Virus record (IMG/VR): IMGVR_UViG_3300046804_000544
Span: 32,001-96,000 of that record
Strand: one strand, 5' to 3'
From: a virus
Length of the DNA: 64,000 nucleotides
Shown here: positions 1 through 64,000 of the stretch, one piece after another
How the letters are laid out: each line of letters begins with the position of its first letter
Position numbering within the stretch: position 1 is the first letter of the stretch
Notes under the pieces: model-generated
What the model was told of the DNA's origin: nothing
What the model saw: the letters and a program-made list of their open reading frames with translations, nothing else
Databases searched by the model: none
Made by a program: the position numbers and the translations under genes

Positions 1-3000
1 AATACTACGTTTGCACCTGCTGTAGGTGGATTAGTTAAATTATTAATATTGAGATATTGACCAGTTTGGAACTGATCCATATACCCGCCACTGGTTGTGG
101 TAATTGTTGTTGTCGCTGAACTATAACCAGTACCTTTATTGCTAAAGTTAGGCTGTGCCAATGCACCGTTACCGGTACGCACAGTCCAGGTAGCTGCTAC
201 TGTTACATTAGGATCAGTAATAGTCATTGTTGGGGCAACGGTATATCCTGATCCTGATTCAGTTAGTCTAAATGCTGCTACTTGGTTGCTGGCTATAACT
301 GCTCGGGCCTGCGCTCTTTCAAAGTTAGGAACGCTAGCTGAAGTAGTAGTGCTAGTATGGAACATCCATATTGGAGTGTTACTTGGATTACCAAATTGTA
401 CTGTGGTCCAGGTTGACGATGCTGATAAGTTAGCACTTACCCAGTTTTCACCGTCGTAACTCCATGTTACAGCCTGTGTTGTTGCACCACCAAATCCCTG
501 TATGGCTATAAACACACCTTGACCGTAGCGCACTTCTTTCCACGAACCTGCACTTGGTAAACCCACATCACTGTAAGCTACTGCCGGACCTCTTGCTACC
601 CAATTAATACCGTCTGTTGATAGTGCATAAGTTGCAGAACCGTTGGCTACTGCAACAAATAAATTATTACCGTAAGTTATACTGGTCCATGCTTGGCTAA
701 CTGGTAATGTAGCAGCCGACCAAGTAGTGCCGTTATCTGTTGAGTATGCAGCAGCAGTGCCTGGTGTTCCAGCACCGGCAATGGCTACCCATTTGCCTCC
801 GCCGTATGCTATACTTGTCCAGGTGTTACTGCTAGGCAATGCGCCGCCTGCTGCCCATGTTGATCCATTAGTACTGATCATTGTTGCGGTAGCGCCTGAT
901 GATACTGCAATAAATCTGCTGTTTCCGTAAGCTACACCAGTCCAGTTTTGGTTTGTTGTTGTACCAGTATTCCATGTTGTACCATTACTACTCCATGCTG
1001 ATGTAGTACCGTTACCAACTGCTACATAATAAGTTGTTCCACTAATTGCACCAGCAGCGGCTGCTTGTACTGTAAATGTTGGGAAACCTGTAGCTAGTGT
1101 AGTTGTTGTTCCGTTTGTACTGTAGTTTGCTACACCACCAGTTCCTACCGTAACAAAATAACCGTTGGCGTATGCACTGGCTACGGTGTTTCCGTTATTT
1201 GTTCTAGCAGTTGCACTAAATGCGGTAGTACTAAAACTAATTCTAGGTTCAACAATATAAGCTGTTGTTCCATCTAATGCCGCAGCCCTAGTGGTGCCTG
1301 GAACTGCATGATCCCATCCAGCTGCATTTACACTCATTGGGCCGCCACCGGTGTTAGATCCCACTGTAAATGTTCCGCCGCCTTGTGCTGAACTAATACT
1401 GAATTGTGTTCCGCTGAATCCAGCTACAACATAATATATAGTACCAATAACAATGTTACTACCAGTTAATGTTGTGCCAGAAAATACAACAGGCATACCT
1501 GTATAGAATCCAGTTGTACTACTAACTGTAATTAAGTTTGATCCTGTTGCTGTTACTGATAGTGCAGTAAAACTTTCTTTAGCAACACTAGCTACTTTTA
1601 GTGTAGGATTGTATGCAGCAATGTATCCAAACTGACCGGCACCTGCACCGCTTTGAATTGTAACTCTAACACCTTGGTAACTGGCTGCTGTACCTGTAGT
1701 ATCAGAAGCAGCCAGTGTGATTTGTGTTGTATTTCCGCTTTGTGCATTGCTACCGGCAAAAACATACCCAGAGCCTGCTGTTAGCAATCTAACTTCAAAA
1801 ACTGCTTGATCTCTAGTGTCAATAATTGCATCGTGTGCTGCACCGGCGCCACCGCTAAACGTATATGTAGTGCCAGAGCCTGTGTAGTTTGTACCGGCAT
1901 TACTGTATTCTAATCTTAAAATTGCACTACCGTTGGTTAAAGTGTATCCAACTTGTGCCTGACCGGCACGATTATTCACAGCAGCATAAATTGGTGATTC
2001 TAAGAAACGTACACCTTCACTTACAGAACCATACAAACCATAACTGTTATTTCCGTTAGTAGCACGAATCTTACCGCCATTTTCTGCTAGGTAACCAATG
2101 TGGTTATAGTATGTAAAGATAGAAACTAATTCTGCTAGTCCCATGTTAGTGACCCATGCGCCGATACCGTCACTTAAAATATTTGTAAAGTCGTTAGCAA
2201 CAATAGATTTATTACCACCGTTGTGTATATTGCCGTCTACCTTCATTCCGACACAACCAGTGCCAAATGTAGTCACGTTTTGTATGTACGGTGATTTTGA
2301 AGTAATCCAAACAGTAGAATCAGCTGGGCCGGAGCCAGGATCTAAACTAACATACGCACCAGCACTTGGACGTAGTGTACCAAAAGGTGTTACTAAAGTA
2401 TATGTTGTAGTTGAGATAGCTGCTGTTGACAATGTAACATAAATGCCGTTAAGTGCATTAGCATAGGTGGTAGCTACTGTAAATTGAGTGGTGCTAGTAA
2501 CTAGACCAACATAATAAGTACCTGCACTAAGTCCGCCGCCGCCTGTACCAGAAACAGTAAATGTAAAACCAGTAACAAAATTAGCTGTACTAGCAACTGT
2601 TACTAATCCACCAGCACCAGTATTACCTTGTGTAGATGCGGTAGTATTTGTAATACTACCTGAAGCTACTGTAGAAGACAGTGTACCACTTAGTCCCTGC
2701 AGTGTCATATTACGAATAGTAGATGCATTTCGTACATAGAACATGTTTGCTGTTGCTACTGTAGGTTGAACGATTACTGTACGTAATTCGTCTCCGACTA
2801 AGCTAACGTTAGCAGGAACTGTTATAGGACAAACTTCAGTGTAAGTACCAGTTTTGATAAAAATAGTAGATCCGCTAATTGCCTGACCGCAGGCATATTT
2901 AATTGTAGCAAAAGGTTTATCTAATGTGTTACCGTAACCGGCAGCATCTGTACCACTAGGTGCAACATAGTAAACTTTACTGATAGCACCAAAAGTTGCC

Positions 3001-4265
3001 CATGCCGGTGCTGTTCCGCTGACTTTTAAAATTTGGCCGTCTGTGCCGATACCTAATCGTGTTGGTCCACCGCCGCCATAATAGAAAATATCACCTTGTG
3101 TAGTCAATACGTTTGATTCTGTACCAGCTACCAATTGATTCCAGTATGTACCTGCAACATCTGTTGCTGGATCATTAACTCCAGTTGAAGATGTATGTGC
3201 TAATATACAAACATAACTGTTACTGTTCTGTTTGACCGAATCACCTGCTACATAGGCAGTAGCGGTAGCCCAGTTACCTCTCCAACGGAATCCAGGATTT
3301 AATAAAGACCAGTAGGTTGCATTGGGAGGTGTAAAGTTTGTATGATCTAAAATGCATAGATATGTATAACCACCTAGGGTTACAACATTACCTACTTTAT
3401 AAGCAGTAGCTCCACTCCAAGCACCTTGAAAACTAAACCCGGTACTTAATAGTGCCCAGTCAGATGGGTTTGTAGTAGGAGTTTTATTAGTGTTATTTGT
3501 CTTAGCAGAATAAGCATAGCCGCCATAAGTTACTACATCGCCTAATTGATAAATTCCAACAGATGTCCATGTGCTTTCAAATTGTAAACCTTCTACAAAT
3601 GCTACCCAATAACCTGAAGTTACTTGATCAGTAATGAAACTGGCTGTTGAAACGTGTATTGTTACGCAGATCCATAAACCTGCACCATATTTTACAACAT
3701 CGTTAATTTTGTATCTAGTACCGCTGGCGGTCCATGTTCCTTTGTAGTCAAAACTTTGATTTACAATGTCCCATTTTGCCTGATCTGCTTCTAGGCCACC
3801 GCCTACCAGTGTAGCACTGGCGTTACTAGTGTGTGCTGTATTACAACGATAAACAGTTCCACCATATTTTACAACATCTGCAACTTTGTAAACTGTGCTA
3901 GTTGCCCAATTTCCCAACCAGTTAAATGCCGTAGCAAACTGATCCCATTTAGATTGATCTAATTCTAATGTGCCTTGACTAGTGTGCCCAGTATTACAAA
4001 CATAAACAGTTCCGCCATATTTTACAGTGTCACCTACTTTATAAAATGTAGTAGCTGCCCAGTTACCGAGCCAAGCCTGACCATCTGAAGCTAGATTCCA
4101 ATATGTTGCTAGATCTGTATAAAAATTTGAAGTGCTGGTATGCCCTGCTGTACATATATAAGTTTTTCCGCCGTAACGAATTACGTCGTCTTTAATATAG
4201 GTTGTTGCTGCTGCCCAGGTGCTTTTCCAGACAAATCTAATTCTACCTAGCTTAAACTCTGCCAT
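1..4265 (-). CDS. Giant virion fibre/appendage protein, partial (runs off left edge, >1421 aa); paralog of 4318..9384
   Basis: Absent from the ORF track because it has no stop in the window. ATG at 4265 reads MAEFKLGRIRFVWKSTWAAATTYIKDDVIRYGGKTYIC, and the same frame is open near position 1 (QYLNINNLTNPPTAGANVV). It has W-x-x-x-T-x-YK-x-x-D-x-V-x-YGG repeats, a YYVAPSG...TIKYAC / GDELRTV beta-helix-type module and YGNG-FVAV repeats, colinear with the 1688-aa neighbour. Confidence 0.85.
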   Translation of the reverse strand, partial: MAEFKLGRIRFVWKSTWAAATTYIKDDVIRYGGKTYICTAGHTSTSNFYTDLATYWNLASDGQAWLGNWAATTFYKVGDTVKYGGTVYVCNTGHTSQGTLELDQSKWDQFATAFNWLGNWATSTVYKVADVVKYGGTVYRCNTAHTSNASATLVGGGLEADQAKWDIVNQSFDYKGTWTASGTRYKINDVVKYGAGLWICVTIHVSTASFITDQVTSGYWVAFVEGLQFESTWTSVGIYQLGDVVTYGGYAYSAKTNNTNKTPTTNPSDWALLSTGFSFQGAWSGATAYKVGNVVTLGGYTYLCILDHTNFTPPNATYWSLLNPGFRWRGNWATATAYVAGDSVKQNSNSYVCILAHTSSTGVNDPATDVAGTYWNQLVAGTESNVLTTQGDIFYYGGGGPTRLGIGTDGQILKVSGTAPAWATFGAISKVYYVAPSGTDAAGYGNTLDKPFATIKYACGQAISGSTIFIKTGTYTEVCPITVPANVSLVGDELRTVIVQPTVATANMFYVRNASTIRNMTLQGLSGTLSSTVASGSITNTTASTQGNTGAGGLVTVASTANFVTGFTFTVSGTGGGGLSAGTYYVGLVTSTTQFTVATTYANALNGIYVTLSTAAISTTTYTLVTPFGTLRPSAGAYVSLDPGSGPADSTVWITSKSPYIQNVTTFGTGCVGMKVDGNIHNGGNKSIVANDFTNILSDGIGAWVTNMGLAELVSIFTYYNHIGYLAENGGKIRATNGNNSYGLYGSVSEGVRFLESPIYAAVNNRAGQAQVGYTLTNGSAILRLEYSNAGTNYTGSGTTYTFSGGAGAAHDAIIDTRDQAVFEVRLLTAGSGYVFAGSNAQSGNTTQITLAASDTTGTAASYQGVRVTIQSGAGAGQFGYIAAYNPTLKVASVAKESFTALSVTATGSNLITVSSTTGFYTGMPVVFSGTTLTGSNIVIGTIYYVVAGFSGTQFSISSAQGGGTFTVGSNTGGGPMSVNAAGWDHAVPGTTRAAALDGTTAYIVEPRISFSTTAFSATARTNNGNTVASAYANGYFVTVGTGGVANYSTNGTTTTLATGFPTFTVQAAAAGAISGTTYYVAVGNGTTSAWSSNGTTWNTGTTTNQNWTGVAYGNSRFIAVSSGATATMISTNGSTWAAGGALPSSNTWTSIAYGGGKWVAIAGAGTPGTAAAYSTDNGTTWSAATLPVSQAWTSITYGNNLFVAVANGSATYALSTDGINWVARGPAVAYSDVGLPSAGSWKEVRYGQGVFIAIQGFGGATTQAVTWSYDGENWVSANLSASSTWTTVQFGNPSNTPIWMFHTSTTTSASVPNFERAQARAVIASNQVAAFRLTESGSGYTVAPTMTITDPNVTVAATWTVRTGNGALAQPNFSNKGTGYSSATTTITTTSGGYMDQFQTGQYLNINNLTNPPTAGANVV

Positions 4266-4294
4266 TCCTTACTCCAAATCTTTTGCTATTCAAG

Positions 4295-4301
4295 TATTTA
4301 T
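4295..4301 (-). promoter_or_regulatory. T4-type late promoter (ATAAATA) for the 4265 gene
   Basis: ATAAATA on the minus strand in the short intergenic gap; similar to the T4 gp55 consensus TATAAATA. Confidence 0.6.
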
Positions 4302-4317
4302 GTAATTGGCAAATTAG

Positions 4318-7300
4318 TTAAATTTGACCAAAAGTTGGTGCTGCTGCTATAAAATAAGTTTGGCCGGCTAATGCTCCGTCAATGCCTCCGGTAAAATTTG
4401 ATTTATTTTGCACATTAATTTGAGTTGCACCAATATTTTCTATAGTACCTGTAGAAATTTTAATGTTTCCTGCTAGTGCAGTGTTTACAGCTGGGCTTGA
4501 ACCACCCCCACCAATTCTACTAGAAATATAAGTGGCTACAGCTCGCTGAGTGCTAATTACACTGTCGCTATTTGCACTAAAAGTACCGTCTGTACTGATA
4601 GTATTGATAATAGCACTGGTACTACCAACAATAATTGCACCTAAACTTAACTGACTCAATCCTGTCAAATTAAACAAACTAGCACTTAAGGTAACAATAC
4701 CGGTAGCTTGACTTACTCCAAATAGACTACCTACTAAGAAATTACCGTCTTGATCGGTACTTGTATAGAATACACGACCTCCACCGTTTTCTATAACTTG
4801 ATAAGTTGATAGTGCTGCCTGAGTTGGAGTACCAGGATAGTTAGTAGTTGTAGTATTTCCTGTTCCAATGCTTAAAAAGTCATGTCCTGTTAACCTGCAT
4901 TGACTGTAATTAATTCTAATTGACAAAGTGCTAGCATGAGCAGGGCTTCTAAAAGTAGTCATACTAGTATCAATTTGTAATAATGCAGAAAAGTTTCCTA
5001 CGCTGCCAGTTAAGTTTGTAATAGCTAACAGTTTATAAACAACAGTATTACCAACAAATACAATATTTGATCCAACTGTTGGTATATTTGTCATTCCAGT
5101 TACTTGAATATAGAATCCAGTTTGAAAATTATCAGCGAATCCTGATGCATCTGTGACTGTGGCGCTTTCTCTAATCCAGCCTGTTCCTCTAGAAGTAAAA
5201 TCTGGTTGTCCTAATACATTATTAGAGGTTCTTACACTGTTTTGGGCAGCACTAGAACTATTAGGATCTACAATTGTTACAGTTGGCGTGCTTGAATAAT
5301 TAGATCCAGGATCTATAATTCTATAAGATCTAATCGATCCTGATACCACAATAGGTCTAGCAAATGCAGTAGCACCGGCTGTGACTTGGCCAACTAAATT
5401 AGTACCGGTAGCAAGTAGTATAAATGATCCGGGGCTAGTAGGATTACCGTAAGCTATATCAGTATATGCCACAGCCGCAGGTAAAGTTCTAGCTGTCCAA
5501 ATTATACCGTCTTGGCTAGTTGCGCCTGTGCTTGTTCCCGCCGCTACAGCATAAAATATACCTTCACCATATCGAACAACGTTCCAGCTTGTGCTAGCGG
5601 GCAATGTAAATGCTGTCCAGGTTGTTCCGTCTAAACTATAAGCACCTTGGTTTGTAGCAGCAGCTACAGCAACGAATCTGTCATAACCATAAGTTACACT
5701 CTGCCACTGTGCGGTGGTAGGTAAAGTAGTATTGGTCCAGGTTACACCATTGACACTTACGCTAGCTATATTGCTAGTACCTGTAGATAGTGTTACAAAT
5801 TTACCTTGACCGTAAGCCCATGCTCCTCCTACTACAGACGGAGTACCCAATGTATACCATGTTACTCCATCATTGGTAATCATTAATTCGTTAGTTGAAC
5901 TGGCTGTGCTGCCGCTAGTTGGAATATATCCAGTCATACGTGTACCGGTTTCAACTTGAGCACCGTAAATATAAATTCCTGACGATCCGTTACCTGAATA
6001 AGTTTGGGCGCCACCTGAGATTACATCTATATAAGGATTATTAGTTGAATTAACAGCATTTTTAAATGCTGTAATAGACAATCTATACCAACCTTCTATA
6101 CCTATCGGAGTAATTGATGAACTAACACTGGTATAATCTGCTCCGCTAGCACTTGCAGCTGACACAACAGAACCGTTTGTTAAACTGTAAGTCACTCCAC
6201 AAGAGGAGTTAAGAAAATTACTAAATCCAATTCTTATCTGTGTTCGTTCTGCTGCTCTAGCAAATATACTTAAAGTTACATTAACATTTGTTTCAGATCT
6301 TGTTGTATAGATAACATGTTCAGCATTGGCCGTGTCTTCAACTAATTTTGTTGCACTTGTTGATCTAGCAGGATCTAAAACTGCTGTTGTAAGTGACCTT
6401 GAATTAATATTGCTTGCTGTCCAAAAAACATTAGTAAAATCTGTAGAGAATGAAACTGCATTAGTTCTACTTGTACCTGCGCTGGTAATTAAACCAATAT
6501 TATCTCTAGGTAATTGTAAAAATCTAGAATTTGTAGCAGTTGCTCCAGGTCTGTTTGACGTGCTCCAGTTGACTCCGTTATTTGTGCTGGTACTTAATAG
6601 TGTGCCAGTTCCACCTATAGCTACAAATCGCCCTGGCACAAATCCAACACTGGTATTAGATCCTAAATTACTAAATCCTGTCCCAGCACCCCATGTAATG
6701 CCATCTGTACTATAAACTGCAATAGTGGCTACACCATCAACAGCAACAAAATAGCCGTTACCATAAGTTACACTGTTCCAGTTTGCAGACACTGGCATAT
6801 TACGCAGGTTACTTACGTATGCTGGTGCTGATACAGTAACTCTAGGTTCAACAATATATTGACTAGTAGGATCCGGATCAATTAAAGTAGTTCCTGGAAT
6901 CAAATGATCCCACCCTGGCGTGCCTGTTGATTCTTTATTGAGGTTTGCTATTTTTGTAGTGTTATTATAAGCACTAATTACACCATATTGTCCGGCACCT
7001 TTGCCGTCAAATATTAAAACTCTGAGTCCAATATATTGAGAACTGGTGTTTGTGTCAGATCCTGCAAAAGTTATAGTACCGCTGCTAGCACTACCACCTT
7101 GAGCAAAGTTAGTAGTTGATAAGTAAGAGGTTCCTCCAGGAAACCCGGTATTTGTAGGATCGGTTGATCTAATCTGAAATACTGCGGCAGTTCTACGCTC
7201 ATAATTGTCAATTACAATACCTGTTCCAGTTCCAGTAATTGATATTGTAGGACTAGAACTATAATTTTGGCCAGCATTATCGTATTCTAAACGTAATATT

Positions 7301-9384
7301 CTTACATTATCATCAGAAATGTAACCAACGGTTGCTTGATTGGCTCTGTTATTAACTGTTGCGGTAATAGGTGATTCTGTTGTGTCGACACCTTCACTAA
7401 CTGATCCAAACTTACCGTAGCTGTTATTACCGTTAGTAGCACGTAGTCTTCCACCGTCTTCAGTTAGATAACCAATATGACAGAAATATGTAAACACTGA
7501 CACGCACTCAGATCGAGCAACACCTTTAATCCAAACACCAATACCGTCACTTAATATCTGTGTAAAGTCGTTGGCAACAATTGACTTGTTTCCGCCATTG
7601 TGTAAACTGGCGTCTACTTTTAATCCTACACATCCAGTACCAAATGTAGTTACGTTTTGTATATACGGTGATTTTGAAGTGATCCAAACAGTAGAATCTG
7701 CGGCGCCAGCACCTGGGTCCAAACTAACATAAGCACCGGCGGTAGGACGCTGTGTTCCATAAGCATTAGCAGTGCCTAATGTTCCAGTTAATCCTTGTAA
7801 AGTTACGTTTCGTATGTTAGATCCGTTTCTAACATAAAACATATTTGATGCTTCAAAACCGGTAGCTGGCTGAATTATAACTGTACGTAGTTCGTCTCCA
7901 ACTAAGCTAACGTTAGCAGGAATGCTAATAGGTAGCTGTTCTGAATATACTCCGCTTTTAACAAAAATAACAGCAGGGCCAGTTATCTGTGAGCAAGCGT
8001 ATTTAATTGTAAGCCAGGGATTATTAAGTGTAGTTCCACTACCTGCTGTATCTGCCCCGTTTGGTGCTACATAGTAAACTTTAGTAACAATACCAAAACT
8101 TGCCCATGTTAAGTTGGTGCCGCTTACTTTTAACACCTGTCCATCAGTACCTATTGGAAGCCTTGCCTTAGCGGCACTATTATACCATACAATATCACCT
8201 TGAGTAGTTAATACGTTATTAGTATTACCTTCAATATAGACCATCCAATTTGTGCCGGCACCGGCTACATCTGTATCTGGCCTATTTCCTACGTTGGAAG
8301 TATGTGCTAATTTAGCTTCATAACTAGTAGCTTTGTAAGTTACAATATCTCCTAACTTATAATTTGTAGATGTTTGCCAGGCAGCACGCCATTGTCGTCC
8401 GCTGTTTACTACAGACCAATAGGTAGCATTAGGTGGCTCTATATTTGTTACGTCTAAAATACAAACATAAACATATCCGTTTACTCTTACAGTATCGCCA
8501 ACAAGATAACTAGTTGCAGAACTATAGTTGCCTAAGAATCTATAATTTGTAGTAACAATTTCCCAGTAGCTAGTTGCAGTACTAGGAGTTTGGCTTTGGT
8601 TATTTTGAATGGCTCTATATGCGTAACCACCGTAGGTAACTATATCGCCCTGTTTATAAGCTACACCTGTTTGGTATGCAGTATAGGTAAATTCTAAACC
8701 ATCTAGGTATATTGTCCAATAAGAACTTAAATCTGCCAATACACTAGCAGTAGAAGTGTGCCCTGCTGTGCAGCGCCACAAACTACCGTCAATTCTAACT
8801 ACATCATTTACTTTATATCTTGTTGAACTGCCATTCCACACACCTTTAAAATCTGCTTGTTGTAACTCAATATCCCATTTAGCTTGATCAGCTTCTAAGC
8901 CTAAAGATGTTGTTCCTGCACTTATATGACTGGTATTACAACGATAGACTGTTGCTCCGTATCTAACAACATCATTAACTTTATATCTAGTTGAGAGAGC
9001 CCAATCTGCTTTCCAGTCTTCTGTTCTAGCAACAGATGTCCAATATGCTGAATCATTTTCTTGGCCGAGAAATAAAGGTGATGTATAGGTAGAACTGGTA
9101 TGACTGGTTATGCAACGGAAAATAATTGCGCCCCACTTAACTGTATCTCCTACATTGTACAGTGTAGAAGCGGTCCATGTTCCTCTCCAAACATATCCAT
9201 CAAACATCAACACCCAATTAGCGGCTGCTAAATCAGTAGCAAATGCTGTAGTTGAGGTATGTGTTATTAAACATACATAAGTTTTACCACCGTAGCTGAC
9301 TACGTCATCTTTAATAAAGCTGGTAGTCTGTGCCCATGCACCTTTCCATGTATATCTAATTTTGGAGATTTTAAAATTTGCCAT
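4318..9384 (-). CDS. Giant virion fibre/appendage protein (1688 aa) with CBM5/12-like aromatic repeats, a pectin-lyase-like beta-helix module, BNR/propeller-like repeats and a head-spike-type jelly-roll insert
   Basis: N-terminal repeats of the type W..T.YK..DVV.YG..Y.C...HTS; VYYVAPNGAD...PWLTIKYAC; W..V.YG.G.FVAV...YS.DG.TW repeats; YIYGAQVETG..MTGYIPT motif. Confidence 0.75.
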   Translation of the reverse strand: MANFKISKIRYTWKGAWAQTTSFIKDDVVSYGGKTYVCLITHTSTTAFATDLAAANWVLMFDGYVWRGTWTASTLYNVGDTVKWGAIIFRCITSHTSSTYTSPLFLGQENDSAYWTSVARTEDWKADWALSTRYKVNDVVRYGATVYRCNTSHISAGTTSLGLEADQAKWDIELQQADFKGVWNGSSTRYKVNDVVRIDGSLWRCTAGHTSTASVLADLSSYWTIYLDGLEFTYTAYQTGVAYKQGDIVTYGGYAYRAIQNNQSQTPSTATSYWEIVTTNYRFLGNYSSATSYLVGDTVRVNGYVYVCILDVTNIEPPNATYWSVVNSGRQWRAAWQTSTNYKLGDIVTYKATSYEAKLAHTSNVGNRPDTDVAGAGTNWMVYIEGNTNNVLTTQGDIVWYNSAAKARLPIGTDGQVLKVSGTNLTWASFGIVTKVYYVAPNGADTAGSGTTLNNPWLTIKYACSQITGPAVIFVKSGVYSEQLPISIPANVSLVGDELRTVIIQPATGFEASNMFYVRNGSNIRNVTLQGLTGTLGTANAYGTQRPTAGAYVSLDPGAGAADSTVWITSKSPYIQNVTTFGTGCVGLKVDASLHNGGNKSIVANDFTQILSDGIGVWIKGVARSECVSVFTYFCHIGYLTEDGGRLRATNGNNSYGKFGSVSEGVDTTESPITATVNNRANQATVGYISDDNVRILRLEYDNAGQNYSSSPTISITGTGTGIVIDNYERRTAAVFQIRSTDPTNTGFPGGTSYLSTTNFAQGGSASSGTITFAGSDTNTSSQYIGLRVLIFDGKGAGQYGVISAYNNTTKIANLNKESTGTPGWDHLIPGTTLIDPDPTSQYIVEPRVTVSAPAYVSNLRNMPVSANWNSVTYGNGYFVAVDGVATIAVYSTDGITWGAGTGFSNLGSNTSVGFVPGRFVAIGGTGTLLSTSTNNGVNWSTSNRPGATATNSRFLQLPRDNIGLITSAGTSRTNAVSFSTDFTNVFWTASNINSRSLTTAVLDPARSTSATKLVEDTANAEHVIYTTRSETNVNVTLSIFARAAERTQIRIGFSNFLNSSCGVTYSLTNGSVVSAASASGADYTSVSSSITPIGIEGWYRLSITAFKNAVNSTNNPYIDVISGGAQTYSGNGSSGIYIYGAQVETGTRMTGYIPTSGSTASSTNELMITNDGVTWYTLGTPSVVGGAWAYGQGKFVTLSTGTSNIASVSVNGVTWTNTTLPTTAQWQSVTYGYDRFVAVAAATNQGAYSLDGTTWTAFTLPASTSWNVVRYGEGIFYAVAAGTSTGATSQDGIIWTARTLPAAVAYTDIAYGNPTSPGSFILLATGTNLVGQVTAGATAFARPIVVSGSIRSYRIIDPGSNYSSTPTVTIVDPNSSSAAQNSVRTSNNVLGQPDFTSRGTGWIRESATVTDASGFADNFQTGFYIQVTGMTNIPTVGSNIVFVGNTVVYKLLAITNLTGSVGNFSALLQIDTSMTTFRSPAHASTLSIRINYSQCRLTGHDFLSIGTGNTTTTNYPGTPTQAALSTYQVIENGGGRVFYTSTDQDGNFLVGSLFGVSQATGIVTLSASLFNLTGLSQLSLGAIIVGSTSAIINTISTDGTFSANSDSVISTQRAVATYISSRIGGGGSSPAVNTALAGNIKISTGTIENIGATQINVQNKSNFTGGIDGALAGQTYFIAAAPTFGQI

Positions 9385-9399
9385 ATTTTGCTCTTATTT

Positions 9400-9765
9400 T
9401 TACGAACTAATTCCAGTAGGATAAGTGTATTTTGTATTTATTCTGGCTACTAATTGCCCATCTGTGTCAACATAATAGTAGATACTGCGATCGTCCCAAT
9501 GATACTGTTCGTATAATAAATTAGCATAGACAATATTGTGATAAACATCACGCCCTTCAAAGAAGTCTACATCAATTTCAAATTGATCATAGTTATTGTT
9601 AATATCACCAACGTCATTAATATTAATTGCATCTGTACGACTAAGCTGATTTACACGAGTAAAAGTCAACTCTCCGTTGTCATTTCTTTTAAGTCCGTAA
9701 AAATACTTTGATTGATTTCCTATTAGATCTTGTTGTTCTCTACCAAATAAGTAATTTGTTGCCAT
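9400..9765 (-). CDS. Hypothetical virion-associated protein (121 aa)
   Basis: Start moved from the track's GTG at 9771 to the ATG at 9765, which follows AAGGAG. Embedded in the fibre gene array. Confidence 0.7.
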   Translation of the reverse strand: MATNYLFGREQQDLIGNQSKYFYGLKRNDNGELTFTRVNQLSRTDAININDVGDINNNYDQFEIDVDFFEGRDVYHNIVYANLLYEQYHWDDRSIYYYVDTDGQLVARINTKYTYPTGISS

Positions 9766-9774
9766 AATCACTCC

Positions 9775-10104
9775 TTAAATAATTTCAGCATAACTGATTA
9801 CAGCATCTATACTGCTGTCTGTATCAGCAGTTATGCGAATTCCGCAATTTTCTGCTAGAATAATTTTTTCACCGTTGGTTACAACTTTAGCACTGTTGTA
9901 AGGTGGAATAATTAAACCTTTAATATAGTAAACTACTGTACTGTCAGATCCGTATACCTGTATATCAATGCTGACGTCATTGTCAGTGGTATTTGCTAAA
10001 TTCATACCAATGATAGTAAATCTATTATTGTCTACTGTTTGCAGAACATCTGCAGGTGTAGTTCCTATGTTTTTACGTACTCTTGTTCTAAAATAGGTTG
10101 CCAT
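9775..10104 (-). CDS. Small beta-sandwich-like virion protein (109 aa); probable paralog of 23056..23361
   Basis: Shared pattern (L/V)xNTT...(V/L)x(V/L)...I(I/V)xx(L/V)x(I/V)P...EKx(I/V)L with the 101-aa protein at 23056..23361. Confidence 0.7.
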   Translation of the reverse strand: MATYFRTRVRKNIGTTPADVLQTVDNNRFTIIGMNLANTTDNDVSIDIQVYGSDSTVVYYIKGLIIPPYNSAKVVTNGEKIILAENCGIRITADTDSSIDAVISYAEII

Positions 10105-10107
10105 TTT

Positions 10108-13100
10108 TTATCCAAATATTAGTGAGAATGTAGCAGCAATTTCTTCAGCTTGTGCTTGATTAATACCGCTGCTTGCACCAGCTACACTTACCCAGGTAGT
10201 TCCGTCCCAAACTTCACTAATTCCTAGTTCTGTATTGTAACGAATCATACCGGTAGCTACTACTGCTGGTCTAGAACTGCTAGGTCCACTAGGAATAACA
10301 ACACCGTTAGTTCCGGGGAATTTCCAATAACCGGTTCCAGTAGCATAAAGTTCAGTAACGCTACCACTTACACTATTAGTTATCGTATTATTAATAAATC
10401 TAAAGTTATCAACAACTACTGCACCTGTTCCGTTTGGATTCAGTGTTAAATCTGCATTTGTAGCAGTAGTACTAATAGTATTATTGTCAATTCTAATGTC
10501 ATCAACTTGCAGTGCGTTTACATTAAAAGATGTACTAGTTAATGTAGCAGCAGGATAATTGTTAGTTACAAATCTAATAGTGTTATCGTTTGTACCTGGT
10601 GTTGCTTCTGGTGTAATATAAGTTTTACGATCAACGCTGACAACACCACCTAACTGTATCCAATAGCTACCGTTGTATCCTTCATATACACTGGCTGTAG
10701 TATTGTATCGAATCATACCTGCTGACGGTGTAGCAGGACGTTGTGCATCTGTACCAGCTGGTAATACTACACTTTGGTCAGTGTTAAATCTAACAACACC
10801 TGTGCCGGTTGGTGTTAATGTAATATCTTGATTAGGTTGTGTTGAGCTGATTACGTTTTGATTGATCAACAAATCTTCAACTAAAATACCACCAGTGCCG
10901 TTTGCTCGCAATTCTAAGTTGGCATTTGAAACCGTTGTGGTAATATAATTGTCATTGATTTCTAAGCTGTCTAAGAAAATTCTACCAGCATATAGATCTC
11001 TCCATGCTAGACTAGAACTACCTAAGTCATATGTATAGGCACTAGCAGGTAGTATATTACTCTGTACCTGTGCTGCAAAATTAACAGTGTCGACCGTTTG
11101 ATCACCAATTGTAATATTGCCGCCTAAGATAAAGTTACCTGTAACAGTTAAGTTGCCTGTAATGTCTGTATCTTTTAATAATTGGATCTTACCTAGTCCG
11201 TTAGGTGTTATTTGTATATCAGTATTTGTTGCGTTGCTAATAATACTGTTTGTTTTAAAACTTAATTGATCAATGACTACGCTGCCGGTGCCGTTACTAC
11301 GTAATTCTAAATTACTATTAGATACAGTGGTACGAACATAGTTGTCATTGACTTCAATGTTATCTGTTAAGAATTGTCCTGCATAGACATTACGCCAGTA
11401 ACTGGTGCTTGAACCAATATCAAAATTGTTATTAAGGTTAGGTATCAAACTGCCGTTTATACTGGCATTGATATTTAAAGTGCTGTTTAATACTACAGGG
11501 CCGTTGAATGTTGTTGTTCCACTTACTGATAAGTTACCAGTAATTGCTGTATTTTTTAGTAGCTGGATAGTGCCAGTACCGTTAGGATTAATCTGTATAT
11601 CAGTGTTGGTAGTGTTGCTGCTAATTAAATTAGATTTAAAACTTAATTGATCAACAGTTACAGATCCAGTTCCATTAGCACGTAGATCTAAATTAGCGTT
11701 TGAAACAGTTGATGTAATGTAATTGTCATTTAGCTCTAAACTGTCTAAAACAATTCTACCTATGTACAAATTATTCCACGCTAAACTAGCACTGCCTAAA
11801 TTGTAAGCATAACTAGTAGCAGGCAATACGTTGCTGACAATTGGGGCTACAAAATTAACAGTATCTGTGGTTTGATCACCAAAAGTTAAATTACCAGCAA
11901 TAACCATATTACCAGTGACATTTAAGTTACCGGTTACTACTGTATCTTTTAATAATTGTACTTTTCCAGTTCCGTTAGGATTGATTTGTATATCGGTATT
12001 TGTTGCATTACTGATAATTGTATTAGATTTAAAATTCAATTGGTCAACAACTACTGATCCTGTTCCATTTGATCTTAGTTCTAAATTACTATTTGATACG
12101 GTAGTGCGAATATAGTTGTCATTGATTTCAATGTTGTCAGTTAGATACTGTCCAGCATAAATGTTACGCCAATAGTTGGTACTTGAACCAATGTCGTAAC
12201 TATTATTATAAAAAGGTATTAAACTACTATTAATGCCGGCGTTAAACACTGGCGTATTATTAAATGTAAAGTTGCCGCCAACAGTTACATTACCTGACAC
12301 ATCTAAATTGCCAGTAACTACAGTGTCTTTTAACAGTTGAATTTTTCCAGTACCGTTAGGGTTAATCTGTATATCGGTATTGGTAGTATTTGAAGTTATT
12401 GTATTGGACTTGAAATTCAACTGATCAACTACAACTGAACCTGTGCCATTTGAACGTAACTCTAAATTAGCATTAGATACTGTAGTGCGAATATAGTTGT
12501 CATTAATTTCCATTGAATCAAGTAGTACTTGACCTGCATAGATATTGCGCCAGTAATTAGTGCTTGACCCTAGATCGTAGCTGTTATTATAGAACGGAAC
12601 AATGTTGCTGTTAATTGTACTGACAAATGCAGCAATATTATTGAAACTAAAATTGCCGCCAACAGTCATGTTACCACTGATATCTAAATTACCAGTGACC
12701 GCAGTATCTTTTAGTAGCTGTACTTTGCCTGTTCCATTAGGATTAATCTGTATATCAGTGTTGGTGGTATTGCTAATAATTGAGTTTGATTTAAAATTCA
12801 ACTGATCGACAACCACTGATCCTGTACCATTTGATCTTAGTTCTAGGCTAGCATTTGAAACTGTAGTACGGATATAGTTGTCATTAATTTCCATTGTGTC
12901 AGTTAAAAACTGACCTGCATACACATTACGCCAATAACTGGTACTAGAACCTAAATCATAACTGTTATTAAATGTTGGAAGAAAGTTACCAGTAACAGTA
13001 GAATTTAATGTGGTTATGCCTGCAACTGTAGTATTACCATTAACTGTAACATTGCCAGTAACGTCTAAATTACCTGTAACTACAGTATCTTTTAGTAACT

Positions 13101-16100
13101 GTATTTTACCTGTGCCGTTAGGATTAATCTGTATATCAGTATTGGTAGTATTGCTAGTTACGCTGTTATTTTTAAAATTAAGTTGATCAACTACAACAGA
13201 CCCTGTTCCACTGGCACGTAGTTCTAAATTTGAATTTGATACTGTGGTACGAATATAGTTGTCATTAATTTCAATATTGTCTGTTAAGAACTGTCCAGCG
13301 TAGACGTTACGCCAGTAGTTGGCAGTTGATCCTAAATCATTGCTGTTGTTATTAGTAGGTACTACGTTGCCGGTAATAGTAGAATTTAATGTAGTAACAC
13401 CGTTGACTGTTAAGTTGCTAGACAGCGTAGTATTTCCTGTAACAGCTAGTGTTCCAGAGACGTTAGTATTGGCATTTAAGTTTAAGTTAGTGCTAGCAGG
13501 TGTTATGTTAATGTCACCTGACAGGCTAATTATGTCATTGCCGCTAATTCTAATCTTACCAGTTTCTACTCTAGTAGCATCAATAATTGTAGTATTGGTG
13601 CCGTCTGTAAAAGTAATGCCTGTTAAGCTGGTAATGTTAAATGATTGAGCACTAAATTCAATTGCACCAGTTTTTTGACTTACATAAAAAAGTTCACCAA
13701 CTCTAAAATCACCTTGGTGGTCGACGCTGGTGTAATAAATTTTAGCACCGCTAGTGGCGTCAATTTCGTTGGCCTGAATAACTGCGGTAGGGTCATTGTT
13801 AGATTCTTTACCTGAACCAATATAGCCAAAGTTTTGACTGATTAGATATAGTGTATTACCGACACCTGTAGCTACTGCACCATAGTTACCGTAAACGCAA
13901 GCAGAAGCAATTGAACGCATTTCTGCGCCAAAGTCTGAATAGTCTGCAAAGTTAATAACTGATGCTGTGCCGCCTGCACTGGTTCTAATGTCTTGGAATG
14001 TTAATCCGTTGTCGGTGAATATTGTAGAACCGTTGGTGCCGTTAAAGTTTAATAATAGAACGGTGTCAACATCGCCTTTTAATTGTGCAGCTGGCGCTGT
14101 AAATGATGCAGTATATTTTGCAACACCTTTGCTAATTCTTAAATCATCGATGTAACCATTGAAGCCGTTTGTTCCGGTCGATGTTGCACCGATATAAACT
14201 CCAGCTTGTCCATAATTATTAGTGTCAGCGTAAGTAGTTGCGGTTACTGTGCCGTTTACAAACAATCTAGTAGTACCACTGGCTCTAGTTAATGCAATAT
14301 GTGTCCAGGTTGTAGCTGCTAATGTAGCACCTGTGATTTGTGTAACACCAGATACACTAAATCGAATTGGGTTCGTTGTTCCTAATGTGAGTTGAAAATA
14401 AGCACCTGATGAAGGTCTAATATCTATAAGAGTTTGAATAACCCCTGTGCCAACTCTGTATGCCCAAAATTCAATTGTAAAATCACCGGTACCAAAATTA
14501 AAATCAGGTTGGCTATCTACTCTAGCATAGTCGCCTGTTCCGTCTAACGCTAAACTAGCAGTACCGTATTTAAAAACAGATGTTGATAATTTTGCATCAC
14601 CGAGCGCATAAACAGTTTTGCCTGCACGATCTGTTAGGCTTTCAAAGCCTAAAACTTTTCCGTTGATATTGTAAAAACTGCCGTCAATGCTGGCAATAAC
14701 TCCAGATGCTAGAACTGTAACACCATCTGTGTCATAATACGTAAGTGTATTGCCTACATTAAATGTACCAGTAACACTACTAATTTTTAATCTAGTTTGG
14801 CCTGCGCCTGCAAATCCTGTGGTACCCTGGTAAGCATAGATACCCCTGTTGGCAAAATAAGTAAATGAGTTTAGCCACTCACAACGAACGCCGTTGGTTA
14901 GTGTAATAGCATCTACACCCGGTGTAATAAATGTTACACTGTGGAAAAGAATAGTAGCTTCTTTACTGGCAGCGTTGACTACGCTACCGTCTAGTAGCGC
15001 ACCTTTACCTGCATTACCTGCGGCAAAACCTCTTGGGTCTGTGCCGCTAGTTGGTGTACCTGTTGTGATAACAGAAACGTTTCTAACATAAGGACTGCGT
15101 GTAGTAACTGTAAAGTTGTTGGCAAAACGGAATGCGTAACCTCTGTTGTTTACTGAATCAAAACTGTGTCCGCTAACAGTAAGGTCTTCAACTGTAGTTT
15201 CGCCGTTGAGTAAAAATACGTCATAGCCTGTAGCACTGTCTGGTCTAATAGTAACCGAACGAATGCCTGCTCCACGAACAGTAACACCTGTTGGCACTGT
15301 TAGTGGAATTGTTTCGCTGTATGTACCTGGATAGATATAAATCATATCTCCAGATGTAGCACGTATCAGTGCTTGACCTAAGCTAGACAGCGGATCGTTT
15401 TGATGTGTACCGCTGGCTCCGTCATTACCATTTGTGGCTACATAATAAATTTTACCTTGACGTTTAGTAAGATCAATACCATTAATAATGGCACTGCCTG
15501 TACTGACCGTGCCAGCAGTTACAGTATTAGCCCATAAGTTTGACCAACGCTGACTAGCAGTACCTATATTGTAAACTTGATCTAAGTCTGGAGTAATATT
15601 ACTGTTGATATCAGCAGCAAAAACAATATTATCGGTATTAGCATCGCCTAGTTGTAAGTTTCCATCTGCGGTAATCGTACCAGTTGCATGTAAATTACCC
15701 GTTACTCTAGTATTGCCGTTAAGATTAATTACGCCAGTTCCGTTAGGAGTAAAGTTAATATCTGTGTTTGCAGATATTGTTCTAATAACATTGCCTTCTA
15801 ATTCTAAACTAGTACCAATGTCAACACGAGCATTATAAACTGTAGCATTTATTCCGCTAGGCAGTAAATTAATTGTAGAGCTGCTAGAACTAATTGTATT
15901 ACCGTTAATGGTAAAATTACCAATGTTAGCAGTAGTTGGTACTTCTAAATTAGTCGATCGTGTAGTTCCATTAACATCTAATGTATATGCAGGGGTGTTG
16001 GTATTAATACCAACCCTAGTATTTGTAACGTCTAAATAGACTAAGTTTGTTTCAAAAGCTAGATCTACACCTGATCTTGTCAGGTTGTTTTCCAGCATTT

Positions 16101-16125
16101 GTCCAGATATTTTTCCTACAGGCAT
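10108..16125 (-). CDS. Giant fibre-like virion protein (2005 aa) with a beta-helix module, a LamG/ConA-like lectin domain and 7 tandem ~127-131-aa repeats
   Basis: IYYVATNGND...GIRSVTIRP module; LamG-type FGTGDFTIEFW...WTHIALTR...LFVNG...FNGYIDDLRISKG; seven NDNY(I/V)..T.SN..L.LR.NG repeats; GMIRYNT motifs near the C-terminus. Confidence 0.8.
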   Translation of the reverse strand: MPVGKISGQMLENNLTRSGVDLAFETNLVYLDVTNTRVGINTNTPAYTLDVNGTTRSTNLEVPTTANIGNFTINGNTISSSSSTINLLPSGINATVYNARVDIGTSLELEGNVIRTISANTDINFTPNGTGVINLNGNTRVTGNLHATGTITADGNLQLGDANTDNIVFAADINSNITPDLDQVYNIGTASQRWSNLWANTVTAGTVSTGSAIINGIDLTKRQGKIYYVATNGNDGASGTHQNDPLSSLGQALIRATSGDMIYIYPGTYSETIPLTVPTGVTVRGAGIRSVTIRPDSATGYDVFLLNGETTVEDLTVSGHSFDSVNNRGYAFRFANNFTVTTRSPYVRNVSVITTGTPTSGTDPRGFAAGNAGKGALLDGSVVNAASKEATILFHSVTFITPGVDAITLTNGVRCEWLNSFTYFANRGIYAYQGTTGFAGAGQTRLKISSVTGTFNVGNTLTYYDTDGVTVLASGVIASIDGSFYNINGKVLGFESLTDRAGKTVYALGDAKLSTSVFKYGTASLALDGTGDYARVDSQPDFNFGTGDFTIEFWAYRVGTGVIQTLIDIRPSSGAYFQLTLGTTNPIRFSVSGVTQITGATLAATTWTHIALTRASGTTRLFVNGTVTATTYADTNNYGQAGVYIGATSTGTNGFNGYIDDLRISKGVAKYTASFTAPAAQLKGDVDTVLLLNFNGTNGSTIFTDNGLTFQDIRTSAGGTASVINFADYSDFGAEMRSIASACVYGNYGAVATGVGNTLYLISQNFGYIGSGKESNNDPTAVIQANEIDATSGAKIYYTSVDHQGDFRVGELFYVSQKTGAIEFSAQSFNITSLTGITFTDGTNTTIIDATRVETGKIRISGNDIISLSGDINITPASTNLNLNANTNVSGTLAVTGNTTLSSNLTVNGVTTLNSTITGNVVPTNNNSNDLGSTANYWRNVYAGQFLTDNIEINDNYIRTTVSNSNLELRASGTGSVVVDQLNFKNNSVTSNTTNTDIQINPNGTGKIQLLKDTVVTGNLDVTGNVTVNGNTTVAGITTLNSTVTGNFLPTFNNSYDLGSSTSYWRNVYAGQFLTDTMEINDNYIRTTVSNASLELRSNGTGSVVVDQLNFKSNSIISNTTNTDIQINPNGTGKVQLLKDTAVTGNLDISGNMTVGGNFSFNNIAAFVSTINSNIVPFYNNSYDLGSSTNYWRNIYAGQVLLDSMEINDNYIRTTVSNANLELRSNGTGSVVVDQLNFKSNTITSNTTNTDIQINPNGTGKIQLLKDTVVTGNLDVSGNVTVGGNFTFNNTPVFNAGINSSLIPFYNNSYDIGSSTNYWRNIYAGQYLTDNIEINDNYIRTTVSNSNLELRSNGTGSVVVDQLNFKSNTIISNATNTDIQINPNGTGKVQLLKDTVVTGNLNVTGNMVIAGNLTFGDQTTDTVNFVAPIVSNVLPATSYAYNLGSASLAWNNLYIGRIVLDSLELNDNYITSTVSNANLDLRANGTGSVTVDQLSFKSNLISSNTTNTDIQINPNGTGTIQLLKNTAITGNLSVSGTTTFNGPVVLNSTLNINASINGSLIPNLNNNFDIGSSTSYWRNVYAGQFLTDNIEVNDNYVRTTVSNSNLELRSNGTGSVVIDQLSFKTNSIISNATNTDIQITPNGLGKIQLLKDTDITGNLTVTGNFILGGNITIGDQTVDTVNFAAQVQSNILPASAYTYDLGSSSLAWRDLYAGRIFLDSLEINDNYITTTVSNANLELRANGTGGILVEDLLINQNVISSTQPNQDITLTPTGTGVVRFNTDQSVVLPAGTDAQRPATPSAGMIRYNTTASVYEGYNGSYWIQLGGVVSVDRKTYITPEATPGTNDNTIRFVTNNYPAATLTSTSFNVNALQVDDIRIDNNTISTTATNADLTLNPNGTGAVVVDNFRFINNTITNSVSGSVTELYATGTGYWKFPGTNGVVIPSGPSSSRPAVVATGMIRYNTELGISEVWDGTTWVSVAGASSGINQAQAEEIAATFSLIFG
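10900..13350 (-). repeat. Intragenic tandem repeat, 7 units with 381/393-nt period
   Basis: The NDNY-coding core recurs on the + strand at about 10951, 11344, 11725, 12118, 12499, 12880 and 13261. Confidence 0.9.
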
Positions 16126-16144
16126 AGTTTTCGCTCGGTTTTAA

Positions 16145-16151
16145 TATTTAT
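16145..16151 (-). promoter_or_regulatory. T4-type late promoter (ATAAATA) for the 16125 gene
   Basis: ATAAATA 19 nt upstream of the ATG. Confidence 0.6.
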
Positions 16152-16153
16152 CG

Positions 16154-19100
16154 TTAGCCAAATATCAGAGCAAACACGTCAGTAATATCTCCCATTAGAT
16201 CAGCACTAACACCACTAGCGGTTCCAATCGCACTAACCCAGTTAGTGCCGTCGTATACTTCCAATCTTGCTAGGTCTGTGTTCCAACGATGCATGCCTAA
16301 TTCTGCCGCGGCTCCTGTAGGCTGTTGTGCCGTTGTACCCGAAGGAATAGCAACTGCTCCTTGACCCATAAAGCGTACATAACCAGTGCCTGTACTGGTA
16401 ATAGTTCTTGCACCAGAGCTATTTGTATCGGTCATTCTGTTTGATCTAACTGCTAGATCTTTTAAATTAACACTACCTGTTCCATTTGGATCAAACGTTA
16501 GATCGGCATTAGAATTAACTGTTGCTATTTCTCTTAAACTTAATCGAATATCGTCTACAACTACAGGGCTTGTAGTTACTTGGCTGCTGTTAATAGTAAC
16601 TTTTTGTGTACCATTAATGTACATTCTAATAGTACCATCACTTGCTCCTATGGTGTTTTCTGGAGTAATTGTAGTATTTTGATCAATGTCACTTAGGCCG
16701 TAAAGATTGCGTAAATTTGTACCATTAGTTACGTTTACAGGCTGACCAATACCAAAATACGCAACACTTACTATGTCGTTGGTTAATGCCCAAGTATTGC
16801 TAGGTATTCCCACTTTACTGTTATATGTAACAGTATAAATGTAGCCAGTTCCAACATTAAATGCGCCTGTAACATCGTACACAGCATAATCAGTTAAATT
16901 GCTATACTGTCCTTTAAATAACACAATCTTAAAACCTGTTGTAATAAGAGAAAGGAAAGACGATGAGTTTTGACCAGAATATGTAATGTTATGAAATTCT
17001 AACTGTGACACACTAGATACTGTAGATGTATCTGGAGACCATGTGCCAGTTGGATTAGGAGAAGCAGCACTTGACCAGTAGCCTATTGTTGCTGCGTTTC
17101 CTCCAGGTAACAGTCCTTCAAACTGATTCGTGCTGTTATTGAATCGAACTTCACCTGTATTCAATAAACGTGTGGCATTAGATCCCAAAGGAAGAACCGC
17201 AGCATTAGTACCTGTTATTCTAGTTTGATTATTAAACTGTATATCTGTATTTGTAGTTTTTGGGGTTACAGTAGCGGAATTTACTCGTAAGGTTTCTAAT
17301 TCTACTGCGCCTGTACCGTTGGCACGTAGTTCTAAGTTGGCGTTTGATATTGTAGTACGGATATAATTGTCATTAATTTCAATACCGTCAACAACCGCAC
17401 GTCCTATGTAAATGTCGTTCCATTGTAGTGTACTTGAACCTAAATCATATGTATGATTAGCGGCAGGTATTAAGTTACTGTTTACACGACCAACAAAGTT
17501 TACTGTGTCAACTACTGTGTCACCTAAAATTAAATTACTGTTAATTTGAGTATTACCTGAAACAAATAGGTTACCAGTAATAACAGTATCTTTGTTTAAT
17601 TTTACCTTGCCTGTGCCATTAGGATTAATTTGTATATCTGTATTTGTGCTGTTAGAAACAATTGTGTTAGATTTAAAATTTAATTGATCTACAACTACTG
17701 ACCCTGTTCCATTAGCACGTAATTCTAAATCGCTGTTTGAAACTGTTGTACGAACATAATTGTCGTTTATTTCTATATTGTCGGTGAGGTATTGTCCAGC
17801 ATAAATGTTGCGCCAGTAATTATACGGTGATTGTATTACAACTTCTGAATAAGTAATTGGGTCTGAAAGTATAACTGGTATGATAACATTTATAATCCAA
17901 TCATATCCAGATGCTGTAAGGGTAGCGTCAAATGTTGGAGTGGCTGCTTTTAGTATGGCTAATCCATCGTTAGCAGTAACATTTCCGTCATTATTAACAT
18001 CACCGTATCGGTAAATACTACCCGGTACTGTAGAATTTAGTAATACTTTTGTTGGAGTATCTACGGTTCCAACAGCTACCGCAAGATCAGCCTGGGCCAA
18101 TGCAGTAAAATCAATATTATATGTCACGCCAACGGGCGATCCTATATCAGCAAAATTATTTGTCGTTGGTATTAAGCTGCCGTTGACTGTTGTCAAATAC
18201 AGTCTATCACCGTTTGTATCTCCGAATGTTGTAAGACTGTTATTTGTAGTACTACCAGAGACTGAAATTCTTCCAGTGACCGCTGTATTTTTTAATAATT
18301 GTATTGTGCCTGTGCCATTAGGGTTAATCTGTAAATCAGTATTGGCAGCAATTGTTGAAATTAAATTTGATTTAAATCCTAACTGGTCAACTGAAACAAC
18401 ACCAGTACCGTTAGCACGCAAATCTAAGTTGGCATTTGATACTGTTGTTCTAATATAGTTGTCGTTAATTTCTAAACTGTCTAGTAATATTTGTCCTAAG
18501 TAAGTGTCATTCCATACTTGAGTAGTACTACCTAGATCATATGTATAACTAGCTGCCGGTGATAAATCGCTGGCAATTTTTCCAACGACATTGATACTGT
18601 CAATTATTTGATCGCCTAATTGTACGTTGCCAGTTACTAGCGTGTTCCCAGACACATCTAGATTGCCTGTAACTACAGTATCTTTTAGTAGTTGTACTTT
18701 TCCAGTTCCGTTGGGATTGATCTGTATATCAGTGTTGGTACTTGTTGAGCTAACAGTGTTAGATTTTAAACCTAATTGATCTATATTAATCAGTCCCGTA
18801 CCATTAGCACGCAGTTCTAAATTGCTATTTGAAACAGTAGTACGAACATAGTTGTCATTGACTTCTATGTTGTCAGTTAAAAACTGCCCGGCATAAACAT
18901 TGCGCCAATAATTAGTAGTAATACCAACGTCATAACTGTTATTGTAAAGAGGTATTAAATTTGAATTAATGGCATTGTTAAAGGTAACACTGTCTGTAAT
19001 TGCATCACCAAATGTCATGGTACCAGTGACATTAAATGCACTAGAAATATCAAGGTTACCGGTAACTGCTGTATTTTTTAATAATTGAACTTTACCTGTG

Positions 19101-22100
19101 CCATTAGGATTGATCTGTATATCTGTATTTGTAGCTGTGCTGGTAATAGCGTTAGATTTAATTCCCAGTTGATCAATAGAGACTACGCCAGTACCATTAG
19201 GACGTAGTTCTAAATTAGAGTTGGATACGGTAGTTCTAACATAGTTGTCATTAAGTTCTATGTTGTCAGTTAATACTTGACCAGCGTAGATATTACGCCA
19301 ATAATTTGTACTTAATCCTAAATCATAACTGTTATTATTTGTAGGAATTAAACTGCTGTTTACAGAAAAATTAAAAGTAACACTGTCACTAAGTGCATCG
19401 CCAAATGTCACTGTTCCAATAACGGCAACAGAACCGCTAACATCTAAATTTCCTGTAACTGCTGTATTTTTTAATAATTGAACTTTACCGGTACCATTAG
19501 GATTGATTTGTAAATCAGTATTGGTAGCAGTTGTACTAATTACATTTGATTTTATTCCTAATTGATCAATAGCTACTATTCCGGTGCCATTTGGTCTTAG
19601 TTCTAAATTACTGTTAGAAGCAGTAGTTCTAATATAATTGTCATTAATTTCTAAACTGTCTAATAGTAATTGTCCGGCATAAACATTCTGCCAGTAATTT
19701 GTAGTTGAACCTATGTCGGCACTGTTGTTAAAAGTAGGAACTAGATTATTTGATAGAGTAGAATTAAAATTAACAACATCTGTTGCGTCACTACCAATTG
19801 TTATTGTTGGAGCTGTTAAATTGCCTGATGTAGATAAGTTAGTGTTTGCTACTGTATTTTTTTGTAGCTGTATTTTGCCAGTACCGTTAGGCGTAATTTG
19901 TAAGTCGCTGTTGGTTGTAATTGTGCTTATAGTATTTGACTTAATACCAATTTGATCAACATTAACTACACCAGTACCGTTGGCACGTAGTTCTAAATTA
20001 CTATTTGAAACTGTAGTTCTAATATAGTTGTCATTAATTTCAATATTGTCTAGTAAGTACTGCCCTGCGTAGATATTATTCCAGTAGTTGGTGCTCGATC
20101 CTATGTCAAATCCATTATTATTTGTAGGAACTAGGCTAGCAGATATTGTAGAATTAATAGTAAATGTATCTGTATTTTGATCACCAATTGTAACTGTACT
20201 GAAGGTTGCACTTTGAGTTACTGCTAAATCTGTTGAGTTTGCTATATTAGCATTTAGATTTAATATTCCAGATACAGGTGTAAAATTAATTGCACCGCTA
20301 ATGCTCAAGATAGATCTATCTTGAATTAAAATATTATTCTGTCTAGTAGACGCAGCATTAATAATAGTGGTATTGCTACCAGAAGTAAATTCAAACCCGG
20401 TTAATCCAGTTACATTAAAACTAGTTGGGCTAAAAGCTATTTTACCGGTATCGCCGTCGACGCTAAAAACGCTACCAACTTCAAACAGTCCCTTGTGATC
20501 TAAATTTTGATAATAAATTTTACCAGTGTTGGCCTGAATAACTTGATTGGCCTGAATGCTAGCAGTCTTATCATTATTAGTATCTTTGCCTACTCCAATG
20601 TAGGCAAAATTATGACCAATCAAATACATTAAGGTACCGGGGCCGTCGGCCCATGCACCGTAGTTTCCATAAACATTAGCCGATGCAATAGATCGAATTT
20701 CTGCACCAAAGTCACTATAGTCAACATTGACTAGATAACTGGCAGTTTGTCCTCCGGGAGCAAAATTAATACGCTGTTGATTAGCAGTTTCTACTGGAAA
20801 AGATTTTGAAGTTTCCCATCCAGTAACTTTACCTGCAATAGTAATATAAGCATAACCGCCTGAATAAGTTATGCTTTGTATTGTAGCTGTGGTATAGGTA
20901 TTGGCCTGACTGACATTTTCTACGCTGATAGTATTACCTGCTACAACGGTGTTAGCACTCATGCCGTATACTTTTAGTCTAGTCTTACCTGCGCTGGCTA
21001 GACCAGTAGTGCCGCTTTGGGCATAAAGCCCTCGGTTGGCATAATAGATAAAACTGTTGAGCCATTCTACTCTGGCTCCGTTTTTCATTATGATACAGTC
21101 AACGCCTGGGGTGATAAATGTTGCACTGTGAAATAACATTGATGCACTTGTGGTAGCTACGTTTGCTACACTGCCATCAATTAAGGCGCCACGGCCAGCG
21201 TCGCCGGTGTTAAATCCTCTAGGATCTGTACCAGACGTTACGCTACCTTGAGTTATCACTGTAACGTTTCTAATGTAAGGGCTGCGTGAAGTTGTATTAA
21301 AATTATTGGCAAAACGGAAAGCATAACCAGTATCTGCTATTGAATTGTAATAAAAATTTCTAATAGTTACATCTTCAATTGTACACTGTCCGTTAACTAA
21401 AAATACGTCTTTGTTTGTAGAACTGGTATCAGGCTGAATTATTACACTGCGCAGACTATGGCCTTTAACAGTTACTCCTGCTGGAACTGTTAACGGTAGC
21501 AGTTCTGTATATGTACCAGGATAGATAAAAACAGTGTCCCCGTTGGTTGCATTAGCTAAGGCACGTTCAATAGTGTCAAAAGGTGCATTTTGATGATTAC
21601 CAACATAGTTGTAACTACCGAGGGTAGCTACATACCAAATTTTTCCCTGTCTTTTAGTAAGATCAACTCCTCCTGCACTAAATCCAGAAGTTGAAATATC
21701 AACACCGTTTAAATTTCTTGTATAAACAGTTCCCCAACGTTTAGTATTTGATCCTAAACTGTAGGTATTATCAATGTTTGGGATTATATCACTAGAAACA
21801 TCAGCACCAAAACTTACATTGTCTGTATCAGCGTTACCAAAAGTTATGCTGCCGTCAAAGGTTACATTGCCAGTAACACGTAAATCACCGTATAGCTCAG
21901 TGTTGGCGTTGAGTTTAATTAATCCAGTGCCCGTAGCATTGATATCAATGTTTTCATTTGACCTTGTGGTAGTGATATAATTGCTGTATAATTTAAGGCC
22001 GTCAGTAGTCAACTGTGGCATTGTTACTGTAGCAGTTGGACCGGTTGGTGTGAATACAATACTACCGTTAGTGTTTTGAATTTGAGTGCCAGTAATGTCT

Positions 22101-22321
22101 AGGGCACTGCTAGAAAATCTAGTAGGAACAATAAGACTGTTGCCAGCTGTTACTCTAGTAGTTCCACTAACTGTTAAGTCTCTAAAAGGTGTTGATGTGT
22201 TGATACCAACATATTTGCTGGCTACATTTAGATATATTTTACTAGTGTCAAACGCTAGGTCTACATTGTTACGCAGGAGATTATTCTCCAGCATTTCACC
22301 TTTTATTTTACCAACTGGCAT
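16154..22321 (-). CDS. Giant fibre-like virion protein (2055 aa); paralog of 10108..16125, with 7 tandem repeats and a dockerin/EF-hand-like insert
   Basis: N-terminus MPVGKIKGEMLENNL versus MPVGKISGQMLENNL in the neighbour. It has the same beta-helix module, the same repeats and the same C-terminal F.LIFG. Confidence 0.8.
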   Translation of the reverse strand: MPVGKIKGEMLENNLLRNNVDLAFDTSKIYLNVASKYVGINTSTPFRDLTVSGTTRVTAGNSLIVPTRFSSSALDITGTQIQNTNGSIVFTPTGPTATVTMPQLTTDGLKLYSNYITTTRSNENIDINATGTGLIKLNANTELYGDLRVTGNVTFDGSITFGNADTDNVSFGADVSSDIIPNIDNTYSLGSNTKRWGTVYTRNLNGVDISTSGFSAGGVDLTKRQGKIWYVATLGSYNYVGNHQNAPFDTIERALANATNGDTVFIYPGTYTELLPLTVPAGVTVKGHSLRSVIIQPDTSSTNKDVFLVNGQCTIEDVTIRNFYYNSIADTGYAFRFANNFNTTSRSPYIRNVTVITQGSVTSGTDPRGFNTGDAGRGALIDGSVANVATTSASMLFHSATFITPGVDCIIMKNGARVEWLNSFIYYANRGLYAQSGTTGLASAGKTRLKVYGMSANTVVAGNTISVENVSQANTYTTATIQSITYSGGYAYITIAGKVTGWETSKSFPVETANQQRINFAPGGQTASYLVNVDYSDFGAEIRSIASANVYGNYGAWADGPGTLMYLIGHNFAYIGVGKDTNNDKTASIQANQVIQANTGKIYYQNLDHKGLFEVGSVFSVDGDTGKIAFSPTSFNVTGLTGFEFTSGSNTTIINAASTRQNNILIQDRSILSISGAINFTPVSGILNLNANIANSTDLAVTQSATFSTVTIGDQNTDTFTINSTISASLVPTNNNGFDIGSSTNYWNNIYAGQYLLDNIEINDNYIRTTVSNSNLELRANGTGVVNVDQIGIKSNTISTITTNSDLQITPNGTGKIQLQKNTVANTNLSTSGNLTAPTITIGSDATDVVNFNSTLSNNLVPTFNNSADIGSTTNYWQNVYAGQLLLDSLEINDNYIRTTASNSNLELRPNGTGIVAIDQLGIKSNVISTTATNTDLQINPNGTGKVQLLKNTAVTGNLDVSGSVAVIGTVTFGDALSDSVTFNFSVNSSLIPTNNNSYDLGLSTNYWRNIYAGQVLTDNIELNDNYVRTTVSNSNLELRPNGTGVVSIDQLGIKSNAITSTATNTDIQINPNGTGKVQLLKNTAVTGNLDISSAFNVTGTMTFGDAITDSVTFNNAINSNLIPLYNNSYDVGITTNYWRNVYAGQFLTDNIEVNDNYVRTTVSNSNLELRANGTGLINIDQLGLKSNTVSSTSTNTDIQINPNGTGKVQLLKDTVVTGNLDVSGNTLVTGNVQLGDQIIDSINVVGKIASDLSPAASYTYDLGSTTQVWNDTYLGQILLDSLEINDNYIRTTVSNANLDLRANGTGVVSVDQLGFKSNLISTIAANTDLQINPNGTGTIQLLKNTAVTGRISVSGSTTNNSLTTFGDTNGDRLYLTTVNGSLIPTTNNFADIGSPVGVTYNIDFTALAQADLAVAVGTVDTPTKVLLNSTVPGSIYRYGDVNNDGNVTANDGLAILKAATPTFDATLTASGYDWIINVIIPVILSDPITYSEVVIQSPYNYWRNIYAGQYLTDNIEINDNYVRTTVSNSDLELRANGTGSVVVDQLNFKSNTIVSNSTNTDIQINPNGTGKVKLNKDTVITGNLFVSGNTQINSNLILGDTVVDTVNFVGRVNSNLIPAANHTYDLGSSTLQWNDIYIGRAVVDGIEINDNYIRTTISNANLELRANGTGAVELETLRVNSATVTPKTTNTDIQFNNQTRITGTNAAVLPLGSNATRLLNTGEVRFNNSTNQFEGLLPGGNAATIGYWSSAASPNPTGTWSPDTSTVSSVSQLEFHNITYSGQNSSSFLSLITTGFKIVLFKGQYSNLTDYAVYDVTGAFNVGTGYIYTVTYNSKVGIPSNTWALTNDIVSVAYFGIGQPVNVTNGTNLRNLYGLSDIDQNTTITPENTIGASDGTIRMYINGTQKVTINSSQVTTSPVVVDDIRLSLREIATVNSNADLTFDPNGTGSVNLKDLAVRSNRMTDTNSSGARTITSTGTGYVRFMGQGAVAIPSGTTAQQPTGAAAELGMHRWNTDLARLEVYDGTNWVSAIGTASGVSADLMGDITDVFALIFG
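17300..20150 (-). repeat. Intragenic tandem repeat, 7 units with ~390-393-nt period (one interval enlarged to ~699 nt by an insertion)
   Basis: The NDNY-coding core recurs at about 17369, 17762, 18461, 18854, 19247, 19640 and 20030. Confidence 0.9.
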
Positions 22322-22341
22322 ATTGTATTGCTCCGATACAA

Positions 22342-22348
22342 TATTTAT
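22342..22348 (-). promoter_or_regulatory. T4-type late promoter (ATAAATA) for the 22321 gene
   Basis: ATAAATA followed by a GGAG ribosome-binding site and the ATG. Confidence 0.6.
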
Positions 22349-22357
22349 CGGTAACTA

Positions 22358-23056
22358 TTATTGGTCGTATCCTTGGTAAACGTAAACTACTTGTGCGTTA
22401 GGTACAGGAGTTGTAAATGACAAATAAGTTCCTACTAGACGAACTTGGCCTGTACCTGTAGGTGTGCCGCCTGATTTAGTAAACACTGTACCTACTGTGT
22501 TTGCAGCAGCTCCAAAACTGGTAAATGTTGTAGTACCAACAAATGTAATAACATATTGTGTACCGTTATTACCAGAACTTAGGCTAGTTGCTGCAATTTC
22601 TGCGCCTATTCCTGTGGCGCTAGGATTCTGTACAATAGTAAAATTAACAGTTCCGACTTGTGGAACTTGTCCTGCAATAACTACTAAATTTTTTGCTATC
22701 TGTGTAGCATCCCATGTTACACCACTTTGATAAGTCAATGTAAATGGATCCGGACTTAATGGACCAAATATTGTATATGTGGCATTGCCTGTGCCTGCGT
22801 TTTGTAAACTTACTCCGGCTGCTTCTTTAAATCTAAAAGCACGCCAGGCACCACTTTGATAACCTTCAAATTGATTTGTAGTACTGTTGTAACGTATCAT
22901 TCCTGTTACAGGACTACCTGGTTGTTGTGCTGTTGTACCTTTTGGAATCAATAAGTTATTAGTTGTAACCATACTGACTTGGTCGCTAGAATCTAGTTGG
23001 AGACGTTCGTCTGGAAACTGTCTACGATTTAAATGTATAGTTTTTAAAAATCTCAT
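22358..23056 (-). CDS. Virion structural protein (232 aa) with a fibre-type GMIRYN motif
   Basis: LLIPKGTTAQQP...GMIRYNSTTNQFEGY is shared with the C-terminal regions of the two giant fibres. Confidence 0.65.
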   Translation of the reverse strand: MRFLKTIHLNRRQFPDERLQLDSSDQVSMVTTNNLLIPKGTTAQQPGSPVTGMIRYNSTTNQFEGYQSGAWRAFRFKEAAGVSLQNAGTGNATYTIFGPLSPDPFTLTYQSGVTWDATQIAKNLVVIAGQVPQVGTVNFTIVQNPSATGIGAEIAATSLSSGNNGTQYVITFVGTTTFTSFGAAANTVGTVFTKSGGTPTGTGQVRLVGTYLSFTTPVPNAQVVYVYQGYDQ

Positions 23057-23361
23057 TATACGCTCAATATACTAACTGTTGCTGTTAATCCAGTACTAGA
23101 TCCAACTGCTACCACTGTGTCTCCAGTGGTTAATACTAATTTTTCTGTATCAAAATTAAAAGTGTCTCCTGCTGGCACGCTAACAGCATTAACAATCATA
23201 GTTCCTGTTCCAGCACTGTTACCATTAGCTACTGCATACAGCGTACATGTAAGAGCACCAGCAGTTGTATTGCAAACAATCAAAGAAGTAATGGCACGAT
23301 CACCTGATCCAGTTGCTAGTGTTGTATTTGTTGCCAATATCGCTGTGTTATAAATTGCCAT
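23056..23361 (-). CDS. Small beta-sandwich-like virion protein (101 aa)
   Basis: Clean ORF whose stop overlaps the next start. Resembles 9775..10104. Confidence 0.7.
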   Translation of the reverse strand: MAIYNTAILATNTTLATGSGDRAITSLIVCNTTAGALTCTLYAVANGNSAGTGTMIVNAVSVPAGDTFNFDTEKLVLTTGDTVVAVGSSTGLTATVSILSV

Positions 23362-23370
23362 TCTTTTTCC

Positions 23371-24438
23371 TTAAAATAATACGCTAAACAATAACGCTCT
23401 ATTTTTTGCTACTAATTCGTCTGAAGTTAAGCTATTTACAAAATATATTCCGCTCTTTCCAGGTGTTCCGGCTCCAGTACCCGGTGCTTTAGGATATATT
23501 TTACTATAACTGGCTGTGCTAGTAGGATTGCTAGCTTGTTCAATCATTTGTATAATACCTTCAACTTGTATAACGCCTGTTCCATTTGGATCTAAAACTA
23601 AATTAGCATTAGATACATTAGTACTAATTGTATTGTCGTTAATTCTTACGCTATCTACAGTTAACGTAGAAGCAGTAAGTCCGTCATAATTAAATAATCC
23701 TTGTTGAACGCCGTCTACTTTAAAAACTATTCTACTAGGTGCGTTTCCAGCAGATGTATCATAGGTATAAACTGATGTGTCGCCTTCTGCAATATGATTT
23801 TGATTAAACCATATAAATGCTGAATTTACATAATCATATATAGATTGTGTATTTGGTATAGCGTTAGGATCACTGGTTAGTGTAATTGGGCCTGTGCCTA
23901 GATCATAATTTGTATAATTAAAAACATGACGCTCATAATTATTTGTTTGAGCAACGGTTACCCAACCTTGAGAACCGTTACTTAATAAAAACAAATTATT
24001 ATTACCGCTTGTTCTTACAGCACTAGTTTGGATGCCTACTAAAGAACCAGATGTAGTTGAAAAGGTAAATGTACCGTATTTGTTAGTTGCCTGTCCTGTT
24101 GAACTTAATACACTTTCGTCAAATAATATTTGTGCATCACCAGTTAACCAGTTGCCGCCAGCAGCACCTCTAGAAATTGAAATTCCAGATTGCCCTCCTA
24201 GTGAAGCACTTATACCTTGACCGTTTACTGTTCCAACTTCGCCGTAGTTTAAGTAAATGGTGTTGTCTTTAATAGTTACAACGGTAGATTCTACTGTAGT
24301 AGTAGTACCTTTAACATCAAGGTTACCAGTTATGTATACTGTACCTTGAAGGACACCTGTGTCTAACCAAATTTCTCCGTTAGACTTGGTAATTATTTTA
24401 TAGTCGCCGTTGACTACATTGACAACTTTTGTACCCAT
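23371..24438 (-). CDS. Fibre-like virion structural protein (355 aa)
   Basis: ITGNLDVKGTTTTVEST..IKDN.IYLN.GE motif, plus INDNTISTNVSNANLVLDPNGTG, a single copy of the giant-fibre repeat core. Confidence 0.7.
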   Translation of the reverse strand: MGTKVVNVVNGDYKIITKSNGEIWLDTGVLQGTVYITGNLDVKGTTTTVESTVVTIKDNTIYLNYGEVGTVNGQGISASLGGQSGISISRGAAGGNWLTGDAQILFDESVLSSTGQATNKYGTFTFSTTSGSLVGIQTSAVRTSGNNNLFLLSNGSQGWVTVAQTNNYERHVFNYTNYDLGTGPITLTSDPNAIPNTQSIYDYVNSAFIWFNQNHIAEGDTSVYTYDTSAGNAPSRIVFKVDGVQQGLFNYDGLTASTLTVDSVRINDNTISTNVSNANLVLDPNGTGVIQVEGIIQMIEQASNPTSTASYSKIYPKAPGTGAGTPGKSGIYFVNSLTSDELVAKNRALLFSVLF

Positions 24439-24448
24439 TTACTATCTC

Positions 24449-24835
24449 TTAGATTTCTGTTAATTGCATGTAGTTAGAAGAACTATCGTCAACAATAGTC
24501 CACTTATAACGCTTACCGTTAAACCCGTGGGCAGTTCTGTTGTACAATCTTTTGATAAAAACAACTTGTCCTGCACCGTTGAAACCAGGAATGCTCATTT
24601 CATTGTCAGACAATGCCGCTGGTGCTTTGTTTACTAGTGTGCAAATACCTTCTGAGCCAGTACCGTCTCTAGCAGTGTCAATTTTAAATTTAACACTACT
24701 ACGCTGGCGTAGAATAATTGCTACTTGCGATACTGCTACTGAAGGAAGTTTTGCATTAACTGTGATGTTGTTGCCTTCAATGCCTGTGCTACCTTGTGTA
24801 ACACCAAAATATTTTTTATTAACTGGACGTCCCAT
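24449..24835 (-). CDS. Probable virion structural protein immediately downstream of the capsid gene (128 aa)
   Basis: AAGGAG ribosome-binding site, its own late promoter, and N-terminus MGRPVNKKYFG. Confidence 0.7.
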   Translation of the reverse strand: MGRPVNKKYFGVTQGSTGIEGNNITVNAKLPSVAVSQVAIILRQRSSVKFKIDTARDGTGSEGICTLVNKAPAALSDNEMSIPGFNGAGQVVFIKRLYNRTAHGFNGKRYKWTIVDDSSSNYMQLTEI

Positions 24836-24904
24836 TTGTTTTCTCCTTAAATTTGACGTTTTAGGTCTACGCAGAGGGATTCTGCATAAATCATTTAGAC
24901 TAAT

Positions 24905-24911
24905 TATTTAT
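24905..24911 (-). promoter_or_regulatory. T4-type late promoter (ATAAATA) just past the capsid-gene terminator
   Basis: ATAAATA 70 nt upstream of the ATG at 24835. Confidence 0.6.
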
Positions 24912-24915
24912 CCGC

Positions 24916-24944
24916 AAAAGAAAAAGGGCTCCGAAGAGCCCTTT
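24916..24944 (-). terminator. Rho-independent terminator after the major capsid gene
   Basis: Minus strand AAAGGGCTC-TTCG-GAGCCCTTT-TTCTTTT: a 9-bp stem, a C(UUCG)G tetraloop and a U-tract. Confidence 0.9.
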
Positions 24945-24962
24945 AACCACGGTGAGTTGTGA

Positions 24963-26138
24963 TTACTTGAAGCTTACGCCAGTAATAGATACTGTGCCCA
25001 AGTAGTCAGCAGCGTTACCTAGAGAACTTGCTGCGTTGCTTAGTTCAACATAACCATAACGTGTCATGAATGATACGACTGGTTCGAATGTTGATGGATC
25101 TAGAACAACACCAGAGCTCATTAGAGGAATGTATGGGCAGTAGAATGCTGCTGCATCGCTCTCTGAAGAACCCTTATAACCAACAAGTACTACTGTACCG
25201 TCTGCGCTATATGTGTTAACATAGATCTTCATAGCACTGTTCAATGTACCAACAAACTTAGTGTTTGTAGGTGCTTCGAATGTACCTTCTGTTGTACGTG
25301 CAAATGCACTTGTTGTTGCGCTCTGTAGAATTGTTAGAGCTTCTGGACTTACAACAGCCCAGTTACCAGCGCCACGACGTGTGCGCTGAGCGATTGTGTT
25401 AGCAACACGGTTGATTAGAACAGCAAGAGCTGCGTGCTCGTCACCAACAAATGTAGCTGTACCAGAAACTTGAGTTTGGTCATATGCCTGTGTATTACCG
25501 TTGTTTGTAGCTAGAGTTGTCAAGCTACCGATAATTTCTTGGTCAATTTCTGCTGTGATTTCTTGTGCTAGAGCAGCCATGATTTCTGCTTCAACGTCAA
25601 TACCTTGTTGGGCTTGTGCGTCTTGAGCAGCTTCAAATGTCCAACGAGCTGACAACTTACGTGTCTTAGCTTCGACGGTTTGCTTTAGAATCTGGATGCT
25701 TAAACGCTTACCAGCAGCACCTTCTAGAGTTGCTGTAGAAGTAGCAGTTCTAGCAGATCCGTTGTTTGCAGAATAACCTTCTGCAATCTTGAACGGACTT
25801 AGAGCTTCTTCACCAGCGGTAGCACCATATGTACCACTTACGGTGTCGCTATAACGAACACGTAGCGTATGGATTTGACCAACTGGGCCAGTCATTGGTT
25901 GTACACCGACCAACTCGTTAGCGATAACTGTTGGCATAACACGACGGATTACTGGAAGAATCACGCGGTTTAATGTTGCGACGTTGCCGGCAGAAGTAGC
26001 ACCAGTAGTAGCACTCTCAGCTAGATACTTACGTGTGTTCTCTAGTGTGGATGCCATTACAGTTTTCTTGGTGCCTTGAAGGCCTTCAAGAAGAGCGTCT
26101 TTTGTTTCTGCCCAACGGCTTGTTAGTAGTTCTGACAT
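24963..26138 (-). CDS. gp23: Major capsid protein, T4 gp23-like
   Basis: LPVIRRVMPTVIANELVGVQPMTGPVGQIHTLR, RKLSARWTFEAAQD, LVGYKGSSESDAAAFYCPYIPL and P+VSFMTRYG are hallmark gp23-family motifs. Confidence 0.95.
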   Translation of the reverse strand: MSELLTSRWAETKDALLEGLQGTKKTVMASTLENTRKYLAESATTGATSAGNVATLNRVILPVIRRVMPTVIANELVGVQPMTGPVGQIHTLRVRYSDTVSGTYGATAGEEALSPFKIAEGYSANNGSARTATSTATLEGAAGKRLSIQILKQTVEAKTRKLSARWTFEAAQDAQAQQGIDVEAEIMAALAQEITAEIDQEIIGSLTTLATNNGNTQAYDQTQVSGTATFVGDEHAALAVLINRVANTIAQRTRRGAGNWAVVSPEALTILQSATTSAFARTTEGTFEAPTNTKFVGTLNSAMKIYVNTYSADGTVVLVGYKGSSESDAAAFYCPYIPLMSSGVVLDPSTFEPVVSFMTRYGYVELSNAASSLGNAADYLGTVSITGVSFK

Positions 26139-26158
26139 TATTTTTCTCCTGATTAATG

Positions 26159-27244
26159 TTAAATTCCAGCTAGACGTCTGATATCAACGATGTTATGGTC
26201 TGCTGGGCTACTTACGCTGTTGGTTTCTTTATTGCCTGTTACTTCTTTTGCCTCTACTAATGCCTGTTTCTTCTTTGGAGCTTCGCCAGCAATTACAGCT
26301 GGTAGGTACTTGTCAAAGCTAGAACGTAGCTTTGTTGTCTGTACACTTTCAAGCAATTCTGACATAATTTTCTTTTGACCGCCATTTAAAGGTGCTGTCA
26401 ATTCTGTCATAATTTCTTGACGTTCTTTGCTCTCCATAAGAGCTTTAACTTCTGCTTCTTTGCTTTCTGCGACTAGTCTTGCTTCTGCTACAGCGTTTTT
26501 AGCGGCTGCAAGTTCTAATTCTTTCACGTCTATGACTTTGAGCAATTTAGCTGTTTCTGATTTTTCGCTAAGATAGCTAGATTGATACTCTGTAGCAAAT
26601 GCTTCAAATAGTTTACGACCAAAGTCGTTACGGCGAGCACTTTCAATATCTTCTTTTAGTTGGCCAATTTCTTTGGTAAGAGTTTTTTCAACTGTAGATT
26701 CTACTAACTGTGCGGCACGCTTGATAAACTTTTCTTTCATTTGTGCTAGAGCTTCGCGACCTTCGCGTACTAGCTTAACCTTAGTTTGTGCAAGGTCTTG
26801 CTTGTCTGTATGGAACTCTGCGATTTCTTGAGCTAGAGCCTCAACTACGAACTTCTCAAGTGTTTTAAACTTAGAAGCCATTTGAACTTGATCTTCGTGT
26901 AATTCTTTTACTTCTGTTGCTAATTGACGAGTAATAAATTCATGCATTAGGCGAGCTGTACGCTTACCTTCTACAACTACTCGTGCCTTAGCTTCAGCTA
27001 GTTGATTACGATCTTCAATAAATTGAGCAATTTCCTCTTTTAATTGATCGCCTAACATGCGATCAATTGCTTCTACCATAACTTGTTTGTCATGCTCGTA
27101 GCGTTGAGCAAATTCTTCACGTAGTTGTTGAGTTACTTGGTTACGATTCTCGACGATGCGAGCTTCCCAAGCTGTCTCAATTGACTGCTTGATCTCTTCA
27201 GAAATCACGTTGTTTTCAAACAGAGTTTTTAATGCGTCCAACAT
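26159..27244 (-). CDS. Prohead core/scaffolding protein (gp22-like)
   Basis: Coiled-coil, E/K-rich protein lying between the protease and capsid genes; C-terminal IRRLAGI. Confidence 0.8.
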   Translation of the reverse strand: MLDALKTLFENNVISEEIKQSIETAWEARIVENRNQVTQQLREEFAQRYEHDKQVMVEAIDRMLGDQLKEEIAQFIEDRNQLAEAKARVVVEGKRTARLMHEFITRQLATEVKELHEDQVQMASKFKTLEKFVVEALAQEIAEFHTDKQDLAQTKVKLVREGREALAQMKEKFIKRAAQLVESTVEKTLTKEIGQLKEDIESARRNDFGRKLFEAFATEYQSSYLSEKSETAKLLKVIDVKELELAAAKNAVAEARLVAESKEAEVKALMESKERQEIMTELTAPLNGGQKKIMSELLESVQTTKLRSSFDKYLPAVIAGEAPKKKQALVEAKEVTGNKETNSVSSPADHNIVDIRRLAGI

Positions 27245-27259
27245 GTGATTCTCCTTTTG

Positions 27260-27889
27260 TTATCGGAGCCTGCTTATTATACCTAATAAGCTCTCTTTGA
27301 GATATTTTTGTGCCTTGGGATCGCCCTTAACCTCTTGCGCTATACGCAATGCGCTATAACCACCACGATTGTTCATCAGGTGTTCATAAATCGGTGTAGG
27401 ATACGCTCCAGGAGCACTGGGTTGAGCTACCACATCTACAGTGATAATCTCAAAATCAGACACTTCACCGGTACCGTCATCTCTAACGTTACCGGATCCG
27501 CGCGAACTAACACCTAGCTTAACTCCGTTTTGCAACATTGTCTTAACTAGTTCCCCCATCGGTGTAGGGATAATTTTTAATTTACCAAAACCGTCTGCGC
27601 CATCCATCCACATTTCTGTGATCATATGGCTCACACGGTCAAGGTTGATTCTTAGGTCGTCTGGATGATCTACTTCGCCTAAAACTGAATAGCCACCTGC
27701 GATTTGATCGTTCAGGGTTTTGACAGCCCTGGCAATCTCTCTTGCAGGATAAACACGCTGATTCTGATTCCTTTTATCGCCTTGGATGAAAATTCCCTTC
27801 ATGTAAAGGTTTTTTCCACCCGTAGCTTCATCGGACTCAACGACCACTTTCGCTTGGTCGAAACTCAGGTTTTCGCGTAGATAGTTCAT
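27260..27889 (-). CDS. gp21: Prohead maturation protease, T4 gp21-like
   Basis: GIFIQGDKRNQNQRVYP, LGEVDHP, LGVSSRGSG and FEIITVDVVAQPSAPGAYP motifs. ATG at 27889 preferred over the TTG at 27892. Confidence 0.93.
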   Translation of the reverse strand: MNYLRENLSFDQAKVVVESDEATGGKNLYMKGIFIQGDKRNQNQRVYPAREIARAVKTLNDQIAGGYSVLGEVDHPDDLRINLDRVSHMITEMWMDGADGFGKLKIIPTPMGELVKTMLQNGVKLGVSSRGSGNVRDDGTGEVSDFEIITVDVVAQPSAPGAYPTPIYEHLMNNRGGYSALRIAQEVKGDPKAQKYLKESLLGIISRLR

Positions 27890-27902
27890 CAATTAAACCT
27901 GC

Positions 27903-28802
27903 TTACTTAGCACGGCTTTTTACGCCGTTAATTGGGCTATCTGCACCTTTGTCATCCTGGGGTGCTGCGCCTTTCTTCTCGGCACCGTGTCCTGGCTCTT
28001 TCTTCTTGAATGCTGTCTTACCAGCATTGCCGCCTGGAACGTTTACATTACCAAAGTTTTCTTCTTTGGTTGTTGGGTTCAGCAAACCGCCTTTTGTACC
28101 GCCAGTTGTGCTTTCACCGCCTTTTACAATATTTGCGGTTGTACCGCCCATATCATTCTTACCAGCAACTACGCTTTTTGCGTTAGCGCCATTGTCGCCA
28201 CCTTTTGGAGCAGAAACTTTTTCTACATACTCACGCATGAAGTTATCCATGCTGGCTTCAAGTTCCATACCTGCGTCCATAGGCATTTCTCCGTCCTCAC
28301 TTTCGTCGTCGCCCATGTCCATATCCATGTCGTCGCCGTGGCCTTCACCTTCTTCACCGGCCATTAGTTGTTCAAATTCTGCTTTGAGTTCGTCTAGTGC
28401 ATCTTCTAGGTCAACTACGCGATCTTCTAGATCACCTTCGCCGCCCATGTCATCACCGCCTTCTTCATCGTCTCCAGCTTCGATGTCGTCGATCATGTCG
28501 TCTGATGGATCACCGCCAATTTCATCTTCGCCTTCGGCAAAACCAAAACTCTCGTCCATTTCATCTTCTTCGTCTTCCTCAGAAGCTTCATCGACTTGTT
28601 CTTCATCGTCTTCTTCTGCGGCTTCGTCCATTTCATCTTCTTCATCTTCTTCTTTGGCTTCATTGAAGTCATCAGCTAAGATGTTTTCGTAGATTTCACG
28701 GGATTTTTCAACTACTAGTTGATGGAAAAGCTCTTTGGCTTTGTCACTCTCGTCATTAATGAGATGTTCGAGCATCTGCTCGAATTTATTTCGATCAGTC
28801 AT
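27903..28802 (-). CDS. Highly acidic prohead core/internal protein (299 aa)
   Basis: ATG at 28802 follows AGGAG. D/E-rich middle and G/K-rich tail. Its position between portal and protease matches the T4 gp67/gp68 locus (inference). Confidence 0.7.
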   Translation of the reverse strand: MTDRNKFEQMLEHLINDESDKAKELFHQLVVEKSREIYENILADDFNEAKEEDEEDEMDEAAEEDDEEQVDEASEEDEEDEMDESFGFAEGEDEIGGDPSDDMIDDIEAGDDEEGGDDMGGEGDLEDRVVDLEDALDELKAEFEQLMAGEEGEGHGDDMDMDMGDDESEDGEMPMDAGMELEASMDNFMREYVEKVSAPKGGDNGANAKSVVAGKNDMGGTTANIVKGGESTTGGTKGGLLNPTTKEENFGNVNVPGGNAGKTAFKKKEPGHGAEKKGAAPQDDKGADSPINGVKSRAK

Positions 28803-28838
28803 GTTTTTGTCTCCTATAGGTTGCAAGGCTGTCAAATA

Positions 28839-28845
28839 TATTTAC
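28839..28845 (-). promoter_or_regulatory. Late promoter variant (GTAAATA) for the core/protease/scaffold/capsid operon
   Basis: TAAATA core in the intergenic gap upstream of the 28802 start. Confidence 0.55.
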
Positions 28846-28881
28846 AATATTGTCAAAAAATAGTGCTTAAATGGTAGTTTT

Positions 28882-29472
28882 TTAGTCAGTTTTAGACCAG
28901 GTTTCTATAATTTTGCGGAAATTTTCATAACTCAAGTGTCTAAAGTTAAAATAATTCCAATTGGGGTCGTAAAAACTTTCTTCAACTACTCGGTAAAATT
29001 TTATATGAGGATTATCAATAATAACCTGCTCTGTTTGTTTTTCCCAATTTCCATGGTAAGTAGCTAGGTCCTGGCTTTGTCTATAGTTTTGTGTATCAGC
29101 ATACACATTGTTTAATAATCCGTTAATACCGGTAAAATCAAAACCTAAGATGTAAATTTCATTTGTAGGCGGTTTGTGTTTAGCAGCTAGATGTAAAGCA
29201 GTAGGTCCACTGCTCCAACCTAGTACAGGATTAAAATAGTTAAAACCTTTAAACTTTTTGTATCTATCATTATCATTAGTCCATACAGAATGTGTCAATT
29301 GATAACCATTGGCTTCAATTTCAAAGATCATTTTAGGATCTACAGCCACAAGATAATCCGGCTCAAACTCTCTGTAGAGAGCATTACAGCCGTAAATTTT
29401 TCCGTATCCTACTAGTTCTTTGGGGTTTATTGCGAGCCGGCTTTTACCGTTTCCTAGCACAAAACTACGCAT
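28882..29472 (-). CDS. Putative glycosyltransferase-like protein (DUF115/MptE/Cst-like fold), 196 aa
   Basis: FVLGNGKSR, IYGCNALY, LVAVD, SSGPTAL and IYILGFD resemble the GNGPS...N...D...S.G...IYL.GFD signature of that fold (recognised by eye). Confidence 0.55.
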   Translation of the reverse strand: MRSFVLGNGKSRLAINPKELVGYGKIYGCNALYREFEPDYLVAVDPKMIFEIEANGYQLTHSVWTNDNDRYKKFKGFNYFNPVLGWSSGPTALHLAAKHKPPTNEIYILGFDFTGINGLLNNVYADTQNYRQSQDLATYHGNWEKQTEQVIIDNPHIKFYRVVEESFYDPNWNYFNFRHLSYENFRKIIETWSKTD

Positions 29473-29493
29473 AGATTATCCTTTTAAGAATAA

Positions 29494-29733
29494 TTATGCA
29501 GCAGGTGCTGGTGGTGCCTTGTACATTTGAGTAACAAATTCTAAATCTTTTTCTTGTTCTAGAATATGTTGTTCACTAGCTTTACGCAGTTCATTTACTT
29601 GACGCAGAGTTAACCTAGTTTTACGTGTATCATCTCTTTTTAACTGTGTGAAATCACGGCTAGGCGAATAACGCATGTCGTTTGACATACTAGACAAATC
29701 TTTATCTGCGTAAAATAATTCTCGAAGTATCAT
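29494..29733 (-). CDS. Small head-module protein (79 aa)
   Basis: Clean ORF after the portal gene, with TATAAATA 5 nt upstream of its ATG. Confidence 0.7.
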   Translation of the reverse strand: MILRELFYADKDLSSMSNDMRYSPSRDFTQLKRDDTRKTRLTLRQVNELRKASEQHILEQEKDLEFVTQMYKAPPAPAA

Positions 29734-29738
29734 GTTAA

Positions 29739-29746
29739 TATTTATA
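29739..29746 (-). promoter_or_regulatory. Perfect T4 late promoter TATAAATA overlapping the portal stop codon
   Basis: Exact consensus match. Confidence 0.75.
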
Positions 29747-31472
29747 CTGCGGTCGGTGTTGTTGCTGGTGCAGCCTGCGCTCCAGGAGCAGCGCCAGGTA
29801 CAGGTGCTGCACCAGGTTGGCCAGCAACTTCTGGCGGTGCTTCTTCGTCAGCAAGGTCACCTAAATCACTTTCAATACCAGCTTGACTAATACCAGCGCC
29901 GCGCATTTCTCCACTACTGTCTGTAGGTATAGCTTCAGCTTTGCCGTTTTCTTCTGCCCATAAGCGTTCGTTTTCTGCAATTTCTTCATCACTCAAACCT
30001 AAGTAACGTTTAAGAGCAAAACGTTTTGATACATAAGGTTGCTGTACAATTTGAGCAAATGTATTAATACGTTGACCATCAACTTCACTTTGACGATAAG
30101 CAGCAAAGTTTAACGGAGGCTGTAACTGTACTTCAAATAAACTACTATCAATGTTGATACCTCTATCATAAAGATAAAGTTTAAATTCTTGATCAAAAGT
30201 TTCTTGTAATAGACTTTGTAGTCGTTCGCAATACTTGTTAAAACGCAATTCTTGAATATATGCTGTGCCAACTCGCCCGTCGTTATACTGCGCTTGACTG
30301 TCATCTGCACCAGTTGGCAGATAGCTACTTGGAATTCTCAAACCACGGAATAGTTTGTTAGTAAAGTACTTTAAATCGTCAATCTCACCAAGATTCGTTC
30401 CTCCTGGTAAAGTTTCAACTTTGGATCCACGTCCTTCAGCAGTTTGTGGGAAGAAGTAATCTTCGTTGATAGATAGCGGGTTGTATGCTGAATCAATAAC
30501 GTTAGTGCCACCGCCAGTAGCACTTGGTATTCTTCTTTGATGAATTTCATTTTTAACCCTTTCAACAAAGCTCATAGCTAGGTGACTTGGCATATTACCT
30601 ACGTCAACATAGAACACACGTCGTTCTGGAGCACGTTGTACACGATAGATAATAATAGCATCTTCTAACAATTCTTTCTGCTTATAAACTTTAAAAACTT
30701 GCTCTAATAAGCTGTTACCAAAAGGATAATTGTTGTCTAAACCTTCACTTAGACTTAGATGAATCATGTGTTTTGCTTCAATAGAAACTTCATTTTGATT
30801 ATTGCTAAAACGTGTTCCTGGACTGACTGGATATGCACTAGCTTGTCCTCTTGCTGCGGCACCTCCTGCAATATAAGCAGTGCCGCGATTGTTAGTGTTT
30901 ATAGTGTTAGGATTAATTGTTGTAACAACTAAATCTTGAAAGTTTGGATTCAAATCTCTAATTACATACTGTTCAGGAAGTTTGCCTTCACTTTCATTTA
31001 CAATAATTTTAGTAATCTTGCCTGGATCAATGTAAAACCATTTTTTAGTTTCAGGATCACGAATAAAAAATGCATCGCCATACTTAAAAGCGTTGCGTAC
31101 AATTCTAAAAATACGTGTACCAAACTTTTGCATTTTGCACCATTGTTGCAGGTACTCACGTAGAATAGCAATTTCACTGTTAGTGGCCTTACTTCTAAAT
31201 TTTAAATGGAATGGTGTGTTGTTTTCTTCGTTTGGTTGACTGCAAAATTCTGCTAGGATATCTAGTGCAGCATTAACTTCACTGTCGTTATCCATAGTAT
31301 CATACTGCAAATAACGTTCGATACGATTAGGTGCACCTGTATAAACATCGGGCAAATAGCTAGAGTAGTTGGCTCGGGCTGGCCCAGGTCGTGATGACCC
31401 GTTACCTACAGGACTATATGTCCCTGGTTGTGTACCTGTTGAAACAGGATTGAAATATTTTTTCCAGCTCAT
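29742..31472 (-). CDS. gp20: Portal protein, T4 gp20-like
   Basis: LLEDAIIIYRVQRAPERRVFYVDVGNMP, EDYFFPQTAEGRGSKVETLPGGTNLGEIDDLKYF and ELRFNKYCERLQ motifs. Confidence 0.95.
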   Translation of the reverse strand: MSWKKYFNPVSTGTQPGTYSPVGNGSSRPGPARANYSSYLPDVYTGAPNRIERYLQYDTMDNDSEVNAALDILAEFCSQPNEENNTPFHLKFRSKATNSEIAILREYLQQWCKMQKFGTRIFRIVRNAFKYGDAFFIRDPETKKWFYIDPGKITKIIVNESEGKLPEQYVIRDLNPNFQDLVVTTINPNTINTNNRGTAYIAGGAAARGQASAYPVSPGTRFSNNQNEVSIEAKHMIHLSLSEGLDNNYPFGNSLLEQVFKVYKQKELLEDAIIIYRVQRAPERRVFYVDVGNMPSHLAMSFVERVKNEIHQRRIPSATGGGTNVIDSAYNPLSINEDYFFPQTAEGRGSKVETLPGGTNLGEIDDLKYFTNKLFRGLRIPSSYLPTGADDSQAQYNDGRVGTAYIQELRFNKYCERLQSLLQETFDQEFKLYLYDRGINIDSSLFEVQLQPPLNFAAYRQSEVDGQRINTFAQIVQQPYVSKRFALKRYLGLSDEEIAENERLWAEENGKAEAIPTDSSGEMRGAGISQAGIESDLGDLADEEAPPEVAGQPGAAPVPGAAPGAQAAPATTPTAV

Positions 31473-34351
31473 TAACTTGCCTTATATAAATTTGAACTAT
31501 TGCTCTTAGTTGCACTAATTTGTTTATTGAATAAATCTTCAGTTTTGGTAATTAGCTGACCCATCTTAGTATTTAATTGATTTAAACTGGTTACTACGTC
31601 AGATAAGGTAGCTTCTTTAGCGCCGGCGGCGCTTGGCTTGCTATCAGACTTCTTATCGTCTCCTGTCTTTTTAGCAGCATCTCCTTTTTTTGCAGCAGCT
31701 TCATCAACTGGTGTATATTCTTCCCCAGTCTCTGGATTGATTTTTTTACCAGGGCTTGGTGTTTTTTCAGGAATAGTAGCAGCAGCAGCCTTAGTTTGTT
31801 TCATTATAGGCATGCCATTTGGTCCAAGAGAGAAACTATCTAAATTTAGTTTTCCTTCATTGAACACTGGACTAGTACCTGCTGCAAGATCTGCCATTGC
31901 TTGTGCTTTTTTACTCAATTTTCCTGCAGGCTCAGCTGATGCACGTTTCATTGCACCTTCTAAATCACCAAACTCAGTGTCAACATATTGTTGTTCAGGA
32001 GCCTGACGCTTCATTGCACCTTCTAAATCACCAAACTCAGTGTCTGGATACATTTGTTCAGCAGCACGCTTCATTGCCCCTTCTAAATCACCAAACTCAT
32101 CAATTGGCAGTGCATTAGATATATCGGTGCTGATTGATTCTATAGAACTTTCCCAATTATCACCAAAGTCATCAAATCCTTCAACTAAATCTCCTATTGA
32201 CTCTTCAACAACTTTGTTTAATCTATCATACGCTTCTTTATATTTTTCATAAGCAGAATTTAATTCTTCATCAGATGCATTGTCATCATTTAATAATCTA
32301 GTAACATCTTCTTTAGCTTTATCATGCGCTTCTCTAGCTTCATCTATACGCATTTGAGCTAGTTCTTTAGTAAGATTTAAAGGAAACGCATCTGAAATAT
32401 CATTACTAATTTCGTCTAACGATTTGCCCCAACTATCGTTAAAAATATCAAAACTGTCTGAAACATCTGTTGATGTTTCAGTAATTAATCCTGTAAATTC
32501 AGAACTAAAATCTGCAAAAGATTTTTCAAAAGGTCTTGTTAATTCAGCTAGATCAGGACCTTTAATTGTAGTAGAACCCCCACCGCTGGTCTTAGTTGCA
32601 GAACTAAAAGTAGTTGAGATATCTTTAGCAATAGATGAAATATCAACTCCACCTGCAGGTGTTTGTTCAGCTAGTCCTGCCATTGTACCATCTACTGTGT
32701 GTTTTAATAGCTGGTTAAGATCTTCGGGACGCATAATACTTTCTAAACCATGCAACTCTACTAAAGTACCGTCACCCCAATTTTCAAATAATTGTCCGGC
32801 CATTCCTAAAGAACCGCCTTGGCGTTTTGGTGTTGGTAATACTTTTTGTGCTACATCTCCAGCTTTACCAGCAATTGTACCAACATCTCTAGCTACATTT
32901 AATGCAGTACCTTCTATACCGCTGCCTCCTCTAGCATCGCCGGATCGTCGATCTCCTGTTGGTTTATTGCTTGAAGCAGCTCCTTCTTTAACCGCACCTT
33001 CGAGGGCTGGAGCCATTCTTTGATTTGAACCTCCAAATTTTTCTCCGCTAAGGTAACGATCAGCAAATGCACCTAACCCAGGGCCTACTTTTTCATTTAA
33101 TGGAGTTAATAATCCATTCATTAGTGCTGCTCGCGTGTCGTCTACTCTGTTCCCAAAAGCTATCATTGATTTTGTTGCACCGTCTACACTTTTTCCTTCA
33201 GCATCTTTACCTGCTTGAGAATCTTTTACACGTTTCCTAGCTTCAGCTTCGATCTCAGCAGTAGTCATGCGTTGGGCGCCTTTTTCTTTGACGTCTTTTT
33301 CGTTTTCTCTACGAACAGCATCCATAGCATCATACAGACCTCTAGTGGATTTCATTCCGTCCATTATGGTCTTTGATGCAGCATTGTTGTCACCAACTGT
33401 GGCTAAATTTAATTTTGCAACATTTCTTCCATCTTCATATGCAGCTTCTCTACCTCTCTTAGCAGCATCAGCAGCTTCTTGTTCTTGTCCTTTTTGTGTG
33501 GCCAATGCCATGTCTCTTGTAGCTTTGGCCTGTTCTTGATTAATAGCTGCTTGTGTTGCAGCATCTTTACTCATTATTTGTCCTGTAGCAAATATCTCTT
33601 TAAACATTTGCCCTTGACCGCGAGCTTGAGCTTCATTAAACTGTTGAGCATACATTGCTCTAGCTTTTGCTTCAGCTTCAGGACCTTCTTTAATGCCGAT
33701 CAATCGCATCTTAGCTTCAACTTGCATGTCCATCTGAGCTTTTTTCATGTTTTCCATTTGCTCTTCACGGCTCTTGCCAGTCAGCTTGGCCATTAGGTCC
33801 ATTTCAGTTGCTAGCTTTGCAGCAGATTCATACGCTTCTTGATCTCTCTGTTTACCGTCCTTCATTGAAGAACGCATAAATCCCATTTGAGTTGCTAGTA
33901 CTTCATTGAGGTCTTTGTTGGTGTAGCCCATTTGTTTAAGGCTTTCAGCTGCACCACTATCGTACATTTGTTTGCTAACTTCAGCAAAACGTTTAGCACC
34001 ATCAACAGCATTACCACCAAATCCTACAAAATCAGCAGCATTCTTTTTAACTACTTCTGCAAATTCTTGTAATGGTAATCTAGTTCCGGCTGCGGCAACC
34101 GTCATTCCAATAACATCGTTATTGAAACTAGCTCCCGACTTGCTTAAATCACGCCAGGTATTAAGACCTTTTTCTAATCCTTCTGCTAGAGATTTTGCAC
34201 CATCACCTGCATTTTTTAATGCATTAGTAAATGGGTTCATTGCGGCAGTAGCGTCGCCAACTTTTTTGTCAACGGCACTGATACCAGTGCCTTTTGATAC
34301 TGATTTGTTTAACTGTTTCAGTTGTTCTACAATTTCGTCATTAGTTGCCAT
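31472..34351 (-). CDS. Tape-measure-like protein (~959 aa)
   Basis: Long A/K/E/Q-rich helical protein next to the tail-chaperone-like gene. It carries the TP-x-R-x-GGSLG...ENWG.GT...LHG.E motif typical of tape-measure C-terminal regions. Start moved to the ATG at 34351 (MATNDEIVEQL). Confidence 0.65.
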   Translation of the reverse strand: MATNDEIVEQLKQLNKSVSKGTGISAVDKKVGDATAAMNPFTNALKNAGDGAKSLAEGLEKGLNTWRDLSKSGASFNNDVIGMTVAAAGTRLPLQEFAEVVKKNAADFVGFGGNAVDGAKRFAEVSKQMYDSGAAESLKQMGYTNKDLNEVLATQMGFMRSSMKDGKQRDQEAYESAAKLATEMDLMAKLTGKSREEQMENMKKAQMDMQVEAKMRLIGIKEGPEAEAKARAMYAQQFNEAQARGQGQMFKEIFATGQIMSKDAATQAAINQEQAKATRDMALATQKGQEQEAADAAKRGREAAYEDGRNVAKLNLATVGDNNAASKTIMDGMKSTRGLYDAMDAVRRENEKDVKEKGAQRMTTAEIEAEARKRVKDSQAGKDAEGKSVDGATKSMIAFGNRVDDTRAALMNGLLTPLNEKVGPGLGAFADRYLSGEKFGGSNQRMAPALEGAVKEGAASSNKPTGDRRSGDARGGSGIEGTALNVARDVGTIAGKAGDVAQKVLPTPKRQGGSLGMAGQLFENWGDGTLVELHGLESIMRPEDLNQLLKHTVDGTMAGLAEQTPAGGVDISSIAKDISTTFSSATKTSGGGSTTIKGPDLAELTRPFEKSFADFSSEFTGLITETSTDVSDSFDIFNDSWGKSLDEISNDISDAFPLNLTKELAQMRIDEAREAHDKAKEDVTRLLNDDNASDEELNSAYEKYKEAYDRLNKVVEESIGDLVEGFDDFGDNWESSIESISTDISNALPIDEFGDLEGAMKRAAEQMYPDTEFGDLEGAMKRQAPEQQYVDTEFGDLEGAMKRASAEPAGKLSKKAQAMADLAAGTSPVFNEGKLNLDSFSLGPNGMPIMKQTKAAAATIPEKTPSPGKKINPETGEEYTPVDEAAAKKGDAAKKTGDDKKSDSKPSAAGAKEATLSDVVTSLNQLNTKMGQLITKTEDLFNKQISATKSNSSNLYKAS
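31944..32100 (-). repeat. Three near-identical tandem copies encoding EFGDLEGAMKR (60/63-nt spacing)
   Basis: A ~33-nt core, cg(t/c)ttcattgc(a/c)ccttctaaatcaccaaactca, occurs at about 31944, 32007 and 32067. Confidence 0.9.
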
Positions 34352-34370
34352 TAAATTTTCCAGCAAAATC

Positions 34371-34400
34371 TGCGTATATAAATACGCATAGTATATTTAT
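34371..34400. promoter_or_regulatory. Overlapping divergent late promoters with an inverted repeat
   Basis: Plus-strand TATAAATA at 34377-34384 and minus-strand ATAAATA at 34394-34400. The inverted repeat TGCGTAT-ATAA-ATACGCA spans 34371-34388. Confidence 0.7.
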
Positions 34401-34411
34401 CGGATATAAAA

Positions 34412-35236
34412 ATGAGCCAACCAAACCCATTACAGCGTTATTTTAGACAACCAAAGTTGTATGTTACTTTGCCTAGCAAAGGTTTGTTCTACGAACCTGG
34501 CGCATTTCAAGGTGATTATAATCAAGTTCCTGTGTTTGCCATGACTGGTATGGACGAGTTGATTATGAAAACTCCAGATGCATTGTATAGCGGCGAAGCT
34601 ACAGCTAAAGTTATAGAAAGTTGCTGTCCTTACATTAAAAATGCTGGATTGATGCCTAGCATTGATATTGATGCGTTAATGGTAGCTATAAGAATTGCAA
34701 CATTTGGAGAAACTATGGACATTTCTCATACTTGCAAAAATTGCGGCACAGAAAATAGTTATGACATTAACCTAACAAATTTTATGGAATATTTCAATAA
34801 CCTTAAATTTGTTAATTCAATAGATGCAGGAAATGGTATGTCAATTAAAATTCGACCTTTACAATATAATGAAATGAGTTATTTCAGTATAGAAAATTAT
34901 AAACTGCAAAAAACTCTATTTCAAATAAATGAATTAAAGGATGAAGAAAAACAAACACAAATAGATGCTATCTATAAAAATCTAAGTGAGTTACAACTTC
35001 AATTATTTTTAACTGTAATTGAATCTGTATCTACTCCAGACGGTACTGTAACAGAAAAAGCTCACATAGAAGATTGGTTAAGAAATACAGAAAGAACGCA
35101 CTATGCTCTAATTAAAGAAAAATTAGAGTCTAATAAAGAAACTTGGTCTGTGCCTTCTCAACCAATTGTTTGTTCTAATTGCCAGCACAAAGATGAATTA
35201 AGTGTAACATTGGACCAATCAAATTTTTTCGGTTAA
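34412..35236 (+). CDS. Baseplate hub/tail assembly chaperone, T4 gp26-like (274 aa)
   Basis: R.PKLYVTLPSKG, V.AMTGMDELIMK, DIDALMVAIRIATFGE, CxxC (CKNC) and a C-terminal CSNC...LDQSNFF. Confidence 0.75.
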   Translation: MSQPNPLQRYFRQPKLYVTLPSKGLFYEPGAFQGDYNQVPVFAMTGMDELIMKTPDALYSGEATAKVIESCCPYIKNAGLMPSIDIDALMVAIRIATFGETMDISHTCKNCGTENSYDINLTNFMEYFNNLKFVNSIDAGNGMSIKIRPLQYNEMSYFSIENYKLQKTLFQINELKDEEKQTQIDAIYKNLSELQLQLFLTVIESVSTPDGTVTEKAHIEDWLRNTERTHYALIKEKLESNKETWSVPSQPIVCSNCQHKDELSVTLDQSNFFG

Positions 35237-35463
35237 AGCTGTTAAGACTGTCGAACTCTCAAATTGAAGAATTTATTAAATCTATAGATCATTCCGCAAA
35301 AGAATTAAAAGAAGAAATTTTTAGATTAGCATGGTATATGAGAGGTGGTGTTAACAGCGATGACTTATTTCACAAATATTCTTATGAAGATAGAGTTATT
35401 ATAAACGAAATTGTCAAAGACAATATTGAAATAACTAAAAAAACTGGAATGAATTTAATTTAA
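35224..35463 (+). CDS. Start-less gp51-like ORF, probably reached by a -1 frameshift from the gp26-like gene
   Basis: Not in the ORF track. The frame is open from 35197 to TAA at 35461-35463: FFRLKLLRLSNSQIEEFIKSIDHSAKELKEEIFRLAWYMRGGVNSDDLFHKYSYEDRVIINEIVKDNIEITKKTGMNLI. There is no ATG before the internal M of WYMRGG. Confidence 0.7.
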   Translation, partial: FFRLKLLRLSNSQIEEFIKSIDHSAKELKEEIFRLAWYMRGGVNSDDLFHKYSYEDRVIINEIVKDNIEITKKTGMNLI

Positions 35464-36582
35464 CGGTGGCCAGTCTTGGCCAGGTTTAAGTTTAACACCT
35501 GAGCTAATAAGTGGATCAGGTTGACCTTTTCTAATAGCTGTTTGTCGAATATTTTTTATGTAATGGTTGTATTTGACACTTGGCAGTAAAAATCCTTCAG
35601 CATCACTTACTGGAATATCTTGAACATAAATTCCAGCACCGCCTTCTTTACGTTCTTTTTCAGCTGCTGCTTGTGCTTCGGGCCCGCCAACTTTTTGTGT
35701 TTCTACGTCTTTCTTAGAACCAGGTAATATGCCTAAATCTTTAGGTTCTTTGCCAGTTATCTTTTTGTAACCATCTTGATAAGCTTCAATCACTTCATCC
35801 CATAGTGTATCGCCTACCATACCCAATGTAGAAATCATACCTCCAGCATATTTGTAAGCCCAGTTTCTACCTGCATCGCTACCTATCCATGTTTGAAACC
35901 AAACTAAAAACCCGTGCCATGCAATGACTCCAGCACCACCTAAACGAATAGCCAGCTTAGGAGCGAATCCTGCAATAAATCTAATAACAATATTTTTTGA
36001 TTTAGATGCTAATTTACTTGTAACCTTGGCAACAATTTTGGTAAGACCCAGAGCCGCCGCAGTTACTTTAGTTAAATTTAACAACCATGAAATAAATGCT
36101 GTTACTAATTTAGGTAGAATTTGAAGTGTAAAGAAACCCCACTCAAATTCTCGCATTTCTTTGTATTTTTCGTAGGCATTTGGTTTAGCACCGTCGTATT
36201 TGCCCTGTAGATAAAATGCTTCATTTACCATGAGATTAGCATAAAGCTGTTGTACTGGTACAAAGAATCCAGCAGCTTTTAAGAATGCTACCCATTTTGT
36301 AGGATATTTTTCGCCTAGTATGGCTCCTGCTCTATCATATAATTTGAGATTTTTAGCATAAGAAGTAAATGTTTTACTCAATGCTTCCGTAGACAATTTA
36401 GTAATTGCTACAGCAGTCACAGTGCCAATAGCTACAGTTTTTAAAGTTTGATAATCAGCTTTATCTAGAATTTCTGATAAAACTGGAGCATTACTTGCTA
36501 AGTCAGAACTACTATCTGAAGGAGTTTCATTTCCTAATCCAGGACTTTCGTAATCTTCTTTAACGATCTCAAATATTTTCAT
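35455..36582 (-). CDS. Hypothetical protein with several hydrophobic helices; possible internal head/ejection protein (375 aa)
   Basis: N-terminus MKIFEIVKE. Hydrophobic segments include FFTLQILPKLVTAFISWLL and LGGAGVIAWHGFLVWF. A late promoter lies upstream. Confidence 0.6.
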   Translation of the reverse strand: MKIFEIVKEDYESPGLGNETPSDSSSDLASNAPVLSEILDKADYQTLKTVAIGTVTAVAITKLSTEALSKTFTSYAKNLKLYDRAGAILGEKYPTKWVAFLKAAGFFVPVQQLYANLMVNEAFYLQGKYDGAKPNAYEKYKEMREFEWGFFTLQILPKLVTAFISWLLNLTKVTAAALGLTKIVAKVTSKLASKSKNIVIRFIAGFAPKLAIRLGGAGVIAWHGFLVWFQTWIGSDAGRNWAYKYAGGMISTLGMVGDTLWDEVIEAYQDGYKKITGKEPKDLGILPGSKKDVETQKVGGPEAQAAAEKERKEGGAGIYVQDIPVSDAEGFLLPSVKYNHYIKNIRQTAIRKGQPDPLISSGVKLKPGQDWPPLN

Positions 36583-36589
36583 AGTTTTG

Positions 36590-36596
36590 TATTTAT
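36590..36596 (-). promoter_or_regulatory. T4-type late promoter (ATAAATA), 7 nt before the ATG at 36582
   Basis: Direct motif match. Confidence 0.6.
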
Positions 36597-37077
36597 TGAA
36601 AGAAGAACTTACGTTCTTCTGTTCTTCGCTCGCGCTCGAACTATTTCTTAGAATTTACTGCGAAGCAGTTTAAAATATTATCTAGATTGTGTAGTCACAC
36701 TTAGCCCGTTAGGGCTAAGAAACATTATCTGAGTTGCTAATGTCACACAGCGTTAGGACTATAATTGTCTATAGTTAAGTATAATTTACTATAATTAACC
36801 ATAAACAACTGCGTAGGCGGTTGTCCGGTACCTACTCATCCCGTCTTATCACAACGGCAGGCCTGTACTGATACGCTATCATCTGTACAGCCGTTAGGGA
36901 GTTACCCTTCTTTTAGCCTTTTTGAAATATTTTTCTAACAGCAAATCCGGTTGTATGTAGGCATATCCGAACATCGTCCTGTAAAGGATAGTTGCTATTG
37001 ACTCACAACGGCGAGAGATTTCCTTACCCTGCGACATCACCAGGGATTTGGGCGTCCGAAATTAGCTGACGCTGGCT
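36597..37077 (-). ncRNA. Candidate large structured non-coding RNA (alternatively an origin); unclassified
   Basis: ~480 nt with no ORF in an otherwise gene-dense genome. It contains at least 7 hairpins and repeated CCTAACG (x3) and GCCGTTGTGA (x2) motifs, and ends in a hairpin followed by UUUC. Confidence 0.55.
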
Positions 37078-37521
37078 TTAACCGTTTGTTTTTGCCTGTG
37101 CTTGTTCTTGTAGGCGTTGCCTTAAGACAGTTGAGCCGCCAATTCTACAGTTGATAATACCATTATAGTATTCATCTGACTCTAAAACTCTGCGTTCAAA
37201 CTGTTCTCGTGCCTCTAGATATGACATTTCTGCCTTACTTTTGCAGTAATAAAGTATTTCTCTTGTGAATTTTTCTGGACCTAATGCCTGTACGTCTGCT
37301 TGTAGCCTATCGCTTGAACTCCAATAATCACGCCAATCGCTTTCAACAACTGAGCGTCTTTTGAGTTTTTTGCCTTTGAGAGGCGGCCTAGTTTTTTTAA
37401 ATTGGGCTAATTTTTTGCCTATGTATTTTTGTCCAGTGGTGAGATTTGTAATAAGATAAACAAAGCCAATATAGCCTTCTGGTATTTCTTCTACTAATTG
37501 ATTGTGATAGACCCACGTCAT
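37078..37521 (-). CDS. GIY-YIG endonuclease, T4 endonuclease II (DenA)-like
   Basis: GFVYLITNLTTGQKYIGKK (GIY-YIG), SDWRDYWSSS, FTREIL, E.REQF and YYNGII motifs. Confidence 0.8.
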   Translation of the reverse strand: MTWVYHNQLVEEIPEGYIGFVYLITNLTTGQKYIGKKLAQFKKTRPPLKGKKLKRRSVVESDWRDYWSSSDRLQADVQALGPEKFTREILYYCKSKAEMSYLEAREQFERRVLESDEYYNGIINCRIGGSTVLRQRLQEQAQAKTNG

Positions 37522-37524
37522 CAA

Positions 37525-37779
37525 TTATGTAGTATCTTGAGCCTGATTCTTCTGTTGTTTTTGAGCGGCACGATATGCCGGAGATTTAATTTTAGGTTTC
37601 TTTTTACGTATTTGTAATATTTCTTCGCGCATTTCTAGCGCAATTCGCCTAATTTCATATAAATGTTTTCTTAGCCTAATACCACTGGCATGTGATTCAT
37701 AAGTTTCCCAGTTTTGATTTTCTTCAAAATAGGCGCGAAACTCTTTCATCAATGCTTCGTGGAGATGCCTTGTAGTCAT
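37525..37779 (-). CDS. Small basic protein, Hc1/histone-H1-like (84 aa)
   Basis: ASGIRLRKHLYEIRRIALEMREEI resembles the Hc1-type AAG.RARK.L.E+ motif; K/R-rich tail. Confidence 0.45.
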   Translation of the reverse strand: MTTRHLHEALMKEFRAYFEENQNWETYESHASGIRLRKHLYEIRRIALEMREEILQIRKKKPKIKSPAYRAAQKQQKNQAQDTT

Positions 37780-39557
37780 TCTTCAATTTCTAAATCGTTA
37801 GCATAACTGGTAAAACCGTTTTCTTTAACAACTTTTAACACATTGTTAACACGACCTACCAATTCATCTTTGTGGCTGATGAGATAAATGTTTTTATTAC
37901 GTTCACGAGCCATCTTCTTCAATACTGCTAGTGCATTTTCGACACCGGCAGCATCTAAACCGTTGTCAATCAATTCATCGATAAACAACAAATTGATATT
38001 TTGATATAGGCTTTCCCATACATCACGGAAACTCCAGCTCAATCCTAAGATCAATCTGTTGCGTTCACCACGCGACAAGTTGTCAAAGTCTAAATCTTGT
38101 CCTAATTGCGTAATTTCTACATTCAAATCGTTTAAGAAACTGACTTGATGCGGTAATCCCATCTTGTCAAGATAGTAAGTTAATCTGTTATTCAAATAGG
38201 CCAAGTTCTGATCAATAATCTTTTTACGGATAAAACTGTCTTTGTTAGTTAATAACTTGAGTAGGAACTCTTGATGATCTTTCAAACTGGTCAACGCATT
38301 AATGTTATCCCAACTGATTGTTTGTATAGCAGTCTTACGTAGGTCATCAATCTGTTCTTGATATGGATCTACTTCTTGTTGACGAATAGCCAATGCATTT
38401 TCTAAACTGGTTAAATTGTTTTGGTGCTTGAGTGCTTCTTCAAGAGCGTCATAATAGGTGGTAGGTCGCCCATTAATGTCACCTATTGCATCTAATTCTT
38501 GAATAATCGAAGCATAACTATCGCTGAGTCCCTGCAAATAGATAAGCGCATCTTCTAAATTCTTTTCAGCAATAGCAGTCATTTCTTCATGCGTCTGCGT
38601 ATGTACACCTTGTTTACAACTTGGACAAGTATTATTTTTTAATTGTTCTACTTCTTCTTGATATTTTGTTACTTGTTTGTCTGCTTGTGTAATTGCAGTT
38701 TCTATAGTGGCTTTTTCTTTGTTAAGACTTTTGATCTTAGCTGATAGTTCGTCGTATACCTTTAGTTTAGCATGTTGCTCTAATTCACGTTCAATATCAA
38801 CTGCTTGTAATTCCAGTATGCTAGCAGCAATCTTTTCACAGTCTGATTTTTGTTGTGCATACCAAGCCTTTTGTCTAGTTTCTAAACCAGAAATGCTTTG
38901 TTCAATCTTATCGTTAGAACGTTTAGCTGCTTCAATATCAGCAGTTTCTTGTGTAATAGCATCTTTAGTATTACGTATCTGTTCTTTAAGCAGTTCTGCT
39001 TTCTCACTTAGCAGTGTAATACCTAGCAATTGTTCAATAATTTCTCTTTGTTCGTTTGCTTTTAAACTTAAAAATGGCTCGGTATAAGTGTTTAAAGCCA
39101 CAATATGACGGAACATGTCGTGACTCATACCTAATAATTGATCAATATCCTTTTGTGTTTCACGCATGTCACCTTGACTATCGTCAGTTTCTTCTGCGCC
39201 TTGCTCTTGATCATTAACATAGAACTTCATCACAGTGGGTTTGCGTCCACGCTCGATCTTATACTTGTTACCATCTTTGTCAAACGTCAGGGTGACCAAC
39301 ATGTTTTTACCATTAATCTTGTTGATCAGGTTATCTTTCTTAATGTTAGTCAGCGCCTGCCCATATAATGCGAAACTTAACGCATTAACAATAGTAGTCT
39401 TACCAGTGCCGTTTCGAGAGCCGGAATCGTCACCTCCTTGGTCCAAGTTCTCGCCTAGAACGAGCGTTAAGTTTTCTTTACCAAAATTTACGGCCTGGGT
39501 TTGATTGCCCACGCTCATAAAGTTTTTAACGGTTAATTCTTTTAGTTTTAAACTCAT
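37776..39557 (-). CDS. gp46: Recombination exonuclease ATPase subunit, gp46/SbcC/Rad50-like
   Basis: Walker A GSRNGTGKTT, coiled coil with a CPSC zinc hook, signature LSRGE, Walker B LLFIDE and ISH. Confidence 0.95.
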   Translation of the reverse strand: MSLKLKELTVKNFMSVGNQTQAVNFGKENLTLVLGENLDQGGDDSGSRNGTGKTTIVNALSFALYGQALTNIKKDNLINKINGKNMLVTLTFDKDGNKYKIERGRKPTVMKFYVNDQEQGAEETDDSQGDMRETQKDIDQLLGMSHDMFRHIVALNTYTEPFLSLKANEQREIIEQLLGITLLSEKAELLKEQIRNTKDAITQETADIEAAKRSNDKIEQSISGLETRQKAWYAQQKSDCEKIAASILELQAVDIERELEQHAKLKVYDELSAKIKSLNKEKATIETAITQADKQVTKYQEEVEQLKNNTCPSCKQGVHTQTHEEMTAIAEKNLEDALIYLQGLSDSYASIIQELDAIGDINGRPTTYYDALEEALKHQNNLTSLENALAIRQQEVDPYQEQIDDLRKTAIQTISWDNINALTSLKDHQEFLLKLLTNKDSFIRKKIIDQNLAYLNNRLTYYLDKMGLPHQVSFLNDLNVEITQLGQDLDFDNLSRGERNRLILGLSWSFRDVWESLYQNINLLFIDELIDNGLDAAGVENALAVLKKMARERNKNIYLISHKDELVGRVNNVLKVVKENGFTSYANDLEIEE

Positions 39558-40567
39558 AGGTTGTTGTAAATGCTGAGTAGCACCTTAGGATCAAAGCTGT
39601 CGCTTTGTATATTAACTAATTGATTGGTTACAATTTGATCAACACTTTCAAATTTTTGAATATCAATGTCTGTGTTGATTTCTAATTCTTTTTTCTCTGG
39701 AATAAGCGTAAGTTCACGGATGTCATAGTCTTCCATAAACTTTTCTTTGATAAAACTAGCTTCTTCGTAGCTTATATCAATGTCTAAACTTACACGAAGG
39801 TGCTGTTTAGGTTTAATAATTGTATCTGCTTCGTCAATAAGTTGACTTAGTTTAACTGTACGAAATGTGGGTTGTGCATCCCAAGTAAAATATTCAGGTT
39901 GACCACCCCACTCTAAGACCATCATGCCACGTTCATCATCCCATGCATCTGCATAGTTGTGAGGGAAAGCATTGCCAATATAGACCATGTTACGCTTTTG
40001 CTGACGTTTGTGAAAGTGTCCGCTAAAACCTAGCTCATACCCTTCAAATGCTTCTAACTGTATGTCACCGTGATCAGGCATTTGCACCATGGCATTCATC
40101 ATAAAGTGCGGCAACTCAAAGTGTCCAAAGATGTATCTGGCTTTCTTTTTACCAATAGACTTCCATTCTTCGCCCACTAACCACGGGCAAAGTGTAACGT
40201 CTCCAACAGTAGTTGGTTGATGAACTACAGTAATACCTGGAATGTATTTGCCAAACTCTACTGAGTGGATATCTCGCTTATCTTTATAATAAAGATCATG
40301 ATTGCCAGGGAAAAAATAAAACTGATCAAAAGCCTGTCCAAGTTTCTCCAGTGCTCGTAGGCTGTAGTCCATAGTAGTAATGTTAAGACTATTGCGATTG
40401 TGGTGCCAATCGCCCATAAAAATGCCAGTGTCACAACCTTCCTCCTTGGCTTTTTGTATATACCAATCTACAAAGTCTTCACAGTCTTGGTTATGTGTAG
40501 AACTATTTGATTTTAGTCCAAAATGTATGTCTGTAAAACAGGCTACTTTCTTAAAAAGATTACTCAT
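39554..40567 (-). CDS. gp47: Recombination exonuclease nuclease subunit, gp47/SbcD/Mre11-like
   Basis: Metallophosphoesterase motifs DIHFG, GDWHH, GNHD, GHFE and SGHFH. Confidence 0.95.
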   Translation of the reverse strand: MSNLFKKVACFTDIHFGLKSNSSTHNQDCEDFVDWYIQKAKEEGCDTGIFMGDWHHNRNSLNITTMDYSLRALEKLGQAFDQFYFFPGNHDLYYKDKRDIHSVEFGKYIPGITVVHQPTTVGDVTLCPWLVGEEWKSIGKKKARYIFGHFELPHFMMNAMVQMPDHGDIQLEAFEGYELGFSGHFHKRQQKRNMVYIGNAFPHNYADAWDDERGMMVLEWGGQPEYFTWDAQPTFRTVKLSQLIDEADTIIKPKQHLRVSLDIDISYEEASFIKEKFMEDYDIRELTLIPEKKELEINTDIDIQKFESVDQIVTNQLVNIQSDSFDPKVLLSIYNNL

Positions 40568-40573
40568 GGTTGT

Positions 40574-40602
40574 ATATTACAGTCTTTACCAATTAAAATC
40601 AA
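40574..40602 (-). promoter_or_regulatory. Possible sigma70-type promoter for gp47-gp46
   Basis: TTGATT (40602-40597), 17-nt spacer, TAATAT (40579-40574). Confidence 0.45.
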
Positions 40603-41429
40603 TCGCTAGCTTCTTCATTTCTGCGTAGTGCCGCAGCATGTTCGCCTTCGCCCATTCTAGTATAACTAGGATTCATTCCGTTAATTTCTAACAGGTCGTC
40701 TCGAATAACTTGATTACGTTTTTCAATATTGATAATTCGAACAAAACTGTTTGTAACTGCGGCAGTAAAATAAGCAAAAGGATTGTTTGACTTTGATTCA
40801 TCAAATTGTAAACCAATCTGTGTAAGCTGTAGAATAGCTTGTCCACGCATTTCATCGTTGTAGGTATAGCCACGAACATTGCCTCTAGTAGCATAACGCT
40901 CGCATAATTTAATATACATGCGAGCTAGATTATTGGTAATTTGTCCGTGTTCTTTATTGAACTTGCCCTTTTCAATAGTGCCCTTCCAGTGACTTTTGCC
41001 TACACAGACTAGTACATCGTTTTCGTCAAACTTCCAATGCTGGAAAGGCGGAAAATTAACTTTATCGCGGCCGTCTGCTACGGTCTTTGGATTACGTTTG
41101 CGTGTTGAGTTTAACGGAATATGATCAAAAGTCATGATTCTAAAAATCAAATCTTCTTTTTTGATCTTTTTATAATCAACTTCGCAGTCAGCCTGTTTGA
41201 CTTTTTCGCCTGCAGATTTACGTGCTTCGTATGCCTGCTGCCCTAATCTTTTAGCTTGATTGCGCTTTGCTTCTGCAATAGTCCTGATATTAATTTTTTC
41301 AATACTAGGTAAAATAATATCGTATTGGTGATATTCTGGTTTGACAAATGTACAGTAAGTATTCTTTGATTTGTGTATTTCGTCTAACAGGTCTTTGTTA
41401 TTAAGGTAATTTATTTTCATAGTTGTCAT
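40599..41429 (-). CDS. gp55: Late-transcription sigma factor, T4 gp55-like, with a large N-terminal insertion (276 aa)
   Basis: NYLNNKDLL...GYTYNDEMRGQAI...FDESKSNNPFAYFT...FVRIINIEK matches the gp55 pattern NYVNNKEL...FD..K..NP.AY.T...F..RI.KE. Confidence 0.85.
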   Translation of the reverse strand: MTTMKINYLNNKDLLDEIHKSKNTYCTFVKPEYHQYDIILPSIEKINIRTIAEAKRNQAKRLGQQAYEARKSAGEKVKQADCEVDYKKIKKEDLIFRIMTFDHIPLNSTRKRNPKTVADGRDKVNFPPFQHWKFDENDVLVCVGKSHWKGTIEKGKFNKEHGQITNNLARMYIKLCERYATRGNVRGYTYNDEMRGQAILQLTQIGLQFDESKSNNPFAYFTAAVTNSFVRIINIEKRNQVIRDDLLEINGMNPSYTRMGEGEHAAALRRNEEASD

Positions 41430-41439
41430 AGTTCCTGTT

Positions 41440-41468
41440 ATTATAAAGTATGCACTTTATTTTGTCAA
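41440..41468 (-). promoter_or_regulatory. Perfect sigma70 consensus promoter driving gp55
   Basis: TTGACA (41468-41463), 17-nt spacer, TATAAT (41445-41440). Confidence 0.9.
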
Positions 41469-41475
41469 CTAAATA
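41469..41475 (+). promoter_or_regulatory. Late promoter variant (CTAAATA) for the baseplate operon
   Basis: TAAATA core followed by AAGGAG and the ATG at 41496. Confidence 0.55.
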
Positions 41476-41495
41476 TAACAATAAAGGAGTCCATA

Positions 41496-42554
41496 ATGGC
41501 ATTATTTGACAGCGTTTCTGGCGTATTCGGGCAAGCTGCCAGTAGTTTAGGGTCTAATGCGTCGTCTGCTATGGGAGCCATTGGATCGGTAGCCGGTACT
41601 GTTAGTAAAATGGCCGGTGCATTAAATAATTTATCTAATCCCGCAGCTCTGGTCAGTTCATTACGGCGCATAAATTTACCAGCTGGCGGAAATCCATCTC
41701 TCGGTGGTCAAGGAGCATCGGCGCAATTTGCTACCGATAGTAGCGACTGGCGAGTACGATTAAGTTTGCCAACTGCCGGCGGATTTACAGACAGTCCAAT
41801 TCTTCAACCGCTAGTTCAAGCAGGAGGTTTAGTATTTCCCTATACACCCAGTATGAGTATTGCCAGCGATGCAACGTACGAAGACACTCCATTAACACAT
41901 CAAAATTTTAATTTTATATCATATAAAAATAGTCGGGCAAGCACTATACAAATTACTGCACCATTTAACGTAGAAGATTCTGTACAGGCAGCTTATTGGT
42001 TAGCCGCTGTACATTATATGCGTTCTGTTACTAAAATGTTTGCCGGAGAAGATGAAGAAGCTGGAAATCCTCCTCCTATTGTTTATCTAAACGGTTACGG
42101 TGACTACGTGTTTAAAAATATACCAGTGGTAATAAAAAGTTTTAGTATAGACCTTCCACAGGGTGTGGATTATATTTCAACAAATGCAGGACAATCGGGA
42201 TCATTTGGCGGATTTGGTTTAGGATCTGCTGGCGGGGGCCAAACTATCGAAGGTATGGCCGCTACTACTGGCGCATTGGCGGGACTAGCCGGTGCTGTTG
42301 GCAGTGCTAAAGCTGCTAAAGCACTTGGTGTTGTCAGCGCAGGACTAGGAATTGCCGGAGGTGTAAAAAACTTATTAGGTGCTGCCGCAGGCGGATCATT
42401 GTTTGGTGGCGCAGCAGCATCCGGAGCTAGTCATGTACCTGTAAAAAGTTCAATGAATGTTACATTGCAACCAATTTATAGTAGACAAAAAATTAAAGAA
42501 TTCAGCCTTAAACAATTTGTTTCTGGTGCGTATGTTAATAGTGGGTATAACTAA
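41496..42554 (+). CDS. Baseplate/tail-tube initiator-like protein (gp48/gp54-type), 352 aa
   Basis: GLVFPYTPS+S, Y...NF..Y.NS, and PPP+V.LNGYG.YVF..+PVVI.SF..DLP..VDY motifs of tube-initiator-like proteins. Confidence 0.6.
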   Translation: MALFDSVSGVFGQAASSLGSNASSAMGAIGSVAGTVSKMAGALNNLSNPAALVSSLRRINLPAGGNPSLGGQGASAQFATDSSDWRVRLSLPTAGGFTDSPILQPLVQAGGLVFPYTPSMSIASDATYEDTPLTHQNFNFISYKNSRASTIQITAPFNVEDSVQAAYWLAAVHYMRSVTKMFAGEDEEAGNPPPIVYLNGYGDYVFKNIPVVIKSFSIDLPQGVDYISTNAGQSGSFGGFGLGSAGGGQTIEGMAATTGALAGLAGAVGSAKAAKALGVVSAGLGIAGGVKNLLGAAAGGSLFGGAAASGASHVPVKSSMNVTLQPIYSRQKIKEFSLKQFVSGAYVNSGYN

Positions 42555-42853
42555 TGGCAACTTATAAAAATTCTAGTCCTTGGAAAGATACTGAGATAGT
42601 TAATAACTATCTAGACATATTGTCTATTCGAACTATTCCTGCAGAAGATGATGATTTCCTCTACACTATTGAACCTCAGTATAGTCATAGGCCTGATCTA
42701 CTAGCATATGACCTGTATCAAAATCCTAAATTGTGGTGGGTTTTTATACAAAGAAATTTAGATGTGCTGCAAGATCCAATATACGATTTTATTCCCGGTG
42801 TGCAAATTTACATACCTAAAGGAAATAAATTAGCAGCTAAATTAGGAATGTAA
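42554..42853 (+). CDS. Baseplate wedge protein, gp53/LysM-like (99 aa)
   Basis: RPDLLAYDLY.NP.LWWVF..RN motif; first gene pair of the baseplate operon. Confidence 0.75.
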   Translation: MATYKNSSPWKDTEIVNNYLDILSIRTIPAEDDDFLYTIEPQYSHRPDLLAYDLYQNPKLWWVFIQRNLDVLQDPIYDFIPGVQIYIPKGNKLAAKLGM

Positions 42854-42854
42854 C

Positions 42855-45167
42855 ATGGGATTTTTTGATGAAGCTAAAGCAGCAGCTACCACCGCTGCCT
42901 CCCAAGCGTCAAAGTTAGTTTCTGGATCAGCCGTAAGTCAAAGCCTTAACAGTGCTGCACAATCTGCACAAAATATCAAAACGGCTATTAGCACAGGACT
43001 TAGTAATGTTGGTACTTCTATAGGCACTGCTATTCCTGGACTAATTTCAGAACTTCAAGGAGCCAACGGCGTTGGCGGGGTATTAACAGGAAGACCTGAA
43101 CTAAACATAAAAAACTATGCAGGCGGCGCAAAATTAGATGTTTCTGATACGCCTCCGTTTCCAAATATATTGAATAGTTATAGTTCGTTTAACTATGTTT
43201 TTACTTTAAGTGTGCTTCCTGATACACACATTAATGATCCCGACGGAACTTATCGTAAAGGAGATCTTGGCCCTATCATTATAAGATCAGTTGGACTTTC
43301 TGATTTTAACTATGAATTTTTTATTGACAATGTAAAGATAAGCGGCATGGCAGGATTAAATCAAGGTACCGGTAATTCAAATGCACTAGGGCTTAGTTTT
43401 CAAATTATAGAACCTTATAGTTTTGGATTATTTTTTCAGGTTTTGCAAACTGCTGCATTAAGTGCAGGATATCTAAACTATTTAGATGTACCAATATTAT
43501 TAACTATTGAGTTTAAAGGTCATATAGATCCTAGCGGATTAAATGTAACTATACCACAAAGTAAAAGAATGTTTCCAATGAAATTAAGAGATTTGCAAAT
43601 GCGAGTTTCTGGAAAAGGTTGTACATATGATGTTGAAGCATATCCCTGGAATGAGCAAGCCTTCTCAGATAGTTTTAATAAAGTAAAATCTGATATTAAC
43701 ATTAGTTGTAACAAAGGCGGGACATACAAAGTTGAAGACTTACTTAAAAAAGCAGAAAAGAGTTTAGTCAATGTTATCAATAAATGGTTTAAAGATCAAA
43801 TTAAAGAAGGTAACAGAGATTACGCAGATGAAATTGACATTGAATTTCCCGACGATATAAGTTCTGCTAGTAACTCAAATTCTACAAATGTAATAGGAAA
43901 AGCTGGTTTAGGATTAGACCTATTTAACAAAGGTGAAACACCGTTTGGCAAAGATAACTTTGCATATGATGCTGCTACAGGAATTTATAAAAGAGGAAAT
44001 TTAACTATTGATCCAAATAATGCAGACTTTAAATTTGCTCAAGGAGCAACAATTCAAGATATTATTAATCAAATTATAATGACTAGTGATTACGGTCGTC
44101 AGGCACTAAAAAAAGAAAACTGGACACAAAGCGGCCAGGTCTTATGGTGGAGGATTGAAACAAAACTGTTTATTAAACCATTACCAGAAGATAAAAAAAT
44201 GGGTAAAAAAGTAAAAAAAGCTGTGTTCAGAGTTGTACCATATGCTGTTGATGCCAGTGTGTTTACACAGGTAAACTCAAAAAATCCTGGGGTAGAAGAA
44301 AAAAAACAACAGGCTTTAAAAGAATACAATTATATCTATACAGGAAAAAATATAGATATATTAGATTTTGCCATTGAGTTTAAGGCAGGATTTTATACGG
44401 CGTTAAATGCAGATGCGGGAAAGAATTCCGAAACACAGAAAGGCCTATCAGCAGCTACTGGTAATGCTGGTGTACAAAAGGATGAAATAAATTCAAAAAA
44501 TCCTAGCGGAGGAAAACCAGGACTAAATCCTCGAGTTGTAAAAGATGATAAACTACGTTCTCGAACAGCATTGTTAGGAGGAACTGGCGTTGATGATGCT
44601 GCAACAATCGCTTCAAGACAATTTCATGATATTGTTACTAAAGGTTACGACATGATAAATCTCAATATGACAATATTGGGAGATCCTTACTACATAACAG
44701 ATAGTGGCATGGGAAATTATTCTGCACAGCAAACAACAAAAGAAAATATTAATGCAGACGGAGCAATGGATTATCAAACAGGTGAAGTAGTTATTACTGT
44801 AAATTTTAGAACACCTATAGACATTAAAGCAGATCGTTCAGGTATGTACGATTTTGGCACGGCTACGCAACCAGTTGTACAATTTAGCGGATTGTTTAAA
44901 GTTTTAGGTATTGAAAGTATGTTTAATGCTGGTAAATTTACCCAAACACTAAGTTTAATTAGAATACCGAATCAAGAAAATACCAAAGCACCAGATCCGG
45001 TGCCAGCGGAAAAAGAGCTACCAATGCCAGAAACTGAGTGGACCGACGGATCTGATGCCCAGGCTGCAATTGAAGCAGCTAATGCAGCAGAAGGTGTTGA
45101 AGGAACTCCAATTTCTGATCAAGAAGCAGAAGCTAATCGTGCAGCTCTAGGAGATTTTGCAGGTTAA
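42855..45167 (+). CDS. Baseplate hub protein (gp27/late-control-D-like), 770 aa
   Basis: Lies between the gp53-like and gp5-like genes. I.GDP motif and GLFKV..IES.F..GKFTQTL.L at the C-terminus, typical of hub proteins. Confidence 0.6.
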   Translation: MGFFDEAKAAATTAASQASKLVSGSAVSQSLNSAAQSAQNIKTAISTGLSNVGTSIGTAIPGLISELQGANGVGGVLTGRPELNIKNYAGGAKLDVSDTPPFPNILNSYSSFNYVFTLSVLPDTHINDPDGTYRKGDLGPIIIRSVGLSDFNYEFFIDNVKISGMAGLNQGTGNSNALGLSFQIIEPYSFGLFFQVLQTAALSAGYLNYLDVPILLTIEFKGHIDPSGLNVTIPQSKRMFPMKLRDLQMRVSGKGCTYDVEAYPWNEQAFSDSFNKVKSDINISCNKGGTYKVEDLLKKAEKSLVNVINKWFKDQIKEGNRDYADEIDIEFPDDISSASNSNSTNVIGKAGLGLDLFNKGETPFGKDNFAYDAATGIYKRGNLTIDPNNADFKFAQGATIQDIINQIIMTSDYGRQALKKENWTQSGQVLWWRIETKLFIKPLPEDKKMGKKVKKAVFRVVPYAVDASVFTQVNSKNPGVEEKKQQALKEYNYIYTGKNIDILDFAIEFKAGFYTALNADAGKNSETQKGLSAATGNAGVQKDEINSKNPSGGKPGLNPRVVKDDKLRSRTALLGGTGVDDAATIASRQFHDIVTKGYDMINLNMTILGDPYYITDSGMGNYSAQQTTKENINADGAMDYQTGEVVITVNFRTPIDIKADRSGMYDFGTATQPVVQFSGLFKVLGIESMFNAGKFTQTLSLIRIPNQENTKAPDPVPAEKELPMPETEWTDGSDAQAAIEAANAAEGVEGTPISDQEAEANRAALGDFAG

Positions 45168-45169
45168 TT

Positions 45170-46729
45170 ATGTCAGAAGAAAATAGAAGTCCAGCCGCAA
45201 GTTCTCCAACAGACTCTGGTCCGTTTTTGGCTAAAGTTGTTAGTCACCTCGATCCTACATACATGGGTGCTCTTGAAGTTGAACTACTGCACGAAGTAGG
45301 TAATCAAGATGCTAGAGAAGGGCAATTAAGAACAGTAAGATATCTAAGTCCGTTTTACGGAGTGACTGGGTTTGAATATGTTGGCGAAGATCCCGACGAC
45401 CACGACAACACTCAAAAAGCCTATGGTATGTGGTTCGTGCCTCCAGATGTAGGAACTATAGTTGTTTGTATTTTTATTGGTGGCGATGTTCGTAAAGGTT
45501 ATTGGATGGGATGTGTTCCTGAAGAAGGAATGAATTTTGCTCTACCAGGATATGCTGCTACTAGTTTTGTAGTAGACGATACAAGAAAAACTAGTACAGA
45601 AAAAACAAGGGTTCCAGTTAGTGAATATAATAAAATTATACATGAACCTAGTACTGATACAACTGCTATCTTTAAACCTGAAAGTTATTTTAGTACAGCT
45701 TTAGAATCTCAAGGTCTATTACGAGACGACACCAGAGGTATCACTACAAGTTCGGCTCGCAGAGAAGTACCGTCTATGGTATTTGGTATATCAACCCCAG
45801 GTCCAGTTGACAAAAAAGGAAAAAAGGATAGTTTTGGTAAACACGAAAGTAAAGTAGCAGCAGGGTTTGTTAGTCGGTTAGGCGGATCAAGTTTTGTCAT
45901 GGATGATGGTGATGATAAATGGGAGCGTAAAACACCGGCTTCAGACGGCCCTCCTGAATATGTCAACGTTGAAGATGGAGAAACTGCTGAACGTGATATT
46001 CCGCACAATGAGCTAATTAGACTAAGGACTCGAACAGGCCACCAGATACTATTACACAATAGTGAAGATTTAATTTATATAACCAATAGTAAAGGTACTG
46101 CATGGATTGAATTTACAAGTGATGGTAAAATTGACATTTTTGCAAATGACAGTGTCAGTATTAGAACAAAAGCTGATTTTAATTTTTATGCTGATAGAGA
46201 TATAAACTTTGAAGCAAAAAGAAATATTAATATGAAAGCTGGTGAAGAAATGCAAATTGAAACTGGTCTCAATTATAATGTAATTGTAGGAAAAGATGGA
46301 AAATTAACATTATCTGGTAATTTTGATACAAACGCTGGCGGATATATCTATGAAACTTCAGGCGGAGCTAATCATACAAAAGCTGGCGGAAACATAGTTG
46401 AAACTGCTTCAGTAATTCACATGAACGGTCCTACAGCATCTACGGCTGCAAAAGCAGTTGCACTAAAAACACATAATCTTCCAGATGTAGAAAGTCAAGA
46501 TGCTAACATGTCTGAAAAATTATCTATTCTAAGAAGAGTTCCAACTTTTGAACCATATCCTCAACACGAAAATTTAGATCCTACTAAAGTGAAAAAAGAA
46601 AAAACAGATAGAGATTCTGAAGGAAGAACAAGCGGAACAACTTCTACTATGAGTTTTGCAGGCGCAGGATACAAAACTTACAGCACAGAAAAAGATACGT
46701 TCAAAAAAGAACCACCAGTTAAAGAGTAA
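45170..46729 (+). CDS. gp5: Baseplate central spike, gp5/VgrG-like (OB fold plus beta-helix, no lysozyme domain), 519 aa
   Basis: YGMWFVPPDVG..V...F..GD...GYW.G (OB fold), RLRTRTGHQI.L, then beta-helix repeats ending in IHMNG. Confidence 0.8.
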   Translation: MSEENRSPAASSPTDSGPFLAKVVSHLDPTYMGALEVELLHEVGNQDAREGQLRTVRYLSPFYGVTGFEYVGEDPDDHDNTQKAYGMWFVPPDVGTIVVCIFIGGDVRKGYWMGCVPEEGMNFALPGYAATSFVVDDTRKTSTEKTRVPVSEYNKIIHEPSTDTTAIFKPESYFSTALESQGLLRDDTRGITTSSARREVPSMVFGISTPGPVDKKGKKDSFGKHESKVAAGFVSRLGGSSFVMDDGDDKWERKTPASDGPPEYVNVEDGETAERDIPHNELIRLRTRTGHQILLHNSEDLIYITNSKGTAWIEFTSDGKIDIFANDSVSIRTKADFNFYADRDINFEAKRNINMKAGEEMQIETGLNYNVIVGKDGKLTLSGNFDTNAGGYIYETSGGANHTKAGGNIVETASVIHMNGPTASTAAKAVALKTHNLPDVESQDANMSEKLSILRRVPTFEPYPQHENLDPTKVKKEKTDRDSEGRTSGTTSTMSFAGAGYKTYSTEKDTFKKEPPVKE

Positions 46730-46732
46730 ATA
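46726..46732 (+). promoter_or_regulatory. Late promoter variant (GTAAATA) overlapping the gp5 stop, 5 nt before the gp25 ATG
   Basis: TAAATA core. Confidence 0.5.
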
Positions 46733-46737
46733 TTATT

Positions 46738-47181
46738 ATGGTCGCTAATTCTAAATTATATGATAAAATTACTTTGCAAAGCAATAAGCAAAGTCAGTTT
46801 GTTCCCGGTACTAAAACATATAAAGGGTTTAGTACAGTAGCAAATATAGAAGGTTTTGCCTTATATGATTTAGAGTTAATTAAACAAGATTTGCTTAATA
46901 ATTTTCATATAAGACTAGGCGAAAGATTAGAACAACCTGAATTTGGTACAATTATATGGGATATACTATTTGAGCCGTTAACAGAAGAATTGCGTAGTGT
47001 TATTATTAAAAATGTAGAAGCAGTTGTCAACTATGATCCACGCATTCGAGCAGAGCAAATTATAGTATCTGCATACGAACAAGGGATTCAAATTGAATGT
47101 GTGTTAGTATATTATCCTTACAATATTAGAGAATCAATACAGCTTAAATTTGATAAAGATAACGGGCTATTGCTTACCTAA
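46738..47181 (+). CDS. gp25: Baseplate wedge protein, gp25-like
   Basis: IKQDLLN.F.IR.GER..QPEFGT.IWD.LFEP...YDPR+ motif. Confidence 0.9.
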   Translation: MVANSKLYDKITLQSNKQSQFVPGTKTYKGFSTVANIEGFALYDLELIKQDLLNNFHIRLGERLEQPEFGTIIWDILFEPLTEELRSVIIKNVEAVVNYDPRIRAEQIIVSAYEQGIQIECVLVYYPYNIRESIQLKFDKDNGLLLT

Positions 47182-47210
47182 GCAGTAAAATACGCACTTT
47201 ATAAATTTCA

Positions 47211-47217
47211 ATAAATA
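47211..47217 (+). promoter_or_regulatory. T4-type late promoter (ATAAATA) for the gp6-like gene
   Basis: Direct motif match upstream of the AAGG ribosome-binding site and the ATG at 47239. Confidence 0.6.
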
Positions 47218-47238
47218 CCTTATAAAGGGAAATAAGGT

Positions 47239-50200
47239 ATGTCAGCAACCGACAGACAAAATAGATTATTAGTAGCAGAAGACTGGAAACGTGTATATCA
47301 AAGTTTCCGTAATGCTGATTTTCAAAGCTATGATTTTGAAAATTTACGTAGAGCAATGATCACTTATATCAGGGAAAATTACCCTGAAGATTACAATGAT
47401 TACATTGAATCTAGTGAGTATTTGGCCCTAATTGACCTCATTGCTTTCTTAGGACAAAGCCTTAGTTTCCGTATAGATCTAAATGCTAGAGATAATTTTT
47501 TAGAATTATCTGAGCGTAGAGAAAGCATATTACGCCTAGCAAGATTGCTCAGCTATAATCCTAAACGCAACATAGCCTCTTCTGGATTATTAAAATTTAC
47601 CACAGTTTCTACAACACAAACAGTGTTTGATGCTAACGGTAGAAATTTAGCAGGACAAACAATTACATGGAACGACCCAGCAAACGCCAACTGGTACGAT
47701 CAATTTATCAAAGTAATAAATGCAGCATTACCAGCTGCTAGACAATTTGGAAATCCAGACGATCGAGCGACTATTAACGGGATACCAACTGATCAATATA
47801 GATTTCAAGCTATTAATACTGACGTACCTTTGTATAGTTTTACAAAAACGGCTGATGGTTTAAATTTACCTTTTGAATTAGTCAGTACTACATTTAAAGG
47901 ATCTTCAACTATTTATGAAGAAGCTCCTTACATAGGTAATAGATTAGCATTTTTATTTAGAAATGATAACAAAGGTTATGGTTCTGTTAACACAGGTTTC
48001 TTTTTATTGTTTAAGCAAGGCACATTAAATCAAGGAACTTTTACAATTACACAACCTAGTACAAACGAAACTATTGATATTGATAGTACAAATATTAATG
48101 ATAGCGATGTATGGTTATATAGATTAGATCAAAATAATTTAGAGTCAGAATACTGGGCTAAAACAGCATCTACTGAAGGTAATAATGTTATCTATAATAG
48201 TTTGAATAAAGCAATTAGAAACATTTATACAGTTGTTACTAGAGCAGGCGATCGAGTAACTTTACAATTTAGCGACGGAACATTTGGAAACCTACCAAGA
48301 GGTACATTTAGAGTTTACTATAGAAGCAGCATTGGAGTTGGTTATACAATTAATCCAAGAGATATAAGAAATGTTTCAATATCTATACCCTATGTTTCTA
48401 ATGCTAATCAATCCGAAGTTTTGACATTAAATTTAAGTTTACAAAATAGTGTTTCTAATAGCGCAGAATCGGAAACTAATTCAAATATTAAAGCAAGAGC
48501 CCCGGCCACATACTATACACAAAATCGTATGATTACCGGAGAAGATTATAATATTAGTCCGCTAGCTGCTAGTCAACAAGTTGTTAAAGTAAAAGCACTA
48601 AACAGAAGTTCAAGTGGTATTAGTCGTTATTTTGATCTAGTTGATCCAACAGGAAAATACAGTAAAACTAATCTCTTTGGAGACGACGGTGCAATTTATT
48701 CTGAGGAATATTCAGACCAATTTAGGTTTACCTATGCAACAAGAACAGACATTGAAGGGATGATTTATAATCAATTGTATGATTTTTTAGAAAAAAAATC
48801 GTTAAGAGATTTTTATTATAACAAATATTATAAAATTATTACCGGGTCATTGAATGTTGCATGGTACAGTAAAACTGTTGATACTAATCAATCTACAGGA
48901 TACATTGGAGCTACCGAAGACACCGTACCTTATAAATTAGGTGTTTATTCCAGCACATTGCTAAGATTTGCAGTGCCAGGATCAATTTTAAAATTTGAAG
49001 CACCTGTAATCAACAATGTTCAACAGTATTTTGATAAAAGCAATAATAACAACTTAATTACAACAAACGGATTAAATTCTGCAACTTCTCTGTGGTGTAA
49101 AATTATTTCTGTTTCTGGAGACGGTACAAACAATGGAAAAGGTTACTTAGTTTCCGGTGAGGGAACAGTAATGCTTAATGACATTGTGCCTAGTAATGCA
49201 ATTCTTACACAGATAATTCCGGCCTGGCGAACAGTGCTAGATACAAATACAATTACAACAATGGTTGATCTAATATTTGGTAATAAGCCGTTTGGTTTAA
49301 GATATGATGTTGAAGAACGTAATTGGAAAATTATTTTTGATGTTAACCTTAATACAACAGACGATTTTAGTCTAGGACAGCAAGGGGATAATTCCAATCA
49401 AAAGAAAGATTCAAGTTGGTTAGTATTGTTTACTACTGACACAGAATATTATACCGTTAAATTTAGATTACGTCGATATATTTTTGAAAGCGATCAACAG
49501 ATTAGATTTTTCTTTGATGCTAGTGATAAAATTTATGATACTAGAACTAACACTGTAACCAAAGATAAAATTAAAATTCTAAGCATCAATACACGGCCTG
49601 ATTCCACTATACCGTTTACATTTGATCGAGATTGGGAAATTACTGAAGAATTTAGAGGCCTAGACGGATATGTAGATACTAAAAAAATACAGGTAACCTT
49701 TAGTGATACTGACGATGACGGGGTAGTTGATAATCCTGATATTTTCGATGAAATAGTAAGTCCAAATGTAAATGTAACATCAAAATATGTAGTTTTAGAA
49801 AGATACACAATTGAACAAGGACAAGAAGACTATAGGTTATTTGATAATTCAAATAGCACAGTTTTGATTTATAATGATGAAACTGAAGTGACTAACTTAT
49901 CTTTGTTTAATGAAGGACAATACTTTTATTTTATCAATGGTGATACTGTTAAAAAATTAGATTTAATTAACGGCTTAGTTGTCAGTTTAGATTATATTGT
50001 ATATCAAGGACGTAATAATTTAAAATTTCAGTACATTCATAATGCAGATTATGAAACAAGAATTGATCCCGGATTAACTAATTTAATTGATGTCTTCATT
50101 TTAACAAAACAATACGATAAAGAATTTAGAGAATGGTTAGATGGTATTAGAGAGGCTGAACCTTTACCTCCTAGTTCTGATGCACTCTACAATTTATTGT

Positions 50201-50694
50201 CACCAGAATTGAATAAGATTAAGTCAATCAGTGATGAAATAATCTATCACCCTGCAAAATATAAAGTGTTATTTGGCAGTAATGCTAGTAGAGATGTACA
50301 GGCAACTTTTAAAATTGTAAAAAATGCAGAAGTTGTAATAAGTGACAACGATGTTAAATCTAGAGTCATTTCTGCAATCAACGAATTTTTTGCACTGGAC
50401 AACTGGGACTTTGGGGATAATTTTTATTTCTCAGAGTTAACAACTTATGTAATGAATAAATTAGCACCAAACATTGTTACTTTTATTTTAGTGCCTAGAG
50501 ATGGTGATTTGTCTTTTGGTAGTTTATTTGAAGTAAGATCTGAAAAAGATCAAATTTTTATTAGTGGTGCTACTGTTGATGATATTGAAATTATTACAGC
50601 AGTGACAGCAAGTAAGTTGCAAGCATCTGGTTCAATAACATTAAACGCAACAGTCACAAACCAACAGGTAATAACAAGTTCAGGAATTAACTAA
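47239..50694 (+). CDS. gp6: Baseplate wedge protein, gp6-like (1151 aa)
   Basis: DFENLR..MI.Y+R...D+.DY+ESS...LID..A, RESILRLARLLSYNPKR, FSDGTFGNLP and AP..YYTQNRMIT.EDY motifs. Confidence 0.85.
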   Translation: MSATDRQNRLLVAEDWKRVYQSFRNADFQSYDFENLRRAMITYIRENYPEDYNDYIESSEYLALIDLIAFLGQSLSFRIDLNARDNFLELSERRESILRLARLLSYNPKRNIASSGLLKFTTVSTTQTVFDANGRNLAGQTITWNDPANANWYDQFIKVINAALPAARQFGNPDDRATINGIPTDQYRFQAINTDVPLYSFTKTADGLNLPFELVSTTFKGSSTIYEEAPYIGNRLAFLFRNDNKGYGSVNTGFFLLFKQGTLNQGTFTITQPSTNETIDIDSTNINDSDVWLYRLDQNNLESEYWAKTASTEGNNVIYNSLNKAIRNIYTVVTRAGDRVTLQFSDGTFGNLPRGTFRVYYRSSIGVGYTINPRDIRNVSISIPYVSNANQSEVLTLNLSLQNSVSNSAESETNSNIKARAPATYYTQNRMITGEDYNISPLAASQQVVKVKALNRSSSGISRYFDLVDPTGKYSKTNLFGDDGAIYSEEYSDQFRFTYATRTDIEGMIYNQLYDFLEKKSLRDFYYNKYYKIITGSLNVAWYSKTVDTNQSTGYIGATEDTVPYKLGVYSSTLLRFAVPGSILKFEAPVINNVQQYFDKSNNNNLITTNGLNSATSLWCKIISVSGDGTNNGKGYLVSGEGTVMLNDIVPSNAILTQIIPAWRTVLDTNTITTMVDLIFGNKPFGLRYDVEERNWKIIFDVNLNTTDDFSLGQQGDNSNQKKDSSWLVLFTTDTEYYTVKFRLRRYIFESDQQIRFFFDASDKIYDTRTNTVTKDKIKILSINTRPDSTIPFTFDRDWEITEEFRGLDGYVDTKKIQVTFSDTDDDGVVDNPDIFDEIVSPNVNVTSKYVVLERYTIEQGQEDYRLFDNSNSTVLIYNDETEVTNLSLFNEGQYFYFINGDTVKKLDLINGLVVSLDYIVYQGRNNLKFQYIHNADYETRIDPGLTNLIDVFILTKQYDKEFREWLDGIREAEPLPPSSDALYNLLSPELNKIKSISDEIIYHPAKYKVLFGSNASRDVQATFKIVKNAEVVISDNDVKSRVISAINEFFALDNWDFGDNFYFSELTTYVMNKLAPNIVTFILVPRDGDLSFGSLFEVRSEKDQIFISGATVDDIEIITAVTASKLQASGSITLNATVTNQQVITSSGIN

Positions 50695-53600
50695 TGGCTA
50701 ATCAAAATCAAAGCGAGTCAGGACTTCCGCTATCAAATCAAAGTAATCGTCAAACTTCTGACCTTCTTCCAAGATATTATAGAACAGATGCTAACAAAAA
50801 GTTTTTGTCAGCAACATTGGACCAACTGACTAAACCTGGTAAAGTTAAAAAGTTAACTGGATATATTGGTCGAGCCTATGCTAAATCTACTGTAGCTGAT
50901 GATGTATTTTTACAAGCATCAACTACTGAACGACAAAATTACCAATTAGAACCTGCGGCTGTAATTCAAGATTATCTTGGAAACGTAACCTTCTTTAAAG
51001 ACTATATTGATCATATGAATCATATTGAAGTCTTTGGCGGAATAGTTAATAATCATGCTAGGGTTAACGAACAAGAGTTTTACAGTTGGGACCCACATAT
51101 TGATTGGGATAAGTTTGTTAATTTTGAACAGTATTATTGGTTGCCCGACGGTCCTCCGGCAGTTGAAGTTATAGGTCAAACAGAAGAAATTGAAAGCACA
51201 TTCACTGTACGTACCGAAGATGAAGGAGATACGTATGCATATATTTTTACTCCCGACGGGCTTACAAGAAATCCTACATTGACTTTGTATAAAGGGCAAA
51301 CTTATAAATTTGAAATAAACAGCCCTAACAATCCATTCTCAATTAAAACTGCTAGAGTTAGCGGAGATTTAGAAAGATATACGGACGGAGTCAGTGCTAG
51401 TGCTATTGAAGAAGGTGTTATTACTTTTGTAGTTCCTAGAGGAAGTCCTGACGTATTGTATTATGTTAGCGAAGAAGATGCTAATGTTGGCGGAACAATA
51501 CAAGTTGCTGACATTAATGAAAATACATTTTTAGATGTAGACAAAGATATTATAGGTAAAAAAACTTATAAGTTAAAAAACGGTTTATCTTTGTCTAACG
51601 GAATGAAATTATATTTTACAGGCAAAACTAATCCGTCACAGTACAGCACTGGTTACTGGTATGTTGAAGGAGTAGGAAAAGCCATTCAATTAGTTAATGA
51701 AAAAGATTTAAGCATTATTGGCTCGTATACTGAAGAAGTTAATCAACTTTTTGATGATAGACCGTTTGATAGAGATCCCTTTAGTACAAGTACAGCATAT
51801 CCGGCTAACAAAGATTACATTGTTATTAATCGTGCTAGCCCAGATCGAAATCCATGGAGCCGTTACAATCGTTGGTTCCATCAGGATGTTATTATCCAGT
51901 CTGCTGCTAATAACGGATCTATTGCAGATTTAGATCAAACTGCTCGTGCTAATAGACCTATTATTGAATTTCAAGCAGGATTAAAACTGTATAATTTTGG
52001 TCATAAAGCAAAACTAGATGTTGATTTAATTGATAATTTTACTACAGATGTGTTTTCTACAGTAGAAGGCTCGTTAGGTTATAATATTGACGGAATAGAT
52101 TTGGCACAGGGAATGCGTGTTATTTTTTCTGCGGATCCTGATAGATTTGTAAAAGATAAAATTTTTAATGTTAATTTTATAGAAGTTATTGTACCTAGTA
52201 GACAATTTGAATTTTTAGCAGCTACAGGAGTAGATGTTACTACAGATATTATTACTTGTAATACGCCTCACGGACTTAACACTGGTAATCAAATCACATA
52301 TTTGAATAATGGAAATGCTAGTGTCCAAGGATTAGTCCATAGAAAAATTTATTATGCATATATTATTAATGATACACAATTAAAATTATATACAGATAAA
52401 TTGTTAACGCAACAAGTAGATATTTTTAATATTGGAACAGGAGTTCATTCTTTTGAAGTATTTTCGGGTATTCGCCGACAAATTAATCTAGTAGAAGCTG
52501 ATGACGCAGTTCCTTTAGAAAATGAAACTGTTATTATTAAACAAGGTACAACAAATCAAGGATCTATGTACTGGTATGATGGTACAGACTGGAAGACTGG
52601 CCCTGCAAAAACTTCTGTAAATAATAATCCTTTATTTGATTTATTTGATAGTAATGGAAACAGCTTTGGAGATACATCAGTTTATGATGGGTCTTCTTTC
52701 TCTGGCAACAGAATTTTTTCTTATAAAGTTGGTACTGGACCTAATGACTCTAGTTTAGGTTTTCCGTTATCCTATCAAAATATTAATAATGTTGGTGATA
52801 TTAAGTTTGAATTTAATTTATTAAATGAGTCTTTCAATTACAAAGAAATAACCCAAGTATTAACTAAGAAAACAAATGTTGGATATTTAAAAGTTATTAA
52901 AGATCTAACTAATTTTGACTACGCTAACGGGTGGGTCACATCTAAAGTAAAAAATACGCAACCAGTTATTAGAGTATTTAAAGAGTCTAATTTAACAAAC
53001 AATTTTCCAATTGACGTGTTTGACTATAAAGATAAATTAAGTGATCTTGAAGTTCGAGTGTATATTAACGGGGTTCGTCAAGATAAAGATACTTATTCAG
53101 TAATAGACAGCACTGTTTATAAAAAAGTTCTGCTAGCAAAAGACGTATTGTTAACAGACATAGTTACATTAAAATGTTATACTGCTCAGCCTGCAAACAG
53201 TGTTGGATATTATGAAGTTCCTGTTAGTTTACAAAATAATCCAGGTAACAAAGATTTAGTGAATTTTACTCTAGGCGAAGTTATTAATCACGTTGATTCA
53301 ATAATTGATAATTTACCAGCTATACAAGGAGAATATCCTGGTTATAGCAATCTAAGAGATTTAGGATTTGTAACACCGTACGGCGTAAGATTTGTTCAAC
53401 ATAGTAGTCCGTTAAATTTTGCATTATATCATTTAGGCAGTAAATCTGAAAATATTTTTAAAGCTATTGATCAATCTAGAGAAGACTACAATAGATTTAA
53501 AAAATTATTTTTAAACAAAGCGTTTGATGCAGCAATTTATACAGAACCTAGAGCGTTTGTTGATTACATTTTAACAGAAATGTTAAAAGATAAACCCAAG

Positions 53601-56600
53601 ACAGATAGTTATTATTTGTCAGATATGTTTGCATATTCTGGAGCAAAAGTTTTATCATATACTGTATTAGATGCAACAGTTAAAACATATCCGTTAACTG
53701 CTCATTTTGATTTGGATACATTATCAAATAAAGCAGTAGGAATTTATTTAAATGGCGAACAGTTATTGCAAGGCAGAGATTATACGTTTGGCACTGAAAA
53801 TTTCTTTACAATAACAGCTAATTTATCTGAAGATGATATCATTGAAGTTTATGAGTACGAAAGCACCGACGGAAGTTTTTGCCCTCCAACCCCTACTAAA
53901 TTGGGATTGTTTCCATTATACGAACCTGAAATATTTCTTGACAACACATACCTAACCCCGCAAACAGTTATAAGGGGACATGATGGCAGCATTGTTGTTG
54001 GTTATAATGATTATAGAGACAACCTTTTATTAGAATTAGAAAAACGAATTTTTAATAATATTAAGATAAAATACAATCCTGATATTTTTGATATCTATGA
54101 TTTAATTCCGGCGTACGAAAAAACTCAAACATATACTAGGGCAGAGTATAATCAAGTACTAAGTCAGTTTTATTATCAATGGATTAACAATGCCAGTATT
54201 AACAATAATATATCTTATGAAGGTGATGTTGATATAACTTTTGGATATAGCTACGATCAATCATATGCAATAAATGGCGAAAATGTTCCTGCATATTGGA
54301 GAGGAATTTATTTATGGATGTTTGGAACAGATAGTCCGCATACACGCCCCTGGGAGTGTTTAGGTTTTAGCATTAAACCTCTGTGGTGGGAATCGGTATA
54401 CGGTCCAGCCCCATATACCAGCAACAACTATATTTTATGGGATGATATTGCAAACGGATTAATTCGAGAACCAGGAAAGCCTGTTAGAACAAATTTAAAA
54501 TTTGCAAGGAGCGCATTAACATCTGGACTTCCAGTTGACGAAGACGGAAAATTAATTAGCCCGTTATATTCTAATTTTATACTCGGCTCCTACAACCCAA
54601 CTACGGCCGACAACTACGTATTCGGAGATGTTGGACCAATTGAGACCGCATGGCGCAGAAGTAGTAACTATCCATTTGCTATAATTCAAACAGCATTATT
54701 ATTGCAACCTAATAAAATATTAGGAACATGTTTAGATAGAAGCAGAATAATTAAATCAAAAACAAATCAGTTAATTTATTCTGATACCGGTGTAAGAGTT
54801 AGATTAGAAGATCTTGTTCTTCCATCTACTGCTAGTTCTAATACAAGAACTTTTACTAGTGGTTTGTTAAATTATGTAGTTGATTATCTAACCAGTAGCT
54901 TGACTTCAAACTTAGAAACTTACAAGTCTAATCTAACTAATTTAACAAATAAAATTACATCTAAACTAGGAGGATTTACTACTAAAGAAAAATATAGATT
55001 ACTATTAGATAGCAAAAATCCTTTAAGTTCAGGCGGAGTATTTGTTCCTGAAGAAAGTTATAATTTATTTCTTAATACTAGTTCTGCTATTAAACGAGTA
55101 TCTTATAGTGGCATAATCGTTACTTTAGGAACATCTGGAAAATATGAAGTTAGAGGGTATGATATCGATCGTCCCTATTTTGTAACATATTCTCCTATCG
55201 AACTAGGAAAATATATTAACATTGGAGGCATCTCAGAAAGCTATCTTAACTGGGATACTGAAAAATATTATCTATCTGGAAAAGTTACCAAATACAACGG
55301 AAATTATTATAGAGTAAAGATATCACATACCAGCACTGACAAGTTTAATACCGAATACTTTGTAAAGCTACCAAGCCTGCCGTTAATGGGAGGAGTTGAT
55401 GCATATCTTCCAAACAAATGGAATTTTAGCCAACCTATTGTAGTTCCATACGGCACTACGTTTTCATCACGTCAAGATGTGGTAACTTTTATACTAGGTT
55501 ACGGAGCGTATCTAAAATCTCAAGGTTTTGTATTTGATGATTACAATCCAGAATACAAACTTATTGACAATTGGGAAACTAGCACAAAGGAATTTTTATT
55601 CTGGACAACACAGAATTGGGCAGTAAATTCTGCAATAGCATTAAGTCCATTGTCTAAGAAATTAATTTTTACCCCAACTGAAACTAGTGTTGTTGGAAAT
55701 ATTAGAGATGACTTTTACAATTATAGCATTTTTAGAGCCGATGGACAAAAGTTAAATGCAGAATTTACCAATACATTTAGAGAAGAAAGCACATTTACAC
55801 TTAGTCCTAAAAATACTAATCATGGCATTTACGGTGCAGTGCTATATTTGTTACAAAAAGAACATGTGTTGTTATTAGAAAATCGTACGTTGTTTAATGA
55901 TGTCATCTACGACCAAGAGCCAGGATTTAGACAGGAAAAAATTAAAGTATTAGGTTACATTACTAGCTACTGGTCTGGAGGATTAGATAGTCCAGGTTTT
56001 ATTTTTGACGAAGCAAAAATAACAGAATGGCAACCCTATCAAGATTATTATTTAGGCGAAACTGTTCAATATAAACAATTTTACTATGTAGCTAATAGGT
56101 TCGTCAACGGCAGTGACAGCTTCCAAATGACTGATTCTAATAGGAATGTAAATTGGATTAAAATAGATGAAAAGCCAAAAGCAAAATTATTACCTAATTG
56201 GGATTATAAAGTAGAACAGTTTACTGATTTTTATGATTTAGATACAGACAACTTTGACACTGAACAGCAAAGATTAGCGCAACATTTAATTGGTTATCAA
56301 AAGCGTCAATACCTTGAAAATATTATTAACGATGATGTAAGTCAATATAAATTTTATCAAGGAATGATTATCGAAAAAGGAACACAAAATGTTCTAAATA
56401 AACTTTTTGATGTATTAAGCGCAGATGGCGAGGAAAGTTTAGAATTTTATGAAGAATGGGCTGTGCGTGTTGGTGAATACGGCGGCATTGAAATTTATGA
56501 TGAAATTGAGTTTAAATTAGACGAAAGTTTGTTTAAATTAAATCCTCAACCGTTTGAATTAACATCAACAAATTCTAATATAAATGATTTCATCATTAAG

Positions 56601-59600
56601 CAACTGCCAACTGACATATATCTTAAACCATTGGGGTATAACAATACTCCTTGGTCGACAGACGGAGTAACAGAATATTTAAGGACTCCTGGATATGTTA
56701 GATATGAAGATGTAAAATTAAATTTAGACACTTTAGATGAAGTTTTAACAAAAGATGTTACCGCATTTAAAGAAGGTGATTATGTTTGGTGTGCATTTGA
56801 AGGACGTGATTGGAACGTCTATAGATTTACTAAAACTAATTTTTACGTTGAAGATGTAGAATATAATTCGGGTACACTGTCTATTCAGTGTTCGTCTATA
56901 CCTGAATTAGTCACCGATGATATTATTGGTATTGTTAATTCAGATACAATACAGGGGTTCTACAAAGTTTCGTCTGTTGAATTAAACAAAATTTTTATTA
57001 AAACTACAATTGCAAAATGGCAACCGCCGTTTGCTGATAGTTCTACAATATTAACATTTAAATTTACAAAAATTAGATCGTTGTCTATTGATGACATGAA
57101 TGCTGTATTGCCTGCAAGATTAAAACATAACGAACTTGTATGGGTTGATGATAACGGTAGCGGTTTATTTACAGTGTATAAAAACAATCCTGTTTATCAA
57201 CCTCGTTCTATTAAGAGATTTTCTCTCGATACAGATAATTTAAATTTTGGACAAAAAGTAGCCATAGCTAAGAATGGAAATTTAGCGGCAGTTACAAGCA
57301 ACACTGAAGTTGCAATATTTGGAAAAGATTCTACAGGTTTAGCTTGGATCCAGAAACAAATTATTACCCCAGACCCAACAATTTCTAGTTTAACAAATTT
57401 AAACTTTGGTAAAGAAATCTGTTTTAGCCCTGATGGCAATTGGATGGCAATATCTGCTCCAACTGCTTCATATGTTCGTTCATCGTGGGCTGGTGACTAT
57501 GACGGTGGCCATAGTTATTATGCTGGAGATGTAGTAAGATTAGTTTCTAAGTATAAAAATCCAGTAAGGAATGTTTATCTAAGTACTCATTGGAAAGCTA
57601 AACCAACAGCGGTCTTTCGAGGATCAATTACAGGAACAACGCTTACTGTAACCAACATATTGTCAGGAACTATTGCAATAGGACAGCCTATTAGCGCAAA
57701 TAATATTCTTCCGGGAACAGTTATAACTGCTGGTTCTGGTTTAAGCTGGACAGTTAGTACTAATCAAGTATTAACTGATGCTGTTTTTTATAGCGGACTT
57801 ACTGGAATAGACTGGAGTACTATAAATGTCTTTAGTCAAGATTGGGAAATGGCTACTATGGTAGATGTTGATCCAATTAAACCTGCTAGTACTTTGTTAA
57901 GACAGGGCTATGTTGAGTTATATAACAAGAATAGTCAAAGCGGAAATTACACATTACATTCTAGATTTGTTAGCCCGTTCCCAACAGCAAATGAATTATT
58001 TGGTTCTAAAATGGTACTTAGCAAATCCGGTGATGAATATGTGCTGGCAATTTCTAGCCTAGGTTATAATAACGATCAAGGTCGAGTCTATATGTTTAGA
58101 TATAACTCAGATTTTACCAGCTCGGCATCTTGGCATATGGATTATGATAAAAACTATGTTGGAACTTTTGATCCTACAGTAAAATATTCAGTTGGAGATA
58201 TTGTTTTTAATTCTGACACGTATGAATTATATCAATGTTTATCTGAACAGGATCCTGCACCGTTTACACAAAATCCAAGTGCATGGCAATTAGTTGAAAG
58301 ATCAAATATATTAGGATACTTCCCCCAAGAAGTAGTTACTGGTCAAATTAACCCTTATCTTGTAGTTAAACCTACAAAAGACGACTTAGTAGAAAGTGTA
58401 TTTGAAGGTGATCAGTTTGGTTACAGTTTAAGTTTTTCTAGTGACGGATCAACACTTGCTATATCTTCTCCTTTAGCCGACCAGTATGCTGACAATAATT
58501 TTAAAGGTCTGTATAGAGAAACATTAGCATATAGTCAAAACGATATTGTTTACTATAACGGAATTTATTATTCTTATCTTTTAACATTTAACGGCATACC
58601 TGCTGGTACTTTTAATTTGAATAATTGGACAGCAGTATCTAATTTGCGATATTTAAATTCTGGAAAAGTATTTTTATATGAAAGTACTAATGCTGGATAT
58701 AAATTAATTGATTCGTTAGGGGTATCAGATTTAGATTCAGAAAGAGAAATTAGATTCGGAGAATCTATTGATTTATCAACTGACGGAAGTTTGTTAGTAG
58801 TAGGAAGCCCCGCATTTGATGTAAATGTTATAGACTCTGGAGCAGTATTTTTGTTTGGAAGAAATAATTCTTCTTATAATTTAGTAAAAGAAATATATCG
58901 TAATAAACAAGAAGAAAATGAAAGAGTGGGAACTTACGTTGCTTTAATGAACGATGATGAAACATTAGTTTCCTTTGCAGCGAACGGTGATGTTTATAGA
59001 TATACAACATTTGATTCTTATTCCGAACCATTTACCGGAATTGATTCAACAACTGCAAAATATCTACTAGATCCAGAATCTACGCAAACTGAGCAATCAA
59101 CTACATTTGACAATGATACTTTAAAATTAGTTGAAGTTCAGGTAGATACCGGTCGAATTGATATTTTTGACAAATTTGGAAATAGTTATGTCTATGGAGA
59201 AAGCCTAGATACTAGCGATACAAATTCTACTACTGATGGCTACGGAACTTCAATTGCTGTTGGCAATAACAATATTCTAGTTGGTGTTCCTTACGATAGT
59301 GTAAACTTTGTATTAAATGGTAGGGTTGATACATTTTCAAAATTACCTAATACAAAATCTTGGTCTGTACTGCATGAAGAAGTTCCTAGACCAAATGTTT
59401 ACAACATCAAGAAGGCCTATGTTTATAACAAAATATCTAATACGTTAATTTCTTATATTGATGTAGTCGACCCAATACAAGGAAAAATCCCAGGCCCGGC
59501 AGATCAAGAAATACGATACAAAACATATTTTGATCCGGCAGTTTATGCTGTTGGAACAGAAGGACTAAATGTTGACGAAGGGATGCAATGGTCTGCTAGT

Positions 59601-62600
59601 CAAGTTGGTCTCCTATGGTGGGACTTAACAAGAGCAAAATTTATAGATAATCAGGGAGGTAATACTACCTACAGATCATCAACTTGGAATAAACTATATG
59701 AAACTTCAAGCATAGATATATACGAATGGGTTGAAAGTAAACTTAAACCATCTGAAAGAGATGCATTAGTAGGTACACCTAAGGGAGAAAGTTTAGGAAT
59801 TACTGGATTAAGTAGGTATGGAGATTCTGTATACAGTGTTAAGAAAAAATATGACACAGTAGCACAAAAATTTAAAAACACCTATTATTATTGGATTAAA
59901 AACCCTACAGTAATACCCAATGTTCAGGGAAGAATTTTAAGTGCTAAAACTGTAGCTAGTTTAATAGCTGATCCTATAGCAGAAGGATATGCATGTTTAA
60001 TTCTAACTGGAAACAATACATTTTCTTTAGCAAACTTTGAAAGTTTAATTGAATCAACAAATTGTAATTTCAATGTTGAGTATTGGACCATAGCTCCGCA
60101 ATATACTCAAATAAACTCTCACAGCCAATGGAAAATTTTAAGTGAAAATGTAGAAACTGTAATTCCTGTAGAAATTGAAAAGAAATGGATTCATAGTCTA
60201 GTTGGAAAAGATGACGACAATAGGCCTGTTCCTGATTTAGCAATTCCTTTTAAACGTCGATACGGTGTTGAGTTTAGACCTAGACAAAGTATGTTTGTTA
60301 ACCGCATTGAGGCATTAAAACAATACATTGAGCGAGTTAACTCTGTTATATCTAATATATTAATAGCTGACGATTATGATTTGACAGATTTATTAGCATA
60401 CGATCCTGTACCTAGCGCAGTAACTGGTAAATGGGATAAAGAAATTAATACAGAATTAGAATTAAGATTTATTGGTACAGCATTAGTCCAGCCAGCTGAG
60501 TTAACACCAACTATAGTTAACGGTAGAATTACCGGAGTAATTATTAATAATTCTGGATACGGATATATAAATGCACCTTATGTTAAAATAGTAAGTAACC
60601 AGGGTGTTGATGCAGTTTTAAGAACAGAGATCAACAATCTAGGCCAGGTTATCGGTGTCAGTGTAATTAATTCCGGTAAAGGTTATTTGTCAGATACCAC
60701 CTTAGTAATTAGACCTTATGCCGTTTTAGTTAAATCAGATTCAAATGTATTTGATAAATGGAGCATTTATCATTTTAATTCTGCGACCCAAATTTGGGAA
60801 CGATATCAGAGTCAATCATACGATGTAACTTTATATTGGAATTATATTGACTGGTACAGCGCCGGATATAGCCAGTTTACAAAAATTGATTTTGTTGTAG
60901 ACAACACATATCAACTTGCTTCTTTAAGTGCAAATATTGGCAATGTAGTAAAGGTCAACAACATTGGAACTGGCGGCTGGATTTTATTAGAAAAATATGC
61001 CAATAATCCGTCTATTGATTATACTTTAAGTTATTCTGTAATTGGAAGACAACACGGAACTATAGAATTTTCTAAGCAATTATATGATTTTTCAAATTCA
61101 ATAGAAGGGTTTGATGGTAGTTTGTATGATAGTTTATATTACGACAATGTTCCTGACATAGAATTAAAAATTATTATTGACACTATTAGAAACAAGATAC
61201 TTGTCGACGAGCTTAAAGTTGAATATTTAAAATTATTCTTTGCCTCTGTTAGATATGCACTGAACGAACAAACATTTGTTGACTGGGCATTTAAAACCAG
61301 CTTTGTAAAAGCAACACACAAAGTAGGGTACCTAAAACAAAAAGTAAATTATAATAATGACAATCTATCTAATTTTGAAGATTATATTAAAGAAGTTAAA
61401 CCTTATAGAACTCAAATTAGAGAATATATTAGTCAGTATCAGTCTTTAGATACTGCTTATAGCTCAGTAACTGATTTTGATTTACCTCCAAAGTTGAATG
61501 ATGATTTAAGTATAACTCCTGTTAGTGCTGTAGTCGACAGCGGCGGAATTTTTTCTTATGATACAGAAATAAATCAATATCCGTGGAAACATTGGAAAGA
61601 TCATGTTGGTTTTACTATACAAGATATTGTAATAGTAGACGGAGGATCTGGTTATATTGATAATCCTATTGTTAACATTATTGGCGGCTACGGAACTGGA
61701 GCAACGGCCAAGGCTTATATAGCCAATGGAAAAGTTAATAGAATACAAATAATTAATCCTGGTACAGGATATTTGAAAGCTCCTGTTATTTCTATCGATG
61801 GAAGTTTAGGCGTAGGTGGCATTCAAGCTCGTGCAGTAGCAATTATTGAATCTGAAGTTGTTAGAGCAAATAAAATATCAATTAAGTTTGATAGACTTGC
61901 TAAAACATACATAGTATCAGAAATTATTGAAACTGAAACATTTATCGGAACTGGTTCTAGATTACAATTTGCTCTTAAATTTAGTCCTGTACTAGCAATT
62001 AATACACATTCCGTTCTTGTAAACGGTGTTGATGTTCTTAAAGAAGATTATTCTTTAAGCACTAAAAAATCAACAGCCAAAGGATTTACCAGTTACAGTG
62101 GTCTACTAACACTAACAGAAGCACCAGCTAAGAATGCAGTAATAACTATTGCTTATAAAAAGAATTTTGAACACCTATCTGCTACAGATAGAATCAACTT
62201 TTATTATAATCCAGATTCTGGAATGTACGGTAAAGATCTAGCACAGCTAATGACTGGTGTTGACTATGGCGGCGTTGAAGTTACCGGCTTAGGATTTGCT
62301 ATAAGTGGCGGCTGGGAAAGCCTTCCTTGGTTCTCTGATACTTGGGATGGTTTTGATGTACTGTTTAGTGATTATATTGTATCTGTAAGTGACAGTACCT
62401 ACAGTTACACATTGCCTTATGTTCCTGCTGTTGGAGAAGAAATTAACATATATGTTAACGGTCAACGAATAGATGATCCTTACTTTAACAGTTACGACGG
62501 TAGCACAGTCAAACCAAATGGAAGAACTATTGCTCCGGTTGGCACAGTTATGCAAACTATTGTAGGAGATGGTGTAACTAATACGTATGTATTGCCGAAC

Positions 62601-64000
62601 TTGCAAGCTACTCCTCCGTTGGATATTAACGAAGGCGACACTATTATTTTTAGAAAGGCAACCAGCGACGGCAGCTACACTCCACTACCAAATGAGTATG
62701 ACACTCAATTAACAGGCGGAAATTTAGCGTATACAACTGCTACTGGATTTGCTGCCGATGATATTAATGTTGACGGAGACGGATTTGTAACACCTAATAC
62801 TAGCTATGCTCCCGAAGAAGTAGTTCCAGGACAATTGTTTGACACGGTAGCTATTAAAGTATTCCAACTACCAACTAGCGGTGCTGCAAGATTAATGTTT
62901 AAGAATTATGTTTGTGACGGAGTAAACACAAATTTTGCATTTGGACAAATTCCGCAGAGCAATACTGCTGTTCTAGTAAAATTAGATAATGTAATTTTAA
63001 AAGAATCTGTAGACTACACAGTTGATTGGCCAAACTTACAAATTGTAATGACAGTTGCTCCAGCTAACAAGAAAGTTATTAACATAATTACGTTTGGTAG
63101 CGCATCACCTTATCTATTAGATACAAATTATTTTGTATCAGATGGTAGCACAACGGAGTATATTACTAATGCTCCTTGGTTAGAAACACTTGGTAATATT
63201 GTATTAGTTGACGGTGCAGCAGTGCCGTATGATTTGTTTAAAACAGATGCTACATATGAAAAGCCTAGTTGTGCAGGTATAAGATTAGGATCTGCTCCAG
63301 CTGAAGGTTCTGTAATTACATATATGATTACCTCAGACGGTAATAGTACAGCCAGTGTGGTTAAATCACAATCTCTATTAACAGACGGCTCAACTAAAGT
63401 CTTTACATTGACAAATCCTCCAGGAGTTTCATTACCTAATGAAAATAATGTTTTAGTAAAAGTTGGCGGTACTATATTAGCTCCAGGTAGTAATTCAGAA
63501 TACTTTACACTAACAGATTTAAACTTAGAGTACAACTTGACTCTATATAAGAGCGAACCTTATAGCATAGATCCAGTTAATACTAAAGTTTATCTAGACG
63601 GCGTAGAACTTTCAATCGGCACTGATTTTGTATTTGATATCAGCGTACCTAGTGTTCAACTTAATGTTGATCTCTATAAAGACGGAGGCACATTAATTGT
63701 AACAAACTTTGCCGGATCTGCATACACTATAGCAAATAATCAAATTGTGTTTGCTAATGCCCCAGTTGATTACACAGTAACTCCAGTTGAAATAATTACT
63801 TTCTACAACCATAATGTTGAAGAAGTCGTAAGAACACGAGAAACAGTTTCTACTAGCGGATCATTAACTGTAGGCACTTATGACTATTTTAGATTTATGC
63901 ACCTAAGCGGCGGCGATTTAAAATTAAGCGGGCCAGTACGTGAAGATGATCAAATTTGGATTGTTAAAAACAGTTATTTGTTATCACACAGCATTGATTT
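50694..64000 (+). CDS. Giant virion/baseplate protein, partial (>4435 aa, runs off the right edge); occupies the gp7 position
   Basis: The ATG overlaps the gp6 stop (TAATG). The frame is open at every point translated, and no terminated ORF from this start appears in the track. It contains FG-GAP/propeller-like repeats (FGQKVAI, FGYSLSFSSDG, FGESIDLSTDG) and GGSGY...P...I.GG.G.GA.A.A.I..G.V..I.I.NPG.GY repeats of the T4-like wedge type. Confidence 0.8.
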   Translation, partial: MANQNQSESGLPLSNQSNRQTSDLLPRYYRTDANKKFLSATLDQLTKPGKVKKLTGYIGRAYAKSTVADDVFLQASTTERQNYQLEPAAVIQDYLGNVTFFKDYIDHMNHIEVFGGIVNNHARVNEQEFYSWDPHIDWDKFVNFEQYYWLPDGPPAVEVIGQTEEIESTFTVRTEDEGDTYAYIFTPDGLTRNPTLTLYKGQTYKFEINSPNNPFSIKTARVSGDLERYTDGVSASAIEEGVITFVVPRGSPDVLYYVSEEDANVGGTIQVADINENTFLDVDKDIIGKKTYKLKNGLSLSNGMKLYFTGKTNPSQYSTGYWYVEGVGKAIQLVNEKDLSIIGSYTEEVNQLFDDRPFDRDPFSTSTAYPANKDYIVINRASPDRNPWSRYNRWFHQDVIIQSAANNGSIADLDQTARANRPIIEFQAGLKLYNFGHKAKLDVDLIDNFTTDVFSTVEGSLGYNIDGIDLAQGMRVIFSADPDRFVKDKIFNVNFIEVIVPSRQFEFLAATGVDVTTDIITCNTPHGLNTGNQITYLNNGNASVQGLVHRKIYYAYIINDTQLKLYTDKLLTQQVDIFNIGTGVHSFEVFSGIRRQINLVEADDAVPLENETVIIKQGTTNQGSMYWYDGTDWKTGPAKTSVNNNPLFDLFDSNGNSFGDTSVYDGSSFSGNRIFSYKVGTGPNDSSLGFPLSYQNINNVGDIKFEFNLLNESFNYKEITQVLTKKTNVGYLKVIKDLTNFDYANGWVTSKVKNTQPVIRVFKESNLTNNFPIDVFDYKDKLSDLEVRVYINGVRQDKDTYSVIDSTVYKKVLLAKDVLLTDIVTLKCYTAQPANSVGYYEVPVSLQNNPGNKDLVNFTLGEVINHVDSIIDNLPAIQGEYPGYSNLRDLGFVTPYGVRFVQHSSPLNFALYHLGSKSENIFKAIDQSREDYNRFKKLFLNKAFDAAIYTEPRAFVDYILTEMLKDKPKTDSYYLSDMFAYSGAKVLSYTVLDATVKTYPLTAHFDLDTLSNKAVGIYLNGEQLLQGRDYTFGTENFFTITANLSEDDIIEVYEYESTDGSFCPPTPTKLGLFPLYEPEIFLDNTYLTPQTVIRGHDGSIVVGYNDYRDNLLLELEKRIFNNIKIKYNPDIFDIYDLIPAYEKTQTYTRAEYNQVLSQFYYQWINNASINNNISYEGDVDITFGYSYDQSYAINGENVPAYWRGIYLWMFGTDSPHTRPWECLGFSIKPLWWESVYGPAPYTSNNYILWDDIANGLIREPGKPVRTNLKFARSALTSGLPVDEDGKLISPLYSNFILGSYNPTTADNYVFGDVGPIETAWRRSSNYPFAIIQTALLLQPNKILGTCLDRSRIIKSKTNQLIYSDTGVRVRLEDLVLPSTASSNTRTFTSGLLNYVVDYLTSSLTSNLETYKSNLTNLTNKITSKLGGFTTKEKYRLLLDSKNPLSSGGVFVPEESYNLFLNTSSAIKRVSYSGIIVTLGTSGKYEVRGYDIDRPYFVTYSPIELGKYINIGGISESYLNWDTEKYYLSGKVTKYNGNYYRVKISHTSTDKFNTEYFVKLPSLPLMGGVDAYLPNKWNFSQPIVVPYGTTFSSRQDVVTFILGYGAYLKSQGFVFDDYNPEYKLIDNWETSTKEFLFWTTQNWAVNSAIALSPLSKKLIFTPTETSVVGNIRDDFYNYSIFRADGQKLNAEFTNTFREESTFTLSPKNTNHGIYGAVLYLLQKEHVLLLENRTLFNDVIYDQEPGFRQEKIKVLGYITSYWSGGLDSPGFIFDEAKITEWQPYQDYYLGETVQYKQFYYVANRFVNGSDSFQMTDSNRNVNWIKIDEKPKAKLLPNWDYKVEQFTDFYDLDTDNFDTEQQRLAQHLIGYQKRQYLENIINDDVSQYKFYQGMIIEKGTQNVLNKLFDVLSADGEESLEFYEEWAVRVGEYGGIEIYDEIEFKLDESLFKLNPQPFELTSTNSNINDFIIKQLPTDIYLKPLGYNNTPWSTDGVTEYLRTPGYVRYEDVKLNLDTLDEVLTKDVTAFKEGDYVWCAFEGRDWNVYRFTKTNFYVEDVEYNSGTLSIQCSSIPELVTDDIIGIVNSDTIQGFYKVSSVELNKIFIKTTIAKWQPPFADSSTILTFKFTKIRSLSIDDMNAVLPARLKHNELVWVDDNGSGLFTVYKNNPVYQPRSIKRFSLDTDNLNFGQKVAIAKNGNLAAVTSNTEVAIFGKDSTGLAWIQKQIITPDPTISSLTNLNFGKEICFSPDGNWMAISAPTASYVRSSWAGDYDGGHSYYAGDVVRLVSKYKNPVRNVYLSTHWKAKPTAVFRGSITGTTLTVTNILSGTIAIGQPISANNILPGTVITAGSGLSWTVSTNQVLTDAVFYSGLTGIDWSTINVFSQDWEMATMVDVDPIKPASTLLRQGYVELYNKNSQSGNYTLHSRFVSPFPTANELFGSKMVLSKSGDEYVLAISSLGYNNDQGRVYMFRYNSDFTSSASWHMDYDKNYVGTFDPTVKYSVGDIVFNSDTYELYQCLSEQDPAPFTQNPSAWQLVERSNILGYFPQEVVTGQINPYLVVKPTKDDLVESVFEGDQFGYSLSFSSDGSTLAISSPLADQYADNNFKGLYRETLAYSQNDIVYYNGIYYSYLLTFNGIPAGTFNLNNWTAVSNLRYLNSGKVFLYESTNAGYKLIDSLGVSDLDSEREIRFGESIDLSTDGSLLVVGSPAFDVNVIDSGAVFLFGRNNSSYNLVKEIYRNKQEENERVGTYVALMNDDETLVSFAANGDVYRYTTFDSYSEPFTGIDSTTAKYLLDPESTQTEQSTTFDNDTLKLVEVQVDTGRIDIFDKFGNSYVYGESLDTSDTNSTTDGYGTSIAVGNNNILVGVPYDSVNFVLNGRVDTFSKLPNTKSWSVLHEEVPRPNVYNIKKAYVYNKISNTLISYIDVVDPIQGKIPGPADQEIRYKTYFDPAVYAVGTEGLNVDEGMQWSASQVGLLWWDLTRAKFIDNQGGNTTYRSSTWNKLYETSSIDIYEWVESKLKPSERDALVGTPKGESLGITGLSRYGDSVYSVKKKYDTVAQKFKNTYYYWIKNPTVIPNVQGRILSAKTVASLIADPIAEGYACLILTGNNTFSLANFESLIESTNCNFNVEYWTIAPQYTQINSHSQWKILSENVETVIPVEIEKKWIHSLVGKDDDNRPVPDLAIPFKRRYGVEFRPRQSMFVNRIEALKQYIERVNSVISNILIADDYDLTDLLAYDPVPSAVTGKWDKEINTELELRFIGTALVQPAELTPTIVNGRITGVIINNSGYGYINAPYVKIVSNQGVDAVLRTEINNLGQVIGVSVINSGKGYLSDTTLVIRPYAVLVKSDSNVFDKWSIYHFNSATQIWERYQSQSYDVTLYWNYIDWYSAGYSQFTKIDFVVDNTYQLASLSANIGNVVKVNNIGTGGWILLEKYANNPSIDYTLSYSVIGRQHGTIEFSKQLYDFSNSIEGFDGSLYDSLYYDNVPDIELKIIIDTIRNKILVDELKVEYLKLFFASVRYALNEQTFVDWAFKTSFVKATHKVGYLKQKVNYNNDNLSNFEDYIKEVKPYRTQIREYISQYQSLDTAYSSVTDFDLPPKLNDDLSITPVSAVVDSGGIFSYDTEINQYPWKHWKDHVGFTIQDIVIVDGGSGYIDNPIVNIIGGYGTGATAKAYIANGKVNRIQIINPGTGYLKAPVISIDGSLGVGGIQARAVAIIESEVVRANKISIKFDRLAKTYIVSEIIETETFIGTGSRLQFALKFSPVLAINTHSVLVNGVDVLKEDYSLSTKKSTAKGFTSYSGLLTLTEAPAKNAVITIAYKKNFEHLSATDRINFYYNPDSGMYGKDLAQLMTGVDYGGVEVTGLGFAISGGWESLPWFSDTWDGFDVLFSDYIVSVSDSTYSYTLPYVPAVGEEINIYVNGQRIDDPYFNSYDGSTVKPNGRTIAPVGTVMQTIVGDGVTNTYVLPNLQATPPLDINEGDTIIFRKATSDGSYTPLPNEYDTQLTGGNLAYTTATGFAADDINVDGDGFVTPNTSYAPEEVVPGQLFDTVAIKVFQLPTSGAARLMFKNYVCDGVNTNFAFGQIPQSNTAVLVKLDNVILKESVDYTVDWPNLQIVMTVAPANKKVINIITFGSASPYLLDTNYFVSDGSTTEYITNAPWLETLGNIVLVDGAAVPYDLFKTDATYEKPSCAGIRLGSAPAEGSVITYMITSDGNSTASVVKSQSLLTDGSTKVFTLTNPPGVSLPNENNVLVKVGGTILAPGSNSEYFTLTDLNLEYNLTLYKSEPYSIDPVNTKVYLDGVELSIGTDFVFDISVPSVQLNVDLYKDGGTLIVTNFAGSAYTIANNQIVFANAPVDYTVTPVEIITFYNHNVEEVVRTRETVSTSGSLTVGTYDYFRFMHLSGGDLKLSGPVREDDQIWIVKNSYLLSHSID

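Follow-up and report, generated by a model that had tools for sequence, protein, structure and literature searches.

Does a gene of the gp26/gp51 family in an uncultured, T4-related phage encode one protein or two? Its open reading frame (ORF) ends shortly after a T TTT TTC heptamer, and the −1 frame runs on past the stop codon, 77 codons being open from the shift point. A sequence-only reading of this DNA had proposed that a programmed −1 ribosomal frameshift joins the two frames, so that two proteins would come from a single gene. Having examined the junction, its relatives and the competing explanations, we put the probability of this reading at about 0.9, an estimate that rests on sequence comparison without protein, reporter or profiling data. 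On these grounds, proteins of 274 and 350 residues are very probably made from one tail-assembly gene through a predicted slip on TTTTTTC.

The locus and its reading frames

The DNA analysed, hereafter the window, is a stretch of 64,000 nucleotides corresponding to positions 32001–96000 of a source record of 132,916 bases, which is estimated to be 38% complete; the genome of the phage is probably around 350 kb. The 274-aa ORF belongs to PF12322 (T4_baseplate), with an E value of 1.8e-20 and a score of 74 bits against a cut-off of 24.5 over positions 38–218 of the 219-position profile, and it also matches phrog_150, annotated as 'baseplate hub' (E 5.8e-22). Residues C108, C111, C254, C257, F272 and F273 are invariant in alignments of its homologues, and the AF2 model of the 274-aa product has a pLDDT of 88.7. 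That the gene lies next to a tape-measure-like gene, as had been noted, holds for its divergent 964-aa neighbour: tape measure proteins make up its nearest named Atlas clusters (score 0.92), which is no more than a lead, and its ORF is listed from a TTG, with an ATG five codons in. Genes resembling those for gp46 and gp47 occur farther along the window, and an unrelated convergent gene lies 3′ of the hub-gene locus. The earlier description of the source as a T4-like phage needs qualifying: the nearest cultured relatives retrieved by tblastn are Rak2-like jumbo phages at ~31% identity (121Q, PBECO4, PA5oct, Atu_ph07 and Phosso), a group with T4-type core genes, and the phage is not closely related to T4. 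The order of portal, large structural protein and hub gene is common to the window, PA5oct, 121Q and Phosso, and was not seen in the stretch of Atu_ph07 that was examined.

The 3′ end of the 0-frame ORF reads TCA (35219) AAT TTT TTC GGT TAA (35234–35236), and direct reading of the sequence confirmed all the positions given for it previously, together with the phase of the heptamer at 35224–35230. Translation of the −1 frame likewise found it closed by the TGA at 35194–35196 and open from there to a TAA at 35461–35463, where it reads ...FF RLKLLRLSNSQIEEF...WYMRGG.... The first ATG, GTG or TTG in this frame is the ATG at 35338, the methionine of WYMRGG itself, in agreement with the claim that no start precedes this core. 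No other of the 29 window ORFs that reach 100 aa has, within its final 10 codons, an in-phase slippery heptamer leading into a long open −1 frame; the frame stays open for 77 codons here as against 0–1 codons after the two other heptamers. The signal in the ORF at 34412–35236 is beyond chance.

Under the mechanism that we propose, most ribosomes would read AAT TTT TTC GGT and stop at the TAA, releasing the 274-aa short form, while a fraction would slip back by one base with two tRNA-Phe on U UUU UUC, both re-pairing with UUU. Ribosomes that had slipped would go on to read CGG UUA AAG..., the first of these codons (Arg) arising from the G at 35231 that follows the heptamer, and would add a helical domain of 77 aa. 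The trans-frame product is accordingly predicted to have 273 + 77 = 350 aa, with the junction ...SNFF-RLK..., which matches the fusion of ~350 aa forecast earlier and is collinear with the natural fusions described below. A second heptamer, A AAT TTT, overlaps the first at 35221–35227; it is not conserved, and slippage on it would result in the same peptide. The coordinates of the locus are collected in Table 1. TATAAATA matches the established late promoter consensus of T4, and the box lies within a 7-bp palindrome at 34371–34388.

Table 1 Features of the hub-gene locus and its neighbours in the window
Feature	Position	Strand	Remarks
T4 gp20-type portal gene	29742–31472	−	PF07230, E 2e-111; beyond the 964-aa ORF
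964-aa neighbour, tape-measure-like virion protein	31472–34366	−	Divergent; rich in Ala, Gly, Lys and Glu
TATAAATA, match to the T4-type late promoter consensus	34377–34384	+	27 nt 5′ of the ATG; promoter function putative
0-frame ORF, 274 aa, short product	34412–35236	+	C-terminus ..LDQSNFFG
TGA closing the −1 frame	35194–35196	+	28 nt 5′ of the heptamer
Slippery heptamer T TTT TTC	35224–35230	+	X XXY YYZ phase; sequence reading
−1 frame extension, 77 codons and TAA	35230–35463	+	RLKLLRLSNSQIEEF...WYMRGG...TKKTGMNLI; C-terminal domain of the predicted 350-aa product
0-frame stop TAA	35234–35236	+	One codon beyond the heptamer
Possible long-range stem, 5′ arm GCUGUUAA	35238–35245	+	7 nt past the heptamer; statistically weak
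Possible long-range stem, 3′ arm UUAACAGC	35349–35356	+	In GGVNS codons
Terminator-like hairpin, TGGCCAGTCTTGGCCA then a T-rich run	35467–35482	+	Directly past the stop of the extension
Predicted trans-frame tryptic peptide across the heptamer			DELSVTLDQSNFFR
0-frame C-terminal peptide			DELSVTLDQSNFFG

Conservation of the heptamer and of the frame behind it

Retention of an in-phase heptamer in homologous loci, one of the checks suggested along with the frameshift proposal, was complete: TTTTTTC is kept in 123 of 123 distinct two-ORF junctions, taken from two IMG/VR surveys and from the isolates 121Q, PA5oct, Atu_ph07 and Phosso, across loci whose N-terminal proteins are 27–70% identical to that of the window. 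The four isolates carry xxT TTT TTC 1–3 codons before the hub-gene stop, followed by an open −1 frame of 70–76 codons, and in the relatives the 0-frame stop falls 1–4 codons past the heptamer. The codon preceding the two Phe codons ends in T in all 123 junctions while specifying six different amino acids (AAT 71, AGT 23, GAT 20, CAT 4, GGT 2, ACT 2 and TCT 1), the background being 65% for comparable two-fold codons among 19 upstream codons. The first Phe codon is TTT and the second TTC in every junction (n=123). The base after the heptamer is G in all junctions but that of PA5oct, giving CGN (Arg) as the first −1 codon, and the C of the heptamer is thereby constrained by both frames; such a double constraint would be expected if the −1 frame were read from exactly there. 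Part of the conservation of the T run is a protein constraint, since Phe-Phe is kept at the protein level even in T4. T4 gp26 has ..EFFELL near its end, but there the Phe-Phe is coded TTC TTT, no heptamer is present and gene 25 comes next, so that Phe-Phe alone does not explain the conservation of the nucleotides.

Between the stop that closes it upstream and a position 30 nt beyond the shift site, the −1 frame lacks any ATG, GTG or TTG in 44 of the 73 first-survey junctions, a set to which the four isolates belong, and in 35 of the 63 from the second survey. Where starts exist their positions are scattered (−87 to −51; +3, +6, +9, +12, +18 or +24). A downstream frame without a start, which had also been proposed as a check, is thus a property of the window and of over half of the junctions, but not of the remainder. 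The extension is conserved from its first residue, an Arg that is invariant in the 69 extensions from IMG/VR and the window and is replaced by Gln in PA5oct, and AF2 modelled the 77-aa extension as a small helical domain with a pLDDT of 92, its first ten residues also at 92. These comparisons establish, at the level of inferred translations, that the −1 frame is coding from the shift point onward.

A coding frame could still be a gene in its own right, with the downstream frame translated by termination–reinitiation or coupling, or from an AUU or CUG start, into a free peptide of ~75 aa. There is some material for such an explanation: a −1-frame ATG or TTG stands at or just past the stop in 121Q, Phosso, Atu_ph07 and some IMG/VR loci, the ATG overlapping the stop in these three phages and in other relatives; the 121Q and Phosso records annotate a separate small gene at the −1 frame; and T4 gene 26 itself has an internal product initiated at AUU, a 26′ CDS being listed in the T4 record. 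Yet none of the three start codons is found in the window or in over half of the junctions, those that do occur are scattered, and the position of the ATG in Phosso and Atu_ph07 is a TTA (Leu) in the window that behaves as an internal hydrophobic residue. Two separate genes would, moreover, leave unexplained an invariant in-phase heptamer at synonymous sites, the gap-free match to single-ORF fusions and the stems spaced at 5–6 nt, and we judge the explanation improbable, with only a small chance of being correct. Translational coupling could nonetheless contribute in those phages that have such an ATG.

Downstream RNA and single-ORF fusions

In 40 of the 73 loci, a stem of 11–12 bp with a loop of ~30 nt begins 5–6 nt past the heptamer. 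Its pairing is 93% in register, compared with 19–52% when the partner is slid, and compensatory changes are present at several stem positions (for example, pair 12–47: TA 14, CG 14, TG 12). A second stem type, again with compensatory changes, occurs in eight further loci, bringing the total with stems at 5–6 nt to 48 of 73, and the stems of Atu_ph07 and Phosso are strong (z −6.5 and −4.1, respectively). RNAalifold over all 73 junctions returned no single consensus structure; as the stems are lineage-specific, pairs were counted per group. An mRNA stem 5–6 nt downstream probably boosts the slip in most relatives.

The window itself gave a less clear result. Neither its 100-nt downstream fold (z +2.6) nor its 200-nt fold (z −0.56) was better than those of shuffled sequences, and its best long-range helix (8 bp) was equalled in 18 of 200 shuffles. 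The 5′ arm of this helix lies at the same place as the stems of the relatives, and in the closest relatives (L008 and L009) a 14-bp stem, matched by none of 200 shuffles, pairs with the codons that its 3′ arm occupies. The candidates for a stimulator in the window are only this weak long-range stem and the nearby stop codon, and the matter is unresolved. The lambda G–T shift is said not to need strong structure. As for a Shine-Dalgarno-like stimulator upstream, the window has only a weak GGA ~14 nt 5′, which lies in the conserved LDQ codons.

The same T run might act at the level of the transcript, with RNA polymerase stuttering on T6 and an mRNA with one extra U encoding the fusion. A homopolymeric run is indeed present, and products of this type are known to arise by transcriptional slippage as well (Atkins et al., 2016, PMC5009743). 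The run is, against this, exactly T6 followed by C in 123 of 123 junctions and never longer, and the conserved stems at ribosomal spacing fit a ribosomal mechanism. Efficient transcriptional slippage usually needs runs longer than six. We hold this route to be highly improbable and retain the ribosomal slip as the preferred reading.

Further evidence for the ribosomal slip came from phages in which both frames are already joined. An exhaustive HMMER search of 1.84 billion representatives with a profile of the extension gave 386 matches, most of them fragments of 41–98 aa such as gene callers would produce. Among the best 150 matches, however, ~25 were proteins of 319–351 aa in which the extension is C-terminal and matched from profile position 1. 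A word-indexed search for longer proteins containing the extension had found none, and the fusions appeared only with exhaustive HMMER. These fusions, from uncultured phages (P0021, P0023, P0035 and others; loci L097–L103), combine the same N-terminal family with the same WYMRGG extension as the window. They align without gaps over the predicted junction, as seen in ..VTLDQSNFF/RLKLLRLSNSQIEEF.. of the window and ..VTLDFSEMF/RAKLIRLSDEEIISV.. of P0023 or, close to the junction, in LDQSNFF/RLKLLRLS and LDFSEMF/RAKLIRLS. The DNA at five fused loci is non-slippery (ata ttc/cgg, caa ttt/aga, cgt ttt/cgt, act ttc/cga and caa ttt/cgc) and without a T run, which argues that the single-ORF fusions are real and not homopolymer errors. 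An assembly error in homopolymer length, or a gene recently broken by an indel, is conceivable in an uncultured IMG/VR contig estimated to be 38% complete, homopolymers being error-prone, but can be practically discounted given the same T6C arrangement in 123 distinct junctions, isolate genomes included, a 0-frame stop kept 1–4 codons downstream everywhere, and true in-frame fusions with no T run at the junction.

Unlike the window, the fused loci need no recoding, and their short form comes from a separate, adjoining paralogue. A PF12322 paralogue without the extension directly adjoins the fusion gene in six of six fused loci (L097–L101 and L103; the remaining locus, L102, resembles L101). 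In L101 the paralogue and the fusion gene are 42% identical, and the end of the paralogue has neither FF nor a heptamer. Gene copy number follows the presence of the heptamer more widely: one PF12322 gene with a heptamer is found in 121Q, Atu_ph07, PA5oct, Phosso, Cronobacter phage LPCS28, Rhizobium phage LG08 and the window's record, and two PF12322 genes without a heptamer in T4, Aeromonas phage B614 and two further genomes (G001 and G002). At the level of predicted products, these alignments and gene arrangements establish the heptamer locus as equivalent to the single-ORF fusions and to the pairs of a short and a long paralogue. The frameshift first proposed from the letters of a single locus has thus gained the support of 123 of 123 heptamers, natural fusions, paired paralogues and a correlation with copy number.

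Relation to T4 genes 26 and 51 and to lambda G/GT

The two T4 proteins, gp26 (208 aa) and gp51 (249 aa), belong to the same family as the window's gene. T4 gp51 matches PF12322 (E 3.9e-52) and phrog_150 (E 2.6e-84, profile 13–280), and gp26 covers positions 14–235 of the phrog_150 profile; with both in PF12322/phrog_150 and their cover of the profile differing in this way, we regard them as paralogues, gp51 having an added C-terminal tail. In T4 they are separate genes, as had been stated, adjacent and divergently transcribed, with gene 25 after gene 26. The T4 proteins and the window's product share PF12322 and phrog_150, an N-terminal body and the conserved Cys pairs (a CPEC motif in gp26), with FF close to the C-terminus of the short form. 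They differ in that T4 has two diverged genes and no heptamer, whereas the window has one gene and, by our reading, recoding.

The bridge between the two arrangements is provided by the T4-like phages LPCS28 (Straboviridae) and LG08, in which T TTT TTC stands 1–2 codons before the stop and the −1 ORF has 55–59 codons. Their −1 extensions match phrog_634, 'baseplate hub assembly catalyst', the gp51 family (E 3.5e-10 and 5.5e-8, respectively), and that of LPCS28 aligns from its first residue to residues 201–244 of T4 gp51. The extensions of these two phages hence belong to the gp51 tail family, and a single gene with a frameshift is the counterpart of T4 genes 26 and 51 together. The window's own extension did not lead to gp51. 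It has 77 aa compared with ~49 aa for the gp51 tail, with no detectable similarity between them: it had no match to phrog_634 even at E values up to 10, hhalign against T4 gp51 or a small alignment of gp51 tails gave probabilities of 0.3%, 4% and 1%, and when the fusion alignment was compared with T4 gp51 by hhalign, the match was confined to the second Cys knuckle (11%). A search for related loci with T4 gp26 as the query returned close T4 relatives only. The predicted 350-aa product nevertheless consists of a PF12322 body and a C-terminal tail, as does gp51, and on architecture only we equate the window's trans-frame product as a whole with gp51 and its 0-frame product with gp26. The label 'gp51-like' that the sequence-only reading had given to the downstream ORF therefore keeps the support of this architecture and of LPCS28 and LG08, but the tail in the window shows no gp51 similarity (hhalign 0.3–4%).

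What the two forms might do can be inferred only from the T4 literature, in which both T4 proteins bear the label 'hub assembly chaperones' (Leiman et al., 2010, PMC3004832, Table 2) and gp51 is described as needed for assembly although the particle does not contain it, its mechanism being unknown (PMC3004832). By extension, the short and long forms may play the parts of T4 gp26 and gp51, chaperones that assist assembly of the central hub and tape measure and are either non-virion or substoichiometric. The PA5oct record carries an 'ESI-MS/MS' note on the portal and its large neighbour and none on the hub-gene homologue, which agrees with a chaperone that is not part of the virion. By analogy with lambda G/GT (summarised in PMC5009743), most of the chaperone would be the short form, and the long form, present in minor amounts, would gain a binding surface from its extension, an inference without binding data.

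A −1 frameshift was reportedly found by Xu, Hendrix and Duda in 2004 to be conserved in the tail assembly chaperone genes of long-tailed phages. Frameshifted tail-assembly chaperones are regarded as near-universal among long-tailed phages, and a recoding review qualifies its statement that the G–T frameshift is conserved there with the words 'except T4' (Atkins et al., 2016, PMC5009743). As in lambda gpG/gpGT, the slip inferred for the window goes back by one base close to where the gene ends, so that a major short product is accompanied by a minor one with a C-terminal extension, and the gene stands beside a tape-measure or tape-measure-like gene. The heptamers differ, T TTT TTC in the window and G GGA AAG in lambda, and so does the gene order: a lambda-type chaperone gene lies between the tube and tape measure genes on the same strand, directly upstream of the latter, whereas the window's gene is divergent from the tape-measure-like gene. 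Chaperones of the lambda type bind the tape measure protein through the part common to both forms and the tube protein through the extension. A sequence search of the PDB returned no match, Foldseek of the PDB with both AF2 models gave nothing meaningful (best E 0.45), and a wide VIA-align search with the N-terminal body aligned no more than a helical hairpin (Z 8 or less); none of these three approaches linked the gene to known tail assembly chaperones by sequence or fold. The lambda parallel drawn in the sequence-only reading accordingly survives in its frameshift logic and fails on gene order and strand, with no likeness of sequence or fold found in these searches to support it. Its corollary, that gp26 and gp51 are the G and T equivalents, stands insofar as T4 genes 26 and 51 are the two-gene equivalent of the heptamer locus, but gp51 is no 'T-domain' gene, being a full paralogue of gp26.

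Taken jointly, these observations allow a broader but tentative reading, to which we give somewhat less than even odds. The gp26/gp51 family would be the T4-lineage counterpart of lambda G/GT, and the ancestral state in T4-related phages would be one gene with a −1 frameshift. Of its two products, the abundant short one would coat the tape-measure/hub protein, which is gp29 in T4 and the 964-aa protein here, while the rare long one, through its extension, would dock the hub and tube or nucleate them; the separate T4 genes 26 and 51 would have arisen later, by a duplication that took the place of recoding. If true, this would remove the sole stated exception to the long-tailed-phage rule and provide a mechanism for T4 gp51, whose function is still given as unknown.

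Within the literature searched, we found no paper reporting a slip in the gp26/gp51 family. Jumbo-phage genome papers that mention the baseplate hub do not mention a frameshift, searches on gp26/gp51 together with frameshifting and the baseplate brought up nothing to the point, most subscription journals being outside their coverage, and the slip is mentioned neither in the recoding review (PMC5009743) nor in the PRFect paper.

The finding means that T4-related phages, including the Rak2-like jumbo therapy candidates 121Q and PA5oct, carry a −1 frameshift signal, with more than 120 relatives doing so. It would correct the annotation of hundreds of phage genomes in which the −1 ORF is called a 'hypothetical protein' of 41–98 aa or is missed, and it turns the long-standing question of what gp26 and gp51 do into a concrete hypothesis open to testing. 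It also provides three natural arrangements, namely recoding, a fusion with a paralogue, and two diverged genes, that may be compared to learn why a fixed ratio of short to long form is needed.

Stem and frameshift-type junctions in other phages

In the window's two closest relatives, a 14-nt stretch that begins 6 nt past the T TTT TTC heptamer pairs with the RGGV codons, with a score reached by none of 200 shuffles. The pairing represents the stimulatory stem in a long-range form, its partner lying ~105 nt downstream; in other lineages the partner is proximal (~30 nt).

T TTT TTC is also present, 1–2 codons ahead of the gp26 stop, in Cronobacter phage LPCS28 and Rhizobium phage LG08, T4-like phages that are not members of the jumbo clade. 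Each genome has only one PF12322 (T4 gp26/gp51 family) gene, and the −1 ORF of each matches phrog_634, the gp51 family. This ORF is unannotated in the LPCS28 record, and only a 46-aa piece of it is annotated in that of LG08. No frameshift is marked in the public records of 121Q, Phosso, Atu_ph07 or PA5oct, and the last lacks any annotation of the −1 extension.

Coordinates of features in the window and in homologous loci (L)
Feature	Position	Remark
FGDLEGAMKR copies	window 31943-32095 (−)	residues 758-767, 778-787 and 799-808 of the 964-aa tape-measure-like protein
Palindrome	window 34371-34388	7 bp
Long-range stem	L008:2319-2450; L009:2319-2450	closest relatives
Frameshift-type junction, LPCS28	L095:1466-1642	
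Frameshift-type junction, LG08	L094:1466-1657	
121Q gp595	L003:3828-4037	−1 extension as separate small hypothetical gene
Phosso gene 319	L004:3825-4055	same
Atu_ph07 gp687	L001:3109-3231	same, cut to 40 aa
Two-gene PF12322 loci	L097:4075-5975; L098:2358-4329; L099:4000-6005; L100:3963-5996; L103:3947-5975; L101:4953-6893	

Tape-measure-like gene and intergenic gap

The three FGDLEGAMKR copies, ~20 residues apart, make up a short tandem repeat within the protein, with no known role. The 45-nt gap between this divergent gene and the hub (PF12322) gene holds the palindrome TGCGTATATAAATACGCA, with a late-promoter-like TATAAATA inside. The palindrome may act as a regulatory site shared by both genes or as a bidirectional element.

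Fusion and paralogue pairs

A clade of uncultured phages (L097–L101, L103) carries two adjacent PF12322 genes in place of the frameshift, one an in-frame fusion of body and extension with a non-slippery junction, the other a paralogue without the extension. The paralogue lies upstream of the fusion at five of the loci; in L101/L102 it is downstream.

What the first reader, a model, noticed from the sequence alone, without database searches (positions are those of the whole stretch)
36597..37077. Ornate ~480-nt non-coding element directly downstream of a GIY-YIG endonuclease
This is the only long ORF-free stretch in 64 kb, and it is packed with stems: 36601-20 (8 bp, then UUUC on the minus strand, terminator-like), 36657-69, 36700-19 (8 bp, UAAC loop), 36863-90 (nested), 36897-907, 37027-45 and 37052-72. 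CCTAACG recurs three times (+ strand 36707, 36751, 36892) and GCCGTTGTGA twice (36849, 37003), as expected for repeated tertiary contacts or protein-binding sites. It starts right at the endonuclease stop codon. It could be an undescribed large phage ncRNA (the class that includes GOLLD and ROOL), a nuclease-partner RNA (by analogy to HEARO/omega RNAs with IscB), or a replication/recombination origin beside gp46/47. I cannot assign it to a known family.
Basis: partly seen in the sequence, partly recalled or inferred. Interest (0 to 1): 0.8.

Follow-up and report, generated by a model that had tools for sequence, protein, structure and literature searches.

The report
Extended Polynucleobacter-1 twin-box phage RNA
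The gene-free gap behind a small nuclease gene of this uncultured T4-like freshwater phage encodes a real, doubly knotted non-coding RNA of about 480 bases. Its first third is the catalogued orphan motif Polynucleobacter-1, the rest is uncatalogued, and its job is still unknown.

Summary
Observation confirmed.

It is a minus-strand RNA gene with three domains:
- A, 37077-36936: Rfam RF01718 Polynucleobacter-1, 76 bits against a cut-off of 37.
- B, 36925-36812: two hairpins plus an H-type pseudoknot.
- C, 36759-36598: four hairpins with GNRA and UUCG loops and a tandem G.A motif. It also holds two identical 7-nt "twin boxes" (AGAUAAU).

A 7-bp loop-to-strand pseudoknot ties B to C. Compensatory changes support nearly every helix in more than 60 related contigs.

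The RNA and the minimal GIY-YIG nuclease occur together in every one of 132 related loci with enough sequence. However, nuclease alleles swap independently of the RNA, and no nuclease residue tracks the RNA or the boxes. Same-sized nuclease homologues in other phages have no such RNA. The nuclease therefore looks like a fixed neighbour, not a shown partner. A DNA-level origin is not supported.

Function is unknown. My best guess is a trans-acting folded RNA that shows two identical words to a two-site reader. Domains B and C are absent from Rfam and from the papers I could search. This scan has already noted the same family in over 200 other genomes.

The parts
37078..37524 (-). Minimal SegE-like GIY-YIG nuclease gene (148 aa, catalytic domain only). 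It is the upstream neighbour and probably shares a transcript with the RNA.
   Evidence: Pfam PF19835, E 5.6e-35, residues 4-124. The GFVY...YIGKK...R...E...N motifs are invariant across both allele classes. phrog_447.
36936..37077 (-). Domain A: Polynucleobacter-1 RNA (RF01718). It begins one base after the nuclease stop codon.
   Evidence: cmscan gives 76 bits against a gathering score of 37, E 2.5e-14, model positions 1-141 of 141. The same family is found in 8 related loci at 54-98 bits. P1 and the 3' hairpin show compensatory changes.
36812..36925 (-). Domain B. Short hairpin 36908-36896. Long variable hairpin 36892-36860 with a conserved loop. H-type pseudoknot PK1, with stem S1 36855-36851 / 36824-36820 and stem S2 36835-36831 / 36817-36813.
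   Evidence: Alignment A2 (70 sequences): 95.7% of cells paired, against 77% in shuffles and 39-51% when slid. 19 of 23 pairs show compensatory change. Covariation score is 0.575 against under 0.1 when slid. Coordinates.
36873..36879 (-). PK2, 5' strand: loop of the long domain-B hairpin (AUAGCGU).
   Evidence: It pairs with 36753-36747. 7 bp, 95.4% paired against 78.6% in shuffles and 17-51% when slid; 5 of 7 pairs are compensatory.
36747..36753 (-). PK2, 3' strand: start of domain C (ACGCUGU).
   Evidence: Same test as the 5' strand. This pairing ties domains B and C into one folded RNA.
36760..36811 (-). Lineage-specific AT-rich insert between domains B and C. It folds as an extra hairpin in the window.
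   Evidence: More than 85% of relatives have a gap here. The insert is present only in the window and close kin, with different inserts at the same site in L047 and L074. It is a long hairpin in the minimum-free-energy fold.
36598..36759 (-). Domain C. Repeat unit R1, hairpin C1 36719-36700, repeat unit R2, hairpin C2 36669-36657 (UUCG loop), hairpin C3 36641-36621 (tandem G.A, 1-nt bulge, GNRA loop) and hairpin C4 36620-36601 (GUAA loop, terminator-like).
   Evidence: Alignment A3 (65 sequences): 94.3% paired against 84% in shuffles and 31-41% when slid. C1-C4 all show compensatory changes. Coordinates.
36724..36730 (-). Twin box 1 (AGAUAAU) in R1.
   Evidence: The two boxes are identical in 120 of 131 pattern hits. 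Most of the other 11 look like spurious pattern hits, and one real pair differs by a single base. Five different words occur among loci.
36677..36683 (-). Twin box 2 (AGAUAAU) in R2.
   Evidence: No conserved complementary partner lies within -1000 to +1500 nt. The R-unit pattern occurs nowhere else in the window.
36589..36597 (-). Conserved AATAAATA box, like a T4 late promoter, between C4 and the next gene. It marks the 3' limit of the RNA.
   Evidence: Nearly invariant in alignments A1 and A3. The match to the T4 late-promoter consensus TATAAATA rests on established knowledge.
35455..36582 (-). Downstream late gene (375 aa). Relatives have variable bodies behind a conserved MK[IV]x[ED]I start. 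It is not part of the RNA.
   Evidence: Downstream ORFs of 196-627 aa begin about 420-515 nt after the nuclease stop in relatives. Conserved starts are visible. No Pfam, PHROG or NCBIfam hit.

Best explanation
Shown: 36598-37077 on the minus strand is the gene of one large structured non-coding RNA. It is about 480 nt here and about 430 nt in most relatives. It lies at the 3' end of the gp47-gp46-small ORF-GIY-YIG gene row and stops at a hairpin just before the late-promoter-like box of the next gene.

Shown: it has three domains.
- Domain A is the catalogued Polynucleobacter-1 motif.
- Domain B has two hairpins and an H-type pseudoknot.
- Domain C has four capped hairpins and two single-stranded repeat units that carry an identical 7-nt word.
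A second pseudoknot, from a domain-B hairpin loop to the start of domain C, locks B and C together.

Inferred: no sigma-70-like promoter was found between the nuclease ORF and the RNA, so the RNA is probably made as the tail of the early or middle operon transcript and perhaps trimmed from it.

Inferred: it acts in trans as a compact folded RNA, probably the scaffold of a ribonucleoprotein. It would present its two identical words to a reader with two equivalent sites, such as a dimeric protein or a repeated nucleic-acid target.

Inferred: the GIY-YIG nuclease is a homing-type gene that has become a fixed neighbour. It probably uses the conserved RNA gene as recombination flank, much as T4 segB sits among the tRNA and stable-RNA genes. 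It is not the RNA's dedicated partner.
For: RNA identity:
- RF01718 matches at 76 bits over the full model.
- The whole gap is conserved up to about 36575 in more than 50 distinct loci.
- RNAalifold predicts 51 pairs, 37 with compensatory change.
- Domain B is 95.7% paired with 19 of 23 pairs compensatory. The domain C hairpins are compensatory. PK2 has 5 of 7 pairs compensatory.
- G-U against A-C counts in helices are 125 to 12 in domain B and 37 to 13 in domain C, so the sense strand is the minus strand.
- The longest sense ORF varies from 19 to 101 aa among relatives.
- Folding z-score is -5.06.

Fixed feature of the phage family:
- All 66 loci chosen by gp46 similarity that have enough downstream DNA carry both nuclease and RNA.
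- All 66 loci chosen by an RNA pattern that have enough upstream DNA carry the nuclease.

Neighbour rather than partner:
- Phages with gp46 86-87% identical to the window's have nucleases only 54-59% identical. Phages with gp46 57-60% identical have nucleases 81-88% identical. The RNA is present in all of them.
- Distance correlation is 0.19 between RNA and nuclease and 0.34 between RNA and gp46.
- Maximum normalised mutual information is 0.35 between nuclease type and any RNA column, and 0.43 between box type and any nuclease residue, below the gp46 background of 0.66.
- Homologues of 137-156 aa in Melnitz, S-SRM01, phiM12 and Ps15 sit in other contexts with only 28-150 nt downstream.

Twin boxes: identical in 120 of 131 pattern hits (most of the rest look spurious) although the word differs between phages.

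T4 parallel: segB is followed by tRNA-Arg, rnaD and rnaC.
Against: - No transcript data exist, so the 5' end, any processing and the stability of the RNA are all inferred.
- No reader of the twin boxes was found: no complementary site nearby and no co-varying nuclease residue.
- The strict adjacency to the nuclease in 132 of 132 loci, in a region where neighbouring segments recombine freely, could still reflect a functional tie that my allele-level tests cannot see. One example would be an RNA-protein interface that is conserved in both nuclease classes.
- C4 lacks a run of 5 or more U in the window and was not called a terminator by the scan.
- The R1:R2 pairing proposed by RNAalifold has no compensatory support and breaks in 12 sequences, so the state of the boxes, single-stranded or paired, is not settled.
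Confidence: 0.5

Rival explanations
1. Nuclease-partner RNA. The RNA binds the GIY-YIG nuclease, which has no DNA-binding domain, and gives it target choice, activation or restraint. The twin boxes would serve as recognition words, by analogy with omega and HEARO RNAs of IscB.
For: The RNA starts at the nuclease stop codon, and the two co-occur in 132 of 132 loci. The nuclease is only a catalytic domain, residues 4-124 of 148. The twin boxes change between phages but stay identical to each other.
Against: Nuclease alleles swap independently of the RNA. No RNA column tracks nuclease type. No nuclease residue tracks box type. No guide-like match to the flanks was found. Domain A is replaced in some loci that have the same nuclease type. 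Equally small homologues in other phages are followed by only 28-150 nt of non-coding DNA.
Confidence: 0.12
2. Cis-acting 3' untranslated region or insulator. The structured tail stabilises or tunes the gp47-gp46-nuclease message and stops early transcription before the late promoter of the next gene. It would have no role in trans.
For: No promoter was found between the ORF and the RNA. The RNA ends in a hairpin 5-25 nt before a conserved late-promoter-like box. It holds the same position in all loci.
Against: A single hairpin would be enough for either job. About 430 nt with two pseudoknots, three GNRA loops, a G.A motif and conserved single-stranded words is far more than known 3'-end stabilisers need. 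C4 is not a canonical terminator in the window.
Confidence: 0.2
3. Replication or recombination origin. The transcript stays on the DNA next to gp46/47 and primes DNA synthesis, or the DNA hairpins act as a recombination hotspot.
For: The position beside the recombination nuclease genes.
Against: Compensatory changes preserve RNA-type pairs, with many G-U and few A-C. Two long-range pseudoknots make sense only in a free single strand. No iterons or AT-rich unwinding tract are conserved; the AT-rich insert is lineage-specific.
Confidence: 0.07
4. No function of its own. The sequence would be kept similar only because homing by the neighbouring nuclease repeatedly co-converts its flank.
For: Nuclease alleles are clearly exchanged between phages, and flanks of homing genes are co-converted (established knowledge of T4 seg genes).
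Against: Co-conversion cannot produce compensatory double changes in more than 40 base pairs, nor strand-specific G-U pairs.
Confidence: 0.02

Closest known systems
Polynucleobacter-1 RNA motif (Rfam RF01718; Weinberg et al. 2010, Genome Biol 11:R31, PMC2864571)
   Same: Window 37077-36936 matches the whole model at 76 bits. The paper's supplement says most examples lie downstream of one gene family (GOS11034), in fresh-water and estuary samples. That matches the position seen here.
   Different: The catalogued motif is 141 nt with no assigned function, and the paper found it in no purified phage. Here it is only the first third of a roughly 430-490 nt RNA with two further covarying domains, two pseudoknots and twin boxes. 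It lies in T4-like phage contigs, and the upstream gene is identified as a minimal GIY-YIG nuclease.
Large 'ornate' RNAs linked to phages and prophages (GOLLD, ROOL; Rfam)
   Same: Size class, many helices, pseudoknots, GNRA loops, phage association and unknown biochemical role. This comparison is from my own knowledge.
   Different: No sequence or model similarity: no Rfam hit outside RF01718, even at E up to 5. This RNA is smaller than GOLLD. Multimer formation was not tested.
T4 segB - tRNA-Arg - rnaD - rnaC cluster
   Same: A free-standing GIY-YIG gene directly followed by about 340 nt of stable RNA genes of unknown function (rnaC, rnaD) on the same strand.
   Different: No similarity between T4 rnaC or rnaD and RF01718. 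SegB has a DNA-binding part (221 aa), and there is no tRNA here. The parallel is one of position only.
HEARO / omega RNA with IscB, and reRNA with TnpB
   Same: A structured RNA abutting a small nuclease gene of a mobile type.
   Different: The nuclease fold differs (GIY-YIG, not HNH/RuvC). There is no guide segment matching the flanks, no co-variation with the nuclease, and no transposon ends.

Membership tests
Rfam RF01718 Polynucleobacter-1 | Covariance-model score at or above the curated gathering score over the full model | tested here: met
   76 bits against 37, model positions 1-141 of 141, E 2.5e-14. Applies to 36936-37077 only.
Rfam RF01718 Polynucleobacter-1 | Helices kept by compensatory change in relatives | tested here: met
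   P1 (A1 columns 25-29 with 43-47) and the 3' hairpin (146-149 with 167-170) show changes on both sides. Eight relatives score 54-98 bits.
Rfam RF01718 Polynucleobacter-1 | Lies downstream of genes of family GOS11034 (Weinberg 2010 supplement) | not testable with these tools
   The GOS family sequences are not on hand. Here the upstream gene is always the GIY-YIG nuclease.
GIY-YIG nuclease superfamily (SegE-type catalytic domain, PF19835) | Profile match and intact catalytic motifs (GIY, YIG, Arg, Glu, Asn) | tested here: met
   E 5.6e-35. GFVY, YIGKK, SDWR, EAREQF and YYNG are invariant or nearly so in 76 distinct proteins of both allele classes.
Free-standing homing endonuclease (Seg / I-TevI type) | C-terminal DNA-binding domain joined to the catalytic domain | tested here: not met
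   The protein is 148 aa and the catalytic domain covers residues 4-124. No second Pfam, PHROG or NCBIfam domain.
Free-standing homing endonuclease (Seg / I-TevI type) | Sporadic presence or absence among close relatives | tested here: not met
   Present in all 132 loci with enough sequence.
Free-standing homing endonuclease (Seg / I-TevI type) | Horizontal movement: phylogeny discordant with flanking core genes, and other insertion sites in other phages | tested here: met
   Two allele classes are distributed against gp46 identity. Homologues lie next to nrdB, endolysin or tail genes in cultured phages.
Guide or partner RNA of a nuclease (omega RNA / HEARO type) | RNA and nuclease co-vary, or the RNA carries a segment matching a target or flank | tested here: not met
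   Maximum normalised mutual information is 0.35 and 0.43. No complementary site for the boxes within -1000 to +1500 nt.
Group I intron carrying a GIY-YIG gene | Intron core model match and a host gene split into exons | tested here: not met
   No intron family hit at E up to 5. The upstream ORF ends at the nuclease start, and the downstream gene has its own promoter-like box and ATG.
Intrinsic terminator (for hairpin C4) | GC-rich hairpin followed by a U run | tested here: inconclusive
   The 8-bp hairpin covaries. The window has only UUUC after it, and the scan did not call it a terminator. Some relatives have longer U runs.
DNA-level origin of replication | Conservation explained by duplex DNA features, not by strand-specific RNA pairing | tested here: not met
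   G-U against A-C counts are 125 to 12 and 37 to 13 in helices. Pseudoknots are supported.

The most novel reading that the evidence does not exclude
The twin boxes are two copies of a programmable recognition word. Through them a ribonucleoprotein built on this RNA would recognise a two-fold nucleic-acid target. The protein part might be the adjacent GIY-YIG nuclease, which has no DNA-binding domain. That would make this an RNA-directed GIY-YIG system that competing phage lineages re-tune by changing both boxes together.
Probability: 0.07. Interest if true: 0.95.

Novelty: new variant of a known kind. Interest (0 to 1): 0.55.

Why it matters
Polynucleobacter-1 has been an orphan 141-nt motif since 2010, described with no assigned function and not found in any purified phage. 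This locus shows three things:
- It is the 5' domain of a far larger, doubly knotted RNA.
- The RNA is fixed in an abundant family of uncultured freshwater T4-like phages, with contigs up to about 380 kb.
- The gene that accompanies it is a minimal GIY-YIG nuclease.

Phages rarely keep 430-490 nt of non-coding sequence, so the RNA very likely does something important.

The twin boxes are two words that change between phages but stay identical within each phage. They give a concrete handle for finding the RNA's reader. The full-length model would also let RNA databases replace a partial family with the whole molecule.

Tried and rejected
- **Group I intron, known ribozymes, tRNA-like element.** No Rfam hit other than RF01718, even at E up to 5. 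No tRNA found.
- **Hidden small ORF.** The longest sense ORF varies from 19 to 101 aa among relatives.
- **T4 rnaC or rnaD as homologues.** No similarity.
- **Cultured representative.** blastn of the whole gap and of domains B and C against 50,697 phage records found nothing. Melnitz, whose nuclease is the closest cultured homologue (62%), has only protein genes after its gp46 (26% identical) and a 148-nt gap after its nuclease. An apparent R-like motif there is not significant under a fuzzy pattern that hits 38 times in the window.
- **Bacterial origin.** Only 4 hits in one genome each of 185,579 species, all on short contigs of metagenome-assembled genomes.
- **RNA without the nuclease, or nuclease without the RNA, inside the family.** None in 132 loci.
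- **Co-variation of nuclease type with RNA columns, and of box type with nuclease residues.** At or below background.
- **Complementary partner of the boxes within the locus.** None.
- **R units as promoters with an activator box.** The pattern occurs only at the two R units in 64 kb, and the spacing is wrong for sigma-70.
- **R1:R2 helix from RNAalifold.** No compensatory change, and it is broken in 12 sequences.
- **Loose all-against-all covariation scans.** Swamped by clade structure. Only PK2 survived a direct test.
- **A second copy of the nuclease or the RNA in the 133-kb record.** None.

Full report
**What is there.** The window comes from a 133-kb IMG/VR virus record with T4-type genes. 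On the minus strand the order is:
- gp47-like phosphoesterase, 39554-40567
- gp46-like SMC ATPase, 37776-39557
- an 84-aa basic ORF, 37525-37779
- a 148-aa GIY-YIG ORF, 37078-37524
- the gap, 36583-37077
- a 375-aa ORF, 35455-36582

The gap has no ORF of 50 aa or more on either strand and is the longest such stretch in the 64 kb. Its minus-strand RNA folds with a z-score of -5.06 against shuffles.

**Known part.** Rfam places a full-length Polynucleobacter-1 RNA (RF01718) at 36936-37077(-). It scores 76 bits against a gathering score of 37 and begins one base after the nuclease stop codon. The only paper in the searchable library that names the motif is Weinberg et al. 2010. Its supplement says most examples lie downstream of genes of family GOS11034 and that none was found in a purified phage. 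Nothing else in the gap matches any Rfam family, even at E up to 5.

**The gap is conserved as a whole.** The nuclease has hundreds of close relatives in IMG/VR. In these loci DNA similarity runs from the ORF start through the whole gap to about 36575 and then stops. A 50-sequence alignment shows conservation throughout, except for an AT-rich stretch (about 36811-36760) that only the window and a few close relatives have. RNAalifold gave 51 pairs, 37 with compensatory change.

**Anatomy.**

Domain B (36925-36812) was tested on 70 sequences. It has a short hairpin, a long hairpin with a variable stem and a conserved loop, and an H-type pseudoknot with both stems covarying.
- 95.7% of cells are paired, against 77% in shuffles and 39-51% when partners are slid.
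- 19 of 23 pairs are compensatory.

Domain C (36759-36598) was tested on 65 sequences. It has four hairpins, all with compensatory changes:
- C1.
- C2, with a UUCG loop.
- C3, with a tandem G.A motif, a one-base bulge and a GNRA loop.
- C4, mostly with a GNRA loop.

After reading earlier scan notes that called this family doubly knotted, I searched for further long-range pairs. I found that the loop of the long domain-B hairpin (36879-36873) pairs with the start of domain C (36753-36747). This is a 7-bp helix, 95.4% paired against 78.6% in shuffles and 17-51% when slid, with 5 of 7 pairs compensatory. Domains B and C therefore fold as one molecule, across the window's insert.

In helix positions G-U outnumbers A-C by 125 to 12 in domain B and 37 to 13 in domain C, so the folded strand is the nuclease's sense strand. 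No ORF is conserved.

**Twin boxes.** Two repeat units flank hairpin C1. Each carries a 7-nt word, at 36730-36724 and 36683-36677 (AGAUAAU here). The two copies are identical in 120 of 131 pattern hits; most of the other 11 look like spurious pattern hits, and one real pair differs by a single base. The word itself differs between phages: AGAUAAU 83, GCAUAAU 19, GGAUAAU 16, AGAUGAU 1, ACAUGAU 1.

I saw this pattern before reading the scan's earlier notes, which call these the twin boxes. No complementary site lies at a conserved place within -1000 to +1500 nt. The unit pattern occurs nowhere else in the window. A helix between the two units has no compensatory support.

**Ends.** No sigma-70-like promoter lies between the ORF and the RNA on the minus strand, so co-transcription with the nuclease gene is the simplest reading. 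After C4 comes a nearly invariant AATAAATA box, which resembles the T4 late-promoter consensus, and then the ATG of the next gene. C4 is terminator-like but lacks a long U run in the window.

**Relation to the nuclease.**

The protein is a SegE-type GIY-YIG catalytic domain with intact motifs and no DNA-binding domain.

Co-occurrence is strict.
- Of 80 loci fetched by gp46 similarity, all 66 with enough downstream DNA have both nuclease and RNA.
- Of 76 loci fetched by an RNA pattern, all 66 with enough upstream DNA have the nuclease.
- All loci share the synteny gp47, gp46, small ORF, nuclease, RNA, variable late gene.

The nuclease nevertheless behaves as an exchangeable allele. There are two classes, about 55% identical to each other, and they are distributed against gp46 identity.
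- Pairwise distances of the RNA correlate weakly with those of the nuclease (0.19) and of gp46 (0.34).
- No RNA column is diagnostic of nuclease class (maximum normalised mutual information 0.35).
- No nuclease residue tracks the box word (0.43, below the gp46 background of 0.66).
- Some loci with the window's nuclease class have a different 5' domain but keep domain C.
- Homologues of the same size in cultured phages sit after nrdB (Melnitz), next to endolysin genes (S-SRM01, phiM12) or after a tail tube gene (Ps15). Only 28-150 nt of non-coding DNA follows them.

The family of enzymes therefore does not need this RNA, and nothing ties this RNA's sequence to its nuclease.

**Where it occurs.** There is no blastn match in 50,697 cultured phage records. 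One genome each of 185,579 prokaryote species gave only four short contigs from metagenome-assembled genomes, one of them binned as Polynucleobacter. Related contigs reach 270-383 kb. The own record holds a single copy of each gene.

**Reading.** The element is a real, large, doubly pseudoknotted RNA. Its catalogued part is only the first third.

I favour a trans-acting folded RNA, probably a ribonucleoprotein scaffold that shows two identical words to a two-site reader. The nuclease would be a homing-type gene fixed beside a conserved RNA gene, as segB sits beside tRNA-Arg, rnaD and rnaC in T4.

The cis-acting 3' untranslated region, the nuclease-partner RNA and the origin remain as rivals with lower odds. 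Pure co-conversion is excluded by the compensatory changes. Function is inferred, not shown.

**Earlier notes of this scan.** The same family has been noted in more than 200 other genomes and followed up several times, with the same core verdict. I treated these notes as leads.
- I confirmed independently the Rfam match, the twin boxes, two pseudoknots and the neighbour-not-partner result.
- I could not confirm one note's claim of look-alikes in cultured E. coli and Pseudomonas giant phages, at least at blastn sensitivity.

Noticed in passing
window 24833-24907 (-): A second Rfam match above its gathering score: freshwater-2 RNA (RF02980), 52.1 bits against 49.9. It is another orphan motif from environmental sequence, here inside a phage contig.
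   Followed up: no
window 37525-37779 (-): An 84-aa ORF with a lysine-rich tail and a weak Hc1 histone-like hit (E 1.4e-4, below the curated cut-off). Its stop codon abuts the nuclease start (TAA TTG ATG). A 64-133-aa ORF holds this position in most relatives. It could supply the DNA binding that the nuclease lacks.
   Followed up: partly
window 37078-37524 (-) and loci L083-L162: The nuclease exists as two allele classes, about 55% identical to each other, at the same site. They are distributed against the gp46 tree, which suggests allele replacement between co-infecting phages.
   Followed up: partly
window 36760-36811 (-): An AT-rich insert with three (T/C)TATAG words. It is present only in the window and close kin and folds as a long hairpin. 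L047 and L074 carry different inserts at the same junction between domains B and C.
   Followed up: partly
window 35455-36582 (-) and downstream ORFs of loci L002-L081: The late gene after the RNA varies from 196 to 627 aa among relatives, yet nearly all start MK[IV]x[ED]I behind a conserved AATAAATA box. It looks like a hypervariable locus next to a homing-type nuclease.
   Followed up: partly
L018, L047, L070, L074, L075 (first ~150 nt after the nuclease stop): These loci keep domain C and a pseudoknot-like core, but a different sequence replaces the Polynucleobacter-1 domain and has no Rfam hit. The 5' domain is therefore exchangeable.
   Followed up: partly
L082 (Methylophilales phage Melnitz, MZ577097) 3498-3938: The closest cultured homologue of the nuclease (62% identical) lies just downstream of the ribonucleotide reductase small-chain gene, separated from it by one 52-aa ORF. 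From memory of the T4 map, not checked here, endonuclease II (denA) holds a similar place near nrdB. Many records label this protein family 'NAD synthetase', which looks like a misnomer.
   Followed up: no
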